Positions 1 through 64,000 of a stretch of DNA of 64,000 nucleotides are shown here, piece after piece. The DNA is from Octopus sinensis (taxonomy: Eukaryota). The notes under the pieces were generated by a model. The model worked only from the letters and a program-made list of their open reading frames with translations, made no database searches and was not told the DNA's origin. The DNA lies in assembly GCF_006345805.1 (NCBI RefSeq), contig NC_043002.1, forward strand, positions 51,398,001 to 51,462,000. The letters run 5' to 3'. Position 1 is the stretch's first letter. Every line of letters begins with the position of its first letter. The position numbers and the translations under genes were made by a program.

Positions 1-105
1 TATTGTCTCTTATATGCTCAAATGCAAGATTATTCCCAATTATAATTCTAGTGAATATAAACTCTATGTCATGTGTTGAGGGCTAATTCTTAGCGCTTAG
101 CAATG

Positions 106-121
106 ACACACACACACACAC

Positions 122-162
<41 letters not shown>

Positions 163-301
163 ACACACTCGCACATATGCACATACGCATATACACGCAC
201 ATACAAACACATATACATACACACACATGAGCAAAATAAGATATATCAGCATCATCAAAATCATCATCATCGTCATCGTCATCATCATCATCATCATCAT
301 C

Positions 302-357
<56 letters not shown>

Positions 358-481
358 CATTATTTATTATTATTATTATATTATTATTATTTATTATATT
401 ATTATTATTATCATTAATCATTATTATTATGATTTTATTATTATTATTATTATTAATTATTATATTATATCATCATCATCA

Positions 482-519
<38 letters not shown>
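106..519. repeat. Compound microsatellite (CA)n / (CAT)n / (ATT)n
   Basis: Directly visible simple repeats; these explain ORFs 83..421, 103..417, 157..360 and 227..607. Confidence 0.95.
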
Positions 520-1307
520 TCTTGTGTCCCCGATTTTGAAAACCTTGTCGATCTCTGATATATTTGACCGAAATTTTCACATTTCCTTTCTCTTCATAAA
601 CTATTGACGCAGAAAACTGGTCGCCAATAGTGGACAACAGCTTTTTCTCAAACCGCTACTTCAGCCACAGATAGACTGCCCTGCAACTCTTGCAGCCCAG
701 CTGGGTTACAAACAATAAGGTAATATTCTTGAAGTGCAGTATAGCCCCGGGGTAAGGCCAAAGTTAAGAGGCTTGAGGAGAAAGTATGTTAAGTTTCGTT
801 TCGTTTTGTTTCCTGTGTGTGTTTTTTATTTACTTTTTTTTAATGTAAAGTGAGAATTTTTTTTATTTATTTATTCATTTATTTATTTTCTTCTATTGAC
901 CGATTCTTAGACGGGTCAATTGCTGAATTATTTCGTTTTGTCCACTGCTTTTATGAGACAATTGTCTCTCTCTCTCTCTCTCTGTAGAATGACACAGAAC
1001 ACTTGCAAACCGTATTAACGCGCACGACCTTTCAGTTCGTAGCCGTCTCCAGCGACAAGCCAAGCCACATGACCACCATCACCAGCTGCACCACCACCAC
1101 TACCAAAACTAACACCACCGACACAACATCCACAACCAACATCCCTACTATCGACCCCATTAACTTTATCTTTCTATATAATTCTCTCTCTGTCTTATCC
1201 GTCCAACCATTGGTATGTGTATGTGTATTTATCTCTCCCTCTCTCACTTTCTCTAACTAATTTGCCTTTCCCCCTCTTAACACACATTCTCTCACACTCC
1301 CTCAGCT

Positions 1308-1340
<33 letters not shown>

Positions 1341-1587
1341 CCCCTCTCTCTCTCTCTCTCTCTTGATCATTCAGTATACCACTCTCTTCGCGCGCATTTT
1401 TTGTGTGCATCTATGTCTCCAGCAAGCGTATATGATTGCACTAACACGATTTCTTGTGTGTCAGCTTATATGGGTTTGTGTGTTTGTGTCTGTCTGTCTG
1501 CATGCATTTATGAATGTATGTACGTACGTATGTATGTATGTATGTATGTATGTATGTATGTATGTATGTATGTGTATAATATATATA

Positions 1588-1622
<35 letters not shown>

Positions 1623-1894
1623 GTGTGTGTGTGTGTGTGGTGTGTGTGTGTGTGTGTGTGTGTGTTGTGTGTTTGTGTGTGTGTAAATACACGCATACAC
1701 GCATATACACATATATACATACATATATATATATAGTTGGAAAGGGTTTAAGAAACCATATAAAACAGAGATTATAGGTAAAGAGTAAAAATGGAAACAG
1801 CACAGGCATATGTTTAATTTTTTTTTTTTTACTTTTTTCCTTTAATTGGACAAGACAAGTATTTCATATTTGATATATTAAGTGGCTTTTATAC

Positions 1895-1935
1895 AATATA
1901 CCGGTTTCGATGTGTATATCCATATTATCAAATAT
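1895..1935 (-). ncRNA. Degenerate hammerhead-like motif in a probable Penelope-type terminal repeat
   Basis: Minus strand aatat-TTGATAA-tatggatatacacatc-GAAA-ccgg-TA-tattg; palindromic stem III ACCGGT; core mutated and register imperfect. Confidence 0.3.
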
Positions 1936-2678
1936 TCAAAATTCTATACTCAAATTCAAGGATTGGGACAAGTAAAAAAAAATAGAGAAAATATTGGAAA
2001 TTAAAACTGCGTGTTCACATATTTTGTGCGTAGTTAAGAACATATAGAGGCGACAATTTCATACGAACAAGATTAAGTCACTTAGAATAATTAGAATGAA
2101 GAATTCAAATAAAGAAGCTTGAGAGGCAAACACACTCAAACCATAACTTAGTCCCATAAAATATTTATTTTGTTTTAACCGTGAGCTCTTCAGGAATACT
2201 TGCAGTCTGTAATTGTACTTCTTGTATAGATAACCTAGATAGAATAAGAGATATACATATAGTAGAAATGATACTGCTTTGGTGAGTGTGGGCAACAGAC
2301 GTTGTGATTGAGACAGATGTTAAAAGGTCGATTATGTCCCTCCAAGGAAGCTGCGACTCTAGCTTTTTAATGCTACCCTACCACCGTACAAACACACAAT
2401 TTTATATTCCCATCTTCATTATCACCAATCCTTTTTCCTCTTGGGTCGCTATCATCTGATCGAACAGCGCTTCCTCCGCCACCAACAACTTACATAACTA
2501 TACCTTAAGCACACTTTTATGACAATTACATATATCGCAATCGTCGCCATCATCAATCATCATAATCCGCATTTTCCCCATCCTCGACACCTCATTCATT
2601 ATCATCATCATCATTGTCATCGTGATAGCCATGGATATCACCGTCATCATCATCAGAACTAATCTCATCCTCATCATT

Positions 2679-2741
<63 letters not shown>

Positions 2742-3085
2742 AGCAGAGCGGCAGCATCACTAGCCTTGTGGGGTGCCCATCATCAGCCATTAGACGTTCA
2801 TCCACATTAAACTGTATACCCAACTCCTCTACCTTAATCACAGCCCATAGTGGCATCACCCACAGGTATACCAACTTTTTCCACCCTGTGTATATCTACA
2901 AATCACATGTCTCTTTCTACCAAGGGTCTCTATATGACTAGAAAAATCATAAACAGCAAGTAGTTTCTGAAGAACCCCTAGCAAAATGGAATATATACAT
3001 ACATATACAGATATAGTGTTAGATTCAAGGTTATGGATTACGCGTTCGCATGTATATATGTATTAATATATATATATACATAAAC

Positions 3086-3210
<125 letters not shown>

Positions 3211-3260
3211 GAACAGACAGACAGACAGGCAGACAGACAGACAGATAGATATATAGTTAT

Positions 3261-3330
<70 letters not shown>

Positions 3331-3446
3331 TGTGGGAACGTTTTTATAAACAAACATAGAAGCGTCGAGTGAACGAAACATACCACACGCATTCTCAAAC
3401 GCACACATATCTAACCACGCACACACGCTCGCATATAACAGCATAT

Positions 3447-3480
<34 letters not shown>

Positions 3481-4032
3481 CAGTAACATGTTTTTAATGT
3501 ATATTTTGAGTTGTCATCATTTAGTCATTCTCTCTTATATACTTTGTATGTAGGTGTGTGTAAAGGTTTATGTGTACGTGCGTGTGTGTGTGTGCCTACT
3601 CTTTTTATTTATTTATTTAATTATTTATTTATTTATCTATTTATTTATCATAAAGCTAATCCCTTTCTATGTCTCCACTGAATATTGTTACAACGATAAA
3701 CAGCTTCACAGATGGAATTAGTGACAAAGTTTGTCTGAAAGATGCTAGAATATAACACTGTCCTTTGATGGCTCACATTTCTGCTGTCGTTTTTTCTGCA
3801 ATTGGCTTCAGGCCAACTGTCATCTCTGGAACTTCCTCGTCGCTTTTTTTGCATTTTTTATGCTGTTTCTTTCTTTCTTTCTGTTTTGTTTCTTTTATTT
3901 ACTTTTTGTTCTCATTGTTTCATTTTGATTTCTTTCATTATTACCTTTATTTCTGTGTTGTTAGCAATACGTGTCCACCTGCACAAACACACACACACAC
4001 ATATGTATAAATATATACATATATATATAATA

Positions 4033-4076
<44 letters not shown>

Positions 4077-4092
4077 ATATTATATATAATAT

Positions 4093-4128
<36 letters not shown>

Positions 4129-4171
4129 TAATATATATATATATGTGTGTATATATATGTGTATATATATA

Positions 4172-4232
<61 letters not shown>

Positions 4233-4235
4233 GTA

Positions 4236-4276
<41 letters not shown>

Positions 4277-4311
4277 TATATAATAATATATATATATATA
4301 TATATATATTA

Positions 4312-4621
4312 TAGGAGCACTCCGTCGATTACGACGACGTGGGTTCCAGCTGATACGATCAACGCAACAGCTTGTTCGTGAAATTAACGTGCAAGTGGCT
4401 GAGCAATCCACAGATACGTGCGTGTACCTTTAACGTAGTTCTCAGGGAGATTCAGCGTGACACAGAATGTTGCAAGGCCGGCCCTTTGAAATACAGATAC
4501 TACTCATTTTTCGCCAGCTGAATAGACTGGAGTAACGTGAAATAAAGTGTCTTACTCAGGACACAACACGTCGCCGGGAATTGAACTCACAACCCTACGA
4601 TCGTAAGTCGAATACCCTAAC

Positions 4622-4625
<4 letters not shown>
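4312..4625 (-). mobile_element. tRNA-derived SINE (second copy at 35320-35645)
   Basis: Minus-strand tRNA-like head (agtggttagggtattcgacttacgatc...gagttcaattcccgg) and a body shared with the copy at ~35320. Confidence 0.8.
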
Positions 4626-4654
<29 letters not shown>

Positions 4655-4658
<4 letters not shown>

Positions 4659-4960
4659 CAATTGAGGATAAAATCTTTAAAAGAAATTATCAGTAGTCAG
4701 CGTGAAAAACCTCGTAAGTGAAAAAATCCGTAAATTCTTCCTCTTTGAAAATATTCATTTATATTATAATGAGAGTACTACTATTCGTAGATACCAACAC
4801 GCTAAGAGGGACCAATGCGGTCAAAATACAAAAATAAACAAAATTTTACCGAATTTTGCATTCGGTAAAATTTTTTTTATTTTGTAGTTTTGACCGCATT
4901 GGTCCCTTTAGCGTCTTGTATCTACGAATAGTAGTACCCTCATTATAATATAAATAATAT
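4655..4960. repeat. Fold-back element: ~104-bp inverted arms (4751-4854 / 4860-4960) with a 5-nt loop and an unpaired left tail, between (TA)n tracts
   Basis: ...gagggaccaatgcggtcaaaa...aaaattttaccgaat-tttgc-attcggtaaaatttt...ttttgaccgcattggtccc... is a near-perfect reverse complement. Confidence 0.9.
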
Positions 4961-4961
4961 A

Positions 4962-5001
<40 letters not shown>

Positions 5002-5478
5002 TATAATATATATATTATATACATATATATATATATATGTTCACCTGCACACGCGGGCACACACACACACACATGCACACGCACACACACACACACACAC
5101 ATATACATATATATATATATCCTTTCCTATATTCTCATACTTTTCCGTTTTTTATACTTCTACGTTTTTCCTCTTTGTTTCCTACATTTCATCTTTTTGA
5201 TCATTCGTCTTATTATTATTATTATTCTTATTCTTATTCTTCTTCTTCTTATTATTATTATTATTATTATTATTTTTTGTCTCTTTTTTTGTTTTGTTTT
5301 TTATTTTCCCGGCCTTTTCTTTTTCTCCTTCCTCTCATTTAATTTTACATTTTCATTTTTTACTTTTCATCATTCATTTTACCTTTTCTACGTTAATTTT
5401 TCATCCATTTGTCTTTCGTCAACATCATCTCTCGTGTATATCAAAATTTATCTTATTTATGTGAGTGCATGCATATAT

Positions 5479-5803
5479 GGGAGACCCCCTTCGGTCATAA
5501 ATGACCTAGAAAGTTACCCTCCGCGGCACAAGTCCGGGCAAGGTTGTTTGTGGAAGGCCAGCAGTCGCCCATGCATAGCAGCCTCCCCTCTCCACACCAC
5601 TGATGTTATCCAAGGGAAAAGAAAAAGCCGATACAGCTTGGCACCAGTGATGTCGCAACTCATTTCTACAGCTGAATTAACTGGAGCAACGTGAAATAAA
5701 GTGTCCTGCTTAAGAACACAATACGCAGCCCGGTCCGGGAATCGAACTCATAACCTCACAATCGTAAGCTCGACGCTCTAACCGCTAAGCTATGCGCCTT
5801 CAC
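5479..5803 (-). mobile_element. tRNA-Arg(ACG)-headed SINE, family A
   Basis: Reverse complement of the 6508-6847 copy. Confidence 0.9.
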
Positions 5804-6054
5804 GCATGAATATATATATGTATATAAATATGTATGAATTTATACGTGTGTGTATGCGTGCGTGTGTGTGTGTGTGTGTGTGTGTAAATATGTAAATACA
5901 CACACGCATACACACTCACACACGATGGGTTTCTTTAAGTTTCCACCTACCAAATCCTCTCACAACGCTTTCGTCGGACAAGGGATATAGTAGGAAACAC
6001 TTGCCGAAGATGCCACACAATGAGACTGAACCCAGAACCATGTGGCTGAGAAAC

Positions 6055-6435
6055 AGTGAACTGGAGCAACGTGAAATAAAGTGTCTTGTTCAAGACCACA
6101 ATACGCAACCCGGTCCGGGAATCGAAATCCTTACCTCAGGATTATAAGCCTAGAATGTTATACTCCGAAGCACAAATCCGGGCAACGTTGTTCATAGAAA
6201 ACCAGCAGTCACCCATGCATAGCAGCGTCCCCTCTCCATACCACCGATGTTATCGAAGGAAAAGCAAAGGCTGATACAGCTTGGTACCAGTGACGTCGCA
6301 ACTCATTTGTACATCTGAGTGAACGGGAGCAACGTGAAATAAAGTGTCTTGCTCAAGAACACAACACACAGCCCGGTCCGGGAATCAAACTCATTACCTC
6401 ATAATTATAAGCCCGATCACTGAGCCATGCGCCTT
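6055..6435 (-). mobile_element. SINE family A, rearranged copy with a duplicated head-proximal segment
   Basis: ggagcaacgtgaaataaagtgtcttg...cccggtccgggaatc occurs twice (~6060 and ~6325). Confidence 0.85.
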
Positions 6436-6507
6436 TTCATGTATGCATGCATGCATGTATGTATGTATTATGTATGTATGTATGTATGTATGTATGTATG
6501 TATGTAT

Positions 6508-6847
6508 GTGAAGGCGCGTGGCTCAGTGGTTAGAGCATCGAGCTTACGATCGTGAGGTTGTGAGCTCGAATCCCGGACCGGGCTGCGTGTTGTGTTCTTG
6601 AGCAAGACACTTTATTTCACGTTGCTCCAGTTCACTCAGCTGTAGAAATGAGTTGCGACGTCACAGGTGCCAAGCTATATCGGCCCTTGCCTTTCCCTTG
6701 GACAACATCGGTGACGTGGAGAGGGGAGGCCGGTATGCATGGGCGACTGCTGGTCTTCCATAAAACAACCTTGCCCAGACTTGTGCCTCAGAGGGTAACT
6801 CTCTAGGTGCAAACCCATGGTCAGTGTCTGACCGAAGGGGGTCACCA
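6508..6847 (+). mobile_element. Full-length tRNA-Arg(ACG)-headed SINE, family A, inserted in (TATG)n
   Basis: A box TGGCTCAGTGG, anticodon-like arm gagcttACGatc, B-box-like GAGCTCGAATCCC; flanked by (tatg)n. Confidence 0.9.
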
Positions 6848-7831
6848 TGTATGTATGTATACAAAAAAATATTCTATCCATTGAGACCTAAATATCACTT
6901 TAGTTTCATACCTCTAGCAATACACTAGTTGCACGAGTTTATAGAGAGTGCCGTATATTATCTGACAATAATTCAAGCTCAAATTACTACATGGCTTCTC
7001 GGCGAGAAAAAGTAAGAAAGAGCTTGAGAATAAAAAGAAACGAAAAAGAGAACGAGAAAAAGATAAAAGGCATGGAGTGAAGAGAGATAAGAATTGTGTC
7101 CCCTTAGCCAGTTAAAATGCGAATCAATCGTGGTTGGTGCAGTTAATTCGACGGAGAAAGATTGAAGTTAGTTATACTGTATGAATTCTGGAGTGGGTGA
7201 TGTTTTCCATTTCCATGATAGAGTTCCTTAAAAGAATAATCGAATTTATCCAAATGTTTGCAAAGATTTGGATAAATTATGTTATCAGAGAGATGAAACC
7301 TATAGTAACAGGTATTCAAATTCTTTCAGTATCCCCTTCTAGCAAATCTGCTCAGAAGGCTTTGGTCGTCCCGAGGCTATAGTAGAGACACTTGCCTAAG
7401 GTGCCACGCAATGGGTCTGAACCCGGAACTATATGGATTGGCAGATTCGTTCGAGCATCAGACGATGGAGCCTTGCCGTATTCTGTTCTGGCTCTTGGCA
7501 TTTTAGGTTCTGATTAAGCTTCCATATTCAAATATTTACACGCACAAACAAGCACACACGCTCATACGTACACACAAAACACACGTACAAATAAACATAC
7601 ACACACAACACACACACGCACTAACACGCTTACACATGTACAAACAAACACACACACACACACACAGAAGTTGTACAGATGGATCATAAGTGACCGACAT
7701 GGCAATCTCTCTGCAACCGAATTGACATCCATCTGTTGTCTAGATACGGGGAATGTGAAGACCAAGCACTTTGAGGATCGAACTTGTAGCTCAATGTACA
7801 TATTATCAAAGTCACTAGGATTTCGCTGTTG

Positions 7832-8146
7832 TTGTGACCCACTTCGGTCATGAATGACCATGGGATTGCACCTAGAAAGTTACCCTTCGAGGCACAAGTC
7901 CAGGCAAGGTTGTTTATGGAAGACCTGCAGTCGCCCATGCATATCAGCCTCTCTTCTACACACTACTGATGTTATCCAGTGGAAAAGCAAAGGCCGATAC
8001 AGCTTGATACCAGTGACGTCGCAGCCCATTCCTACAGCTGAGCGAATTGGAGCAACGTGAAATAAAGTGTCTTGTTCAAGAACACAACACGCAGCCCGGT
8101 CCGGGAATCGAACTCGACATTCTAATCACAGAGCCATGCCCCTTCA
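7832..8146 (-). mobile_element. SINE family A
   Basis: Reverse complement of the 6508-6847 body. Confidence 0.88.
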
Positions 8147-8565
8147 CGATTTCGCTGTAATCAGTCTTAAGTTTATGAAGGCAAAACTTGGAGTTATCTT
8201 TTGCAAGGAATTGTAGTTGAAACTCCCTCAAATCAACTCCTACGCTCTTGAATCTGGAAAGGACGTATATAAAGTAGCCCTTGTAATAACTTCTTGAAAA
8301 TTGTGATAATCGGTTCGATTTAGAATGCCTTTGGTCGTCTGCTCAATTAGAAGTGAATCGTACTTAAACTATAATAGCAAGCATAAGGGATTAGCTGAGT
8401 GTTATTCATGGAAAAGTGTGGTTATACATCGAATTATTGTCTGTTAATCTGGTTGGAATAGAACAGTGTTAGGGGCCTATTGGAGATTTCCAAACTCTTT
8501 CGTTTATTGGTTGGATTAGTAGAGAGGTCTGATATGAAGGATATGGCTGTTACGTCAAATGAATG

Positions 8566-8850
8566 CGTGAGTGAGTGAGTGAGTGAGGGAGTGAGTGAGT
8601 GAGTGAGTGAGTAAGTGAGTGAGCGACTGACTGACTGAGAGATTGGGTGAGTGAGACAGTGAGTGAGTTATACGGTGTGTATGCGGATGTTTACGTTAGT
8701 GAATGGGTAAATGTGAAAATGAGTAAATGAGTGAGAGTGTGTGAGACTGGGTGAGTAAGTGAGTGAGTGAGTGAGTGAGTGAGTGAGTGAGTGAGCGAGT
8801 AAGTGAGCGAGTGAGTGGCTGAGTGATTGAATGAAGGTGCGAGTGATTGA
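8566..8850. repeat. (GAGT)n microsatellite region
   Basis: Direct observation. Confidence 0.9.
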
Positions 8851-9459
8851 TTGCACGCATAGCTATGGTATATTGTTAACTCCAATGCCAACCTTAATTG
8901 ATCAAACATAATCAAAGGCCTCTCCAACCATGACCTTTTGCATTTTTATATCTCATATTACGTTACACAGTATGTCCATCCATTTTTCAAACAGTTGAGT
9001 GTGAGTTTAATTAGATTTAGCTGCTATTTCTAGCAAAATGAGAGGTGAGTGAGTGAGCGAGTGAGTGAGTGAGTGAGTGGATGCGTGAGTGAGCAAAGAG
9101 AGTTCAATGAACTGATTTGTTGGAGAGTGAGAGAGATGGAGATGGGGGGGGGGGGGAAAGAGGGAAGGGATGGAAGGAAGGACGGAATGAGTAAGTGGGA
9201 GATTAGGTAGTGACGGATGTACAGGGCAAAGTTAGAGTGGCTCGAGGGCTGAGCTCGTTGAAATTCTAAGAAATGACACTAACACATGAAGCGAGGATAA
9301 TTACGTGTTCACGGTAGACTGGAAGGTCAGAGTGAGACAAACAGACAAACAGGCAGGCAGGCAGGCAGACTGATTGAGAGATTGACAGACATACCAGCGA
9401 CATATTGATAGCAACTGCACGAAACAACGCTCATTTAATGTCGGTAATGATAATGATAG

Positions 9460-10846
9460 AGTTGTTGTTGTTGTGTTGTTGTTGTTGTTGATCGATTTGG
9501 TTGTATTGTTCGATGTAGTGGTGTCGGCGCTGGAGACCTTTCTGTAGTTGTTTGTTGCTGTTGTTGCTGCTGGCGCTGCTGCTCTTGTTGTTGTTGTTGT
9601 TGTTGCTGCTCTTGTTGTTACTGGTGGTGGTAGTGGTAGTTGTGGTGGTGGTGGTGGTGGTGGTGGTGGTGGTGGTGGTGGTGGTGGTGTTTGTAGTGGT
9701 GATGATGTTGTTCGGTATTGTTAATGATAATGATGGTGGTGGAGGTAGTGATGGCGGTGGTGGTTGTGGTGGTGATGAGGAGTAGGAGGAGGAGGAGACG
9801 GAGAGTGAGAGAAGGAGAAGAAAGAAGTGAAGGCGTGAGGAAAGTTATGATGAAGAAGAGAGGAGAAGGGAAGGAGGTTGTAGTGATGATGGTGATGATG
9901 ATGGTGGTGGTGGTGGTGGTGGTGGTGGTGGTGGTGGTGGTGGTGGAAGTGATAATATTGTAGTGATGATGCTGATGACGACATTAAAAGTGTTAACGAC
10001 AATGACAAGGGAGGAGAACAATGATGATGATGACGGTCCTAGTGAGGGTGAGGGTGTTGATGATGATGATGATGATAAACACCACTGACCACCTCTTCTA
10101 ATACCACTACTACTATGACCATCACTCACAATCACAACTACCACAATCACCACCACCACCGCCCCAGCACCACTTCCACTGTCGTCACTTTTGTCGCGAG
10201 TTCAGTCCTATTGCATGGCACCTTGGGCAAGTGTTTTCTACTATGGCCTCGGGATGACCAAAGCCTTTGTGAGTGGATTTTGTAGACGGAAACTGAAAGA
10301 ATCCCGTCGTATATATGTATGTATATGTATATGTGTCTGTATATTTGTGTCTGTGTTTGTACCCCCACACACGATCGCTTGACAACCTGTGTTGATGTGT
10401 TTATGTCCCCGTAACTGAGCAGTTCGGCAAAACAGACCGATAGAAAAAGTACTACGCTTTAAAAAAAAATATATATATATATATGTATAAGCTTTGGGGT
10501 CGATTTATTCGGCTAAAACCATTCAAGGCGATGCTCAAGCATGGCCGTTGTCAAATGACCGAGACAAGTAAAGAATAAAAACGTAAAAGACACTAACATC
10601 AATTACACCACCACCACCATCACCACCACTACCACAATCACCATCACCACTACCATCACTAGCAGCATTAATAACCCTATCACCATCCTCACAGTCAGCA
10701 CCACCACCACTACCACCAACAAAATCACCAACACCAGAACTACCGTTACCACTAATACCACTACCATCATCACCATCACAAAGATCATCTGCATCATCAT
10801 CATCATCACCAGTGTCATCGCTAACACCAAAACCGTCTTCATCGTC

Positions 10847-10918
<72 letters not shown>

Positions 10919-11104
10919 GTCGTCGTCGCCGACTTTATCATCATCTTCATCATCAGTGTCATCGCTAACACCAAGACCGTCTTCATCATCATCATCGTCA
11001 TCATCATCATCAGTGTCATCCCTAACACCAAGACCGTCTTCATCGTCATCATCGCCATCATCATCATCGTCGTCATTATCATCATCATTATCATCATCAT
11101 CATC

Positions 11105-11163
<59 letters not shown>

Positions 11164-11336
11164 AATCATCATCATATCATCATCATCATCATCACATCAT
11201 CATCATCATCATCAGTGTCATCGCTAACACCAAGACCGTCTTCATCATCATCATCGTCATCATCATCATCAGTGTCGTCCCTAACACCAAGACCGTCTTC
11301 ATCGTCATCATCGCCATCATCATCATCGTCGTCATT

Positions 11337-11372
<36 letters not shown>

Positions 11373-13056
11373 TGCATCAATAACAATAACAACATCCTCA
11401 TTATCACAGTCGATATAATGGTCGTCGTCGTCGTCGTCGTCTTTGTCGTCGCTTTCAAGACCGTCGTTCATGTTATTGATGCCCAGCATTAGACATTATA
11501 TTGATGACCACCATTACCATCACCAACACCTCTAACAATGCCATCAGTACCACCAGCACCGCCACGACCTCCACCACAACAAGAACCAACTCTGCCACCA
11601 CCAACATCACAACCACTGCCAACAACAACAACAACAACAATAGCAACGAAACCAGCAAAAGCAACTCCAACTCTAATACCTCCACCCACACCTCAACAAC
11701 ACCGGCACAAACATCGTTGCCGCGACTACCACCGCCACCACCACCACCACCACCACCACCACCAGAACCACCACCACAACCACAAACAACAGCGACAACA
11801 ACAACAACAACAACCATTTCTGTCTCTGAATCTGACACAGAAACATGCAAGTCAGATCCGAAATCAGTCATTCGTGTAACAACATAACAAAAGGTTTGGT
11901 CAGGTGCTGGAGGTGGTGGTGGTGGTAGTGGTGGTGGTGGTGGTGGTGGTGGTGGTGGTGGTTGGTTGTGGCGGCGGCGGCGGTGGTGGTGTGGATTGAA
12001 GTGGTGCGAGTGGTGGTGAAGGGGAGGCTGAGGAGGAGGCTGACAGGGGTTGACAAGGTGGACATCATTGACATGTCATTGGATTTTGCCAGGGGGTATA
12101 AATACACTTTAAGGGTCCCACGATTTGAAGGGACAGTCGAATGACGTCAGCTGCTCGTGACGTTATTTGTTAGTGCTCTTGTTGCTGCCATTGGTTGTTG
12201 TTGTTGTTGCTGGTGGTGGTGGTGGTGGTGGTGGTGGTGGTGGTGGTGGTGGTGTTTGTGATGGAGATGGTGATGGTGGCGGCGGTGTTTGTGATGGTGA
12301 TGACGGTGACGTTAGCGGTGGCGGTGGTGATGATGATGGCGGAGACGACGGTGGTGGAGGCCGTAGTGGTGGTGGTGCTGGTGGTAGTGGCAGCGGCGGA
12401 GGCGGTACCAGCAGTGGTGGTGGTGGTGGTGGTGGTGGTGGTGGAGGTTGTGGTGGTAGTGTGGTGGCGGTGGTGATGATGGTTAGCAGTGGTGATATTG
12501 CTATTGTCGGCGTTGTCCTTTCTATTTCTTTTGTGGCTGGTGTTGCCGTTTTCAATGTCGTTGTTGTTGTTTGTTGTTGTTGTTGTTGTTGTTGTTGAGG
12601 TAGTGGTGTGGTGGTGGTGGTTGTCATCATCGTCGTCATCGTGTGTATCAATATAATAATGACTATCAGTAACATGATAGAGAGTGTTGCTAACAACGAC
12701 GACGAAGATGATGATGGCAATGACGATAAAGTTGATGATAATGATGATGACGATGGTGATGATGCTGATGATGAGAAAGAGCAGAGCAAGGACGAAGAGC
12801 GTGATGACAACGATAATGAAGATCACATTGATATGTATAGTAATGATTCTATGTATATGATGACGACGATCGTGGAATTAATGATATGAAGTTGAGCGAG
12901 AAAGAGGGCGACGCAATAAGAACGACGACAGCGACGGCAGCAGCGGTGGCGGCGGCGGTGGCGGCGGCGGTGGCGGCGGCGGTGTGCGGCGGCGGTGCGG
13001 CGGGCGGCGGCGGCGGCGGCGGCCGGCGGCGGCCGGCGGCGGCGGCGGCGGCGGCT

Positions 13057-13152
<96 letters not shown>

Positions 13153-13310
13153 GAAACGGTGGTGACGGCGGCAGTTACAGCTGTGACGGTGACGGAGAAA
13201 CTATTACTTTGTTACCACAAGAACGGGAACAACAGCAACAACAACAACAATACTAACAGCAACAAAAACAATCGTGATTTTGCCATCAACACATCAATTT
13301 CAACAACATC
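9460..13310. repeat. ~3.8-kb trinucleotide-repeat domain (GTT, GGT, CAC, CAT, GAT, GGC), interrupted by one SINE
   Basis: Direct observation; produces homopolymeric ORFs in all frames. Confidence 0.9.
10195..10590 (+). mobile_element. CORE-like SINE family B (5' truncated)
   Basis: gcatggcaccttgggcaagtgt core, internal microsatellite and 3' gcatggccg..caaatgac..gacaagtaaaga tail shared with other copies. Confidence 0.85.
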
Positions 13311-13919
13311 TAGTTAAGAAGGCTCCTCAATGCTGTCGCTCGACCTGCTAGCAATAGCAGCCAAATCCTACTCAATCTATACCCAACCATCAGAAGCAAA
13401 TAAAAAAATAACCAGGCACATTGCGGAATATAGCCTTGAGTACATAATACTGAGAAAAACAGGATGGTCGTGATTAGATTGTATTTGATCACAGATCCCT
13501 TAGAGCAGAGTGTTCTGATGACTCAAATTCAACAACAAATCACAGCACCAATAGTCAGAAAAACACTGCCCGTGAAAAGTCGTGCTCACCACATCTTCAC
13601 TTTCTTTTGTCCCGCTTTTTCAGTTGATGCAAGTAATTAATACCCAAACACCATTGAACAAAAAAGGGCCCCGTATGATCGATCGATCCTCTCGAATTGA
13701 TGTCTCAAACACACATTGTCACTTAAATATTTTAAAGAAAATAATACGAATCACGCTTTATCAGATGACAAAGAGAGATTAAGTGTGACTGTTTTTATTA
13801 GGGTCTACTCGTGGCTAAATTAAATCAACACGATTTTGTGCGTCCTGCAACGCAATTGCCAATCCCGTCTGTAACCATTTTCCTTGATGTCATCAGAGTG
13901 ACGACATCAGAGGTGATTT

Positions 13920-14580
13920 TGGACTGGTTTGCAACAGGAGAGGCTGATTATTCACCATATATGAAATTTGGCGTCATCATTATGATCCCCAGACCAAGCA
14001 GCAATCAATGGAGAGGCACCACAACAGTTCACCGCATCCCAAGAAGTTTTGGACCCAGAAGTCAACAGGAAATATTCTGGCTTCAATGTTCTGGGACAAA
14101 GACAGAGTAGTTCTCATAGAGGGTCGTACTATCAACGCAGAATACTACATATCTGTAGGATGAAATTCTTTGAAGCAGAAACGCCGTGGAAAGCTAAGCC
14201 GTGGTGACCTGCTTTTGTAGGACAATGCACTATCACACACAGCACACAGCACATGAAACTCTATGGAAAATACGCGACTTTGATTTCGAATTGGTAGACC
14301 ACCCACCTTACTCACCTGAATTGGCCCCTCCAACTATCACCTCTTTCCAAAACTGAAGAAACATCTCAAGAGAACGAAATTTCATTCCAATCTGGAACTG
14401 ATCGCTGCTACAGAAGGCTGGTTGGAAGCCCTACCTTCCAAGTTCTTGGGCTTAGAAAAATCGAAGGACCTTTGCAATAAGTGTATGACTCTGGGAGAGC
14501 AATATATTGAATAAAAATCATAATTAAACGATCCTGCTGTATTTTCTTTTACCCAAAGCCAGGAACTTTTCAGCACTCCC
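13920..14580 (+). mobile_element. Degenerate mariner transposase 3' half with right TIR
   Basis: Frame-shifted motifs HHYDPQTKQQS, SPHPKKF, ASMFWD, INAEYY, DNALSH, HPP(Y)SPELAPSNYHLFPKLK; ends aaagccaggaacttttcagcactccc-TA. Confidence 0.85.
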
Positions 14581-14591
14581 TAAAAAATTCA

Positions 14592-15157
14592 TTAGGTTGT
14601 CCGGAAAGTTCGTGCCGATATATAGTAGCTCACCTTTCGGCTTATTTTAGAACATGGTTGAGTACATCAAATAAGATTTGACTACACCTCCATTTAGAGC
14701 ATAGTTTAAGCTATGTTTTCGTGGAAGAAGGTTTGTGTTCCTATAACTGTGTTAATTCTGTAACCCTTTAAAATGGAAGATAAGAAAGTTCATTTTCGGC
14801 ACTTGATGATTTGGGAACCAGACAAAAATTGCTGCAGCTCGACTGGGATGTGTTACCCCACCCTCCATATTCACCAGATATTGCTCCTTCGGATTTCCAC
14901 TTATTCAAGTCTCTGCAGAATAGTCTTAATGGTAAAAATTTCAATTCCTCGGATGACGTAAAAAAGATACCTTGATGAATTCTTTTCCATGAAACCACCT
15001 CAATTCTGGAAAGAGGGTATTTTCAAGTTAAAGGAAAGATGGAGACGCATTGTGCAACAAAATGGTTTATATTTGTTTGATTAAAAATGTAATGGCAAGT
15101 ATTTATTGACCTTTTTCTTTCTTTTAAAAATCGGCACGAACTTTCCGGAGAACCCAA
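14592..15157 (+). mobile_element. Internally deleted mariner with both TIRs
   Basis: TIRs ttaggttgtccggaaagttcgtgccgat / atcggcacgaactttccggagaacccaa-TA; N-terminus MEDKKVHFRHLM joined to WDVLPHPPYSPDIAPSDFHLF...ERWRRIVQQNG. Confidence 0.93.
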
Positions 15158-16464
15158 TACTATAGCTGAGGACAGCATAATCATGACAGGAATGACTTTG
15201 GTCATAGTTCTACGTGATCAGAGCTGACCTGAGATTTAAAAAACAACCAGATATCATACCGCCTGCTCGTAATTCTTGGATGACTCTTCTGCTTTCTTGT
15301 TTTCATATCACGTCTGAGAAAATCTTTTTCTAAACGTATCGGATTGCAGATTCTGATATCCATAATTTTTTTTTATCATCTCACATGTTTTATATCCTTC
15401 TTTCAGCTGTACAATCGGTTACAATTGTCTCTTTTTTTTTCTGTTTTTTTTTACTTTTTATTTTAGATTATTATTTATTTATTTTTGCCATTTCTGACAG
15501 CTCATTTGATTTCCAAGCCAATATGTAGAGGCAGCCTTCTTGCTGCCATTCCTGCAAGAGATTGGTAGGGCTTCCGCGTGATGTCGGTAGGGATTCCGCG
15601 AGAAATAGATACATATAGGTTAATCATATGCATATGCGTTTTTAATCACCCTTTTTTCTCTTCAATTCTATATTCGTAATTTTAATATAGACGCACAAAA
15701 TATTTCCTAAGGGAGAAAAATCCTGGCGTCTGTAAGCCAACCCTACGGAGAAAATGATCTTTTGATAAAGAATTAAAGGAGAAACTGGTCTAAACAAGAT
15801 CTTAGTGAAAGTGAAATTTCTTAAACCTTCTTTGAGGTTTGTAATGGATTTTGCACTGCCAAATCTTTTAAGGACAGTCTTATGTAACTCAATGAGAATC
15901 AAAAGAAAACGAGTAATAAAGATATATAACTTTTATGCAGAGGAGTATATTTTAAGGGTTCCCAAAAGTAAAAAAGTTGGGAAATACTTCACGAGCTTAA
16001 AACAGAAACTACTATCACACACCTTCTTCAAAGAAAGGTATTCTGTGTCTGTTATAAAGATACGATGTTCATGAATGAAATACCTTTGGACATAGAACTG
16101 CCTAATTCGGCTGAACACGAAGTTAACCGAAAACAATAAGACCAAGGAAGAATAAATTATAATAGAGTTATAGAGATATTGTCTAAGAGAATATAGGATG
16201 AACGTAGTGATTGCTTATAGATTACTAACCCGGGACGAAACAACATATTCTATTTTCTGGGATACGTCGAAATCACATGATATGGCAGTTCCGTAGAAGA
16301 CGATTCTCGTCTACCAACCATATACATATCAGTACTTTTATGCACCATGAGTCCATGTGAGATGTTCTCTCAAGGTAAAGAATGCAGTATTCGGCGTTCG
16401 AACAATGTATCTACGTTTAGTTGGATATAAAGCTTACCTTTTGGCATTAATATTGATTCTTTTA

Positions 16465-16845
16465 CCTTTTATTTTTTATCTTTTACTTGTTTCAGTCATT
16501 ATTCTGCGGCCATGTTGAACAATGAAGAATTTTAATCGAATGAATCGACTCCAATGCTTATTTTTTTTAAAGGCTAATACTTGTTCTATCAGTTTCTTTT
16601 ACCGAATTGCTAAGTTACAGGGACGTAAACAAACCAACATCGGTTGTTAGGCAATGGTAGGCGACAAACACAGACACAATCTCACACACACACGCTCACA
16701 CATACATATATAAATACGATGAGCTTCTTTCAGTTTCCGTCTACGAAATCCACTCACAAAAAAAGACCCTTGCCCAAGGTGCCACGCAGCAGAACAGAAT
16801 CCAGAACCATATGGTTGGGAAGCAAAATTCTTACCATACAACCAC
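16465..16845 (-). mobile_element. CORE-like SINE family B
   Basis: Similar to the 56535-56940 copy. Confidence 0.85.
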
Positions 16846-16900
16846 GACTGTTGGTAATGATTATTTTAATCAGCCTATTGACTTTATTATGTTTTTTACA

Positions 16901-17060
16901 CTTTTAGCAGACGATAACCCATTTAGGTATAATGCGTATAGCAGACGATAAGCCATACACATATAATGCGTATACATATATGTGTGTATACTTTTAGCAG
17001 ACGATAACCCATATACGTATATAATAAGTATACTTTTAGCAGATGATAACCCATATACAT
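16901..17060. repeat. Irregular minisatellite, core tagcagacgataacccat x4
   Basis: Copies at about 16905, 16939, 16995 and 17037. Confidence 0.85.
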
Positions 17061-17669
17061 CTAACGAAATTTTCTGTTCAATATAACTTTATAATGTGTC
17101 TTTACTCTTTCAGCTGTTGAGCGGACGGTAACCTATATAGTTATTTGCAACATCCGATTTAATGAACTTGTGATGTAGATTTCTTAAAACAAATTTAGTC
17201 CATTTCGAAGTCATTCCTTTTACACTGAACCCAAATCTTTTCTGTAACATCGTCATTATCTAAAAGTCACGATTGCATTTTGTATACGTAAGCGAATTTA
17301 CGGATGTTGTCTGCGTGTATGTATATAAGCGTGAGTGTACATGAGAGAGAAAAAAGATAGTGAAAGACTGAGAGAGTATGCGTATGGGTGGGATGTATAT
17401 GACAGTGTATATTATGCATAAAATCTTATAGTAAATCGCCACCAAGTAAAGAAACCGATAATTAATATCTCAACACAACCCAAAGGCGAACACACACTAT
17501 CGCAAAACAGCATGCTGTGAATGCATTAAAATTGACCCAGTAACGCCACGCCCTTAAATAACCGTAATCGAGATAATAATTGTGATCCTAACAACAACAA
17601 CAACAACAACAGCAGCAGCAGCAGCAGCAACAACAACAACACAACAACAACAACAGCAGCAGCAGCAGC

Positions 17670-17705
<36 letters not shown>

Positions 17706-18149
17706 AATAATAATAATAATAATAATAATATAATAATAATAATAATAAATGCCCTCGTGCAGTACGAGGCACTGGCTCTCATGGCTTCTGATCTTAACTG
17801 ATTGGAAGTGTTATAATGTACATGTTTTGCTTTGGTATGAAAGATGGCTGGTGGATGGCGATATGTGCATCGCTGATCATGAGCAGAAACAATGGAGGAA
17901 CATTATACCCATGTGTTGAGAGGAATTCTTTGGGGTTTGAACAAATCGCCCATGGAAACATAGGTGTTTCGTTCAACATCCTTAAACAGTCTTATTCAAA
18001 GACCTTTTGAGTGGGATAGGCTATTCGACATGTAGAACGTATTGAGTCCGATAAGGGTACACCACCAGACACATGTATCACAACCATGTGTGCGTGACAT
18101 GGTGATCTCATATCAAAATAGACAACGCATGAACTTGCGATGGAACCCA

Positions 18150-18335
18150 GTTAGTATGTGGGAAGGGAAACTGCCGATTAAATCGACCTTTTCATTTCAC
18201 TTGTACTTAAGTCATCGACCCAGAAAGATAAAAAGCAAAGTCGACTTCGACGGAATTTGAACTCAAAACATAGGGACAAACAAAATGCCGCTATACATTA
18301 TTCTGGCGTGCTGATGGAACTGCCTGCTCACCGGC

Positions 18336-18396
<61 letters not shown>

Positions 18397-18620
18397 TAAT
18401 AATAATGATGATAATAATAATAATCCTTTCTGCTAAAGGCACAAGCCCTAAGATTTGGTGGGAAAGGGACTAATCGATGACATCCACCCCAGTACTCAAC
18501 TGGGGTCGGCCGAAAGGGGTCAGCCTCGGAGAAATTTGGACGCAGAACGTAAAGACAAGTGAAATTCCGCTCAGCCCTTTTGCCTGGCGTCCTAACGGTT
18601 CTGCCAGCTCACCGCCTTCG
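18150..18620 (-). mobile_element. Two SINE family C copies separated by (TAA)n
   Basis: Shared aaagtcgac..cggaatttgaactc..ctgccagctcaccgcctt motifs; the family is also at ~19945, ~30000, ~30290, ~47997 and ~56190. Confidence 0.75.
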
Positions 18621-18964
18621 CAGCAACATGAATAATAACAGTTGTAGTTACAACATTAACAAGTGCAACATCTTGAACAAGAATATAAACATGTTAATGA
18701 CATTAAAACGTCAAACCTAACACTATCAATATTAATAGCAGCCTGTTTCAGTCATGCTGGAGCATCACCTTGAAGAGTTTAGTCGAGTAAAACGACCGTA
18801 GTTGTTGTTTTACCCCTTTTAAAAGACTGATACTTGTTCTATTGGTCATATCTGCCAAACCACTACGTTACGAGGACGTAAACAAAACAACACCAGTTTT
18901 CAAGTTGTTGGAACAAAGACACAAACTTACAAATGCATAATTATTCTATTCAGTACGCCGCCTT

Positions 18965-19005
<41 letters not shown>

Positions 19006-19006
19006 A

Positions 19007-19040
<34 letters not shown>

Positions 19041-19399
19041 GGTGGTGGTGGTGGTGGTAAATTATATTGACTCCTGTTTTTCTCAAATTCTCTTTGAATC
19101 GAACGTGCTATGAACACGCATTTATCTGAAAGAAGTTGTTGGTCGAAATGAGGTCATGCAATAGCGATTAAACATATTCAAGTTCGAATCTGCCGGAACA
19201 ATTAAGAATGAACGGTGACAATGGTTTGCAGAAGTCAAGCTGAACATCTTGATACAAGAACATTCGCAATTTTCCTGTTATTTTATATTACAAAAAAAAT
19301 ATATATATATAAAAATAAAAAATAAAAAATATATAAAGATATAACAACAAAAAACATACACATACATACATTTATCTACCTAACAGTCCATTAACTATT

Positions 19400-19720
19400 C
19401 TACTCTACCTGTGTAAACTGTGGGTATGGAGGTATGGTATTTATTGTGTATATTTCCTATTTAATATTGGGGAAGTTTCATTTATAAGGACGTACTCCCG
19501 TATTTGTCTGAGTGTTGGGTCTTTTGGATAAGATGCGGATGTCAAGTTGACCCAAGTTACCTCCATGGTGGTCTTTGGCATGTTGGTAGAGTATTGAGGA
19601 CTTTTTTCTATCGTCATATTGTCTTAGATGTTCATTTATCCGTTCCACAATGCTCCTAGATGTCTCCCCTATGTACATCATGTTCATATCCTTACAAGCA
19701 CCTTCTATGCATCTTTTTTT
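19400..19720 (-). mobile_element. Penelope-like GIY-YIG endonuclease fragment
   Basis: CKD..MYIGETSRSIVERINEHL...SILYQHAKDHH in ORF 19478..19816. Confidence 0.8.
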
Positions 19721-20218
19721 TTCTATATGTAAGCATTTAGTTATGTAAATAAGCAGATCAACATACAGACGGATAGGTACATTTATATTACAATATATAT
19801 AAAAATTACTTGGCAATACAAATATATATTATTTTCTTTTTCGACATACCACTGGACTAAAGTACGAAGCTTTGCTATATGTCAACCTTGTCCATTAAAA
19901 GCCAGTGATATAACTTTAACACTTGTTGTTTATAGGGCTGTGTACAGGCGGAATCGTTAGCACGCCGGGCGAAATAATTAGCAACATTTTGTCTATCTTT
20001 ACGTTCTGAGGTCAAATTCCGCCGGTGTCGACTTTGCCTTTCATCCTAAAGCCAAAATGCTTTGTTTCCTTTTTATCAATACCGTTTCATTTCTGTTTCG
20101 TAACTGATTGTCTTAAAGTCCGAATTAATATTTCAAAGAGCTCATTAGAACAAATCCGTTTCGCACGAATTAACATGTATAATTGACTGCCACGTGTATG
20201 CAAATATGTGTGTATGTG

Positions 20219-20259
<41 letters not shown>

Positions 20260-20811
20260 ACACATATATATAATGCATATATATAATGTATATCTATGTA
20301 CATACATATATGCATAATATACATGGATACACACACACATACACACACACACTCACACACATGCACTACAGGTTGAAACCTTTCAGTCACAAACTTACCA
20401 CCACATTTCTCCTCATCCTTACAAAGTACACGTGTTCTAGCCTATTTCTCACCAAAACAATATCTCCTGTATACATATATATGCATATACACACACATGG
20501 ATACACACATCACTCGTACAGATCACTGATAAACTTTGATACAAAACATAAATCTTCGTCGAGGCCCCCTTGTTGATATGATTGTTGCTATTGTTATTGT
20601 TGTTATCAGTATCCGTAACAGCAGCAGTTTTATTATTACAAGTGTTATCAGCGTTATTGTTAGTAGTATTCTTGCTGTTGTTATTTTTATTGTTCTTCTT
20701 CTTACTGGTTTCGATGACTGTAGTAATGGTGTTGTTGTTGTTGTTGTTATCGGCCTTGGTGATAAGGGCATTGACAGCAGTGGTGGTGACTGTTGTTAGA
20801 AGAACAGAGTA

Positions 20812-21341
20812 CGTTGGGATGCTGAAAAGTTCCTGGCATTAGGTAAAAGAAAATATAAGAGGATCAGTTAATTATGATTATTTCCGACCAGACCATCAGA
20901 TGTTGCTACACATCGCTGGTCACAATGCGCTTCGCATTGTTTTAGCCTTCGAATGACGCCACCTCGCTGGCTAAGCGAGCAGGCCAACAGAAGAAAGAGT
21001 GAGAGAAAGAGTGGTGAAAGAGTACAGCAGGGATCACCACCCCCCTGCCGGAGCCTCGTGGAGCTTTTTAGGTGTTTTCGCTCAATAAACACACACAACG
21101 CCCGGTCTGGGAATCGAAACCGCGATCCTACGACCTCGAGTCCGCTACCCTAACCACTGGGTCATTGCGTCTCCACAATTATGATTATATTGAATTGAAT
21201 ATATTCCCCTCTCAGATTCACGCATTTATTGCAGCGGTCCTTCAGTTTTTCTAAGCCCTGTAAAAAAACTCGGAATGTTGGGTTTCCAACCAGGCCCTAT
21301 TGCAATACCCTTAAAGACAGGAATTTTTCCACACCCCCTCG
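20812..21341. mobile_element. Mariner-derived MITE of the 13920-14580 family, interrupted by a SINE
   Basis: Left TIR gggatgctgaaaagttcctggc is the reverse complement of the 14558-14580 end; right TIR caggaatttttccacaccccctcg. Confidence 0.8.
20882..21176 (-). mobile_element. tRNA-headed SINE with 12-bp TSD AATTATGATTAT
   Basis: Minus strand tgacccagtggttagg...ggtttcgattccc A/B boxes; TSD at 20870-20881 and 21177-21188. Confidence 0.9.
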
Positions 21342-21635
21342 AATAGTAGTGAACAAATGTTCGTGGCAGTGTTCACATTAAATTTGCTTTTGTTTTTACT
21401 TGAACTAGTCAAAAGATCTGCCATAACTCTTGTTTGAAGGCCTCCAAAATTGGTTGGTAGGAAGGGAAGAAAAAAGCCAGGGACGGGAGACCTGGCAGGT
21501 ATACGCGCAATAGAATGGGCACTATTAAAGGAGCTAAAGGAGGGCAGGTGACGGTACTTACACTGAACGACGGATAAAATTGGAATAGATTGAATGCTAT
21601 AATACTGTTGGTGGCGTTGGAGGGAGTTTGATACT

Positions 21636-21958
21636 AATGATGATGATGATGATGATGATGATGGTGATGAAGATGATAAAGATGATGATGATGATGATGA
21701 CGATTAAGAGGCGAAGGAAGGGGAGAAGGAGGAGGAGGAGGAAGAGAATGAAGAGAAGGAGAAAGAGAAGAAGGAAGTGGAGGAGGAGAAAGAAGAGGAG
21801 AAGGAAGAGGAAGTGGAGGAGGAGAAAGAAGAGGAGAAGGAAGAAGAAGAGAAGAAAGAGGAGGGGAAGAGGAGAAGAAGAAGAAGAAGAAGAAGAAGAA
21901 GAAGAGGTGGAGGAGGAGGAGGAGAAGGAGAAGAAGAAGGAAGAGGACGAAGAAGAGT
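21636..21958. repeat. (GAT)n followed by a GAA/GAG polypurine tract
   Basis: Direct observation. Confidence 0.9.
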
Positions 21959-22299
21959 GTTAACATTGTTTTGCTTAAATGCTATATTGTGTTACGGAAT
22001 AAATCTGTGTGTAAAAGATGGACGCAAACACCTTGCATTTATAGCAATATATTCGTAGATGAAAAAGGGACCCGGCGAAACACTTTCAGTTTTGAGATAG
22101 AATTTTATCCGTGACCTTTTTAAATGGTCACAACGACACTGCTTATGAATCTTTTACAGATAAGGGCTTAAGTAAACTGCTTAGTCTAATTTGCATATAT
22201 AACGCATTATTATCAGCAAATGTGATTTATACATTGTACTTTCGTCAATAGTGGGTTTTTTTTTGTTTCTTTTTGACAATGCTGTACTGTATCTATTAC

Positions 22300-22695
22300 C
22301 TTTCACAGTTACTGAGCTGTGGTCATGCCGAGGTAACGCCTTGAAAGGTTTCAGCTGACAAAATCGACCCCGGTGCTTTTTTTTAGGGCTGGTACATATT
22401 CTACCGATCTGTTTTGTCATAAACAATTGATAAGTGGTGTCAAAAACAAAGTAGACACAAACACGCACGCACGCACGCACACACGCACTCACACGCACTC
22501 ACACACACACACATTTACATACTTATTTACATAAATGTATCCACACAGTTTCCTTCAAGTACATTCACTCGTAAGGTATTGGTCGCCCCGAAGTTATATT
22601 TGAAGACACTTGCTCAAAGTGTCGTGAAGTGGGACTGAACCCGAAACCATGTGGTTACAAAGCGAGCTTCTTAGCACAATAGCTATGCTTGCCTC
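22300..22695 (-). mobile_element. Diverged CORE-like SINE family B
   Basis: gaagacacttgctcaaagtgtcgtgaagtgggactgaacccg matches the family head region. Confidence 0.7.
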
Positions 22696-22878
22696 TATAC
22701 ACGCGCGCGCGCACACACGCACACATACATACGTACGTACATATGTATATATATACATATATATTATATATATATACTTAATAAAAAAAAGCGGAGAAAA
22801 AAGGCAATAAGAAAAATCAACGCGAGGATGTGGTACATGCAAAGTATTAAAAGGACGCTCAGAGGTGCAAAGAAATGG

Positions 22879-22915
22879 TGTTTGATATTTCGAGCAAAAC
22901 TCTTCTTCAGAGACA
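22879..22915 (-). ncRNA. Minimal type I hammerhead-like motif in a Penelope-type terminal repeat (about 22780-22990)
   Basis: Minus strand tgtct-CTGAAGA-agagttttgctc-GAAA-ta-TC-aaaca; same family as the 42539 and 63126 motifs. Confidence 0.6.
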
Positions 22916-23024
22916 AGAGACAGAGGAAAGTCCAATAGAAAATGAAGACGGAGGAAAAAAATTGTCAACAATTCACGTGTATTTACATACGGCTGTCAGT
23001 TCGCATCAAAGCGTCTTCTGTGAA

Positions 23025-23068
23025 CCGGTAGATGCGCATTTCTCCCTCTTCCCCACCTTCAATAGCGG
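23025..23068 (-). ncRNA. Degenerate hammerhead, left arm of the 23008-23256 fold-back
   Basis: Minus strand ccgcta-TTGAAGG-...-GAAA-tgcgc-ATC-taccgg; stem III ATGCGCAT is palindromic; core and stem II damaged. Confidence 0.5.
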
Positions 23069-23191
23069 ATACTAAAGAGAGGTAACGGTGAGCTGACAGA
23101 AAGCCTTAGCATTATGTAAAGCAGTACATCCTAATTACTGATTCAGAAAGTTAAGGGTTTCTTTCAGCTCAGAGTTACCTCTCTTTGTTAT

Positions 23192-23240
23192 CCGCTACTG
23201 AAGACGGAGGTTTATTAAGCCAGAAATGCGAATCTAGCGG
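23192..23240 (+). ncRNA. Type I hammerhead ribozyme candidate, right arm of the fold-back
   Basis: ccgcta-CTGAAGA-cgga-ggttt-att-aagcc-a-GAAA-tgcga-ATC-tagcgg; perfect 6-bp stem I, AUC site at 23232-23234. Confidence 0.7.
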
Positions 23241-23406
23241 TCCACGGAGAGCGCTTTCAGCCAACAACTGTGGATTTATACTTTTTACCATAAACCAGAA
23301 TTTTCTCTCCACGATAAGCTGAAATATGTTACTAACGTATTTGAAGAAACCTAGAGTTTGTTTATTTTCCATCACTGCTTCGCGTCTGTACTCACAAGTG
23401 TGTGTG

Positions 23407-23545
23407 TGTGTGCGTGTGTGTGTGCGTGTGTGTGTGCGCGTGCGTGCGTGTATGTGTGTTTGTGTGTATCATTGCGAGTGAGCGTGTATATTTTTTGTGT
23501 GTATATGTTTGTGTAGCTATATATGTATACATATATATATATATG

Positions 23546-23618
<73 letters not shown>

Positions 23619-23740
23619 GTATATATATAGCTACACAAACATATACACACAAAAAATATACACGCTCACTCGCAATGATACACACAAACACACATACACG
23701 CACGCACGCGCACACACACACGCACACACACACGCACACA
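23407..23740. repeat. Perfect ~117-bp inverted duplication around a (TA)n centre
   Basis: Arms ~23407-23524 and ~23624-23740 are exact reverse complements, including non-repetitive atcattgcgagtgagcgtg. Confidence 0.9.
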
Positions 23741-23766
23741 TATATATATATATTATATATATATAT

Positions 23767-23801
<35 letters not shown>

Positions 23802-23823
23802 TATATGCACACACACATACACG

Positions 23824-23915
<92 letters not shown>

Positions 23916-24019
23916 TATATATAATATATATACGAGTGAATGGACAAATGAAATACGGGCACTCAACAAATTTATTGACAGTTACATGTCTGGATAAAAA
24001 CAGTTTGATTCAAATTCGT

Positions 24020-24060
24020 TGGTACTCTTAAGCTTCAAGTGCGATGCTAGTCGTCAGCCA
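24020..24060 (-). ncRNA. Hammerhead-like motif (GAAG variant), left arm of the 23991-24175 fold-back
   Basis: Minus strand tgg-CTGACGA-ctagcatcgcactt-GAAG-cttaagag-TA-cca. Confidence 0.6.
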
Positions 24061-24105
24061 TTTTGAATTTGAAGCTGAATTATTAATTTGAATTAAAATT
24101 CAAAA

Positions 24106-24146
24106 TGGCTGACGATTAGCATTACGCTTGAAACTCAAGAGTACCA
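24106..24146 (+). ncRNA. Type I hammerhead ribozyme candidate with a canonical core
   Basis: tgg-CTGACGA-tt-agc-attac-gct-t-GAAA-ctc-aa-gag-TA-cca; stems I-III form, GUA site at 24141-24143; stem I can extend through aaattc/gaattt. Confidence 0.75.
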
Positions 24147-25004
24147 ACGAATTTGAACCAAACTATTTTGATCCATAATATATATATATATAAAGGAAAC
24201 AACTATTTCGAATGAGACACCATATTAGTTTTCATTTAGTTTTGCTTACCAACTGCGGTTGGTAATGAGCAGTTGACTAAATTATTATTTTCTTGTGAAG
24301 ATCTGGTGTTCTGAAGTGATTATGCAATCGTCTTTATAACGATTATTGCACAATATACTAGTATACGCTAGTGAAACACGTGTAAAGACTACGTAATTTA
24401 TGATGTTCTAATGAAGTGTTTAACAGAACCTCCTGTTTTATTCCTTTGTAGATATATTCTATAATAAGCATTACATGGAAAACGCACCGGAGATTTATTG
24501 CTGATAATGTTTGTCTGTGACCAGTTTTATGACGTCAATGTACCAGCAAACATTCCTATTATTACCATTGTTGTCATTGCCGACACCCAAGACTACAAAA
24601 GACTACAAGCATCACATTTTAAGCCATGTGATATCAGCAGAAGGAATTAAATCTGCAAAAGAACTCACTGTGGGAAAATGTTGTTGTTGTTGTTTTTGGT
24701 GTTGGTGGTGGTGGTGGTGGTGGTGAGTGATATTTAACTCCAGGTCATCTCTAAACGAGCAGGCTTATCTCTGATCAGAGGATTTGACGATGACCAATTC
24801 TGTCTTTAGGACTACATTTCACAGCATTACTTAACGTGTCATTTGGAGGAGATATGGCTGCTGTCTCATTTTCTCTAGTCTATAGTTATTTTGGTGATGG
24901 GACCAATTATGAAAGCAATGTATTTGTGATCGTTTGTCGTTATGGTTACACGCAAAAACATACGCACATGTATATATGAGAAAAGAAATTAAAGAAATAT
25001 AGGA

Positions 25005-25316
<312 letters not shown>

Positions 25317-25591
25317 GTGTTGCTTTCTAGCTAGTATATTAAAAGGTGGATGAAAGTGGCAAGAATGGTACGAGTGAAGGGACTTACCCTGAGCATACGC
25401 CAGTAGTTGAGGAAAAGGAAAGGAAAAAAAACACCTGCTCTAAAAGTCAGGGTGCCCATGGCTTTTATGAGATTTTTCCATGGGCAGCCCTTGCATGTTT
25501 CCTTCCCACTGAGGATTACACATTGTTGAATTTTTTCTTTGTTTCCATATGCTAATCTTGCTTACACGCAAAACCCTCACAACAACACACA

Positions 25592-25664
<73 letters not shown>

Positions 25665-25789
25665 ACACACACACTCTTTGTTTTGTCCTGTACTGTACAT
25701 AATGTTTTCCTTAATGTAAACGCCTAACACCTAGAATGTCGTCAGGCGCTCACAACCCTCTACCAGTCGGGCAATGAGATCGGTGAATG

Positions 25790-26500
25790 TTCCGCTTTAG
25801 AAGTTTATAGAGGATTAATAGGTGAGGAGTACGACGACGTTCTCGGGGCGACTCTGGGTGCCGACGAGAAGGTACCGGCTAGTCTGTTCCAGAGGAATTT
25901 CCGGTCGGGAACTATTATGGATAATTTCCAGATGTCCTTAGCCTGGCAGTGCTACCGGGAGGCGCTACATGTTCGCGATAAACTCTACAGGCCCAGATGT
26001 ACTGTCAGACGGGCTTGTCCAAAGTGTGCGTAGAGTGACGAAACCGTTCTGCGCGCCCTCGTTCAGGGTCCGGGCATTGCTGACTTGTGGGCTTATGTCG
26101 AACAGCTGCTGTCACGTGTGGGACGGATCCGTCTGTCAGGCAAGGCAGTTTTACTTTGCCTGGTAGCTGTGGTGGAAGAGATTGTTTGGTGGACAAAGCT
26201 GAAAAGTAGAGGACAGGTACATTCCTCTTTGGTTGACCTCTCAATGACTTCTTCAAATTCACTTGAAAAGGAAATTGGGTGTAGAGAGGGCAGTGCTGTC
26301 CTCGAGTGAGTTTATTGAAAGGTGGGTGAAAGTTGCGAAATTGGCAAAAGTGGGTGGTACCTCTCTAAGTATCGACCTGTGAGTCGGAGAGAAGGAATTG
26401 GAGAGGGCACTTGCTCCTGGAGTTTCAGAGAAATCTCGGACTGTGGAGTTCCTCGATTATCCCTAGGGGCCTTCCTCTCGGGAGAGTCACATCTCTATCA
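25790..26500 (+). mobile_element. 3' end of a Tx1/L1-type LINE (zf-RVT-like C-terminus), degenerate
   Basis: DNFQMSLAWQCYREALHVRDKLYR...CPKCA*SDETVLRALVQGPGIADLWAYVEQLL fits the W..LPV....CxxC..ET..H....C....W pattern. Confidence 0.7.
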
Positions 26501-26831
26501 TCCCTCCTACCACTTTTTCTTTCAAACCTTTGTATACTATACATATGTCCCTTTTTTTCCAGTGTATACTATGTATACTTATTTTCTTTCTATCATTTTT
26601 AAAAAAATCATTTCATTATATGTAAACTCCCACGCTTTATGTCTGTCTTTGTATTGTGCCCCTCATTCTTCTCCCTTATGGCAAATGAAATTATCATCAT
26701 CATCATCATCATCGTCATCATCATTATCATCCTCATCACAATTATCATCATCATCATCATCATTATCATCATCATCAGCAGCAGTAGCATCGTCGTCGTC
26801 GTCATCATCATCATCAACATAATCATCATCA

Positions 26832-26882
<51 letters not shown>

Positions 26883-27734
26883 TATTATTATTATTTTTAC
26901 TTTTATTATTATTATTACCATCATCATCATCATCATCATCATCATTATCATTATTATTGTTTTGTTGTTGTTTTTACTTCTGCTGTTTTGTTGTCTTATG
27001 TTGGTGAAGAAAGGAAGGGCAATGTCCTAGACCTTTCCAGACGCCCACAGACTGGTAAAATAGATGTGGCTGATATACCCAGATTGGATATCAGCAGCTA
27101 AATTTCTTCGGTAAGAATCTGAAGTAGAAGTTGGAGAAGGAGGAGGACGAGGAGGAGGAGTGGGAGGTGGAGATAAGGTTCGAATACTTGCAATAGGATG
27201 AATAGAATAAAAGCATTCAACGTGCAGGTGGAGCTGGTGGTATTGTTATTGTTGTTGGTGGTGGTGGTGGTGGTTGTGATGATGGGTGGGGGTGATGGTG
27301 TTTAGTTCCATGTCAAGTCTGATCGATCAAATCTATGATTGTTGATATTCATCAATGTCTTTATTATTTATATGGAGATAACAATGTTCACATTATCTTG
27401 CGACTCACAACCTCGTGATTTAAAACAATAATGTATGATTTTGAGGGAGATCTGGTTGCTATTTCGAACAAGCTGATTGATCACATAAACGTTCCCGGTG
27501 GTGGTGGTGGTGGTGGTGGTGACGGAGGTGGTGGTGGCGGCGGCGGCGGCGACGACGACGACGACGACGGCGCTGCGATGGCGGCGGCGGCAATGCTGAC
27601 GTCGACGACTTGCCAACCGTGGCAACGATGGTGATGGCTGCGGCGGCGCTGATAGTGGTGGTAATAGTAGTGCTGGTGGTGGTGGTGGTGGTGGTTATGG
27701 TACTGCTATCACCAGTAGTACTAGTGGTATAAAC

Positions 27735-27920
27735 CAGTGTTCTGCAACATTTTCTCACTTGCGGTACACTTATATTCTTTTCAAATTTCTGCGTCACACC
27801 TGAATTAAAAAATATAACTGAAAGTACAGGAAGAAAATTATATTCAGGTTACATTGCTGCACACCTAACATCGTCTCGTGGCACACCAGTGTGCCGCAGC
27901 ATACCAGTTGCGGAGCACTA
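27735..27920. mobile_element. hAT (Charlie/Buster-like) MITE
   Basis: TIRs cagtgttctgcaac / gttgcggagcacta; imperfect 8-bp TSD gtataaac / gcgtaaac with central TA. Confidence 0.7.
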
Positions 27921-28381
27921 GCGTAAACCACTGCCATCACCACCTTCAACCCATAGTTCAGTATGCTGGAGCAATCCTATGGCACTCGAATAGTTATCCG
28001 ATCGACGAGGCACACAACCCATTTGATCCACTTTCTCAGTTCTAGCATGTCACTGACTAACTGCACACTGTCAGGCCAAACTGCACACTCAGACACGAAT
28101 TGGTGATTCATAGAAAGTACACTGAAATCGGTTGGACATATTGCACTGTCCCCGCTCTATATTTTATTTCTGTACGTCACCAGATTCTGTTGACGACCAC
28201 AATAGCAGAGAATAAGTTGAACCCAACTTGAGCCCGACAGTTTGCTGTTTGTCTACACTTGTTGTTGTTAGTATTTGAGGACAGTAAAGCTGTTGGTCTT
28301 GTAATCAACTCCGCAACCTCTGTTTCTTTCTCTTTGTCTCTCTCTGTCTATTTATCAATCCATCCATCTATCAACCAATCA

Positions 28382-28446
<65 letters not shown>

Positions 28447-31090
28447 CTTCTTCTTGGGTATGTGTGTGTATTCTTTATTCTTATGTAAACTGAGTGAGTG
28501 AGAGAGAGAGAGAGTTTAAGATGTTATTGTAATAGTACCAGAAAGTGTTGTATATACATAAGGGTGTTTGGAACTGAATTATCATATAACGACAGAAATT
28601 ATTTTAGGGATTTGAAGCATGCACCAGCAAAAGGCTGTTTAAGCAGTCATTCGAATTTAAAGTATCTGTTTTGTTGTTTAGGTACTCTGCGGACGCGATC
28701 CGTATACAACTGTTATGATGCGTTGGGCACTGATTTCTGTTCATTGTAGCATATTGAGGATTTTAGTGGACAGGTTGGAATCCTGATGGTATATTACATT
28801 GATTGTACAAGCAGCAATGATAACCAACACTAATTGAAAACAGGGAATCTTACGATTCAAGCTCCTAATTCAAATTCAAATTCAAATTCATTATAATAGA
28901 ATTGGATGGCGTCAGAGAGTCATGGGAATCCACGAGAGCACCGAAACAAAAAATAAACTGAAAACTTTTCAGTTGATCCAACGTCATTGTGCATGCGATT
29001 GCTCTAAGCACCCTTGTTCGCCGTTTTGTTTTCTTTGCTATATATTTCACGTATGCTGCGCATGTTGTGAAGGAGCTCTATTCAAATTCAAGAAATTTTG
29101 GCTTTTATATGTATACTATGTTTGAGTTGGTGAGCGTAAGGGTTGGTTGTATTTGATCTTCTTTCGAACGGCTGGTAAGACGGAAGGCGGTCGATTTAGT
29201 AAGTGCTACTTTAAGCAGTGCTATAATGTCCTGGGTATGACATTAAACTGCATTTAGTGGTAGGACACCAGTTCGGGAGTTCTGGATTTGAAAAGTGAGT
29301 GGAGTCACCCTTTAATTACCTTTACACCCAGGTCCGTTCTGATCCGGAGCAGTAGTTCTTCTCAGGGTCTCCTTTATGGGTTAAATAGATTTTTGTAAGT
29401 GAAGATTGAGTTCCTTAACTGCGGTGAATGCAGTCAGTCTCGAAGGAAAACTCCAAAATCAATACTCTCTTCCAACATGCCCTATGCCATAACAGAAGAG
29501 TATGGCTGATGAAACTAACATAAGGTGTGTCCAATCGCATAGACTCGTACTATGGAGACAGCTACTCCATGGAGCGCATTCTGCCGCCGGCAAAATATCA
29601 GGAAATGATGATGACTTTAAGTGTGTTGTTGTGAAACCAAGTTAGCAATGGATTTAAACTGGGTTGGAGTTGTTGTTGTAGAGCAATAAAGTGTAGATAG
29701 TGGTGAGGAGTGTAATTTTGATGCTGTTTGTATAGTAGAAAATATTTTCCCAAAGTGCTGCGCAGTGGGATGTAGCCCGGAACTACGTAGTTGCAAACTT
29801 AAATTCCTAACTTCAAACCATGCTTGTTAGTTTATTTATCGCTTCCCAGACTGACAGAAAAATTTGACCTTAGCACGACTTGAACTCAGAACCAAAAGGA
29901 ATGTAATATAATACCACATCTGTAGCTTTTTCTCTTTTTTTTCCGATGTCCTAATCGTTCTGGCAGTCAAGAGAGCAACTACTCTCTAAAGTTTATTTTA
30001 AATTTTGTCACAAAGCCAGTAATTTCGGAAGATGGGGTAAATCGATTACCTCGATCCCAGTGTTCAACTGGTACTTATCTTATCGACCCCGAAAGAATGA
30101 AAGGCAAAGTGGACCCCAGCACCATTTAAAAGCAGAACTTGAAGTCGGAAGAAATGCCGGTAAGCATTCTTCCGCTGTAACAATTCAGCCAACTCGCCGC
30201 CTTCAACTAATCTTGTTTATTGACTTCTTATATAGCTACATAGCCGGGAATCTAGAAAAAAAGGAACAATTATCATATATTTAGCCAGGCGCTTGACTGG
30301 TACCAACGCCAGAAGAATAGAAAGTAAAGTTGACTTCAGCTGGATTTGAACACATAATATAAAGATCTGGAATAAGTACTACAAAATACTATTGCATTTT
30401 AACGATTCTGCCAACACAATACCCAATGCTACAAGGTTATATTGGGACTTTTTTGTAATTTCACAGTGCACTTGCTAAGGAATTAACTTATTTCCACGAG
30501 ATGTTTTGGTATGGAATACAACCAAGGAAAGATTAAACGCCGTTTAGATATTTTGTTCAAAAAATATATACAGCAGTTAAAGGAATTTGAAATCGATAAA
30601 GTGACCCTGGAAGAAGTAAATAAATTATTTCTACTGCTACATTTGATTTATTTCGGTAAAATATTCTCTTTCCAGATTTTTACTCTGATTTAAATGCTTT
30701 TCTGCTAGCTTCATCATTTATGATGTGTTACGTAATGGGACTGCCAATATGGACGTGAATTTTGCATCTGAGTATAAATATAGATACAAACATACATACG
30801 TGTGTGTGTGTAATATTATACATATATATATATGTATGTATATATATATGTGTGTGTACATGTATGCCTGTCTTTCTGTGGGAATTCGTACGTGTACGAG
30901 AATGCCAATACAAAAAAGTGTGTACTAAGATATATATATATATGTATATGCACGCGCGCTCGTGTGTGTATGTGACTGTATGGATGTTCGAGTGTCTCAT
31001 TGTTACACATAGCTCGTAGAAAAAGAATAACACAAATGATTTGAGGAAGATGCGAGTACATAGAGAGAGAGAGACAGAGGGTAAAACAGA

Positions 31091-31121
<31 letters not shown>

Positions 31122-31280
31122 AAGAGAAAGACAATAGACATTTAGGAAGTGAAATTGCTAGGATGTGGGAGACAGAAATAATTAGAAAGCGAGATAACAG
31201 AAGGGTGTACAAAGCAGTGTTTTATATATATATATATAAGGAGTAGATAGATAGATAGATAGATAGATACATACATACAT

Positions 31281-31313
<33 letters not shown>

Positions 31314-31416
31314 AAATGTTACAAAGCATTGCCCCAGCATGGCCTCATCGCAATAACTGCAACAAGTGAAAGATGAAAGATATATAGACATGTGTATGTA
31401 TGTGTGTATATATATG

Positions 31417-31456
<40 letters not shown>

Positions 31457-31651
31457 TATAATATATATATATGCATATACTTATATACCTATATATATAT
31501 ATATATGCATATACTTATATAAACCAGTATATGTAAAAACACACACATGCATATGCCTTTCTCTCTCTATATATATATGTATATAATACATACATATACA
31601 CACATACATACATGCATACATACACATACACATATGCATATATATATATAT

Positions 31652-31684
<33 letters not shown>

Positions 31685-31719
31685 CACCCACACATATATA
31701 TATATAATATATATACACA

Positions 31720-31750
<31 letters not shown>

Positions 31751-31961
31751 AAATGAAAGAAGCAGGGACAGATGAGGTTGACTAAGTGAATGAATAAGTG
31801 AGTGAGTGAGAGTCAATATGGCGCACAGAAAAGAGAAGGAAAATTAAGATGTTTTTAAAATCGTTGAAAACTTCGATAAATCATTTCCAACCTAACAGTC
31901 TCCATCATACCACCTACCATCATTTTCACAAATTTTTATCCCCCATCCGTCCGCTTTCCCC

Positions 31962-32048
<87 letters not shown>

Positions 32049-32433
32049 GGGTATATATCAATCAATCTATAACTATTTCCCAGTCTATTTATCAGTCACT
32101 TAATCCATCTACACAGTCAAGTGTCCACTCACATGCACGCATACTCACACACATACACACACAGAGATTTCTATAATTAATATAAATATATAGATATATA
32201 CGTGTATACATGTATATATTTATATTTATATCTATATGTATTCTGTATATCTGTCCAGTTATCTAACCACCTATCTAGCTCACTATAAACGCGAATACAC
32301 ACTGGCGCATGTGTATGTGTGTGTGTGTGCGTGCGTGTGTAATCGTCAAGCTGTCTCTACAATTGTATATCCACTTATCTCTATCCATCTATCTAGCTTG
32401 CTATCAGTCTTTCTGTTCATCATTTCTATCTAC

Positions 32434-32505
<72 letters not shown>

Positions 32506-32617
32506 TTATCTATCTATCTATCAATCTATTTATCTATCTATCTATCTGTCTATCCATCTGTATGTCTGTCTGTCTGTTTGTCTGTCTATCTACCAAGCAA
32601 TCTATCTATCAATCAGC

Positions 32618-32663
<46 letters not shown>

Positions 32664-32724
32664 CTGTTTATCTGATTATCCATCAATCTGGTTGCATATT
32701 GATATACTACCAAATGTGTGGGTG

Positions 32725-32785
<61 letters not shown>

Positions 32786-32842
32786 GTGTGTGTGTTGTGT
32801 TTATATCTATATATATATATCTATATATATATATATATATAG

Positions 32843-32883
<41 letters not shown>

Positions 32884-32950
32884 CCTACATACATTCCTTT
32901 GAAAATATATATATCTGTGGGTGTGTATATATGTACTAGCTCATACACAC

Positions 32951-33004
<54 letters not shown>

Positions 33005-33032
33005 CGATCGATAGATAGATAGATAGAGATAG

Positions 33033-33063
<31 letters not shown>

Positions 33064-34229
33064 GATGTGCCATACATATATATATATGCGTAAAAATATA
33101 TTTACAGATAAATATATGTAGATATATCTCTTTATCTGTCTATGTATTTGTCTTATACTCTTCACAAACACATGTCTGTTTCCCTGATTTATGAAGAATA
33201 TATTATATACACTCCCACACAACACCTTTCATACCTTCTACACCACTCGCGTTTTTTCTCCTGTTTCATTTTATTTTTTTTCTTGATGTATTTCATTTGT
33301 TTTACTCATCTTTTAAATTACTTCTGACACAATATGGCGCAGAATATATATATATATCATGTATTTATGTATGTATATTTTATATATATATATAAAACAT
33401 ATATATATATACGTGTGTATAAGTATTTATGTATCAATGTACGTTATGTACGTATGTATTAGCAATGTATATAGTGAGAGCTGCAATGAGAGAGAGATAT
33501 AAGCATATAAATATTTAGATGCATAAAATGCTAACAAATTTTATCCTTTTCTACTACATCATTCTTTATATTGTGGAGAGGAAAAACAACAAAAGTATTT
33601 TTGTTAAATAAAAAGATAAGGAAAATTTCAAAATGGCGTTGTCAACCTAAAATGGCGACCGATACATCAGATTTGTTTGATAATGATGGCGACGGTGATG
33701 AATTTAATGTTGTTGGGGTTCTTGTTGTTTTTGTTGTTGTTGGTGGTGGTGGGGGGGTGTTAGTGGGGGTGGGGGCATTTGTGGCAGTGGTGGCGGTAGT
33801 GGCGGCTGGTTGGTGGGGGAGGGCATTAATGCTACAGCTGCAACAATTGCAGTTCTGCTAGAAACGATGTCATCAGTGTTCGAAACGATGAATTGTCTCG
33901 TTGCTGTTGTTGATACAGTCTTTGTTGTTGCTGTTGTTGTTGTTGTGTTGTTGTCGTCGTTGTTGTTGTTGTTGTCGTCGTTGTTGTTGTTGTTGTTGTA
34001 ATTGATGCTGCTGCCGTTTAAACCCACCCCCATGTCAGCCTTGATTGAACAGACCTCAGATCAAAGCATTCCAACTATGACTATCCTATCTTTTCTTTTT
34101 AAGTAAAATATATCTCACTTGACAATATGTATTTTTTTTTAAGACAATCGGGCGTGACTTGTGGGTGATTTTCCTACGATATCTAACAAACAGAGCGATC
34201 ACACTGACGCTTCTTTTCATGATTTTTAC

Positions 34230-34313
34230 ATGAGTACACTTCAAATCCGTTAACGGATCGACCGGAGAGCAAGTCTGGTGCCAGCAGCCGCGGTAATTCC
34301 AGCTCCGGTAGGG
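34230..34313 (+). pseudogene. 18S rRNA fragment (530-loop region)
   Basis: atgagtacactt..aatcc.ttaacg...GCAAGTCTGGTGCCAGCAGCCGCGGTAATTCCAGCTCC is the universal eukaryotic SSU motif. Confidence 0.93.
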
Positions 34314-34318
34314 TTAAA

Positions 34319-34366
34319 ACTTACACTTGCACGACTTAAGCTTTGAGACAAGCATATGACTACTGG
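34319..34366 (-). pseudogene. 18S rRNA 5'-region fragment, inverted
   Basis: Minus strand CCAGTAGTCATATGCTTGTCTCAAAG-cttaagtcgtgcaagtgtaag matches the conserved 18S 5' end. Confidence 0.9.
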
Positions 34367-34454
34367 TACCGTTGCGATTCGACTTCTTCGTGATTTTTAC
34401 GTGTTAGTGCATACATACATACATACATACATACATACATACATACTCTTTCTC

Positions 34455-34672
34455 TTTCTCTTTTCTCTATTTTTATTGTTTCAGTCATTTGACTTTGGCT
34501 ATGCTGGAGCACCGCTTTTTGTCGAGCAAATCGACCCCAGGACTTATTCTTTGTAAGCCTGGTACATATTCTATCGGTCTTTTTGCCGGACCGCTAGGTT
34601 ACGGGGACGTAAACACACCAGCATCGGTTGTCAAACGATGTTGGGGGGACAAACGCAGACACACAAGCATAT

Positions 34673-34705
<33 letters not shown>

Positions 34706-34865
34706 CATATATACGACGGGCTTCTTTCAGTTTCCGTCTACCAAATCCACTCACAAGGCTTTGGTTGGCCCGAGGCTATAGTAGAAGACACGTGCCCAAA
34801 GTGCCACGCAGCGGAACCATGTGGTTGGTAAGCAAGCTACTTACCACACAGTCATTCCTACGCAT
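34455..34865 (-). mobile_element. CORE-like SINE family B
   Basis: Near full-length similarity to the 56535-56940 copy. Confidence 0.9.
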
Positions 34866-35319
34866 ATACATACATATACACATACATACACGATAAATAC
34901 ATGCATACCTACATGCATGCATACATATAAATATAAACGCAAACATACAAGCATGCATACATATACACCAGACTGACTCACTGGAAGATAGAAACACCAA
35001 CCTTGGCATATATATTCTGATTACTTCTGTGGATAACCAATATTCCAATTGGTTATCCACAGTATTCCAATAATATGAGTAAATATGAAGAAGAGCATTG
35101 AAGTGGTTACGACATCATCAAAGGGTACAGAGGTTTGAATTTGACCAGGAGAAATATTTCTACTGATTATAAAATTGAGAAAACTATAGGCCGGTCACCA
35201 ACATCTCTACCAATAGGAAGACATAGATATATGATAAGATTTGCAACAGGTAGCCGTGCATGAATATATACTATATAATAGAACTTACAATAAGGAATGC
35301 TTAACTAGGGAAATAACAG

Positions 35320-35645
35320 GCACTCGTTGTCGGTTACGATGACAAGGGTTCCAGTTAATCCGATGAACGAAACGGCCTGCTCATAAAATTAGCGTGCAAG
35401 TGGCTGAGCCCTCTACAGACACGCGTACACTTGTTGCAGTTCTCGGGGATATTCAGCGTATTATAGTATGTGACAAGGCTGGCCATTTGAATTACAAGTA
35501 CAGCTCATTTTTACCAGCTGAGTCGACTGGAGCAACCTGAAAAAAAGCCTCTTCTCCAAGGACATAATGCGCTATCGAAAATTGAACTCATTGCCTAACT
35601 ATCGTAAGCCGAATACCTCTAACTACAAAGTTATGCGCCTTCACA
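35320..35645 (-). mobile_element. tRNA-derived SINE, same family as 4312-4625
   Basis: Shared gtcggttacga..ggttccag...gcaagtggctgagc...aaggctggcc body. Confidence 0.8.
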
Positions 35646-36429
35646 ACAAGGGAAATAGCAACCGAATTAAAAACAAGAAAATTACAGCAAAGCTGCGTCA
35701 TAATGGTGTCCGACGTGGCATGCATACAAACATATAACTTGTTTAGCATTGAGTTTTTATTCTTCTCTTCCGTTTTATTTTAACATGGGCATTGTGTCTT
35801 TATTATTCTCTTCCGTTTTACGAATCGAATTCAGTGTGCACATGCGCATTACGTATACATTCTTTTTTTTTCTGGTTCCTACTGAAATCTGTTTGCAGAT
35901 CACAACCATCTCACGAACCTGCGTTCGTGAGAAGCGCTTCGCACTCTGCTGGCAGTGAAAAAAACAGAAACAAGGTCTTTAGAATTCTTTGCACGAAATA
36001 TATCAGTAGCCTACAATATGTTTATTGTACTGGTGTTGAGACCAATATTTGAACCAATCAACGACACGATAAAAGAGCTCCATATTACTGATGCCAGAAG
36101 CTGAAAAAAAATAAAACAGTTTACTGAGACCAGAAACTTTGGCTTTAGGAATATTATCGAATAAAATTCATACATACATCCATTCATACACACAGACAGA
36201 CAAACAAAAACGAAAACGTGAATGATATAAGATCACCACGTTGTTTCGCAGCTAGCGACATGCCAACAGATTCCATAGTGCTTGCCAGCCAAACTACATT
36301 CCCGGCTCAAGTAACTGACCAGTGTTCCCCTACTACGACTATGGTAAATAGCAGGCACAACCGCAATTATTATTGTATTAGTAGTGGTAGTCAGGATTAT
36401 ATGACGGTGAAATGTGCCCTTACTGAAAT

Positions 36430-38762
36430 TTCCCCACCAAAAAATAATAACTTTGGCTTTAAAGGACTCTCTCGAGGAGAGAGTATTCTCTACCAAAGTA
36501 AGTAAAGAAAAAAACACCAGATACGGTATTAAAAGCTGTTAACGAAATTGGTGATGAGTATTTACAACAGTATGATGAACCCACATACTGGCAGATTAAC
36601 GCCTGGCTATATGCTCTGGCCCCTACTGTAAAACAGTACATGAATGCTATTCAAAAAGCAAACAAAACCGAAATAACAAAGAAAATACTATCGTGGGTTT
36701 TGAAGACAGAGAAAAAGATAATTGGTTTACGGAAGACTATCAGTCATGTAATGATGCTTATTGTATGCAAACAAGCAAATCACTATACGTCCCACCAACA
36801 GAAAGTAAAGAAGGAGATAGAAATGATGTTTGGAGACAGCAAGAAGAGGACACTCGCAAACTGATTGCCCTCAGGCAGGAGCTAAAAGCTGTCAGTGAAA
36901 AAATCCGACATCAGATGAGAATAACCGAGAGAAGAATAATAAACAAAAAATTTAACTGCAACCAGGCAGAAGTATACAGAGACATGAGAGGAGGAGCAGT
37001 AAACATCATGGAAGCTCCTTCACGAGAAAACATAGACTCGTTCTGGAGGAAAATCTTGAGTGAAGAGAAGGAATTTAACCAAAATGCTCTGTGACTGGAA
37101 GAAATTCAAAAAAGCTATTGCTCCTGCGTTACATCGAAGACATACAACATTGATGGTGAAACTTGCAACTGGGATCCAGAAACTCCAGAATAGAAAAGCA
37201 CCTGGATGAGACTTGATTGTTGGATATTGGTACAAGAAGCTAACATTCTACCGACCATATCTTATCAATCTGTACTAGCAAGCTTTCATTAGGAACAGTA
37301 GCATACTAAACTGGTTAGCTCTGGCAGAGACAAAATTGATCCCCAAATGCAGAACAACCTACATGGCAAAAAACTACCAACCGATTGCATACCTGAACTT
37401 AATGTATCCTCCAGGACCATAGTGAAAACAATAACATTATCACAACAGAACAAGTAGCTGGGAAGAAGGGAGTCTGGAGATGTGCTGGGAAATTATTAAT
37501 CAACAAAACTGTGATGTCAGAGGTGCGAGAACATAGGAGGAACCTAGGTTCAATGTGGCTAGCCTACAAGAAAGCCTTCTACTCTGCTCCTCATTCATGG
37601 ATGCTAGAAGCCCTTCAACTTGCTAAAGTTCCAGTGAGAATAGTCAAAGCCATAGCTGACCTGACTTCATCGTAAGCCACCATCTTGAAATTAAACACAA
37701 AGAGTGACTGTATTATCACTGACAGAATACAGTATCGCAAAGGCATATTCCAAGGAGACAGCCTCTCTGTGATGCTGTATATACTTTCTGTAAACCACTT
37801 GTCATTCTTGTTAAGGAAGTCTGAAATATATCTCAATGGTTCACAAGGAAACAGAAATACCAAAATTAACACTGTTTCTTTGTGGATGACTTAAAACTTT
37901 ATGCAAATAATATGCATGCGATGAAAAAGAGCCTTGACCTAGTTACAACATTCTCAAAGGATGAAGGGTTGGAGTTTGGTCAGGATAAATGTTGTTACAT
38001 GGTTGTGAAAAGTGGGGGAAATTATAAACTAGATTAGTAACCTTTCCATCAATGGTATCATTATAGGTATCTAGGGGGCGGATGAAAATATATCTTACAA
38101 TGGCACCTCTAACAAAACACGTGGCGAATAAAGAAAATTTGGACCTCAGAACTCTTTGCATTCAATAAAACAGTGGCCCACAATGTGTTTGTAGTGCCAG
38201 TACTCATACTATCTTTTAGGCTGCTTGATTGGACGTTTGATGAGATCCGAGCTATTGATGTGAAAACCCGAAAAATATTAACAAGCACACATAATATCCA
38301 CGTAAACACTGACGTAGACCGCCTTTACCTAAAACGTAAACAAGGTGGCAGAGGTTTAACATCAATTTAAAATGTCTTTGAGTGTCGCATTATATCCCTT
38401 CTGCAACTTCTTTTAACCACCATGCGTCGAAGTGCATCCCTTGACCAAGTTTGCATACATGAGGCTGAGAACATAATAAGAAATGGAAGGCAGCTCCTTG
38501 AGCAACACTCTTTGTCTGATAACCTAGAATACATGCTCAAAGAAGTCGCACGACTCTCCCGCAACGAGTCATATGAAAGGATGCGCCTATATGAGCAGAA
38601 AACTATGCATGGATATGTTAGTAGAAAGCTCCGATCATCAAAGCAGTTTATAATGGACGAATAACCTCCTACTTTTAAGGGTATGCCTTTGCAATCCAGG
38701 AACAGGAAATATCAACGAAGTACCTGATGCACAAAAGGGATAGAGATACGGGAAAAGCCGAA
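36430..38762 (+). mobile_element. Degenerate non-LTR retrotransposon RT (R4/Dong-like, RLE class)
   Basis: Frame-shifted motifs KAPG.D, NYQPIAYLNLMY, EQVAGKKG, AYKKAFYSAPHSW, KGIFQGDSLS, FVDDLKLY, RLYLKRKQGGRGL, AIQEQEISTKY. Confidence 0.9.
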
Positions 38763-39160
38763 AAGTAGCTTGCTTACCAACCACATGGTTCCGGGTTTAG
38801 TCCCACTGCGTGGCACCTTGGGCTAGTGTCTTCTACTATAGCCTCGGACCGACCAAAGCCTTGTAAGTGGATTTGGTAGACGGAAACTGGAAGACGTCCA
38901 TCGTATATATGTATATATATGTATATGTGTATGTGCGTGTGTATATGTTTGTGCGTCTGTGTTTGTCCCCCCCAACATCGCTTGACAACTGATGGTAGTG
39001 TGTTTATGTCGCCATAACGTAGCGGTTCGGCAAAAGAGACCGATAGAATAAGCACTAGGCTTCCAAGTAATAAGTCCTGGGGTCGATTTGCTCGAATAAA
39101 GGTGGTGCTTCAGCATGGCCGTAGTCAAATTACTGAAACAAGTAAAAGAGATAAAAGAGA
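38763..39160 (+). mobile_element. CORE-like SINE family B at the break point of the LINE
   Basis: aagtagcttgcttaccaaccacatggttccggg...gtggcaccttgggc...gaaacaagtaaaagag. Confidence 0.9.
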
Positions 39161-39288
39161 TATATGTGTGTGTGTGATTGTGTGTATGTATGTATATATA
39201 TGTACATTTATGTATATATATGTATGTATGCATATATTTATGTATATGTATATATATATATGCACGTATATATATGTATGTCTGTGTG

Positions 39289-39362
<74 letters not shown>

Positions 39363-42334
39363 TAGATATATATACACACATGCATACATACACACGCACA
39401 TACATACAAACATAAATACATACATACACACATACATAATACATACATACATACATACATAATACATACATACATACATACATACACACATACATACATA
39501 CATACATACATTCATACATACATACATACATACATACATACATACATACATACATACATACATGATGTGCATGAACACATACATACGTGCGTACACGTTT
39601 AAGCCTGATTACAGAATTAGATGATGGCAAAGATTGGCAGAACTGGCAGATAGATAGATTGATAGATAGACAGACTGTCAGGAAGGGAAAAAGAGGGAGA
39701 AAGATGAAGAGATCGGAAGGAAAGGTTGCTTATATTAAGCATCTATGCATATCAATGAATTGCTTCAGAACTCTAATCAAATATAATGTAAAATAGGTGG
39801 AGAAATGCTTTTCTGTATTGTTTTCGTTTTGGTTTTTGTTTTTCTATTGTCTCCTCCAATTAAGATTATCACATGATTTTTTAGAATATAATTTTAGGTT
39901 TTGAATTAGCATTTTGTTACATAGTTTTGTTTAGTTTTCTATCTTTTTTAAATTTATTACTATTTCTATTGCATTTAACCCCAGTTGTCTTTCTTTAGTT
40001 TCAACTATTGTTAAATTATACATGCAAACTTCCTCTTTTTGTTACGGTTTTAATTAATTATATTTTATCATTTTATGTAATTTAGTAAAATAAGGTCTTT
40101 TATCTCTTGTACTTTTAATGGTTCTCATTAAAGAAAACGAAGTTATATTTTAGCTTAGTCAGAAGAGGAATAGTCAGACTTGTAACTTTTGATTTGCCTT
40201 CTTTTTTCGTTTTTTTCTTTTAAGAATTCTAAGACTGGTAAGAACTGGTGAGAATGGTAGTGGGAATGAGAAGAGAAGTTATCTTGGGCCTACATGCTTG
40301 TAGGTGAGAGAACTGGCCACTGAAAGCAACCAATAACCAGGTGATGGTAATGAATTGATTTTATCACTCAAAAATTACTACAGTCAATGCCATACATTTT
40401 CACAATTTCTGTCTATCCAATTTACTCTCGAAGCTTGAATGAACATGAAGCAATCTTAACAGGAGCTCTGCCCTTATTCGCCTGACTAAAGATTAAAACA
40501 ACACAAACTTGGTTAGACCGCAACTGCTGTCACATATCAAAACTGAGCAACTTGTATGGAGTAATTTCACGTTAAGGAGCGGAACGTACAATTTCCTGCA
40601 ATACTGATCACCTCGTGATCCCAGCAGACATACCTGGGGCTATGGTAGAAAACACTTGCTAAAAATTCTGCATTTGGAGATTGAACTACTTATTTGCGAA
40701 GCGAACTTTTTAACAACATCGTTTCCAGTCACAAAGACTTATCGAAAATAAATTACATATTTCATTAACCACTATACATAGAATAGTTCATCAAAATGAG
40801 AGAAGTTAATCAGTAGATTCTACAGAACCGTTTGAAATATTAGACATGGTAGTCAAATTTCTTGTGATTCGTAAATTGATGTCTTTAAGAAAAGAAGAAT
40901 ATATTGAGATAATAAAAATAAAATGGGGTGGCTGGAATGCCTCAGTTTATATGCCTGCTCACTTGATTGGGATTTATCTGGGGTAAGCAAAAGTAATAAG
41001 AGCAAGAAGAAAAATGGGTTCGGGTCTAAGATGTGAAAGAAAGGTTCACAAAAGTATTCTCTGAAAACAGGAAACAAACAATCGCTCTTTTTTTTTTCTT
41101 TCATCAAAGAAATTCAGTTAACGAAACGGGAGAAATATATCAATAAAGTGTTAGATCTTTGAAAGAATAAGCAATTTGTAATTGGATTCTTTCTAGAAAC
41201 ATCCTTCTATCGTGTAGGTGGGGTGTTGGCCATTGACGACGGATAGCAAATTGACAAGAAAACAACAGTACATCGTAAAGTATCTCGATTTCTGTCAACA
41301 TATTTTCTCTTCGACCAATATCTGAGAACAAATAAAATAAAAGACAGTACATTCGAGAAAGTTTGCCTACTATCGGATTCGTACGTAACGGTTGCATAAT
41401 GCTGTGGAACTGTTTCACCGCGAGCCCGTTTTAATTTTCTGTTGTATTATCTGTCACTACACAGTATTAGAAGGAAGAAATGTTGACACGAGTATCTTCT
41501 GTTTAAACAACATAAAAGAAGCCTCTCCGTGGTCGCTCGACATATTTGAAATAACGACCATATCTCCTTCTACTCACTCCTTAACAAATGTTATGCTGCG
41601 TGTGTCCAGGATAATGGAGTAAAAAATAATTAGTAATCGCCAATTGAACATCTTTGATCATAAGTTCTGCTAGTTCAGTGCTGACCTGAGGTTAAACAAC
41701 AACAGCGACTTATGCATTCGAAATTGGCAATATTTTAATCTAAACCCTTGGCCATTCGAATAGTCGAGGCAAAATATTTTTCTGAGACCATCAAACTGAA
41801 ACCGTGTTTTATTATTTTCAGTAATTAATCGGGTCCGAATTCATAACATTTTTATGACAGAATCTCAAGAGAAATCTGAATTAAAACTCTTTATAAATCC
41901 AAAGAATCTGGAGAGAACATCAAAAATAAAGTTTGAATTTTGTGAAAATAAGCCCCTTTAGTTAAATAATTGAACTGATTGATGAAACTTACCAGGTATC
42001 AAAACCATTATTAGATATCAAAATAAATTTGCATAAATTTTATTTTACTTAAAGAAATTTGAATGTTTTGTCTTGATAAAAAAATGTCGTAGTTGCACCT
42101 TTATGGCATGTGACTTGATCTGAGATGAGACTAAAAGAAGTTTATCGTGAAGGTGTCATATCAGTGACTTAAGATACATGTATACTGTTATATCAGCTTT
42201 TGTTTGATTTTGCAGTTCCACTACGTGGCATCTTGAGTAGGTATTTACTATTATAGCATCCAGCCAATCAAGGCCTTATGAGTGCATTGGTAGACGGTAA
42301 CTGAAACAAAACCGCTGTATATGATATATATATG

Positions 42335-42441
<107 letters not shown>

Positions 42442-42538
42442 CGGGAAGCTTTATGAAAATAAACAAAAGACGAAGGCAGGTGGAAAACAAACGAACAATT
42501 GTATTAGTATGGCGCTCAGGAAATATAAATAAAACAAG

Positions 42539-42576
42539 TCTTTAACGTTTCGAGCCTACGCTCTTCAACAGAAAGA
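42539..42576 (-). ncRNA. Minimal hammerhead-like motif in the Penelope 3' repeat (A6U variant)
   Basis: Minus strand tcttt-CTGTTGA-a-gagc-gtag-gctc-GAAA-cg-TT-aaaga. Confidence 0.6.
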
Positions 42577-42759
42577 TACACAGAGAGAGAAAAACACAGA
42601 AAGAAGGAGAGAAAAAAAATGCGTGCAGTAGCTAACGAATCAACATGGCGGTCTGATTTCGGCCAGAGGTCAAAGATCAAACATGAGACGCGAGAGCGAA
42701 ATAAGGGGAGATAATAGGGTTGATAAAAGGGTTGAGGGACCAGCTAAAAGTGCGTGGGA

Positions 42760-43065
42760 GGGGTCTGGATGTGTGTATGTATAGGGTTGGTGTATGTATT
42801 AGTATGTATAAGGGTGTGTGTGTGTGTATGAGAGAGTATTAGTGCATAGGATTGGTCTGGACCTGCGTATGTATGGGGTTGGTGTATGTATTAGTATGTA
42901 TTAGTATGTATTAGTACGTATTGGTATGTATAGGTGTGTGTGTGTGAGAGAGTATAAGTGCGTATGCGGGGTCTGGACGTGTGTATGTATAGGGTTGGTG
43001 TAAGTATTAGTATGTACTAGTATGTATTAGTACGTATTAGTATATGTATTAGGTGGTGTGTATTA
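42760..43065. repeat. Three ~100-bp tandem units in the Penelope 3' region
   Basis: ggtctgga..tg.gtatgtat.gggttggtgta.gtattagtatgta at ~42760, ~42853 and ~42970. Confidence 0.85.
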
Positions 43066-46000
43066 GTATGGCACATCATATGTGATGTGATGTGTAAAGT
43101 CATGTGGTGTAGTGAGGAGAAGAGGGGGAGGGGATAAGAGGGGGGAGAGAAGGGGAGGGGAAGAAGAGGGGGAGGAGAAGGGGGAAGAGGAGAGGATGGG
43201 GAGAAGGAAGGGGAGAGAGGGAGCAGAGGGAAGGGGAAGAGGGAGGGAGAAAGAGGGAAGAAGGGAAGGGGAGTAGGGGTGAAAAGATGAAGGACTGAAG
43301 AAGTAGGGGTCGGGGGGAGAAAGGATAGGTGAGGAGGGGGGAGAGGGGGTTAGATGAGGAGGGGGGAGAGTTGAGACCAAATGGCGTATAAGAGCGAAGA
43401 GAGAAGATTAATTCCTGTTCACGGCGCAAACGGGAATCCGGATGGCCTCTGTGTAAGGACAAACCGAACACAGATAGGTGTTGCAAGGAGTGACCGGTGG
43501 AGCGGAAATGGCGTGAGACCGGTGTGTCGTTCGCAAGGTGGATGTCACGAAGGTGTTCCGCGAACCGGTCAGCCAAGCGGCGTCCCGTTTGTCCGATGTA
43601 CAAGGAATGCCAGAGAGAGCAAGAGATGCAATAGATAATATTGCTGGAGGTGCAGGTGAAGGAGTGGATGATGGGATAGGGTCGATGGTGGGTGCTAGTG
43701 AGGCGTGGTGGTGTTGGAGAGGTAAGGGCAAGTGCGGCAACGTGGGCGGGAGGAGGGGAACGAGCCGGGTGGGAGGTAGGGTCAGGGAAGGAGCTATGGA
43801 CCAAAAGGTCTCGAAGGTTGTGGGCTCGTTTGAAAGAGGGGAGGGGTCGGTTAGGGAAGAGGTGTGAAGTGGACGGGTCGGACTGGAGATGACGGAAAGC
43901 TCGAAGAATGGTGCGTTGGAGACGTAGGGTTGGGGGGTGTAAGTGAGGGGAAAAGGGAGGCGGGAGACTACAGGGCGGGTTCGGGGAGAGAGAGCAGATA
44001 CACGGTCCACGGACCGTGCTCTGGCAAGGGCGGTGTGGATAGTGGTGAGGGGGTATCCACGTAGGGTGAAGTGGTGAGCCATACGTTGAGACTGAGTCTC
44101 AAAGTCATGGTCGTCACTACAGAGCCTACGTAGACGGGGAATTGGGAATAGGGGATGGAAGCTTGGTGTGTTCTGGGTGGAGGAAGAGAAGTTGAGGTAT
44201 GAGTGTGAGTCTGTGTGTTTGTAGTGAATGGAGGTGGTAAGAGTGGAGTGAAGAATGCTAACCGAAATGTCGAGGAAGGAGACAGAGGTGTTGGAGATAG
44301 TGGAAGTGAAGTGGAGGGCTGGATGGAAAGATTGGACGAAAGAGAGGAAGGAATCTAGATGTTCGCGGGAGAGTGAGGTGGCACCGATAATGTCGTCAAT
44401 ATAACGACCATATAGTTCAGGAGTGGGACCAGTGAAATATATATATATATATATATATAGATATATATATATATATATATGATATATATATATATATATG
44501 CGTGTTGATCAGTCTCTCGGTTTAGCAGTACCACCTGGCTTCTTGGGTCCTTTTAGTAAAGTCCGCTGTTTCAAGCATTTCCAGAAGCATTCTCGGAAGC
44601 CCTGTAAATGGAGATGGGCGCTGCTTTCTCTCTTACCTAAAAGTTAAAAACATATCTAACACCTGAAGGATCACATAACCTTTTGACAAACTGCAAGCAA
44701 TCTATAGAAAGCTGCTGAGTTATTTTTTTACTCTGATGGAATAGTTTGACAATAACTGGGACAATAATGTGTATGCACGTGTGTGCGTATGCACGTGTGT
44801 GCGTATGCACGTGTGTGCGTATGCACGCACGCGTGCTTTTGTTTGTGTGTATGCGTTTGCATTTTTTTCTTTTACTAGTTTTACTCATTTGAGTGGTGCA
44901 ATGTCGAAAGATTGCATGCTGTAACTTTAATCTTGTGTTCGTTGGCCTCTCCTTACACTCTCGCACAGTTTTATTCCCTATTGCCCCCGACATACTCGCT
45001 TATTAATACTCACTGACCCTTATCACCTGCGTCCATTATGTTCAAAACTAAGGGACAAAAGAAAAGAGATATATTATATATTTAATCCATCACAAGGTCC
45101 AGCCCTTATTGTGGTGTGGTGGCTTCTATATTCCAATGCTCTTGAGAAGTATGCCAGCAGACCACAAGCTCCTGGTAGACCTTCCTATGCTAGACGGCCA
45201 AAAGATAGAGGCCAGACTAATATGGGCTATCTCTTCCCAGAGGTAAAAATAGATTAGCATAGAAACAACACCTCTAACTATGAAAAATAAATTTGCAGAA
45301 TCATCGATGGCGATTCAAAACAATCAAGACTTGAGAGAGGAGAAGACAACCCAGAGTGGAGAACTGTAACGAAATGTTGTGGAAGGCTGATACTCAGTAG
45401 GGATCGGAGGGTTCAATTACAAACAACAAATGTGTTTAATATATTATCCACAATCGCTCTGTGCGTTTAGAATTACTGTCATGTTACATATTTTTCCGGC
45501 ACTACCAAACCCTCAGTTGAAGCGAAATTTCTTTCTGGCGGAGGAGTAGTCTCGAAACATCAACCTTGTCTTTTTCCATACTGCACGGGAATATCATTGT
45601 ATAATTTTTGACGAAGCAAGTTCCTCCGGTTCCTTTCAATATTTACTTTTTTGCACTAGCTGGTTGATTTTTTTTATGTTAAGAAAATGTACTTGGGATC
45701 GATTCATTCGACTAAACTTTTTCAAGGTGGTGTCTCAGGATGGATGCAGTTTGAAACAAGTAAAAGATCAATTTTGGAATGCTTTTGATCATGTCTGCTC
45801 AATCGGAGCTGACCTGGACGTAAACAATAGCAATGGATCCTGTTATATTATAATGTTAGCATATTTAAAACACTTTATGTCTACATCTTCGATGAAGCGT
45901 TCAGCAAACTGGCGAACCTCCTAAATAACAGCCAAATCTCCCTCAAACTACACCTTTACAGCATAGATTTTTAAATTTATTTTTAAACAAAAAAGTTGAT

Positions 46001-46550
46001 TGCTGAAGCATGTACTGTCCTTAACCGTGGTTTGACTTACCACGTCAGATTTGGGTATGTCTAAACAAGAACAATAACAGCAAACGCTTAGATGATTAAG
46101 TTTTAAAAAAATAATAATACGCTTTTGACAACGAAATCACCAAAATTTTAGACAATAACCTTGAGATATTCTACTTCTGAGACAAGGACAATAAAAGCAA
46201 AAATATATTCAATGTAGTTTAATAAATTTAATCATTCAGAGAGACAGTTAAAATATGCAAAACATTTTCCTTTCTGAAGACCATAATGTAACCGTACCAA
46301 ATTATTGTTGTCAGAATTTCAACAAAAGAACATTGTTTCTTACATAAAATCAAGAGCTTTTGTTTTATTTCATTGTTATAAATTTTTAATTTTTTATTGT
46401 TTGTTTTGTTGTTAATTTTTTTCATTGTATTTCTTCTTTTTACTTTCTTGCTTCTGAGATTGGGCATACAGTCATGAAATGATGTAAAAATCATACACGT
46501 GATATTAAATGATATGAAATATATAACCGTGTATATACATGTGTAATATG

Positions 46551-46584
<34 letters not shown>

Positions 46585-46692
46585 CTGTATATACTCGAAT
46601 AATAGTCGATTTCATGTAAAAGTCGCCCCTCTGTTTGGGGCCAAAAAATTGGGAATTTTCCATAGACCCCGTATAAAAGTCAACCCTAGTAT
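46585..46692 (+). mobile_element. Tc2/pogo-like DNA transposon end
   Basis: TA-ctgtatatactcgaataatagtcga with repeated taaaagtc sub-terminal motifs resembles CCGTATATACTCG-type TIRs; the partner TIR was not found. Confidence 0.45.
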
Positions 46693-47350
46693 TTCACGAA
46701 CAACAGGACATCTGTGGGCCAAGGTGCCGTATTATCCTGTACATAGAAATAATACTGTTACAAAATTGTGTGACTACCTTACTGCAGCCTGCTCTATAGG
46801 TGGAATGCTTGGTGCTTAAAATGGAATACTCGGTGCTTATAGTAAAACACCATTTAATAGCGAGCAATACACAACTGTTGATGGGTACTATATTACCATT
46901 ACTAATATAGCAAGCCTGCATACATCTTGAAGCAAAATAAACACATGCGTCATACATCGTTGTTTACATGGTGAGAAATATGTTTCACAGATTGCACTAT
47001 TGGCGAACACTGGCAAACGCCACTGTCTGAATTCGTACAAAGGCATAACTTTGATAATCCTAAAAACATTCAATTAATCGCTGGATCAGTGGTTCTCATG
47101 TGACCGTTATATTTTCCTCATCTTCAAATAAAATAAATACTTGCGTCTTACGCTCGTCCGTTTACATGCTGAGAAACGTGTTTCACACACAGCACAATCG
47201 GCGAACACAGCAAACACCACTGTATGAATTCGTACAGAGGCATGACTTCGAAAGGCCTAAAAACATTGCTAGATGTATAATTGTAGTGTGTACATTTTAT
47301 TCCAACATAACCAGGTATCTCAACTTTGAGTACCTTATTCAACTGAATCT

Positions 47351-47421
<71 letters not shown>

Positions 47422-47440
47422 ATAATATAATAATAATAAT

Positions 47441-47885
47441 GACACACAGATAGAGAAATTAAGGCCAACAGACCAGATATAGTTGTCAGAGATCATGAAG
47501 AAAAAAATGCTTTCTAATTGATGTATCAATACCGGCAGATGACAATGTGTCTCTAAAAGAAATGGAGAAACTTTCAAAATACAAAGACCTGGAAATAGAG
47601 GTAACCAGAATGTGGAATCTAAAAACAGAAACAATTCCTATCATAGTAGGTGCATTAGGCATGATAAAAAAATATTCAGACAAATACATAACAAAAACAC
47701 CAGGACTTACAAACACATATAACATACAGAAAATTGCACTACTAGGCACTGCACACATCCTACGCAGAACACTTTCCATACAATAACCATCAGAGCATCA
47801 CAACAAATCACAGCACATACCTAAGGCACACAGAGCTGCGCTCGGTAGTGAAGTGAAAGTACGCTATAAAAATAAAACTACTGAA
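47441..47885 (+). mobile_element. 3' end of an R4/Dong-like LINE (restriction-like endonuclease) inserted in (TAA)n
   Basis: Open frame TDREIKANRPDIVV..KCFLIDVSIP...EKLSKYKDLEIEV.RMW..IPIIVGALG..IQKIALLGTAHILRR; (TAA)n on both sides. Confidence 0.92.
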
Positions 47886-47996
47886 TAATAATAATGATAA
47901 TAATAATAAAGAGAAAATAGAGAGGTAATTAATAAACGGTTTGCAGTCGTTTTCTCAGCATGGGGGAACTGAACACCTATTTCTTATACCTTTATC

Positions 47997-48195
47997 TTAT
48001 TTCTTTATTGCCCACAAGGGGCTAAACATAGAGGGGACAAACAAGGACAGACAAAGGGATTAAGTCGATTACATTGACCCCAGTATGTCACTGGTGCTTA
48101 ATGGTGAAAGGCAAAGTCAACCTCGACGGAATTTGAACTCAGAACGTTAAGCATTTCGCCCGGCGTGTTAATATTTCTGCCAGCTCGCTGCTTTA
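47997..48195 (-). mobile_element. SINE family C
   Basis: Reverse complement of 56190-56372. Confidence 0.85.
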
Positions 48196-48873
48196 ATGGT
48201 TAGAAATATTATAAATAGTAATATTCACCTGATAGCATCATTTATGCTTTAAACGTATACACATAAATAAGGATATATACCTTTTTGTAAACATCTGCAT
48301 GATAATTGATATACTTGTACATTTTTCATATAAAGCCACTGGCCATTCTGAGTTATTTCGCTCAGATCAGTTTGTTAAATTGATGTAAATGACCTATTCC
48401 ATCAATGATTTTTCTACTCATTTTATATATGTCTACGTACTTTGACTGTTGCAGATAGGTCAAGACAATAACTGAGCTGACGGTGCCAATCTAAGGCGGA
48501 AAAAAACATGTCCGAAACTGTTCCCTTTTCTCTAGGCAATATGCTTGTCCTTTTCCTTAATTCCATGGCCAACTTTGGGGAATTTTTGACCTTTGAATTA
48601 GTCTCTGCGACTCATATGAAGCTGAGATCAATTGCCATTCGGTTACTATAACACGTCCTAACGAGCCCGAGAAAATTTTAATAAATCAAATATTCCTGTT
48701 GTATCGTATTTGAGACACTTGTATACGTCTATGCAAGTGTCTGTAGACACATACATACATACATACATACATATATACATACATACATATATACATATAT
48801 ACATACATACGTACATACATGCATACATGAATGCATGCATACATACATACATGCATGCATGCATACATGAATA

Positions 48874-48937
<64 letters not shown>

Positions 48938-48999
48938 CATACATAAATATATACATACATATATATATACATACATACATACATACATACATACATACA

Positions 49000-49031
<32 letters not shown>

Positions 49032-49285
49032 CATACATATGTATAGGTGTGTGTGTATGTATACACACACACATATATATATATATGCATATAGCGGTTT
49101 GACAAAAGGGCACGATTGAGTAAGTATCACACTTTAAAAAAATAAATCTCGTGGTTGAATCGTTCGACTAAAATTTCTATAAGGCGGCACCCCAGCATGG
49201 CCGCAGTCCAGTTACTTAAACAAGTAAAAGATAAAAGATAACACACACACACAAATATGAATGCAATGTGTGCATGCATATATGC

Positions 49286-49327
<42 letters not shown>

Positions 49328-49418
49328 GTGTGTGTGAGAGAGAGAGTGTCTATGTATGTATGCATGTATGTACGTATTTATGTATGTATAGATATATATA
49401 TATATATATAGATTGATT

Positions 49419-49457
<39 letters not shown>

Positions 49458-49458
49458 G

Positions 49459-49524
<66 letters not shown>

Positions 49525-49632
49525 AAGATAGATAGATAGTGTCTAGCAGTGTGTCAATGAGAAAAAGACTATATATATATATTGAGAGATATATGCAGCC
49601 AACCAACCATACACACAAAACACACATGTATG

Positions 49633-49682
<50 letters not shown>

Positions 49683-49791
49683 ATATATATATATTTATAT
49701 ACATACATACATGAATGCCCTCACACACATGGGTATAGATGTACACAAACATGCATACACTCATACAGACATATGTATGTATGTATGTATG

Positions 49792-49822
<31 letters not shown>

Positions 49823-49996
49823 ACTTACATTCATACACATATATTCGCACATTTGATTGTGTGTCTATATGTATGTATTTATATACATATAGCTAGATGT
49901 ATTGATATTGACTTTCACAATCCCATAACATTTATACAATCACATGAAGATGCTTATGAACTCTCACCACACTCCGCTCCACAAACCACGCTCATA

Positions 49997-50039
<43 letters not shown>

Positions 50040-50911
50040 ACACACACTGAGATACAGACGGAGGTTTACAACCAATTAGTGTCTTCAAGTTATCACTGAT
50101 TTATTGCTGAGTTTATCATATGTCAGCCGACACGTCTAGCAGTGAGCTGTTACAGTCGTTTCCTCTATTTTACCGCCACTAACAGAGCTGCTACTGATGA
50201 ACTTCCACCACCACCACCACCACCGCCACCACCAACATTACTACCAATATTACCACCTATGCTAGAAGCAGTGATAGATATGACAACTTGGCTTGAAATG
50301 CTTCTATATACCTAAACACTTCCAAACCCTCACCGCAATCATCCTCGCTATCTCCATCGCACGGCTTTTTAAAGTCACTCTTTCTGTTGCTATCATTATT
50401 ATACTGTTGCTATCACTGTTTCACAAACTAGCAAATAAAGGTTGTTGTTGCTGTTGTTGCGGTTGCCTATTGTTGTTGGTGTTGTTGTTGTTGTTGTTGT
50501 TGTTGCAGCTGCTGTTGTCCGCGTTGTCATATATGTTTATGCATTGTCATCATAATATACATTGGAATCAGTATGTGGGTGTTGGGGAGTGGAGAAAAAG
50601 AGATATATGAAAGGAGAAATACGTGTATGAACACATGCACAGATAAACACACATGTATACATACACACATGCATACGTGCAAAGATACATATATACATAC
50701 ATACATATATACATACATACATACATACATACATACATAATTCGTTTTACAAATCATACTGTAGTCATAAATCAACAATTACAAATATTCATACATATAC
50801 GTACTTATATATATATATATATATATATATAGTGAGAATTTACAACTATATATACATACACATATATGTATGTATGTATATGTGTGTGTATATACATATA
50901 CATATATATAT

Positions 50912-50962
<51 letters not shown>

Positions 50963-50987
50963 TAGATATACATACAAATATATATGC

Positions 50988-51025
<38 letters not shown>

Positions 51026-51151
51026 ACATATATATATATATGTATATCAACATATGTTCACATGTAAGCACATAGGTGCAAAACAAGATGGAAAACAGTA
51101 ATTGAATACCAAAGGTAGAGAAAATTGATATTTTATTGAAGCAGAAAATAC

Positions 51152-51193
51152 GACTGTCTGATGATCGGTTACATGGACCTCTGAGTAACAGTT
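51152..51193 (+). ncRNA. Degenerate hammerhead (GAAA changed to GGAC) in an inverted Penelope-type terminal repeat
   Basis: gactgt-CTGATGA-tcggttacat-GGAC-ctctgag-TA-acagtt; 6-bp stem I. Confidence 0.5.
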
Positions 51194-51294
51194 GGTGAAA
51201 TCAACTTCAATAAGATACTCTATATATATGTATGTATGTATGTATGTATATACATATATATATATATATATTATATATATATATATAATATATA

Positions 51295-51332
<38 letters not shown>

Positions 51333-51344
51333 TATATATATTAT

Positions 51345-51835
51345 ATACATTGTATGATCACCAGAGTTGAAGAAACCATTGCCAGTCCAATGAAATTCGC
51401 TGATTCCTAGGATATCGATGTTTAATCGATTCATTTCTTTCTTGGTCGTGTCCAACTTCCCAATGTTCATCCCCCTTACGTTCCATGTTCCAATTTTCGT
51501 GAGTTTTGTGCCGCGCAGGGATCTCAGTTCGCTGGTGGCTACATCAGCAGGCAGGTGTCCAGAAGGTTTTGTCCCATCCGCGTCATCAATACCGCCTCTA
51601 CTATGATTATCCTTGTGCTCTTCCCCAGTAGCCAATGTGGGACCTCACAGCCCGGGGGTCCCACCGCTTGGTACCATCATATTAGAATTCTTACACTCTT
51701 GATTCATAGAGTATATTGGCCAAGATACTGGGGTAGGTGACCAGGTCTTTCCCCAGGCCAGAGCCGTTTAGCCAGCATACTTACCATATGCTGTTGCCAC
51801 CCTCAGCACCACGGTGAGGAGAACGGTTGGACTCA
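51345..51835 (-). mobile_element. RTE-clade LINE 5' fragment (AP-endonuclease N-terminus)
   Basis: KIGTWNVRGMNIGKL...LNIDILGISEFHWTGNG in ORF 51207..51635. Confidence 0.85.
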
Positions 51836-51937
51836 TATATATATGAGTGGCTGTGTGGTAAGTAGCTTGCATACCAAACACATGGTTCTGAGTTCATTCC
51901 CACTGTGTGGCACCTTCGGCAAGTGTCTTCTACTATT

Positions 51938-52285
51938 AAAGGGAGTATTCCTTTTGATGTGTTTCGGGTGGCATGAGCTAAACACAAGATAATGTTTCGA
52001 GTCCGTTGGTTTATGGTAAATGACAGTTATAATTTGGTTATTGACACTTTTTATCATAATATCTAAGAAAGGAAGCTGTACTTTGTTATATTCCATTGTA
52101 AATTGAATGTTAGGGTTGATATTACTTATTATTCATTTAAATTCCAAAAGTTTATCAATGGTCTCGTTTCAAATGATAAAGCAGTCATCCAGGTTTCGTT
52201 TCCAATTCTCCCTTATACAATGGTAAAATGGATATCCATATTTTTGCAGTGATACTTCATATATAGCGAATTCAAAATACCCCAC
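51938..52285 (-). mobile_element. Penelope-like RT fragment
   Basis: WKRNLDDCF, NPNIQFTME, LPFLDIMI, YHKPTDSKHYL.FSSCHPKHIK.NTP. Confidence 0.88.
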
Positions 52286-52788
52286 TGAAATTCTGATTCC
52301 GCTGAGATTAACGTTGGATTCCATTCTTTCGGGGTCTATGTAACTGACTTACCGACTTACCCTAAAATTGCTGGCTTTTTGCCAAAATTTGTAACCATTG
52401 TTTAACCCAAGTTGAACTGATCCAAGATGAAAGACGAATTTGTTGGAAAAGGCTGGGTGAAATGGAAGAAAATTGGCTTCAGTTCGACTAACTTAGACGT
52501 TCACATAGCTGGAGTCCATCCTAAATACCATGGAATTGACATGCTACTAGATCTAACTAGAAAAGAACGATAAAACAATTAAGGATGAGAAAGATTTTGG
52601 CAAGGCAAAAGAGAGGGGAAGACTACACTCAGAAATAGTACGGCCGTTGATAAAAAAATTAAGAACGAAAAAAGTATTTGCGAAAGACAGTGCAGGGAGA
52701 TGCCTGGCCGAAATTCATGGCTCTAAATAAGAGATTATTCGAACTAAATAAGATTAATCTAAATAAGAGGTTACTCACTCTCATGTGT

Positions 52789-53039
52789 GAGATTCTGTAC
52801 AATTGGTTGTGGTACATCATTCGATGCAGATGTGCCTCGTCAGGTAACTTTTCAAAAGATACTTCACTCATTCTAAATCATGATCTTCCATGTATACCAC
52901 CAGCCACAGACAAATAACAAAATGTATTATAATCGAAATAAACGAAATCGCGTTTCATGAGCATAGTACCTTTTGAAACGTCAGCTGACGAGGCACATCT
53001 GCACCGAATGATGCACCACAACCAGTTGTACGGAATCTC
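52789..53039. repeat. Inverted repeat with ~75-bp arms and a ~100-bp spacer
   Basis: 52789-52863 versus 52965-53039, about 8 mismatches. Confidence 0.9.
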
Positions 53040-53082
53040 GCCCGCCTGTGTATACGTATATACGTGTATGTATGTGTCGAGA

Positions 53083-53350
53083 GCGCATGGCCTAGTAGTT
53101 GTAGTGTTACACTCACGATCGCAAGATTGCGGTTTCAGTTCCAGGACTGAGTGGTGTGTTGTGTTCCTAAGCAAAGTACTTCATTTCTCGTTGCTCTGCG
53201 ATCTCTTCGAAACCTGAGGTCTGGTACACCGTGCCTTGTTCGGGCAACGTTGATTTGGTGCAAGGAGTAAGCTAATATACAGCACAAACATTTGATCACT
53301 ATAAACAAATAATGTCTGTTGGTTGTTCGGCAAGTCTTTCTCTGACTACG
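53083..53350 (+). mobile_element. Diverged tRNA-headed SINE
   Basis: gcgcatggcctagtagtt...ggtttcagttcc...gtgttgtgttcctaagcaaag head resembles the 20882 and family A heads. Confidence 0.65.
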
Positions 53351-53472
53351 AGAGACTATTATCACGTATGTGTGTAGATATGTATATTATGTTGAGTGCA
53401 TATCGACAGTTACATGAGCTTGGATTTATTAGATTATATGACGAAGTATGCTGTTAACGATATATATATATA

Positions 53473-53510
<38 letters not shown>

Positions 53511-53539
53511 GTGTGTACATGTGCATATATATATATATA

Positions 53540-53798
53540 TTTGGTAAGAAGCTTACTTCCCACCACATGATTCCGGGTTCAGTCCCACGTCGTGGTACCT
53601 TCGGCAGGTGTTTTCTACTATAGCGTCGGCCAACCAAAGCCGCCAACCGAAGCCTTGTGTGTGTGTGTGTGTGTGTGTTTGTCCCTCCAACATCGCTTGA
53701 CAACCGATCTTTATGTGTTTACGTTCCCGTAACTTCGCGGTTCGGCAAATGAGACCGATAGAATAAGTACCAGGCTTACAAAAAGTCTACGGGTCGAT
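53540..53798 (+). mobile_element. CORE-like SINE family B (internally deleted)
   Basis: tggtaagaagctt..ccgggttcagtccca..gtggtaccttcggcaggtg. Confidence 0.8.
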
Positions 53799-53823
53799 AA
53801 TAATAATAATAATAATAATAATA

Positions 53824-53876
<53 letters not shown>

Positions 53877-54671
53877 GGACATAACAACAGGAGTCTTTCG
53901 ACTGGAGACGAATTGAATTCAGCTGGCGAGTGTGGAAATGAAGCCTTGCCGCAGAGGGAAGAATATCGATGTGGCAGTGACCACGGTCAGACGCAAAAGT
54001 GCTAGCAGTCTGGCCTATCGGTCACGTGAGAAGCGAAGAGAGAGAAAAAGAGGAACAAAAGAATTAAGGAGGTGGAGTGTTATTATTATTATCATTATTT
54101 TTTTAATTGTATTTTTGTATTTATATTTGTGTAACATCGTCTGTTTTTCCGTCCTTGTTTTCGTATACATTCGATGCTTTTTTCCAAGGAATCTAATCCT
54201 CTTAGCTTAGTTTTTCCTTGGGGCTGGCCAGATTGGAGCAATCTCAAGATTAATCAGCCGAAATTGCGAGGATGATCCAGTTCTTAACTGAGGATAAAAG
54301 GCTTCGAATGACCCGTCCTTGTTTTTTTGTATCGTCTATCTGGATGTTTTGTTGTCCCTTTTTGTATCACCTAGATATTTAGAGAGTTCTCCAGGAAAAT
54401 CTGTATCTTTCTCTGTCTGAAAAGGGAGAGAGAGGGAGAGATAAGGGTGTGATAGACAGACAGCTAGAGAAAATAACAGAAAATATATTCACACACATAG
54501 GAATGCATTTATTTCTACAATTAAAGTATATTTTTCCTTATGCATATATATATTTAAACAGTTTATTTCTCGTACTAATGTTTAGCTGTACATATTAGAT
54601 AATAAATAGTTTATTTTAATTTGGCATAAGTGCGAATTCTAGGTTTCTTGTTTTAAGAGAGAAAAATGTTA

Positions 54672-54887
54672 CCTCTTTTACTCTTTTACTTGTTTCAGTC
54701 ATTTGACTGCAGCCATGCTGGAGCACCGCCTTTAGTCAAGCAAATCGACCCTTGGACTCATTCTTTGTAAGCCTAGTACTTATTCTATCGGTCTCTTTTG
54801 CCGAACCGGTAATATACGGGAACGTAAACACACCAGCATCGGTTGTCAAGCGATGTTGAGGAGACAAACACAGACACACAAACTTAT

Positions 54888-54918
<31 letters not shown>

Positions 54919-55075
54919 CCACGGGCTTCTGTCGGTTTCCGTCTACCAAATCCACTCACAAGGCTTTGGTCGCCCCGAAGCTATAGTAGAAGACACTTGC
55001 CCAAGGTGCCACGCAGCGGACTGAACCTGGGACCATGTGGTTCGTAAGCAACCTATTTACCACACAGCCACTCCT
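54672..55075 (-). mobile_element. CORE-like SINE family B
   Basis: Near full-length copy. Confidence 0.9.
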
Positions 55076-55489
55076 AAATTTGTCCAGTTTTCAATCATCT
55101 TTGTGGAGACAGAGTTGAAGACACATGAATTAATGAATTAGTAAGCTGTAGATAAACAGTGGATAATATTAGATAAAATCTGATATCATTCATTGGGACT
55201 CTCTACGCTCACTCGTATGTAGAATCCTCTATATTTTCTTAGTTGACCTAGCTGCCGGAAATGGGTACCAGATTATCTGGAATTAATAATTGCAGTAATC
55301 TCGAGAAAATTTATCGTTCATCCGCTGAATGACAACAAACCGGATGTTACTAGCGGGGTTCAAACAGATCCTAAGACTTTAGAAACGTTTACGTTATGCT
55401 GTATGTATGTGTATGTGTGTACCTGTATATGTGTTTACATGTGTGTGCTTGTATATATGTCTACATGTGTGTGTATAGGCGCAGGCATG

Positions 55490-55855
55490 ACTCTTTACTC
55501 TTTTCTCTTTTACTTGTTTCAGTCATTTGACTGCGGCCATGCTGGAGCACCACCTTTAGTACTTATTCTATCGGTCTCTTTTTGCCGAACCGCTAAGTGA
55601 CGGGGACCTAAACACACCAGCATCAGTTGTCAAGCAATACTAGGGGGACAAACACAGACACACAAACACACACACACATATACATATATATACATATATA
55701 CGACAGGCTTCTTTCAGTTTCCGTCTACCAAATCCACTCACAAGGCATTGATCGGCCCGGGGCTATAGCAGAAGACACTTGCCCAAGATGCCACGCAGTG
55801 GGACTGAACCCGCAACCGTGTGGTTGGTTAGCAAGCTACTTACCACACAGCCACT
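55490..55855 (-). mobile_element. CORE-like SINE family B (small internal deletion)
   Basis: Shares diagnostic bases with 56535-56940. Confidence 0.9.
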
Positions 55856-56004
55856 GAAGCTTGCTTTCCATCCACATGGGTTCCCGATTCAGTCCCACTG
55901 CGTGTCATCTTAGCCAAGTGTTTCTACTACAGCCTCGAACCGACCAGAGCCTTATAAGTGAATGTGGTAGACCGAAACTGAGAGCTCTTCGTATATGCAT
56001 ATAT

Positions 56005-56061
<57 letters not shown>

Positions 56062-56189
56062 TGTGTGTGTGTGTCTGTGTGGTGTGTGTGTCTGTGTGCG
56101 CGTGCGCGCGGCGTGTCTTTTTGTTTGCGTTCCCCTTCCATCACTTGATAACCAGACATGCGGTAGGCAAAAGTGCCGCTAGAACAAGT

Positions 56190-56372
56190 AAAAAGGCGGC
56201 GAGCTGACAGAAACGTTAGCACGCTGAGGTCGACTTTGCCTTTCATCCTTTCGGGGACGATAAATTAAGTACCAGTTACTCACTGGGGTCGATGCAATCG
56301 ACTTAATCCCTTTATCTGTCCTTGTTTGTCCCCTCTATGTTTAGACCCTTGTGGGCAATAAAGAAATAAGAA
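56190..56372 (+). mobile_element. SINE family C
   Basis: aaggcggcgagctgacagaaacgttagcacg...gtcgactttgcctttcatcc...cactggggtcgat. Confidence 0.85.
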
Positions 56373-56534
56373 TAAGTATCAAGTTTTAAAAACAAACGGA
56401 TTGGGTTGATTCATTCGGCTAAAAATGCTTCAAGGTAGTGCCCCAACATGGCCACAGACTGATGATTGAAACAAATAAAAGATTAAAAAATTATATATGC
56501 ATGTATGTGAGTGTGCGTGCGCGCGCGAGTGTAT

Positions 56535-56940
56535 TACTCTTTTACTCTTTTACTTGTTTCAGTCATTTGACTGCGGCCATGCTGGAGCACCGCCTTTAGT
56601 CGGGCAAATCGACCCCAGAACTTATTCTTTGTAAGCCCAGTACTTATTCTATCGGTCTCTTTTGCCGAACCGCTAAGTGACGGGGACGTAAACACACCAG
56701 CATCGGTTGTCAAGCAATGCAAGGGGGACACAGACACACAAGCACACACGTACATATATATATATACATATATACGACAGGCTTCTTTCAGTTTCCGTCT
56801 ACCAAATCCACTCACAAGGCATTGGTCGGCCCGGGGCTATAGCAGAAGACACTTGCCCAAGATGCCACGCAGTGGGACTGAACCCGGAGCCATGTGGTTG
56901 GTTAGCAAGCTACTTACCACACAGCCACTCCTGCGCCTAT
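56535..56940 (-). mobile_element. Full-length CORE-like SINE family B
   Basis: Minus-strand head ggcgcaggagtggctgtgtggtaag...gggttcagtccc, core gtggcatcttgggcaagtgtctt, tail (gtaaaaga)n. Confidence 0.92.
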
Positions 56941-59838
56941 GTATTCGTTTTCTTGTTGTTTTTTTTGTTTCACAAATGAGAGTAAAAGCACTTTATCCAT
57001 ATTGTAGAGTGTAACTATTTAAAAAGAGCAAACCACAGTTTATATTTCACTCTTTCGTTACTCATTTTCGCAATCAGTACGTTTGTTAGGTTGGAATGTA
57101 ACGAAAATATTAAATTAACGCTCTGACAAGGTGCCTCACATCAATTCTAGTGACTATCTCAGCTCATGTGTGTTTTAAGTTTTGATCATGCCATGCGATT
57201 TGATAGAAGACTTCCACTCGAGTGATGAAATTTAACAGTCTGCTGAATTTTCCCTTTATTTCATATGATCCCGCAAAATGACGAATCCTTATAAAAAAAA
57301 TGTTCACTCTTTTCTGTTCAAGACACTTAATCTGGTAAGATTAATATTTTGTACTTTACTGCTGTACATGAATTGCATCTATACTTTCCGTTTATTAATG
57401 ACAATTGCTCCATTATAATAACATTGTTGACGACTCCTCTATCTTTAATTTTTCATATATTTGGGGGAGCTACTTTTGTTCCTATTATGAATAAGTGAAT
57501 ATGCTGTGAATATTGGATTTAAAAGGATTTTCTCAACCCTACATATGCCATTTCAATACTTTCGACTGTTTCTACATCAGATATACACTGACATATCTCA
57601 TGCATCTTCTATTGAAATGACAGTTTAGTGTGTTTCTGTTAGTGGCACACTAATTGTCGGGGTTGTATGATGTTTCTGGGATTTGCTTTAAAGTGAGGTA
57701 TTTGAGAGCCTATACCACCTAAATAGTATGTGTTATATTTCTAGGTACGTTTACGCTATTTGCGGGTTGGGGTTATATCAGATTATTTCTCTGTTTATGT
57801 TTAAAGCTTTTATGTGTTGGTTCTTTTAAATTTACTTCGTACGAAAGTTATATTATAGCGAAGGGAAGCTTTATTGAACATATATGTAAATTCATGAATG
57901 TAAATATCTGTCCGTGTGCTTTTGTTTGAGTGAGTGAGTGAGTGTGTGTGTGTGTGTGCACGCGCGTGTCTGTGTGCATGTGTGTATTAAGCATAAAAAT
58001 GGAGGCCTGTCCTCGATATTTAGAGACAGATCTGAAGAAGGCTAGAGAATGATGGCAACAGTTTGGTTTGAACTAAGTAAAACCAGATACCTTTCTCTTA
58101 ACATGAAACTTACAGTAGTTTGTCTCAAATAATGTACTATATAATTAAATACTAATTCTTAATATATTGAGTGCTTTATTTGGCTGCAAATATCAACAAA
58201 ATGCAGTACATTATGTGTGCGCATGTATGTATGTATCTTTCAATAGATTATTCTAGTGATGCAAATCGCCATTGAAAGGTTTCGGTCTAGACTGATTTTA
58301 TAAAATAAAACTTACAGTAATCTTTCTTCGGAGAAAGAATCTGTCAATATTCAGTATTTCGCTGGAAGCTTCCAGCCGATGTAAAGAATTAATTTGTAAT
58401 TATCAATAAAGCAGGTTTCATTTAAAAGCCAGTCAACTATGCTCAATGCTGGTACCTACAATGATATGGAAAATACTTATGTAAGCGCATTTAATTGTAT
58501 ATGGAATGAACGTACAAAAGTACATTTATAAAGCAGACAAAAAAAGTAGAAATCGAGACATTAGTCGTAGAAACTGAATTATCATTAGGATAAACAAAAG
58601 ATAAAACGAGTAAATTAAATGGATAGGTACACCAGGTTTGGGTTGTTGTTGAATAAATATAAAATAATTAGATAAATTTCATATCAAGCTATATATATAT
58701 ATATTTATAACAGACTTCCTTCAGCTTCCGTCCACCTGAACGTGGTTGTTCGGCATAGAACAATGTTACTGCTTGTTTTAACCCCAGGAGGACACCTTCT
58801 CCAGCTGGTTAATGATACAATATCTGTGTCCGATATATAAATAAACAAGCAACAAATTTGCGACTATTTTACTAGGTTAACCGATTGCCAGAGTTCCATT
58901 TATGAGTTAAATAGTTTTCCCAGAGCTAGAGGAGGATCTCGTAATTTTTGACAAAACTGTGAAGAAGGCAGCTCTTTTGGGAGAAGGATACGCTGACATA
59001 AAGCTTGCAGTCAAAATAATACCAGTTATTTTGCCATTCCTCGGCACTGGAACCTACTATGGCGTCCGAGAGAGTGATAAAAGAGTTGTGTAAGCTCTTA
59101 TCACTTAAATCCAATGATATATAGATGTCTGACAATCATTTCTGAATATGAGACGGTTATCATGTGACAAGATGACGCAATCATCATATGTGTATATTTA
59201 TATGTGGTTTATGCGACTGTGTGTACATATATATTTACTTGCATTTATGTGTGTATACGTAAATATATATATATGTGTGTGTCTGTGTGTGTGTGTGTGT
59301 GATGCACTCTCACATCTACTTTGATATATGAGTATTACAATCGTTCAATCGGCAGAACCTCCTACTTCTTCAACAGAACTGAATTATAATTTCTACTATT
59401 TTACAATAGCTCCTATCTGCAAGGATGAATATTACACTAATACTTGTTCACTTATGTAATCCATGCTTGCATGTATGTATGTAGACGTGTGTAGAAGTGC
59501 GGAACGCCTTAACAGAAAACCTAACTCTAATTTCATAAACCAGTAGCCCCTGTATCGTGGAGCATTCTATCTAAAGATTACATAAGTGGTATACAAGAAT
59601 TTATGAAATATTCAACTTCACAGATAGGAACTAATATAAAATGGAACATATATATATATATACATGTAAGTATGTATATATGCATATGTATATATACCTA
59701 CAAATATATATGTATGTATACCAAATGTTATATATATATATATACTTATATACATGTATATATATATGTGTGTGTACATAGTAATATATAAAATATATAC
59801 ATACTTACATGCATACATACACGCATATATGCAAATAT

Positions 59839-59892
<54 letters not shown>

Positions 59893-59894
<2 letters not shown>

Positions 59895-60610
59895 AATAAA
59901 AAATGGAGTTAACGCAGGTTTAAACAAGTATTTTTTCTTTCTACATATGTTTCAAAAATTCCACTGATACTTATTCAAAAGAATAAAAGGTATAAACAAT
60001 GCAATCTTCTCTTCGGGAAAAAACGAAACTTGTCAATACGACATTTTAGCAAAAAATGATGGATTCGTTATAGCGATAGACAGAACGCTATTAATATTGT
60101 TTAAAAAAACGTTATATGATATAACGTCATAAGTAGCTAACAGAAAGAGTAGGGATATTAATAGTGAATGTTAAATATAAAGGAAATTAAAGTCTAAACT
60201 ATATATAATGATAGAGACTACTTATATGCACTAAAAGTATGTTTTTGCCAATGCTTACATCTGTATGCTCGTTCTATAACCGTGTTTACTAGAGTATTTT
60301 TAGAAAAAATAATGAAAAATAGCTCAGAATTGCAGAGAAGACAGAATTTCTTGCCTTTGTCATATGATATCGAAATTGAGAGGATCAACCATTCCAAATT
60401 AAATTGCTCATTGTGGTCTTTTAAATTCCAAATCAGTTTGCTGAGACCGGTACTATTCCGTTTATTTCTATCCCTAAATGTTGAGTAATGGATAGAAATT
60501 CTCTTAGATAACTCTAACGATGTGCTTCCAATGTAAAATTGTACTTTATTACGAGTACTGATTATACACTGGTATATAGAATTTTTAATCTTAGAGTTAC
60601 TTGACATAAA
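59893..60610 (-). mobile_element. Penelope-like 3' fragment: GIY-YIG with C-terminal CxxC/CxH motifs and a 3' repeat ending at (TA)n
   Basis: SIYQC..FYIGST..KRISIH..TF..STGLSKLIWNLKD..FCLLCNSE..RCKH in ORF 60218..60607. Confidence 0.85.
59938..60020 (-). ncRNA. Hammerhead-like motif with a long stem II (U4C variant)
   Basis: Minus strand tttc-CCGAAGA-gaagatt...aattttt-GAAA-catatg-TA-gaaa; palindromic stem III ACATATGT. Confidence 0.55.
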
Positions 60611-60964
60611 TTTAATTCTATTGGGATTGACTTCAGATACAATAACCTTGTTATTAATATTTCTAGAGGGTTGGATGGTAGTAGCTAAATTAATGTTAGT
60701 ATTAGTAAATGTATTAATATTTAACAGTTTGTTATTATGAGAAGATATATATGAGGTGCATTCAAAAGTTCAGAATTAACTAATTAAGTTTTTGTTCGTT
60801 CTATGTTATAATTGGCGTTCCTCATGAATTTTCATTTTCGTGGTTTAGGTTTTAACTGGCCTTTCTAGCATGTAAGAAATCTTGTCAATGGTCTCCTTTT
60901 TGTGCATGAAAATATTTTATATACTCATATATATATATGAAATATATGTATATATGTATGTATG

Positions 60965-61680
60965 TCATTATTCAGTTTCATTTCAAGATTTCTTGCCAAT
61001 AGAGAAAGAATCAGTTTCTAACCTAGATCCAAGGCTCCTTCACTGGAATTTCAACATCAACAACAGGATATTTTGGCTTGTTTGTTTGTTTATATGCATG
61101 TATGTATGTACATGTGTATGTACGTGCAGATTTGTATGTTTTGTGCATGTATTCTCATGCATAGAGTTACATGTCTAGACATGCTCATATATATTTAAAT
61201 GATAAACTTCTGGAAAGTTTTACAGATTTTTACAGTTCCAGTAATGGATTGGATCTGTAGTCTTCGATTTAGCTTTCTCCTTTCTGGATTTGAGAAGCCT
61301 AATTTCTAAAGATTGGTATTTAGGCAGTGTGTTACATATCCCAGGTCCCCAATAATTACAGGTATAAACCTGAACTTGTAATCTGAATAGAGTAACTATA
61401 TATTTCTCAATAGTTCAGCGTAGGTGTTCTCTTTTTCATTGATTTTCAGCTTTATGTTAACATCCGCTGGGCAGCTAATTTCAACAACTATGCACAGTTT
61501 CTCTTCTCTATCCCAAATCTTTATATCGGGTCTGTTGTGCTTACATTTTATTGAGGTCTTCACTGGCACATTCCACCAATATTCCTTTTCATTATGGGAG
61601 GTAATAATCTGGCTATTTGTCCATGATAAACTGCTTTGATGATCGATGTTACTATCATCACGGAGCTTTCTACTAACATA
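60965..61680 (-). mobile_element. 3' end (restriction-like endonuclease) of the same LINE family as 36430-38762, between (TATG)n tracts
   Basis: EYWWNVPV..KHNRPDIKIWDREEKLCIVVEISCP..EKENTY..FIPVIIG; 61600-61680 aligns to 38614-38670. Confidence 0.88.
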
Positions 61681-62189
61681 TACATGAATGCATGCATGTA
61701 TGTATGTATGTATGTATGTATGTATGTATGTATGTATGTATGTATGTATGTATGTATGTATGTGTGTGTATGTATGTATGTATGTATGTATGTATGTATG
61801 TATGTATGTATGTATGTATGTATGTATGTATGTATGTATGTTTGTATGGAAGAATGTATGTAAAAATGTTACGTTTCAGAGGAATGCACGGAACCTGAAT
61901 TTTCGACTCGGGTTAAATATAATAAACTACACCAAATGCTTCTGAGAGTATCTGCGTAATCGAGTCACAACAGAATAGCTTGAACTGTCATCAAGTTGTG
62001 TAAGTTATAATAATGAAGTCAATATTTTGAAATGTATTACCGGACGAAGGTCTTGCGTAACGGATGTATTACCAATTATATATTATGCAATGCTCTGAAA
62101 CGTATGTATTAAATGCTTTCAAATATCATTATTTGGTTTCACTTCATTATTATAACTTTGCATGAGCATTTATGTTACTCTCTGCGTAT

Positions 62190-62248
62190 ATTCCACTGAT
62201 GAGGCAAAGCATTTCTAAATGCAAAGTCAGAAATCCGGGATCTGGAAT
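62190..62248 (+). ncRNA. Type I hammerhead ribozyme candidate
   Basis: attcca-CTGATGA-ggc-aaa-gcattt-ct-aaatgc-aaa-gtc-a-GAAA-tccggga-TC-tggaat; 6-bp stem I, stem III ATCC/GGAT, AUC site. Confidence 0.7.
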
Positions 62249-62479
62249 TATCCAGTAATTTTTTACTAGCTTTATTTTGTCTTTTTGTCTTCTCTCCTTG
62301 TGATGTATGGGCATTTAATGTGGTTTTAGAGTCAGATCTTGGCTGCTATTTTCAGCATGGCGGTATCTCTTAGGTTTTATTATAATTTTAATAATAATTA
62401 TTACCTTTGAAGGTTTTAGTTCCATGCTGGCCACTTGGTAAGATCGTTATTTACTTTAAATTAGCGATCTTGTCCTTAT

Positions 62480-62529
<50 letters not shown>

Positions 62530-62591
62530 GATTGATTGATTGATTGATTCTAGTTTCAGCTTATGAGCTGTGGCCATGCTGGGGCACCGCC

Positions 62592-62633
<42 letters not shown>

Positions 62634-63035
62634 TATATATATATACACGTGCGTACAATGTATATTCATTGTTTCATGTATGTCTCGATTTGTTTCCGTC
62701 TGTCACTTTGTTTAACTTCAAATATAGCTCTAAATTCGATCTAAGTCGATATAATCTCTTGAAATGCAACTAGCACTTTGACCAGCTTTCTCCAAAAAAA
62801 GAAAAAGAAAAGCAAAGAAAAGCATTTATATATTTGCCAAATATTTATCACTATAAAACTTCATTTCTCTATGCGTTATCATAATTCGTTGAGCAATTAG
62901 CAATATGAGTTTACAACCAAAATGATGAGCTTATAAAAATGACTTTTCAGCTTAGTTTGTGTTAACGATCAGAGTATATATATATATATATATATATAGT
63001 CGTTTTTTCGTAAACTTTCGCTATATATAGAGAGA

Positions 63036-63217
63036 GAAAGTTTACGAACAAAAACAAAAGACGAAGACAGGTGGTGTACAAAACAAACAGATGTATTAGT
63101 ATAACGCTCAGGAAAAGAAAAAGTATTTTACGTTTCGAGCCAACGCTCTTCTACAGAAAGGTAGACAGAAAAAAACAAAGAGAGAAACAAAGAGAGAAAA
63201 AAATGTGTGTGTAGTAG

Positions 63218-63220
<3 letters not shown>
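63036..63220 (-). mobile_element. Solo Penelope-type terminal repeat (family of 42441-42630) with an HHR-like motif at 63126-63159
   Basis: Aligns to 42445-42632; minus strand ttt-CTGTAGA-a-gagc-gttg-gctc-GAAA-cg-TA-aaa. Confidence 0.8.
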
Positions 63221-63258
<38 letters not shown>

Positions 63259-63689
63259 ATAGCTATATGTATGTATGTATGTAATATATATATACATACA
63301 CGAGAAATTTTGAAATATTGATCTCTTGGTAATTAGTATGTATTTTTGTATGTAACTTTGTAAGTAATTTTTATATACGTACGTGTAAGGAAATCACATT
63401 TTAATATCCGGGAAAAGAAAATATGTTTATTTTAATAAGTATGCCTTGATTAGTTTGTTTTCATATGTCACTTCGTTTGCGTTATATAGTGTAGTTTAAA
63501 ATTCGGTATAATTCATTATGACAATTGAAAGATACTGAGCACTTTGGTACACTTTGCACGAAAATTTAGTCCTATATTTGCGAAATAATGCATCATTATA
63601 TGTATATATGTGTACGTGTATGTATTTGTCTACATACACGCGAATGCAAGTATAAACGTCTATATACACACACACAATTTATATCAATG

Positions 63690-63778
63690 TGGAAGAAATA
63701 GTACTCGAATACCAAGAGTAGAGTAGTATGCTTTATTATTAAAGCTGCAAAATATTCACAGATATGTTACTCAGTGTC
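63690..63778 (-). mobile_element. Penelope-type tail related to 51088-51215
   Basis: Shares gaataccaa..gtagag...ttatt.aagc.g.aaaata and the ctgagtaaca HHR 3' half. Confidence 0.55.
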
Positions 63779-64000
63779 AATTTCTATCCATCTAACGTAA
63801 GGTTTTTTTTTTTCAATCCATTATATCTTTTTATTAATCTAAATATCCACCCATTATCAAATACTAACAGTATCGCCAGGCGTTGCTCGGGTTTGTTTCG
63901 AATCCTTTAGAATTAGATTTTTTGAAAAGTAAGAATTTTGCATTATGTAGCTTGTTATTCTCTTTAAGTGAACATTTTTCTGGTTGAAATATACCGAAAA

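Follow-up and report, generated by a model that had tools for sequence, protein, structure and literature searches.

The closest described systems to the locus analyzed here are the insertions of PLEs and the non-coding elements known as retrozymes. In the parts of the published work drawn on here, PLE insertions show a bias toward microsatellites and strong 5' truncation. They are arranged as partial tandems, have a tail and are accompanied by a second, inverted copy that is also truncated at its 5' end, and hammerhead motifs are located in their pseudo-LTRs (Craig et al. 2021, PMC8557442). The same authors term the origin of the tandem and inverted structures "still undefined" (PMC8557442). 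A PLE protein is described as cleaving and extending both DNA strands in vitro (PMC11167929). Minimal dimeric hammerheads are reported to occur in PLEs, and in Schistosoma pairs of minimal hammerheads are reported on opposite strands, 100-700 bp apart (Cervera & De la Pena 2014, PMC4209133). Retrozymes have been described as PLE derivatives (Li, Clavereau & Pollet 2026, bioRxiv 10.64898/2026.07.22.740005).

We analyzed an inverted repeat of Octopus sinensis at positions 23006-23399 of a 64,000-nucleotide stretch of DNA (the window, C6:51398001-51462000; coordinates are positions in the window unless given as profile positions). A preliminary description had interpreted this region as an ambisense ribozyme fold-back, with one hammerhead motif on each strand. 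We found that its layout fits the published architecture of PLE insertions instead of an ambisense design. The region is likely a decayed head-to-head pair of a retrozyme-like non-coding element that was mobilized by a PLE. We consider it quite probable that it consists of two 5'-truncated copies of a ~333-nt unit placed head to head, and that the pair was made at insertion by a PLE enzyme priming both cut ends. Neither the mechanism nor this kind of element is new to the literature.

The unit resembles PLE insertions, as these are described in the part of the source cited, in its 5' truncation, its partial tandems (which are pseudo-LTR-like), the inverted 5'-truncated copy that abuts the 5' end, a tail of ~30-40 bp and its association with microsatellites (PMC8557442). 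Its opposite-strand motif pairs are like those described for the Schistosoma PLE hammerheads (PMC4209133). Unlike PLEs, the unit has no RT/GIY-YIG frame and is therefore non-autonomous, and it has no similarity to 14 PLE loci (0 of 14 matched by the unit HMM at E<=10). It resembles the metazoan non-LTR retrozymes, as far as the cited portion of their description goes (Cervera & de la Pena 2020, PMC7229834), in being non-coding, in its length (333 nt, within 170-400 nt), in its low GC content and in the presence of autonomous PLEs in the same genome. It also shares with them a type-I hammerhead-like motif in which a one-base-pair helix III is capped by a palindromic tetraloop (A-UGCA-U in subfamily B). 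It differs from the retrozymes of that description in lacking long tandem arrays, most of its copies being single and 5'-truncated or belonging to partial tandems or inverted pairs, in having a motif that the Rfam type-I model does not score, and in belonging to an old (67-84% identity) and small family.

Two truncated copies of one unit lie head to head

The preliminary description had reported an imperfect inverted repeat centered near 23130, and this claim is well founded. Positions 23008-23257 match their own reverse complement at 72% identity, far above chance (E 5.3e-28 in a search of the octopus's own genome, 2.7 Gb in 13,516 contigs). Run X2, which carries a different organism label, contains a 396-nt contig that spans 23008-23377 with six differences, so the palindrome is not an artifact of a single assembly.

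The right arm (23119-23361, plus strand) is one copy of the ~333-nt non-coding unit, truncated at its 5' end and covering profile positions 64-332 (nhmmer with the family HMM, E 3e-45). Both nhmmer and alignment to other copies showed that it extends to the fixed 3' end of the family. The left arm (23006-23143, minus strand) is likewise 5'-truncated and covers profile positions 64 to ~215 (nhmmer match 22950-23143, E 4.5e-31). Its outer (3') part has been lost or replaced, and the self-match stops at 23008. Positions 22808-22975 are a separate repeat of extremely high copy number, with a contig depth of up to ~105,000 compared to a baseline of ~30. Because this stretch belongs to another repeat, we trust the left arm only to ~23006. 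The plus-strand and minus-strand nhmmer matches overlap in 25 nt, at 23119-23143, and this shared segment is the junction of the two arms and the center of symmetry.

The element extends further than the preliminary description had indicated, with the right arm running to 23361 and a tail to ~23399. The tail (23362-23399, plus strand, defined by local alignment) is a restart of the unit, comprising about its first 31 nt, and ends at a microsatellite. When 23362-23400 was compared with the starts of six full-length copies, four of the six aligned; these alignments span 31-34 columns, contain 4-8 mismatches or gaps and reach a best score of 41. The restarted stretch itself occupies 23362-23393 (~31 nt) and is followed by a (TG)n run; the (TG)n-type microsatellite that adjoins the 3' end of the right arm was placed from the sequence at 23399-23470 on the plus strand. 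Open reading frames of at least 150 aa that overlap 23006-23399 begin only at 23392, in the microsatellite, and the arms are without any. Both arms are old, dead relics, and the motif in the left arm is broken.

Two other features flank the element. An outer inverted repeat (22452-22524 and 23396-23468) was considered as part of the element and rejected, since its left half likely belongs to an unrelated SINE-like repeat (22455-22678), of which it reads as the tail. There is also a much younger palindrome 300 bp away, with arms at 23407-23544 and 23603-23740 that are 97% complementary.

The unit is directional and belongs to an old, small family

Using the inverted repeat as the query, we found about ten other loci in the genome, with 71-82% identity. 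At eight of the ten, a single ~130-nt segment was matched (at seven by both arms of the query and at L015 by one). Of the other two, L008 carries both arms, and at L007 the minus match is partly offset, indicating a weak second arm. Since a single segment is present at eight of the ten loci, the repeat is a directional unit and not a palindrome. A single-orientation query, L003, gave 42 matches with 67-84% identity (obtained from the 40 that were scored among 73 first-look candidates in the 2.7 Gb). On this sequence evidence, the family is old and small.

We made a family HMM of 333 positions from eight copies and ran nhmmer with it over the loci. There were 69 profile hits, a number that includes six partial cross-matches in loci of the sister lineage described below. 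The ends of 41 of the 69 hits lie at position 327 or beyond, and the starts are scattered from 2 to 285. Clustered ends together with scattered starts indicate a fixed 3' end with 5' truncation. The unit ends in ...AAAGTTTGTTTAT. In the copies that were aligned, a (TA)n, (CA)n or (TG)n run lies directly next to this end, or another unit begins there without a break. A run-on like the tail in the window is present in L015 and partly in L019, and only L046 has two near-complete tandem units, with two motifs. The unit is non-coding, and full units have a GC content of 37-39%.

We also searched the genome for core words of the unit, using short exact patterns, and found 13 and 29 occurrences. The exact word CAGAAATGCRCATCTAG occurred 29 times, compared to 0 for the reversed control. 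It brought in 28 new loci, of which 22 do not match the unit profile. These loci form a sister lineage, lineage C, that is similar to the first lineage in length and layout.

Head-to-head pairs recur in unrelated families

We classified neighboring copies at loci that had been chosen regardless of their arrangement, taking profile hits separated by a gap of at most 300 nt. A pair was called head-to-head when a minus copy lies to the left of a plus copy, with the 5' ends abutting or overlapping and the 3' ends pointing outward. Besides the window there were 33 loci of the first lineage, 28 obtained with the single-orientation query (the two rows of the window excluded) and five with an exact 16-mer. 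Twelve of these had head-to-head pairs and none had a tail-to-tail pair (binomial p 0.0005 for 12 compared to 0); eight had partial tandems, and 21 of the 33 were without an inverted partner. In lineage C (26 loci) there were eight head-to-head pairs, one tail-to-tail pair and nine tandem junctions. The lone tail-to-tail case, L106, is probably an artifact of the unit's internal palindrome.

The preliminary description had compared the repeat with a second palindrome of the window, at 24 kb, as having the same geometry and a different sequence. The sequences do differ: within 21500-24765 (L001), the family HMM matches only at 22950-23361. The 24-kb family is much more abundant and younger (1115 first-look candidates, 86-93% identity), and its 3' end likewise adjoins (TA)n. 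In this family, a minus arm lies directly to the left of a plus arm at 11 of 39 other scored loci, and the reverse order was found at none of them. The proposal that the shared geometry points to a mechanism and not to an accident is borne out by the counts in all three sets (12 to 0, 8 to 1 and 11 to 0), since a geometry that recurs in unrelated families reflects mechanism.

A proposed origin by priming at both ends of a break

Enzymes that could act in trans are encoded in the same genome. There were 5029 candidate matches to PF01541 (GIY-YIG), and 147 of the 150 that were scored passed the cut-off. Both of the long frames examined (764 and 867 aa) contain RVT_1 followed by a C-terminal GIY-YIG domain.

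In the origin we propose, the unit would be non-autonomous and retrozyme-like, and a PLE would copy it in trans. The PLE enzyme would prime reverse transcription at both ends of one DNA break, and the two cDNAs would converge, leaving the 3' ends outward and the truncated 5' ends in the center. These minus-strand cDNAs may then have been joined at the self-complementary hairpin of the unit, or a single cDNA may have snapped back there. Two antisense cDNAs can anneal only where their template is self-complementary, which would place the joining at a hairpin; snap-back would give the same product. In the ancestral source copies, the palindromic loop 3 would have allowed the motif to dimerize and so to cleave itself. 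If this proposal is correct, the odd "ambisense ribozyme fold-back" is what Penelope-type retrotransposition ordinarily leaves behind when it acts on a small ribozyme-like parasite, and similar palindromes of this genome could be read likewise.

Priming from a second DNA end is also said to occur in L1 twin priming, which Ostertag and Kazazian reportedly described in 2001 and which yields inverted segments with a junction inside the insertion. The L1 segments are different parts of one RNA, so that the product is an inversion. In contrast, the two arms in the window cover the same part of the unit and each would end in a proper 3' end, making an inverted duplication.

Junctions and kinship of the arms

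Both arms in the window begin at profile position 64, and the 25 nt they have in common are an internal hairpin of the unit (profile ~62-88), which can be seen when the family is aligned. The junction of L008 lies there too (positions 67 and 70), and there are symmetric junctions elsewhere in the unit in L023 (226 and 226), L030 (11 and 28) and L036 (15 and 29). Altogether, the two arms start within 17 profile positions of each other in five of 14 pairs, compared to ~1.4 expected under a rough uniform model; the remaining nine pairs are asymmetric. In the sister lineage, the junction place holds another sequence, which again looks self-complementary by eye. The symmetric junctions at internal hairpins are a testable clue to how the arms are ligated.

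In 10 of 11 pairs, the arms were more similar to each other than they were, on average, to other copies. The arms in the window are not mutual nearest relatives (71.8% identity to each other compared to 75.5-77.3% to L021), a comparison that has little power at this age; taken as it stands, it lends no support to a single-event origin of the pair in the window.

These data bear on two other origins for the pair. In the first, a single copy was inserted and the second arm was added later by a local inverted duplication (template switching or fold-back at the hairpin), independently of the retrotransposition machinery. In its favor, the junction coincides precisely with a self-complementary hairpin and the two arms both start at profile position 64; in addition, the younger palindrome 300 bp away means that the region may be palindrome-prone. 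However, head-to-head pairs are found at 12 of the 33 other loci, with varied and often asymmetric junctions and never in the tail-to-tail arrangement. The arms are also as diverged from each other as any two copies of the family, which fits an origin at the time of insertion, and the PLE architecture, as set out in the part of the report cited, needs no extra event (PMC8557442). We therefore regard later duplication as unlikely.

The second is that two copies inserted independently, side by side and in opposite orientation, for example into a common microsatellite target or into the hairpin of the first copy. That the arms in the window are not each other's nearest relatives agrees with this, and the association with microsatellites could attract repeated hits. 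Independent insertion should, however, produce tail-to-tail pairs as often as head-to-head pairs, and the observed ratio is 12 to 0. Because the family is also small (73 first-look candidates in the 2.7-Gb genome; 13 and 29 occurrences of the exact core words), two copies would hardly come to lie side by side by chance. In addition, the arms are of the same subfamily in all five of the pairs in which loop 3 is kept in both arms. We consider this origin very improbable, and formation of the pair at insertion by a PLE enzyme remains our preferred explanation.

A hammerhead-like motif with covarying stems

The right arm contains a hammerhead-like motif at 23192-23240 on the plus strand, defined from the sequence and the family alignments. 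The strings quoted for it in the preliminary description are all present at the positions given: ccgcta at 23192-23197, CTGAAGA at 23198-23204, GAAA at 23223-23226, AUC ending at 23234 and tagcgg at 23235-23240. Stem I is a perfect 6-bp helix (23192-23197 with 23235-23240), and all nucleotides of the conserved hammerhead core (C3 U4 G5 A6 N7 G8 A9, G12 A13 A14, A15.1-U16.1 and H17) are present, in CUGAAGA at 23198-23204, GAAA at 23223-23226, and UC. Helix II is weak, with 2 bp (GG/CC), and the loop-3 palindrome is broken, reading UGCGAA (AUGCGAAU). Cleavage is predicted to occur after C23234, and the motif is predicted to be weak or inactive. The left arm has a decayed motif at 23025-23068 on the minus strand, identified from sequence and alignment, and its decay is as had been described. 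The core reads UUGAAGG, with U in place of C3 and G in place of A9, and stem I is mismatched; the loop palindrome AUGCGCAU is intact, and the string ATGCGCAT quoted for this arm is present at 23032-23039.

Copies from across the family follow a common plan. A 6-bp stem I opens the motif and is followed by CUGA(A/G)GA and one additional nucleotide; then come a helix II of 3 bp, an A, GAAA and a loop that is palindromic, and the motif closes with UC and the second strand of stem I. Subfamily A has CCGCUA/UAGCGG in stem I with the loop AUGCGCAU, and subfamily B has CYUCUA/UAGGGG with AUGCAU. Lineage C has AUGCUA/UAGCAU in stem I and GCC/GGC in helix II, with the flanking A's and the loop as in the first lineage; its core is CUGACGA, which in most cases has become CUGACAA through decay of the CpG. 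Both loops are palindromic, AUGCAU in subfamily B as well as AUGCGCAU in subfamily A and lineage C, and many copies have ...GCACAU, as decay of a CpG would give. The 3 bp of helix II are GGC/GCC in the family and GCC/GGC in lineage C, a CG-to-GC swap. An A.A or C.A mismatch borders helix II, and the extra A before G12 is unusual.

The norm for type-I hammerheads is a helix II of at least 4 bp closed by G10.1-C11.1, compared to 3 bp in the family. In the PLE minimal hammerheads, the helix II lengths given in the portion of the literature cited are 6-8 bp, and the unit differs from these also in the extra A after helix II. There is a precedent for the mismatch: the axolotl HHR_Amex2 is described, in the part of its source used here, as having a U.U mismatch at the base of helix II.

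We assessed base pairing in two alignments of the motif. The first has 34 rows (35 segments were found, and L040 was excluded as it is without the 5' half). In it, 71.4% of the cells are paired, compared to 67.0 +/- 1.4% in shuffled alignments (none of 500 reached the observed value) and 19-40% when the structure was slid along the alignment. The second has 48 rows from the two lineages; 10 of the 34 subfamily A and B rows and two of the 26 lineage C loci, the most decayed or indel-bearing, were dropped, which raises the percentage paired. In this alignment, 81.8% of the cells are paired, compared to 67.9 +/- 1.4% in shuffled alignments (0 of 500) and 23-40% when slid. For stem I alone, 75% (34 rows) and 85% (48 rows) of the cells are paired, compared to 19-40% in slid controls of the whole structure. 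Compensatory pair types in stem I are AU/CG/UA/GC and GC/GU/CG/UG/UA/AU. In the 48 rows, the stem I pairs include AU 18, CG 16, UA 4 and GC 1, and those of helix II CG 15 and GC 11; these counts are of sequences and not of independent events. The core columns CUGANGA, GAAA and UC are among the best kept over the 34 and the 48 copies.

Several other analyses gave no sign of a hammerhead. There was no Rfam family that reached its gathering score anywhere in the 64-kb window, and no hammerhead model matched at E<=10 in either 21500-25500 (47 matches) or 22990-23270 (281 nt, 2 matches). The sole Rfam hit on the element was MIR9408, a generic hairpin (30.4 bits compared to a cut-off of 90). The ten loci with the best-kept motifs gave 125 Rfam matches at E<=10, none to a hammerhead, and the Rfam matches obtained were low-complexity sequences or hairpin miRNA look-alikes only. 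RF00163 itself does detect a canonical hammerhead family at other places in the genome, with eight of the 74 that were scored lying above the cut-off. The preliminary description had made its reading depend in part on covariance models, and the hammerhead models give the motif no score.

Folding gave a similar picture. Five copies of the motif folded no better than shuffles (z from +0.33 to -1.43). The motif of the right arm had z +0.33, and its minimum-energy fold retains stem I only; the minimum-energy fold of the left-arm motif is not hammerhead-like. Of two whole units that were folded (z -0.94 and, for L110, -2.03), only L110 could be separated from shuffles. Conservation of the hammerhead core showed no excess over the rest of the unit (0.85 compared to a mean of 0.80). 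None of the 69 copies starts within three positions of the predicted cleavage site, a result that neither supports nor excludes cleavage.

The claim of a hammerhead in the right arm thus stands as to the core letters and the perfect 6-bp stem I, and is not confirmed as to helix II (2 bp), the loop palindrome (broken) and a match to an Rfam model. Its identification as a hammerhead ribozyme is partly supported, by the motif and by covariation. Judging from the sequences, we lean toward the view that the ancestral source copies were self-cleaving, and it is rather improbable that the right arm in the window still is.

The structure of the motif also bears on whether the element might be a fold-back or MITE-type DNA transposon, with the arms as its terminal inverted repeats and the hammerhead letters present by chance. 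The palindromic shape would suit such an element, as would the lack of any Rfam hammerhead match and the generic hairpin MIR9408 as the sole hit. Most copies, however, are single and directional; they share a fixed 3' end, are truncated at the 5' end and in places form partial tandems, and terminal inverted repeats do not bound every copy (21 of the 33 loci have no inverted partner). The stems covary, and the core is kept across lineages that the unit profile barely aligns (no match at 22 of 28 loci). This explanation is extremely improbable and already largely refuted. Equally remote is the possibility that the inverted pair is a selected "ambisense" device, with both strands transcribed and self-cleaving, and not a by-product of insertion: the geometry does recur in several families, but the arms are decaying as neutral sequence (72% identity), with a dead motif on the left and a weak one on the right, and junction positions and arm lengths vary freely among loci.

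Within our preferred reading, a pair made at insertion by a PLE enzyme, a broader proposal is possible, although we hold it to be doubtful. It is that the family and its sister lineage carry a variant hammerhead missed by covariance models, with a 3-bp helix II bracketed by unpaired A's, a one-pair helix III and a palindromic loop, and that the hairpin-joined pairs (in the window, L008, L023, L030 and L036) record how PLE insertions finish. If true, these pairs would provide a sequence-level handle on the undefined step that makes the inverted repeats of PLEs. Independently of this proposal, a hammerhead-like motif with covarying stems is kept across lineages that can hardly be aligned by the unit profile, and yet is missed by the Rfam models; censuses built on those models would therefore undercount such elements. 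Among 65 matches to RF00163 in the genome, there were two opposite-strand pairs, both in the minus-then-plus order, and one tandem pair 431 nt apart.

Repeats flanking the retrozyme-like element

The left arm of the head-to-head pair of decayed retrozyme-like copies (23006-23143, minus strand) is bounded by an extremely high-copy repeat at 22808-22975, to which its truncation is probably due. Summed contig depth over this repeat reached up to ~105,000 in one sequencing run (X1) and 11,600 in another with a different organism label (X2), compared to flanking depths of ~30 and 4, respectively. An A-rich run is found to the left of the repeat in its other copies.

Further to the left, we found a dispersed repeat on the minus strand (22455-22678) with 70-76% identity to four loci elsewhere in the genome (L004, L007, L016 and L019). 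Reading the sequence by eye, we noted a stretch resembling a tRNA B-box and a terminal (TG)n tail, which appears as (CA)n at 22452-22527. Because of these two features, the repeat was classed as putatively SINE-like.

Two palindromes lie to the right of the element. The first (23407-23544 / 23603-23740) is nearly perfect, with arms of 138 nt that are 97% complementary and separated by a spacer of 58 nt. Its components are (TG)n, a little unique sequence and, at the center, (TA)n, and the (TG)n flank of the retrozyme-like element falls inside it. This palindrome is much younger than the adjoining element, the arms of which are 72% identical. The second, the 24-kb palindrome (23991-24175), has 92-nt arms that are 85% complementary and 1 nt apart, and had no hammerhead match in Rfam. 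It belongs to a younger, abundant family, with 1115 first-look candidates in the genome at 86-93% identity. Most copies are a single arm that begins at a fixed point and ends at (TA)n; an inverted partner was present at 11 of the 39 other loci scored.

Hammerhead-like motifs elsewhere in the genome

A search of the genome for RF00163 gave 265,813 rough candidates, 74 of which were scored, and eight of these were above the cut-off. Above this cut-off was a canonical type-I hammerhead family with the form GUAC-CUGAAGA-GACCC...GGGUC-GAAACAUGUGUC-GUAC, for example at L051 (C13:29988995-29989039) and L056/L057 (C16:25146363 and 25146794). In this family, one pair of copies was arranged in tandem at a distance of 431 nt, and two other pairs lay on opposite strands, both minus-then-plus.

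The sister lineage C (for example, L114:1338-1673, L110:1353-1687 and L122:1339-1682) has units of ~340 nt and shares its element type with the retrozyme-like family of the window. Its hammerhead-like motif follows the same plan but has other stems. Stem I is extended and long, and copies of this lineage also occur in partial tandem or with an inverted partner, and end at microsatellites.

The genome contains 5029 GIY-YIG candidates, many with frames of exactly 781 amino acids. Near two Penelope-like reading frames (L148:1001-3295, plus strand; L149:737-3340, minus strand), a crude regular expression alone detected a shared hammerhead-like string, in both cases on the strand opposite the frame (L148:4826-4859, minus; L149:4254-4292, plus). 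The string comprises CUGAGGA, a helix II of 5 bp, AA and GAAAUGAAUC; additional A's separate its helix II from GAAA, as in the retrozyme-like family of the window.

Follow-up and report, generated by a model that had tools for sequence, protein, structure and literature searches.

A hammerhead-bearing palindrome in the Octopus sinensis genome probably built from two truncated ends of a Penelope-like element

The palindromic unit and its surroundings

The window analysed here is a stretch of 64,000 nucleotides of the Octopus sinensis genome (NC_043002.1, positions 51,398,001 to 51,462,000). It contains a non-coding palindromic unit that begins beside a (TA)n tract, likely the target microsatellite (23865 to 23932), which adjoins the end of a 58-nt one-sided tail on the minus strand (23933 to 23990). 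The tail lies between the two fixed outer ends of the family copies and carries an AATAAA at 23976 to 23971. It is followed by a direct, 5'-truncated pLTR copy on the minus strand (23991 to 24073), a locus-specific 18-nt junction filler that is partly copied from neighbouring arm sequence (24074 to 24091), an inverted, tail-less pLTR copy on the plus strand (24092 to 24175), and a further (TA)n tract at the inverted end (approximately 24176 to 24191). Counting element positions back from the tail end, with 23933 as -1 and the element sense on the minus strand of the window, the direct copy spans -141 to -59 and the inverted copy -142 to -59. Position 24092 (plus strand) is the A of the parent's TCATTC and coincides with the family-wide truncation edge discussed below.

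Recomparison of the roughly 80-bp inverted arms (23991–24070 and 24096–24175) confirmed nine differences in 80 positions, eight of them transitions, and the arms extend inward to 24073 and 24092, leaving only the 18-nt filler between them. The one-sided tail and (TA)n flanks of this non-coding unit were confirmed as well. No target-site duplication is readable at the unit within the (TA)n microsatellite. The whole unit folds into a rod of -114.8 kcal/mol (z -18), and none of 200 shuffled sequences folds as well.

Several other features lie in the same window. A 138-nt inverted duplication (23407–23544 and 23603–23740), 97% complementary and arranged around (TA)n about 190 nt from the unit, has a non-repetitive core found only here in the genome; it is likely a local fold-back event, with an assembly artefact as the alternative. 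A Penelope-like fragment at 43100–44508 (minus strand) encodes an RT thumb and a CCHH-type GIY-YIG endonuclease, by our reading Neptune-like, and an endonuclease fragment at 60218–60769 (minus strand) belongs to a second, more distant Hydra-like family. Finally, a hammerhead-like motif at 62189–62249 (plus strand), with its core from 62196, a 6-bp stem I and a UC site, stands about 250 nt before a CA/TA tract and is possibly the end of another Penelope-like element.

Hammerhead motifs

The inverted copy contains a predicted type I hammerhead ribozyme (HHR) on the plus strand (24092–24158). Its core motif (24109–24143) reads CUGACGA, GAAA and a GUA cut triplet, so that the type I core CUGANGA/GAAA/UH is intact, with cleavage predicted after 24143. 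Stem I is formed by 24092–24101 with 24149–24158 and by 24106–24108 with 24144–24146, stem II by 24118–24120 with 24126–24128, and stem III by 24134–24136 with 24139–24141. The core bases are 24109–24115, 24130–24133 and 24142–24143, with an extra base at 24116 and a U-U at 24117/24129. The original prediction described this arm as a canonical type I HHR; the core, the GAAA and the GUA site stand, while stem II departs from the canonical form, as it has only 3 bp and one extra base and opens with U-U in place of G10.1-C11.1. The direct copy carries the sister core on the minus strand (24023–24057, predicted cut after 24023), and here the predicted GAAG variant was recovered: A15.1 is changed to G at 24033, which breaks the type I core and, judging from this substitution, likely leaves the minus-strand core inactive.

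A structure-aware HHR scan recovers the plus-strand motif over a background of 0.1 matches per shuffled 64 kb and misses the minus-strand GAAG motif. The Rfam search suggested with the original prediction returned no hammerhead family at E≤5 over 4 kb or at E≤10 over 115 nt, the output holding only sub-threshold miRNA and snoRNA matches, and the lowest-energy fold of the isolated right arm is not a hammerhead. Comparison of copies from two subfamilies, A and B, shows that stem pairing is kept in 90.9% of cells, compared to at most 42.9% in slid controls (14 rows). In stem I, two base pairs differ between the subfamilies at both partners, which amounts to two events; in the same 14 rows there are no double changes in stems II and III.

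Among Hydra-like relatives from other animals, U-U also replaces G10.1-C11.1 in 14 of 39 HHR sites, which are not independent of one another; these include L253, L258, L263, L269, L288, L309 and L311, and their stem II sequences vary. The U-U looks like a conserved clade variant of Hydra-like HHRs. Natural U10.1-U11.1 variants exist, and the mismatch supports cleavage according to the available part of PMC3088659. The HHR motif occurs in these relatives as 82 matches at 78 loci, nearly all on the gene strand. The fold kept in subfamily B and these gene-strand matches together indicate that selection acted on the HHR motif in the parent lineage. The ribozyme likely mattered for the RNA of the parent and not for the present copy.

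The parent element

The unit combines the pLTR and tail end of a Penelope-like retrotransposon of the Hydra clade with an inverted copy of the same end that lacks the tail. A search of the 2.72-Gb genome gave 1272 first-look candidates, of which 40 were scored. Copies run on for 150 to more than 1000 nt past the arm into a common body, which in the longer copies encodes broken RT and C-terminal endonuclease pieces. These broken copies preserve the layout of a single gene in which RT comes first and a GIY-YIG-type endonuclease lies at the C-terminal end, and none of those examined has an intact RT-endonuclease frame. At one locus (L056), pLTR, tail and gene start occur in order; the tail is thus the stretch between pLTR and gene. 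In the parent, both fixed outer ends are followed by TA, and in full-length copies the tail continues into the 5' end of the gene.

The family shares the marks listed for the Hydra clade (section 11 of PMC8557442), namely DKT, C-x-C-x5-C, CxxC..EK, CxH and no CCHH. The DKT motif is found in L056, L057 and L066, the CxCx5C linker in L052, L064 and L070, and the CxxC..EK and CxH region in L051, L061 and L066; CCHH is absent from the endonuclease pieces of the family. At the position of the N-terminal RWK, L056 reads CWKAF, and a strict RWK[AV] is present in 9 of 28 long relatives. The family also has the HHR within the pLTR and the preference for (TA)n targets. A protein search with one 258-aa fragment found 63 relatives at E≤0.001. 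Of these, the 28 with at least 660 aa have DK[TS] in all cases, and the linker motif and CxxC..EK in 25 each; the endonuclease part aligns to a 721-aa relative with E 9e-33. Pfam gave nothing above cut-off for the family fragments or four relatives, nor did PDB for one relative, so the clade call rests on motifs and a by-eye comparison with the published protein alignment rather than on a tree.

Palindromes across the genome

Many copies also carry an inverted tail-less copy, of differing length. The original prediction asked whether the complete palindrome recurs as a family with common ends. The palindrome does recur at many loci, so it is not the one-off that was named as fatal to that view, and its outer ends are common; its centres, however, vary. 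Among 59 head-to-head pairs, the centres differ from locus to locus and show trimming, short homologies and filler copied from nearby, the one exception being a tandem duplicate pair (L072) with identical centres. A strict two-arm pattern found six loci with five different centres. No common unit that includes the centre was found among the copies, nor is there a tandem head-to-tail array of HHR monomers at the unit, the pairs being head to head. Five loci (L025, L088, L119, L127 and L145) are joined exactly through both HHR stem I strands, and such joins leave one ribozyme between short inverted repeats. In a census of 89 arms, described below, 25 belong to short two-ribozyme palindromes and 16 are short without a near partner. 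The overlap between samples gives a rough estimate of at least several hundred arms and about a hundred two-ribozyme palindromes. Contigs of sequencing runs that we guess to be RNA hold family-like pieces, which cannot place starts, ends, strand or locus and therefore count on neither side.

The ribozyme cores of these copies decay neutrally. Counting differences from the commonest letter of each column, 32 of 384 core bases (8.3%) are off consensus, compared to 193 of 2231 other bases (8.7%; p 0.92). Both cores are intact in 8 of 39 palindromes, with 7.0 expected, in a set that includes loci picked by core-containing patterns. Outside CpG sites, the arms are about 7% diverged.

These observations bear on the proposal that the unit is an amplified, non-autonomous ambisense hairpin whose RNA alternates between a rod and a self-cleaving state and makes use of both ribozymes. 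Three parts of that proposal are supported: the HHR motif is real, the origin is Penelope-like, and there is an inverted pLTR together with a tail. The recurrence of the palindrome agrees with it too, as do the 25 of 89 arms in short pairs with both arms reaching the core, the common outer ends and the HHR structure kept between subfamilies. However, the differing centres, the lack of core selection or of an excess of doubly intact pairs, the mutated minus core at 24033 and the stability of the rod indicate that this is not an amplified switchable element. Folds that hold an HHR cost 61 kcal/mol (plus) and 68 kcal/mol (minus) relative to the rod, a gap above 60 kcal/mol in either case, and a whole-unit transcript holds only one HHR, on either strand preceded by its own antisense arm, which is transcribed first. 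Moreover, the 44 tail-anchored arms include no end at -93 to -80, the interval spanning the predicted cut site at -90; four tail arms of about 86 nt outside that sample are stem I joins, indistinguishable from run-off at the cut site. Functional ribozymes of both polarities under selection are not borne out, given the mutated minus core and the neutral decay. The ambisense reading is thus largely refuted, and we regard it as highly improbable. A DNA-transposon (MITE) reading was also considered and is ruled out by the one-sided tail, the variable centres and the continuity with an RT gene.

A sharp truncation edge at -142

The census takes in each of the 89 places where a 33-nt piece from the ribozyme's 3' half is matched exactly, sampled without regard to structure. 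Four rows were corrected by eye: two that overextended 10–17 nt into the partner arm, one that was mis-extended and one with an internal deletion. Fifty-five arms stop at or inside -142, four at -150 to -200 and 30 beyond -240, while the interval from -143 to -149 has no arm end. With the five stem I joins set aside, 60 arms are at risk and 26 of them stop at -142 to -136, whereas none of the remaining 34 does so in the following 7 nt (Fisher p 1e-6). The edge recurs in subfamily B: of 27 arms, 15 terminate inside the homologous base or no more than 9 nt from it, the following 27 nt contain no ends, and 12 arms reach beyond. In the tail-anchored sample of 44 arms, 31 end at -143 or inside, three at -159 to -182 and nine are long; five arms are shared with the first sample, and one more is an overextended palindrome. 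Two candidate causes were rejected: ribozyme cleavage, as no end in the tail-anchored sample falls around the cut site, and a splice acceptor, as the short arms have no common upstream exon and subfamily A has no AG at that place.

Position -142 is both the A of TCATTC, an initiator-like motif, and the first base, or foot, of HHR stem I. TCATTC is kept in subfamilies A and B, and the bases upstream of it differ. Of six full-length relatives from other animals that were informative, three start no more than 2 nt away from the A of a similar CAT motif; these three represent two related families plus one, and 7 of 13 two-pLTR loci were dropped as their contigs start inside the pLTR. Upstream of related HHRs, a strict initiator is weakly enriched (10 of 39 compared to 4.7 in shuffles, maximum 13), and a looser CAKT occurs in 20 of 39 (compared to 8.1, maximum 18), the sites again not being independent. 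Within the arms, AAAATGGC lies 11–18 nt downstream of the edge (24101–24110, plus strand), and subfamily B keeps only AATGGC of it. We take AAAATGGC to resemble a YY1 site, presumably at the position where human L1 has one. From an edge on the initiator-like TCATTC at the foot of stem I, we infer run-off at a transcription start, a reading toward which we lean slightly.

Because -142 is also where stem I begins, the edge and the inversion could instead arise from structure. In that case stem I would make the cDNA stall or fold back, or priming would take place on an antisense template, and the first arm would serve as the template for the second. The five arms joined exactly through stem I complementarity fit such a process, and self-priming has been proposed for rotifer Penelopes in the available part of PMC3846280. 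Non-majority variants are also common to both arms of a locus more often than by chance (23 compared to 6.7, maximum 17 in 2000 permutations), although such sharing is expected equally from one RNA template for both arms or from later conversion, and arms of one locus are on average only slightly closer to each other than arms of different loci (mean distance 0.119 compared to 0.133, p 0.08). A fold-back copy should moreover reach the tail end, whereas the inverted arms stop 58 nt short of it at TA, and partnerless arms (among them L135, L144, L136 and L148) also stop at -142 to -136, directly against the microsatellite. We therefore consider an origin from structure unlikely, though still deserving of attention.

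A further alternative is a short non-autonomous RNA, running from -142 to the tail with an internal promoter, that is mobilised in trans in the manner of a SINE, with the palindrome rebuilt at each landing. Most arms are short (55 of 89), short copies would retain an internal promoter, and non-autonomous pLTR-derived elements have been described (PMC8557442; bioRxiv 10.64898/2026.07.22.740005, each in the part available). A separate short template would also fit the full-length copies in the genome that do not start at -142: 15 of 30 gene-start loci carry a pLTR piece in front, and none of these 15 pieces starts at -142 to -136, the starts scattering from -62 to beyond -409. However, the 30 short and 29 long arms are not set apart by any column, the commonest base being the same in all 29 columns compared, and short and long arms occur in both subfamilies. 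In the one tested element of PMC11167929, as far as the available text goes, priming depends on gene sequence that lies downstream of the tail, a stretch absent from short copies. A SINE-like template is thus improbable in our view.

Proposed formation of the palindromes

With its identity to an element end, its parent gene, its two outer ends at TA, varying centres, neutral core decay and the limit at -142, the unit very probably consists of two short head-to-head copies of a ribozyme-bearing Penelope end, likely made in one event at (TA)n. An inverted 5'-truncated copy with a one-sided tail is a described insertion form (PMC8557442 and PMC3846280, in the sections available). The unit is an ordinary, dead-end insertion, and its family is new within a known clade. 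The literature searched holds no description of this Penelope family or of a fixed truncation edge, and the family may be catalogued in Repbase or Dfam.

In the pathway that we propose, the endonuclease would nick both target strands at (TA)n. One of these nicks would prime synthesis at the tail end and its counterpart at a site 58 nt inward, the two sites lying close to the mRNA's 5' end, at the boundary of pLTR and gene. Both cDNAs would then stop by run-off at -142, the start of the template, and end-joining through microhomology would trim them, add filler and unite them head to head, with an HHR on each strand as a passive outcome of the inversion. Priming near the 5' end of the mRNA followed by run-off is suggested by in vitro data from a related clade, in which nicking and extension affect both strands and the tail is set by two internal start sites (PMC11167929, available part), together with an internal pLTR promoter, such as that of the tested Drosophila Penelope (PMC2377424, available part). 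A linear template beginning at -142 does not predict the scattered gene-linked pLTR starts, and a second pool of templates, either tandem read-through or circular RNA, would thus be needed for the long copies.

The mini-palindromes may be fossil strong-stop products, in which reverse transcription ran off at the transcription start after 142 or 84 nt and the two cDNAs were joined; we give this an even chance. Long and tandem copies would then call for the RT to switch templates, or for an RNA that is tandem or circular. If the strong-stop reading is correct, genome sequence would suffice to locate the start site of an extinct element, read off from its palindrome centres, and every palindrome would contain a pair of internal promoters facing outward.

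The available part of PMC8557442 (section 15) names the origin of inverted and tandem Penelope-like structures as an open question. The inverted layout is already published; what the present analysis adds is the sharp, replicated truncation edge. This limit of the short arms yields a base-precise prediction, an RNA 5' end at -142, and argues for uncut rather than ribozyme-cut RNA as the template in vivo.

Comparison with known systems

The family resembles the Hydra clade as described by Craig et al. 2021 (PMC8557442, sections available) in its DKT, its CxCx5C linker, the absence of CCHH, and CxxC and CxH around a conserved E and N, as well as in its pLTR HHR, (TA)n targets, inverted truncated copy and one-sided tail. 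The tail differs in length, being 58 nt here compared to 30–40 nt in that clade, and the fixed truncation edge is unmentioned in the available text. The octopus member listed there, Hydra-1_Obim, has a different HHR row, and the present family is thus distinct from it; three short motifs of our family have no occurrence in the available supplement.

In Schistosoma mansoni, Penelope-like elements form pairs of HHRs on opposite strands, 100–700 bp apart, which were interpreted as truncated elements (Cervera and de la Pena 2014, PMC4209133, available part). Their minimal HHRs likewise have an extra base before stem II and a short, near-palindromic stem III. In contrast, the cores of the present unit are about 50 nt apart, and its stem II opens with U-U, whereas the available text of the S. 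mansoni study reports G10.1-C11.1 as highly conserved.

Priming has been studied in vitro for the Poseidon element PAc (Frangieh et al. 2024, PMC11167929). In the part of that study available, nicks are made and extended on both strands of AT-rich targets, the tail lies between two internal start sites, and gene-side RNA is needed; HHR cleavage is dispensable, uncut RNA being the main template. PAc belongs to another clade, and its HHR overlaps the start codon, whereas in the present family both the HHR and the tail precede the gene. The text available treats neither palindrome formation nor run-off at the RNA 5' end.

The unit is similar to Avsunviroidae and non-LTR retrozymes in having HHR motifs within a small non-coding unit. 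Viroids carry HHRs in both polarities. Unlike these systems, the present unit has no tandem monomers, no constant unit and no sign of replication at the RNA level, and its rod is a near-perfect inverted duplication. The viroid likeness is a by-product of inverting a ribozyme-bearing end, and face-to-face hammerheads in animal DNA or contigs can mimic ambisense viroid-like RNAs.
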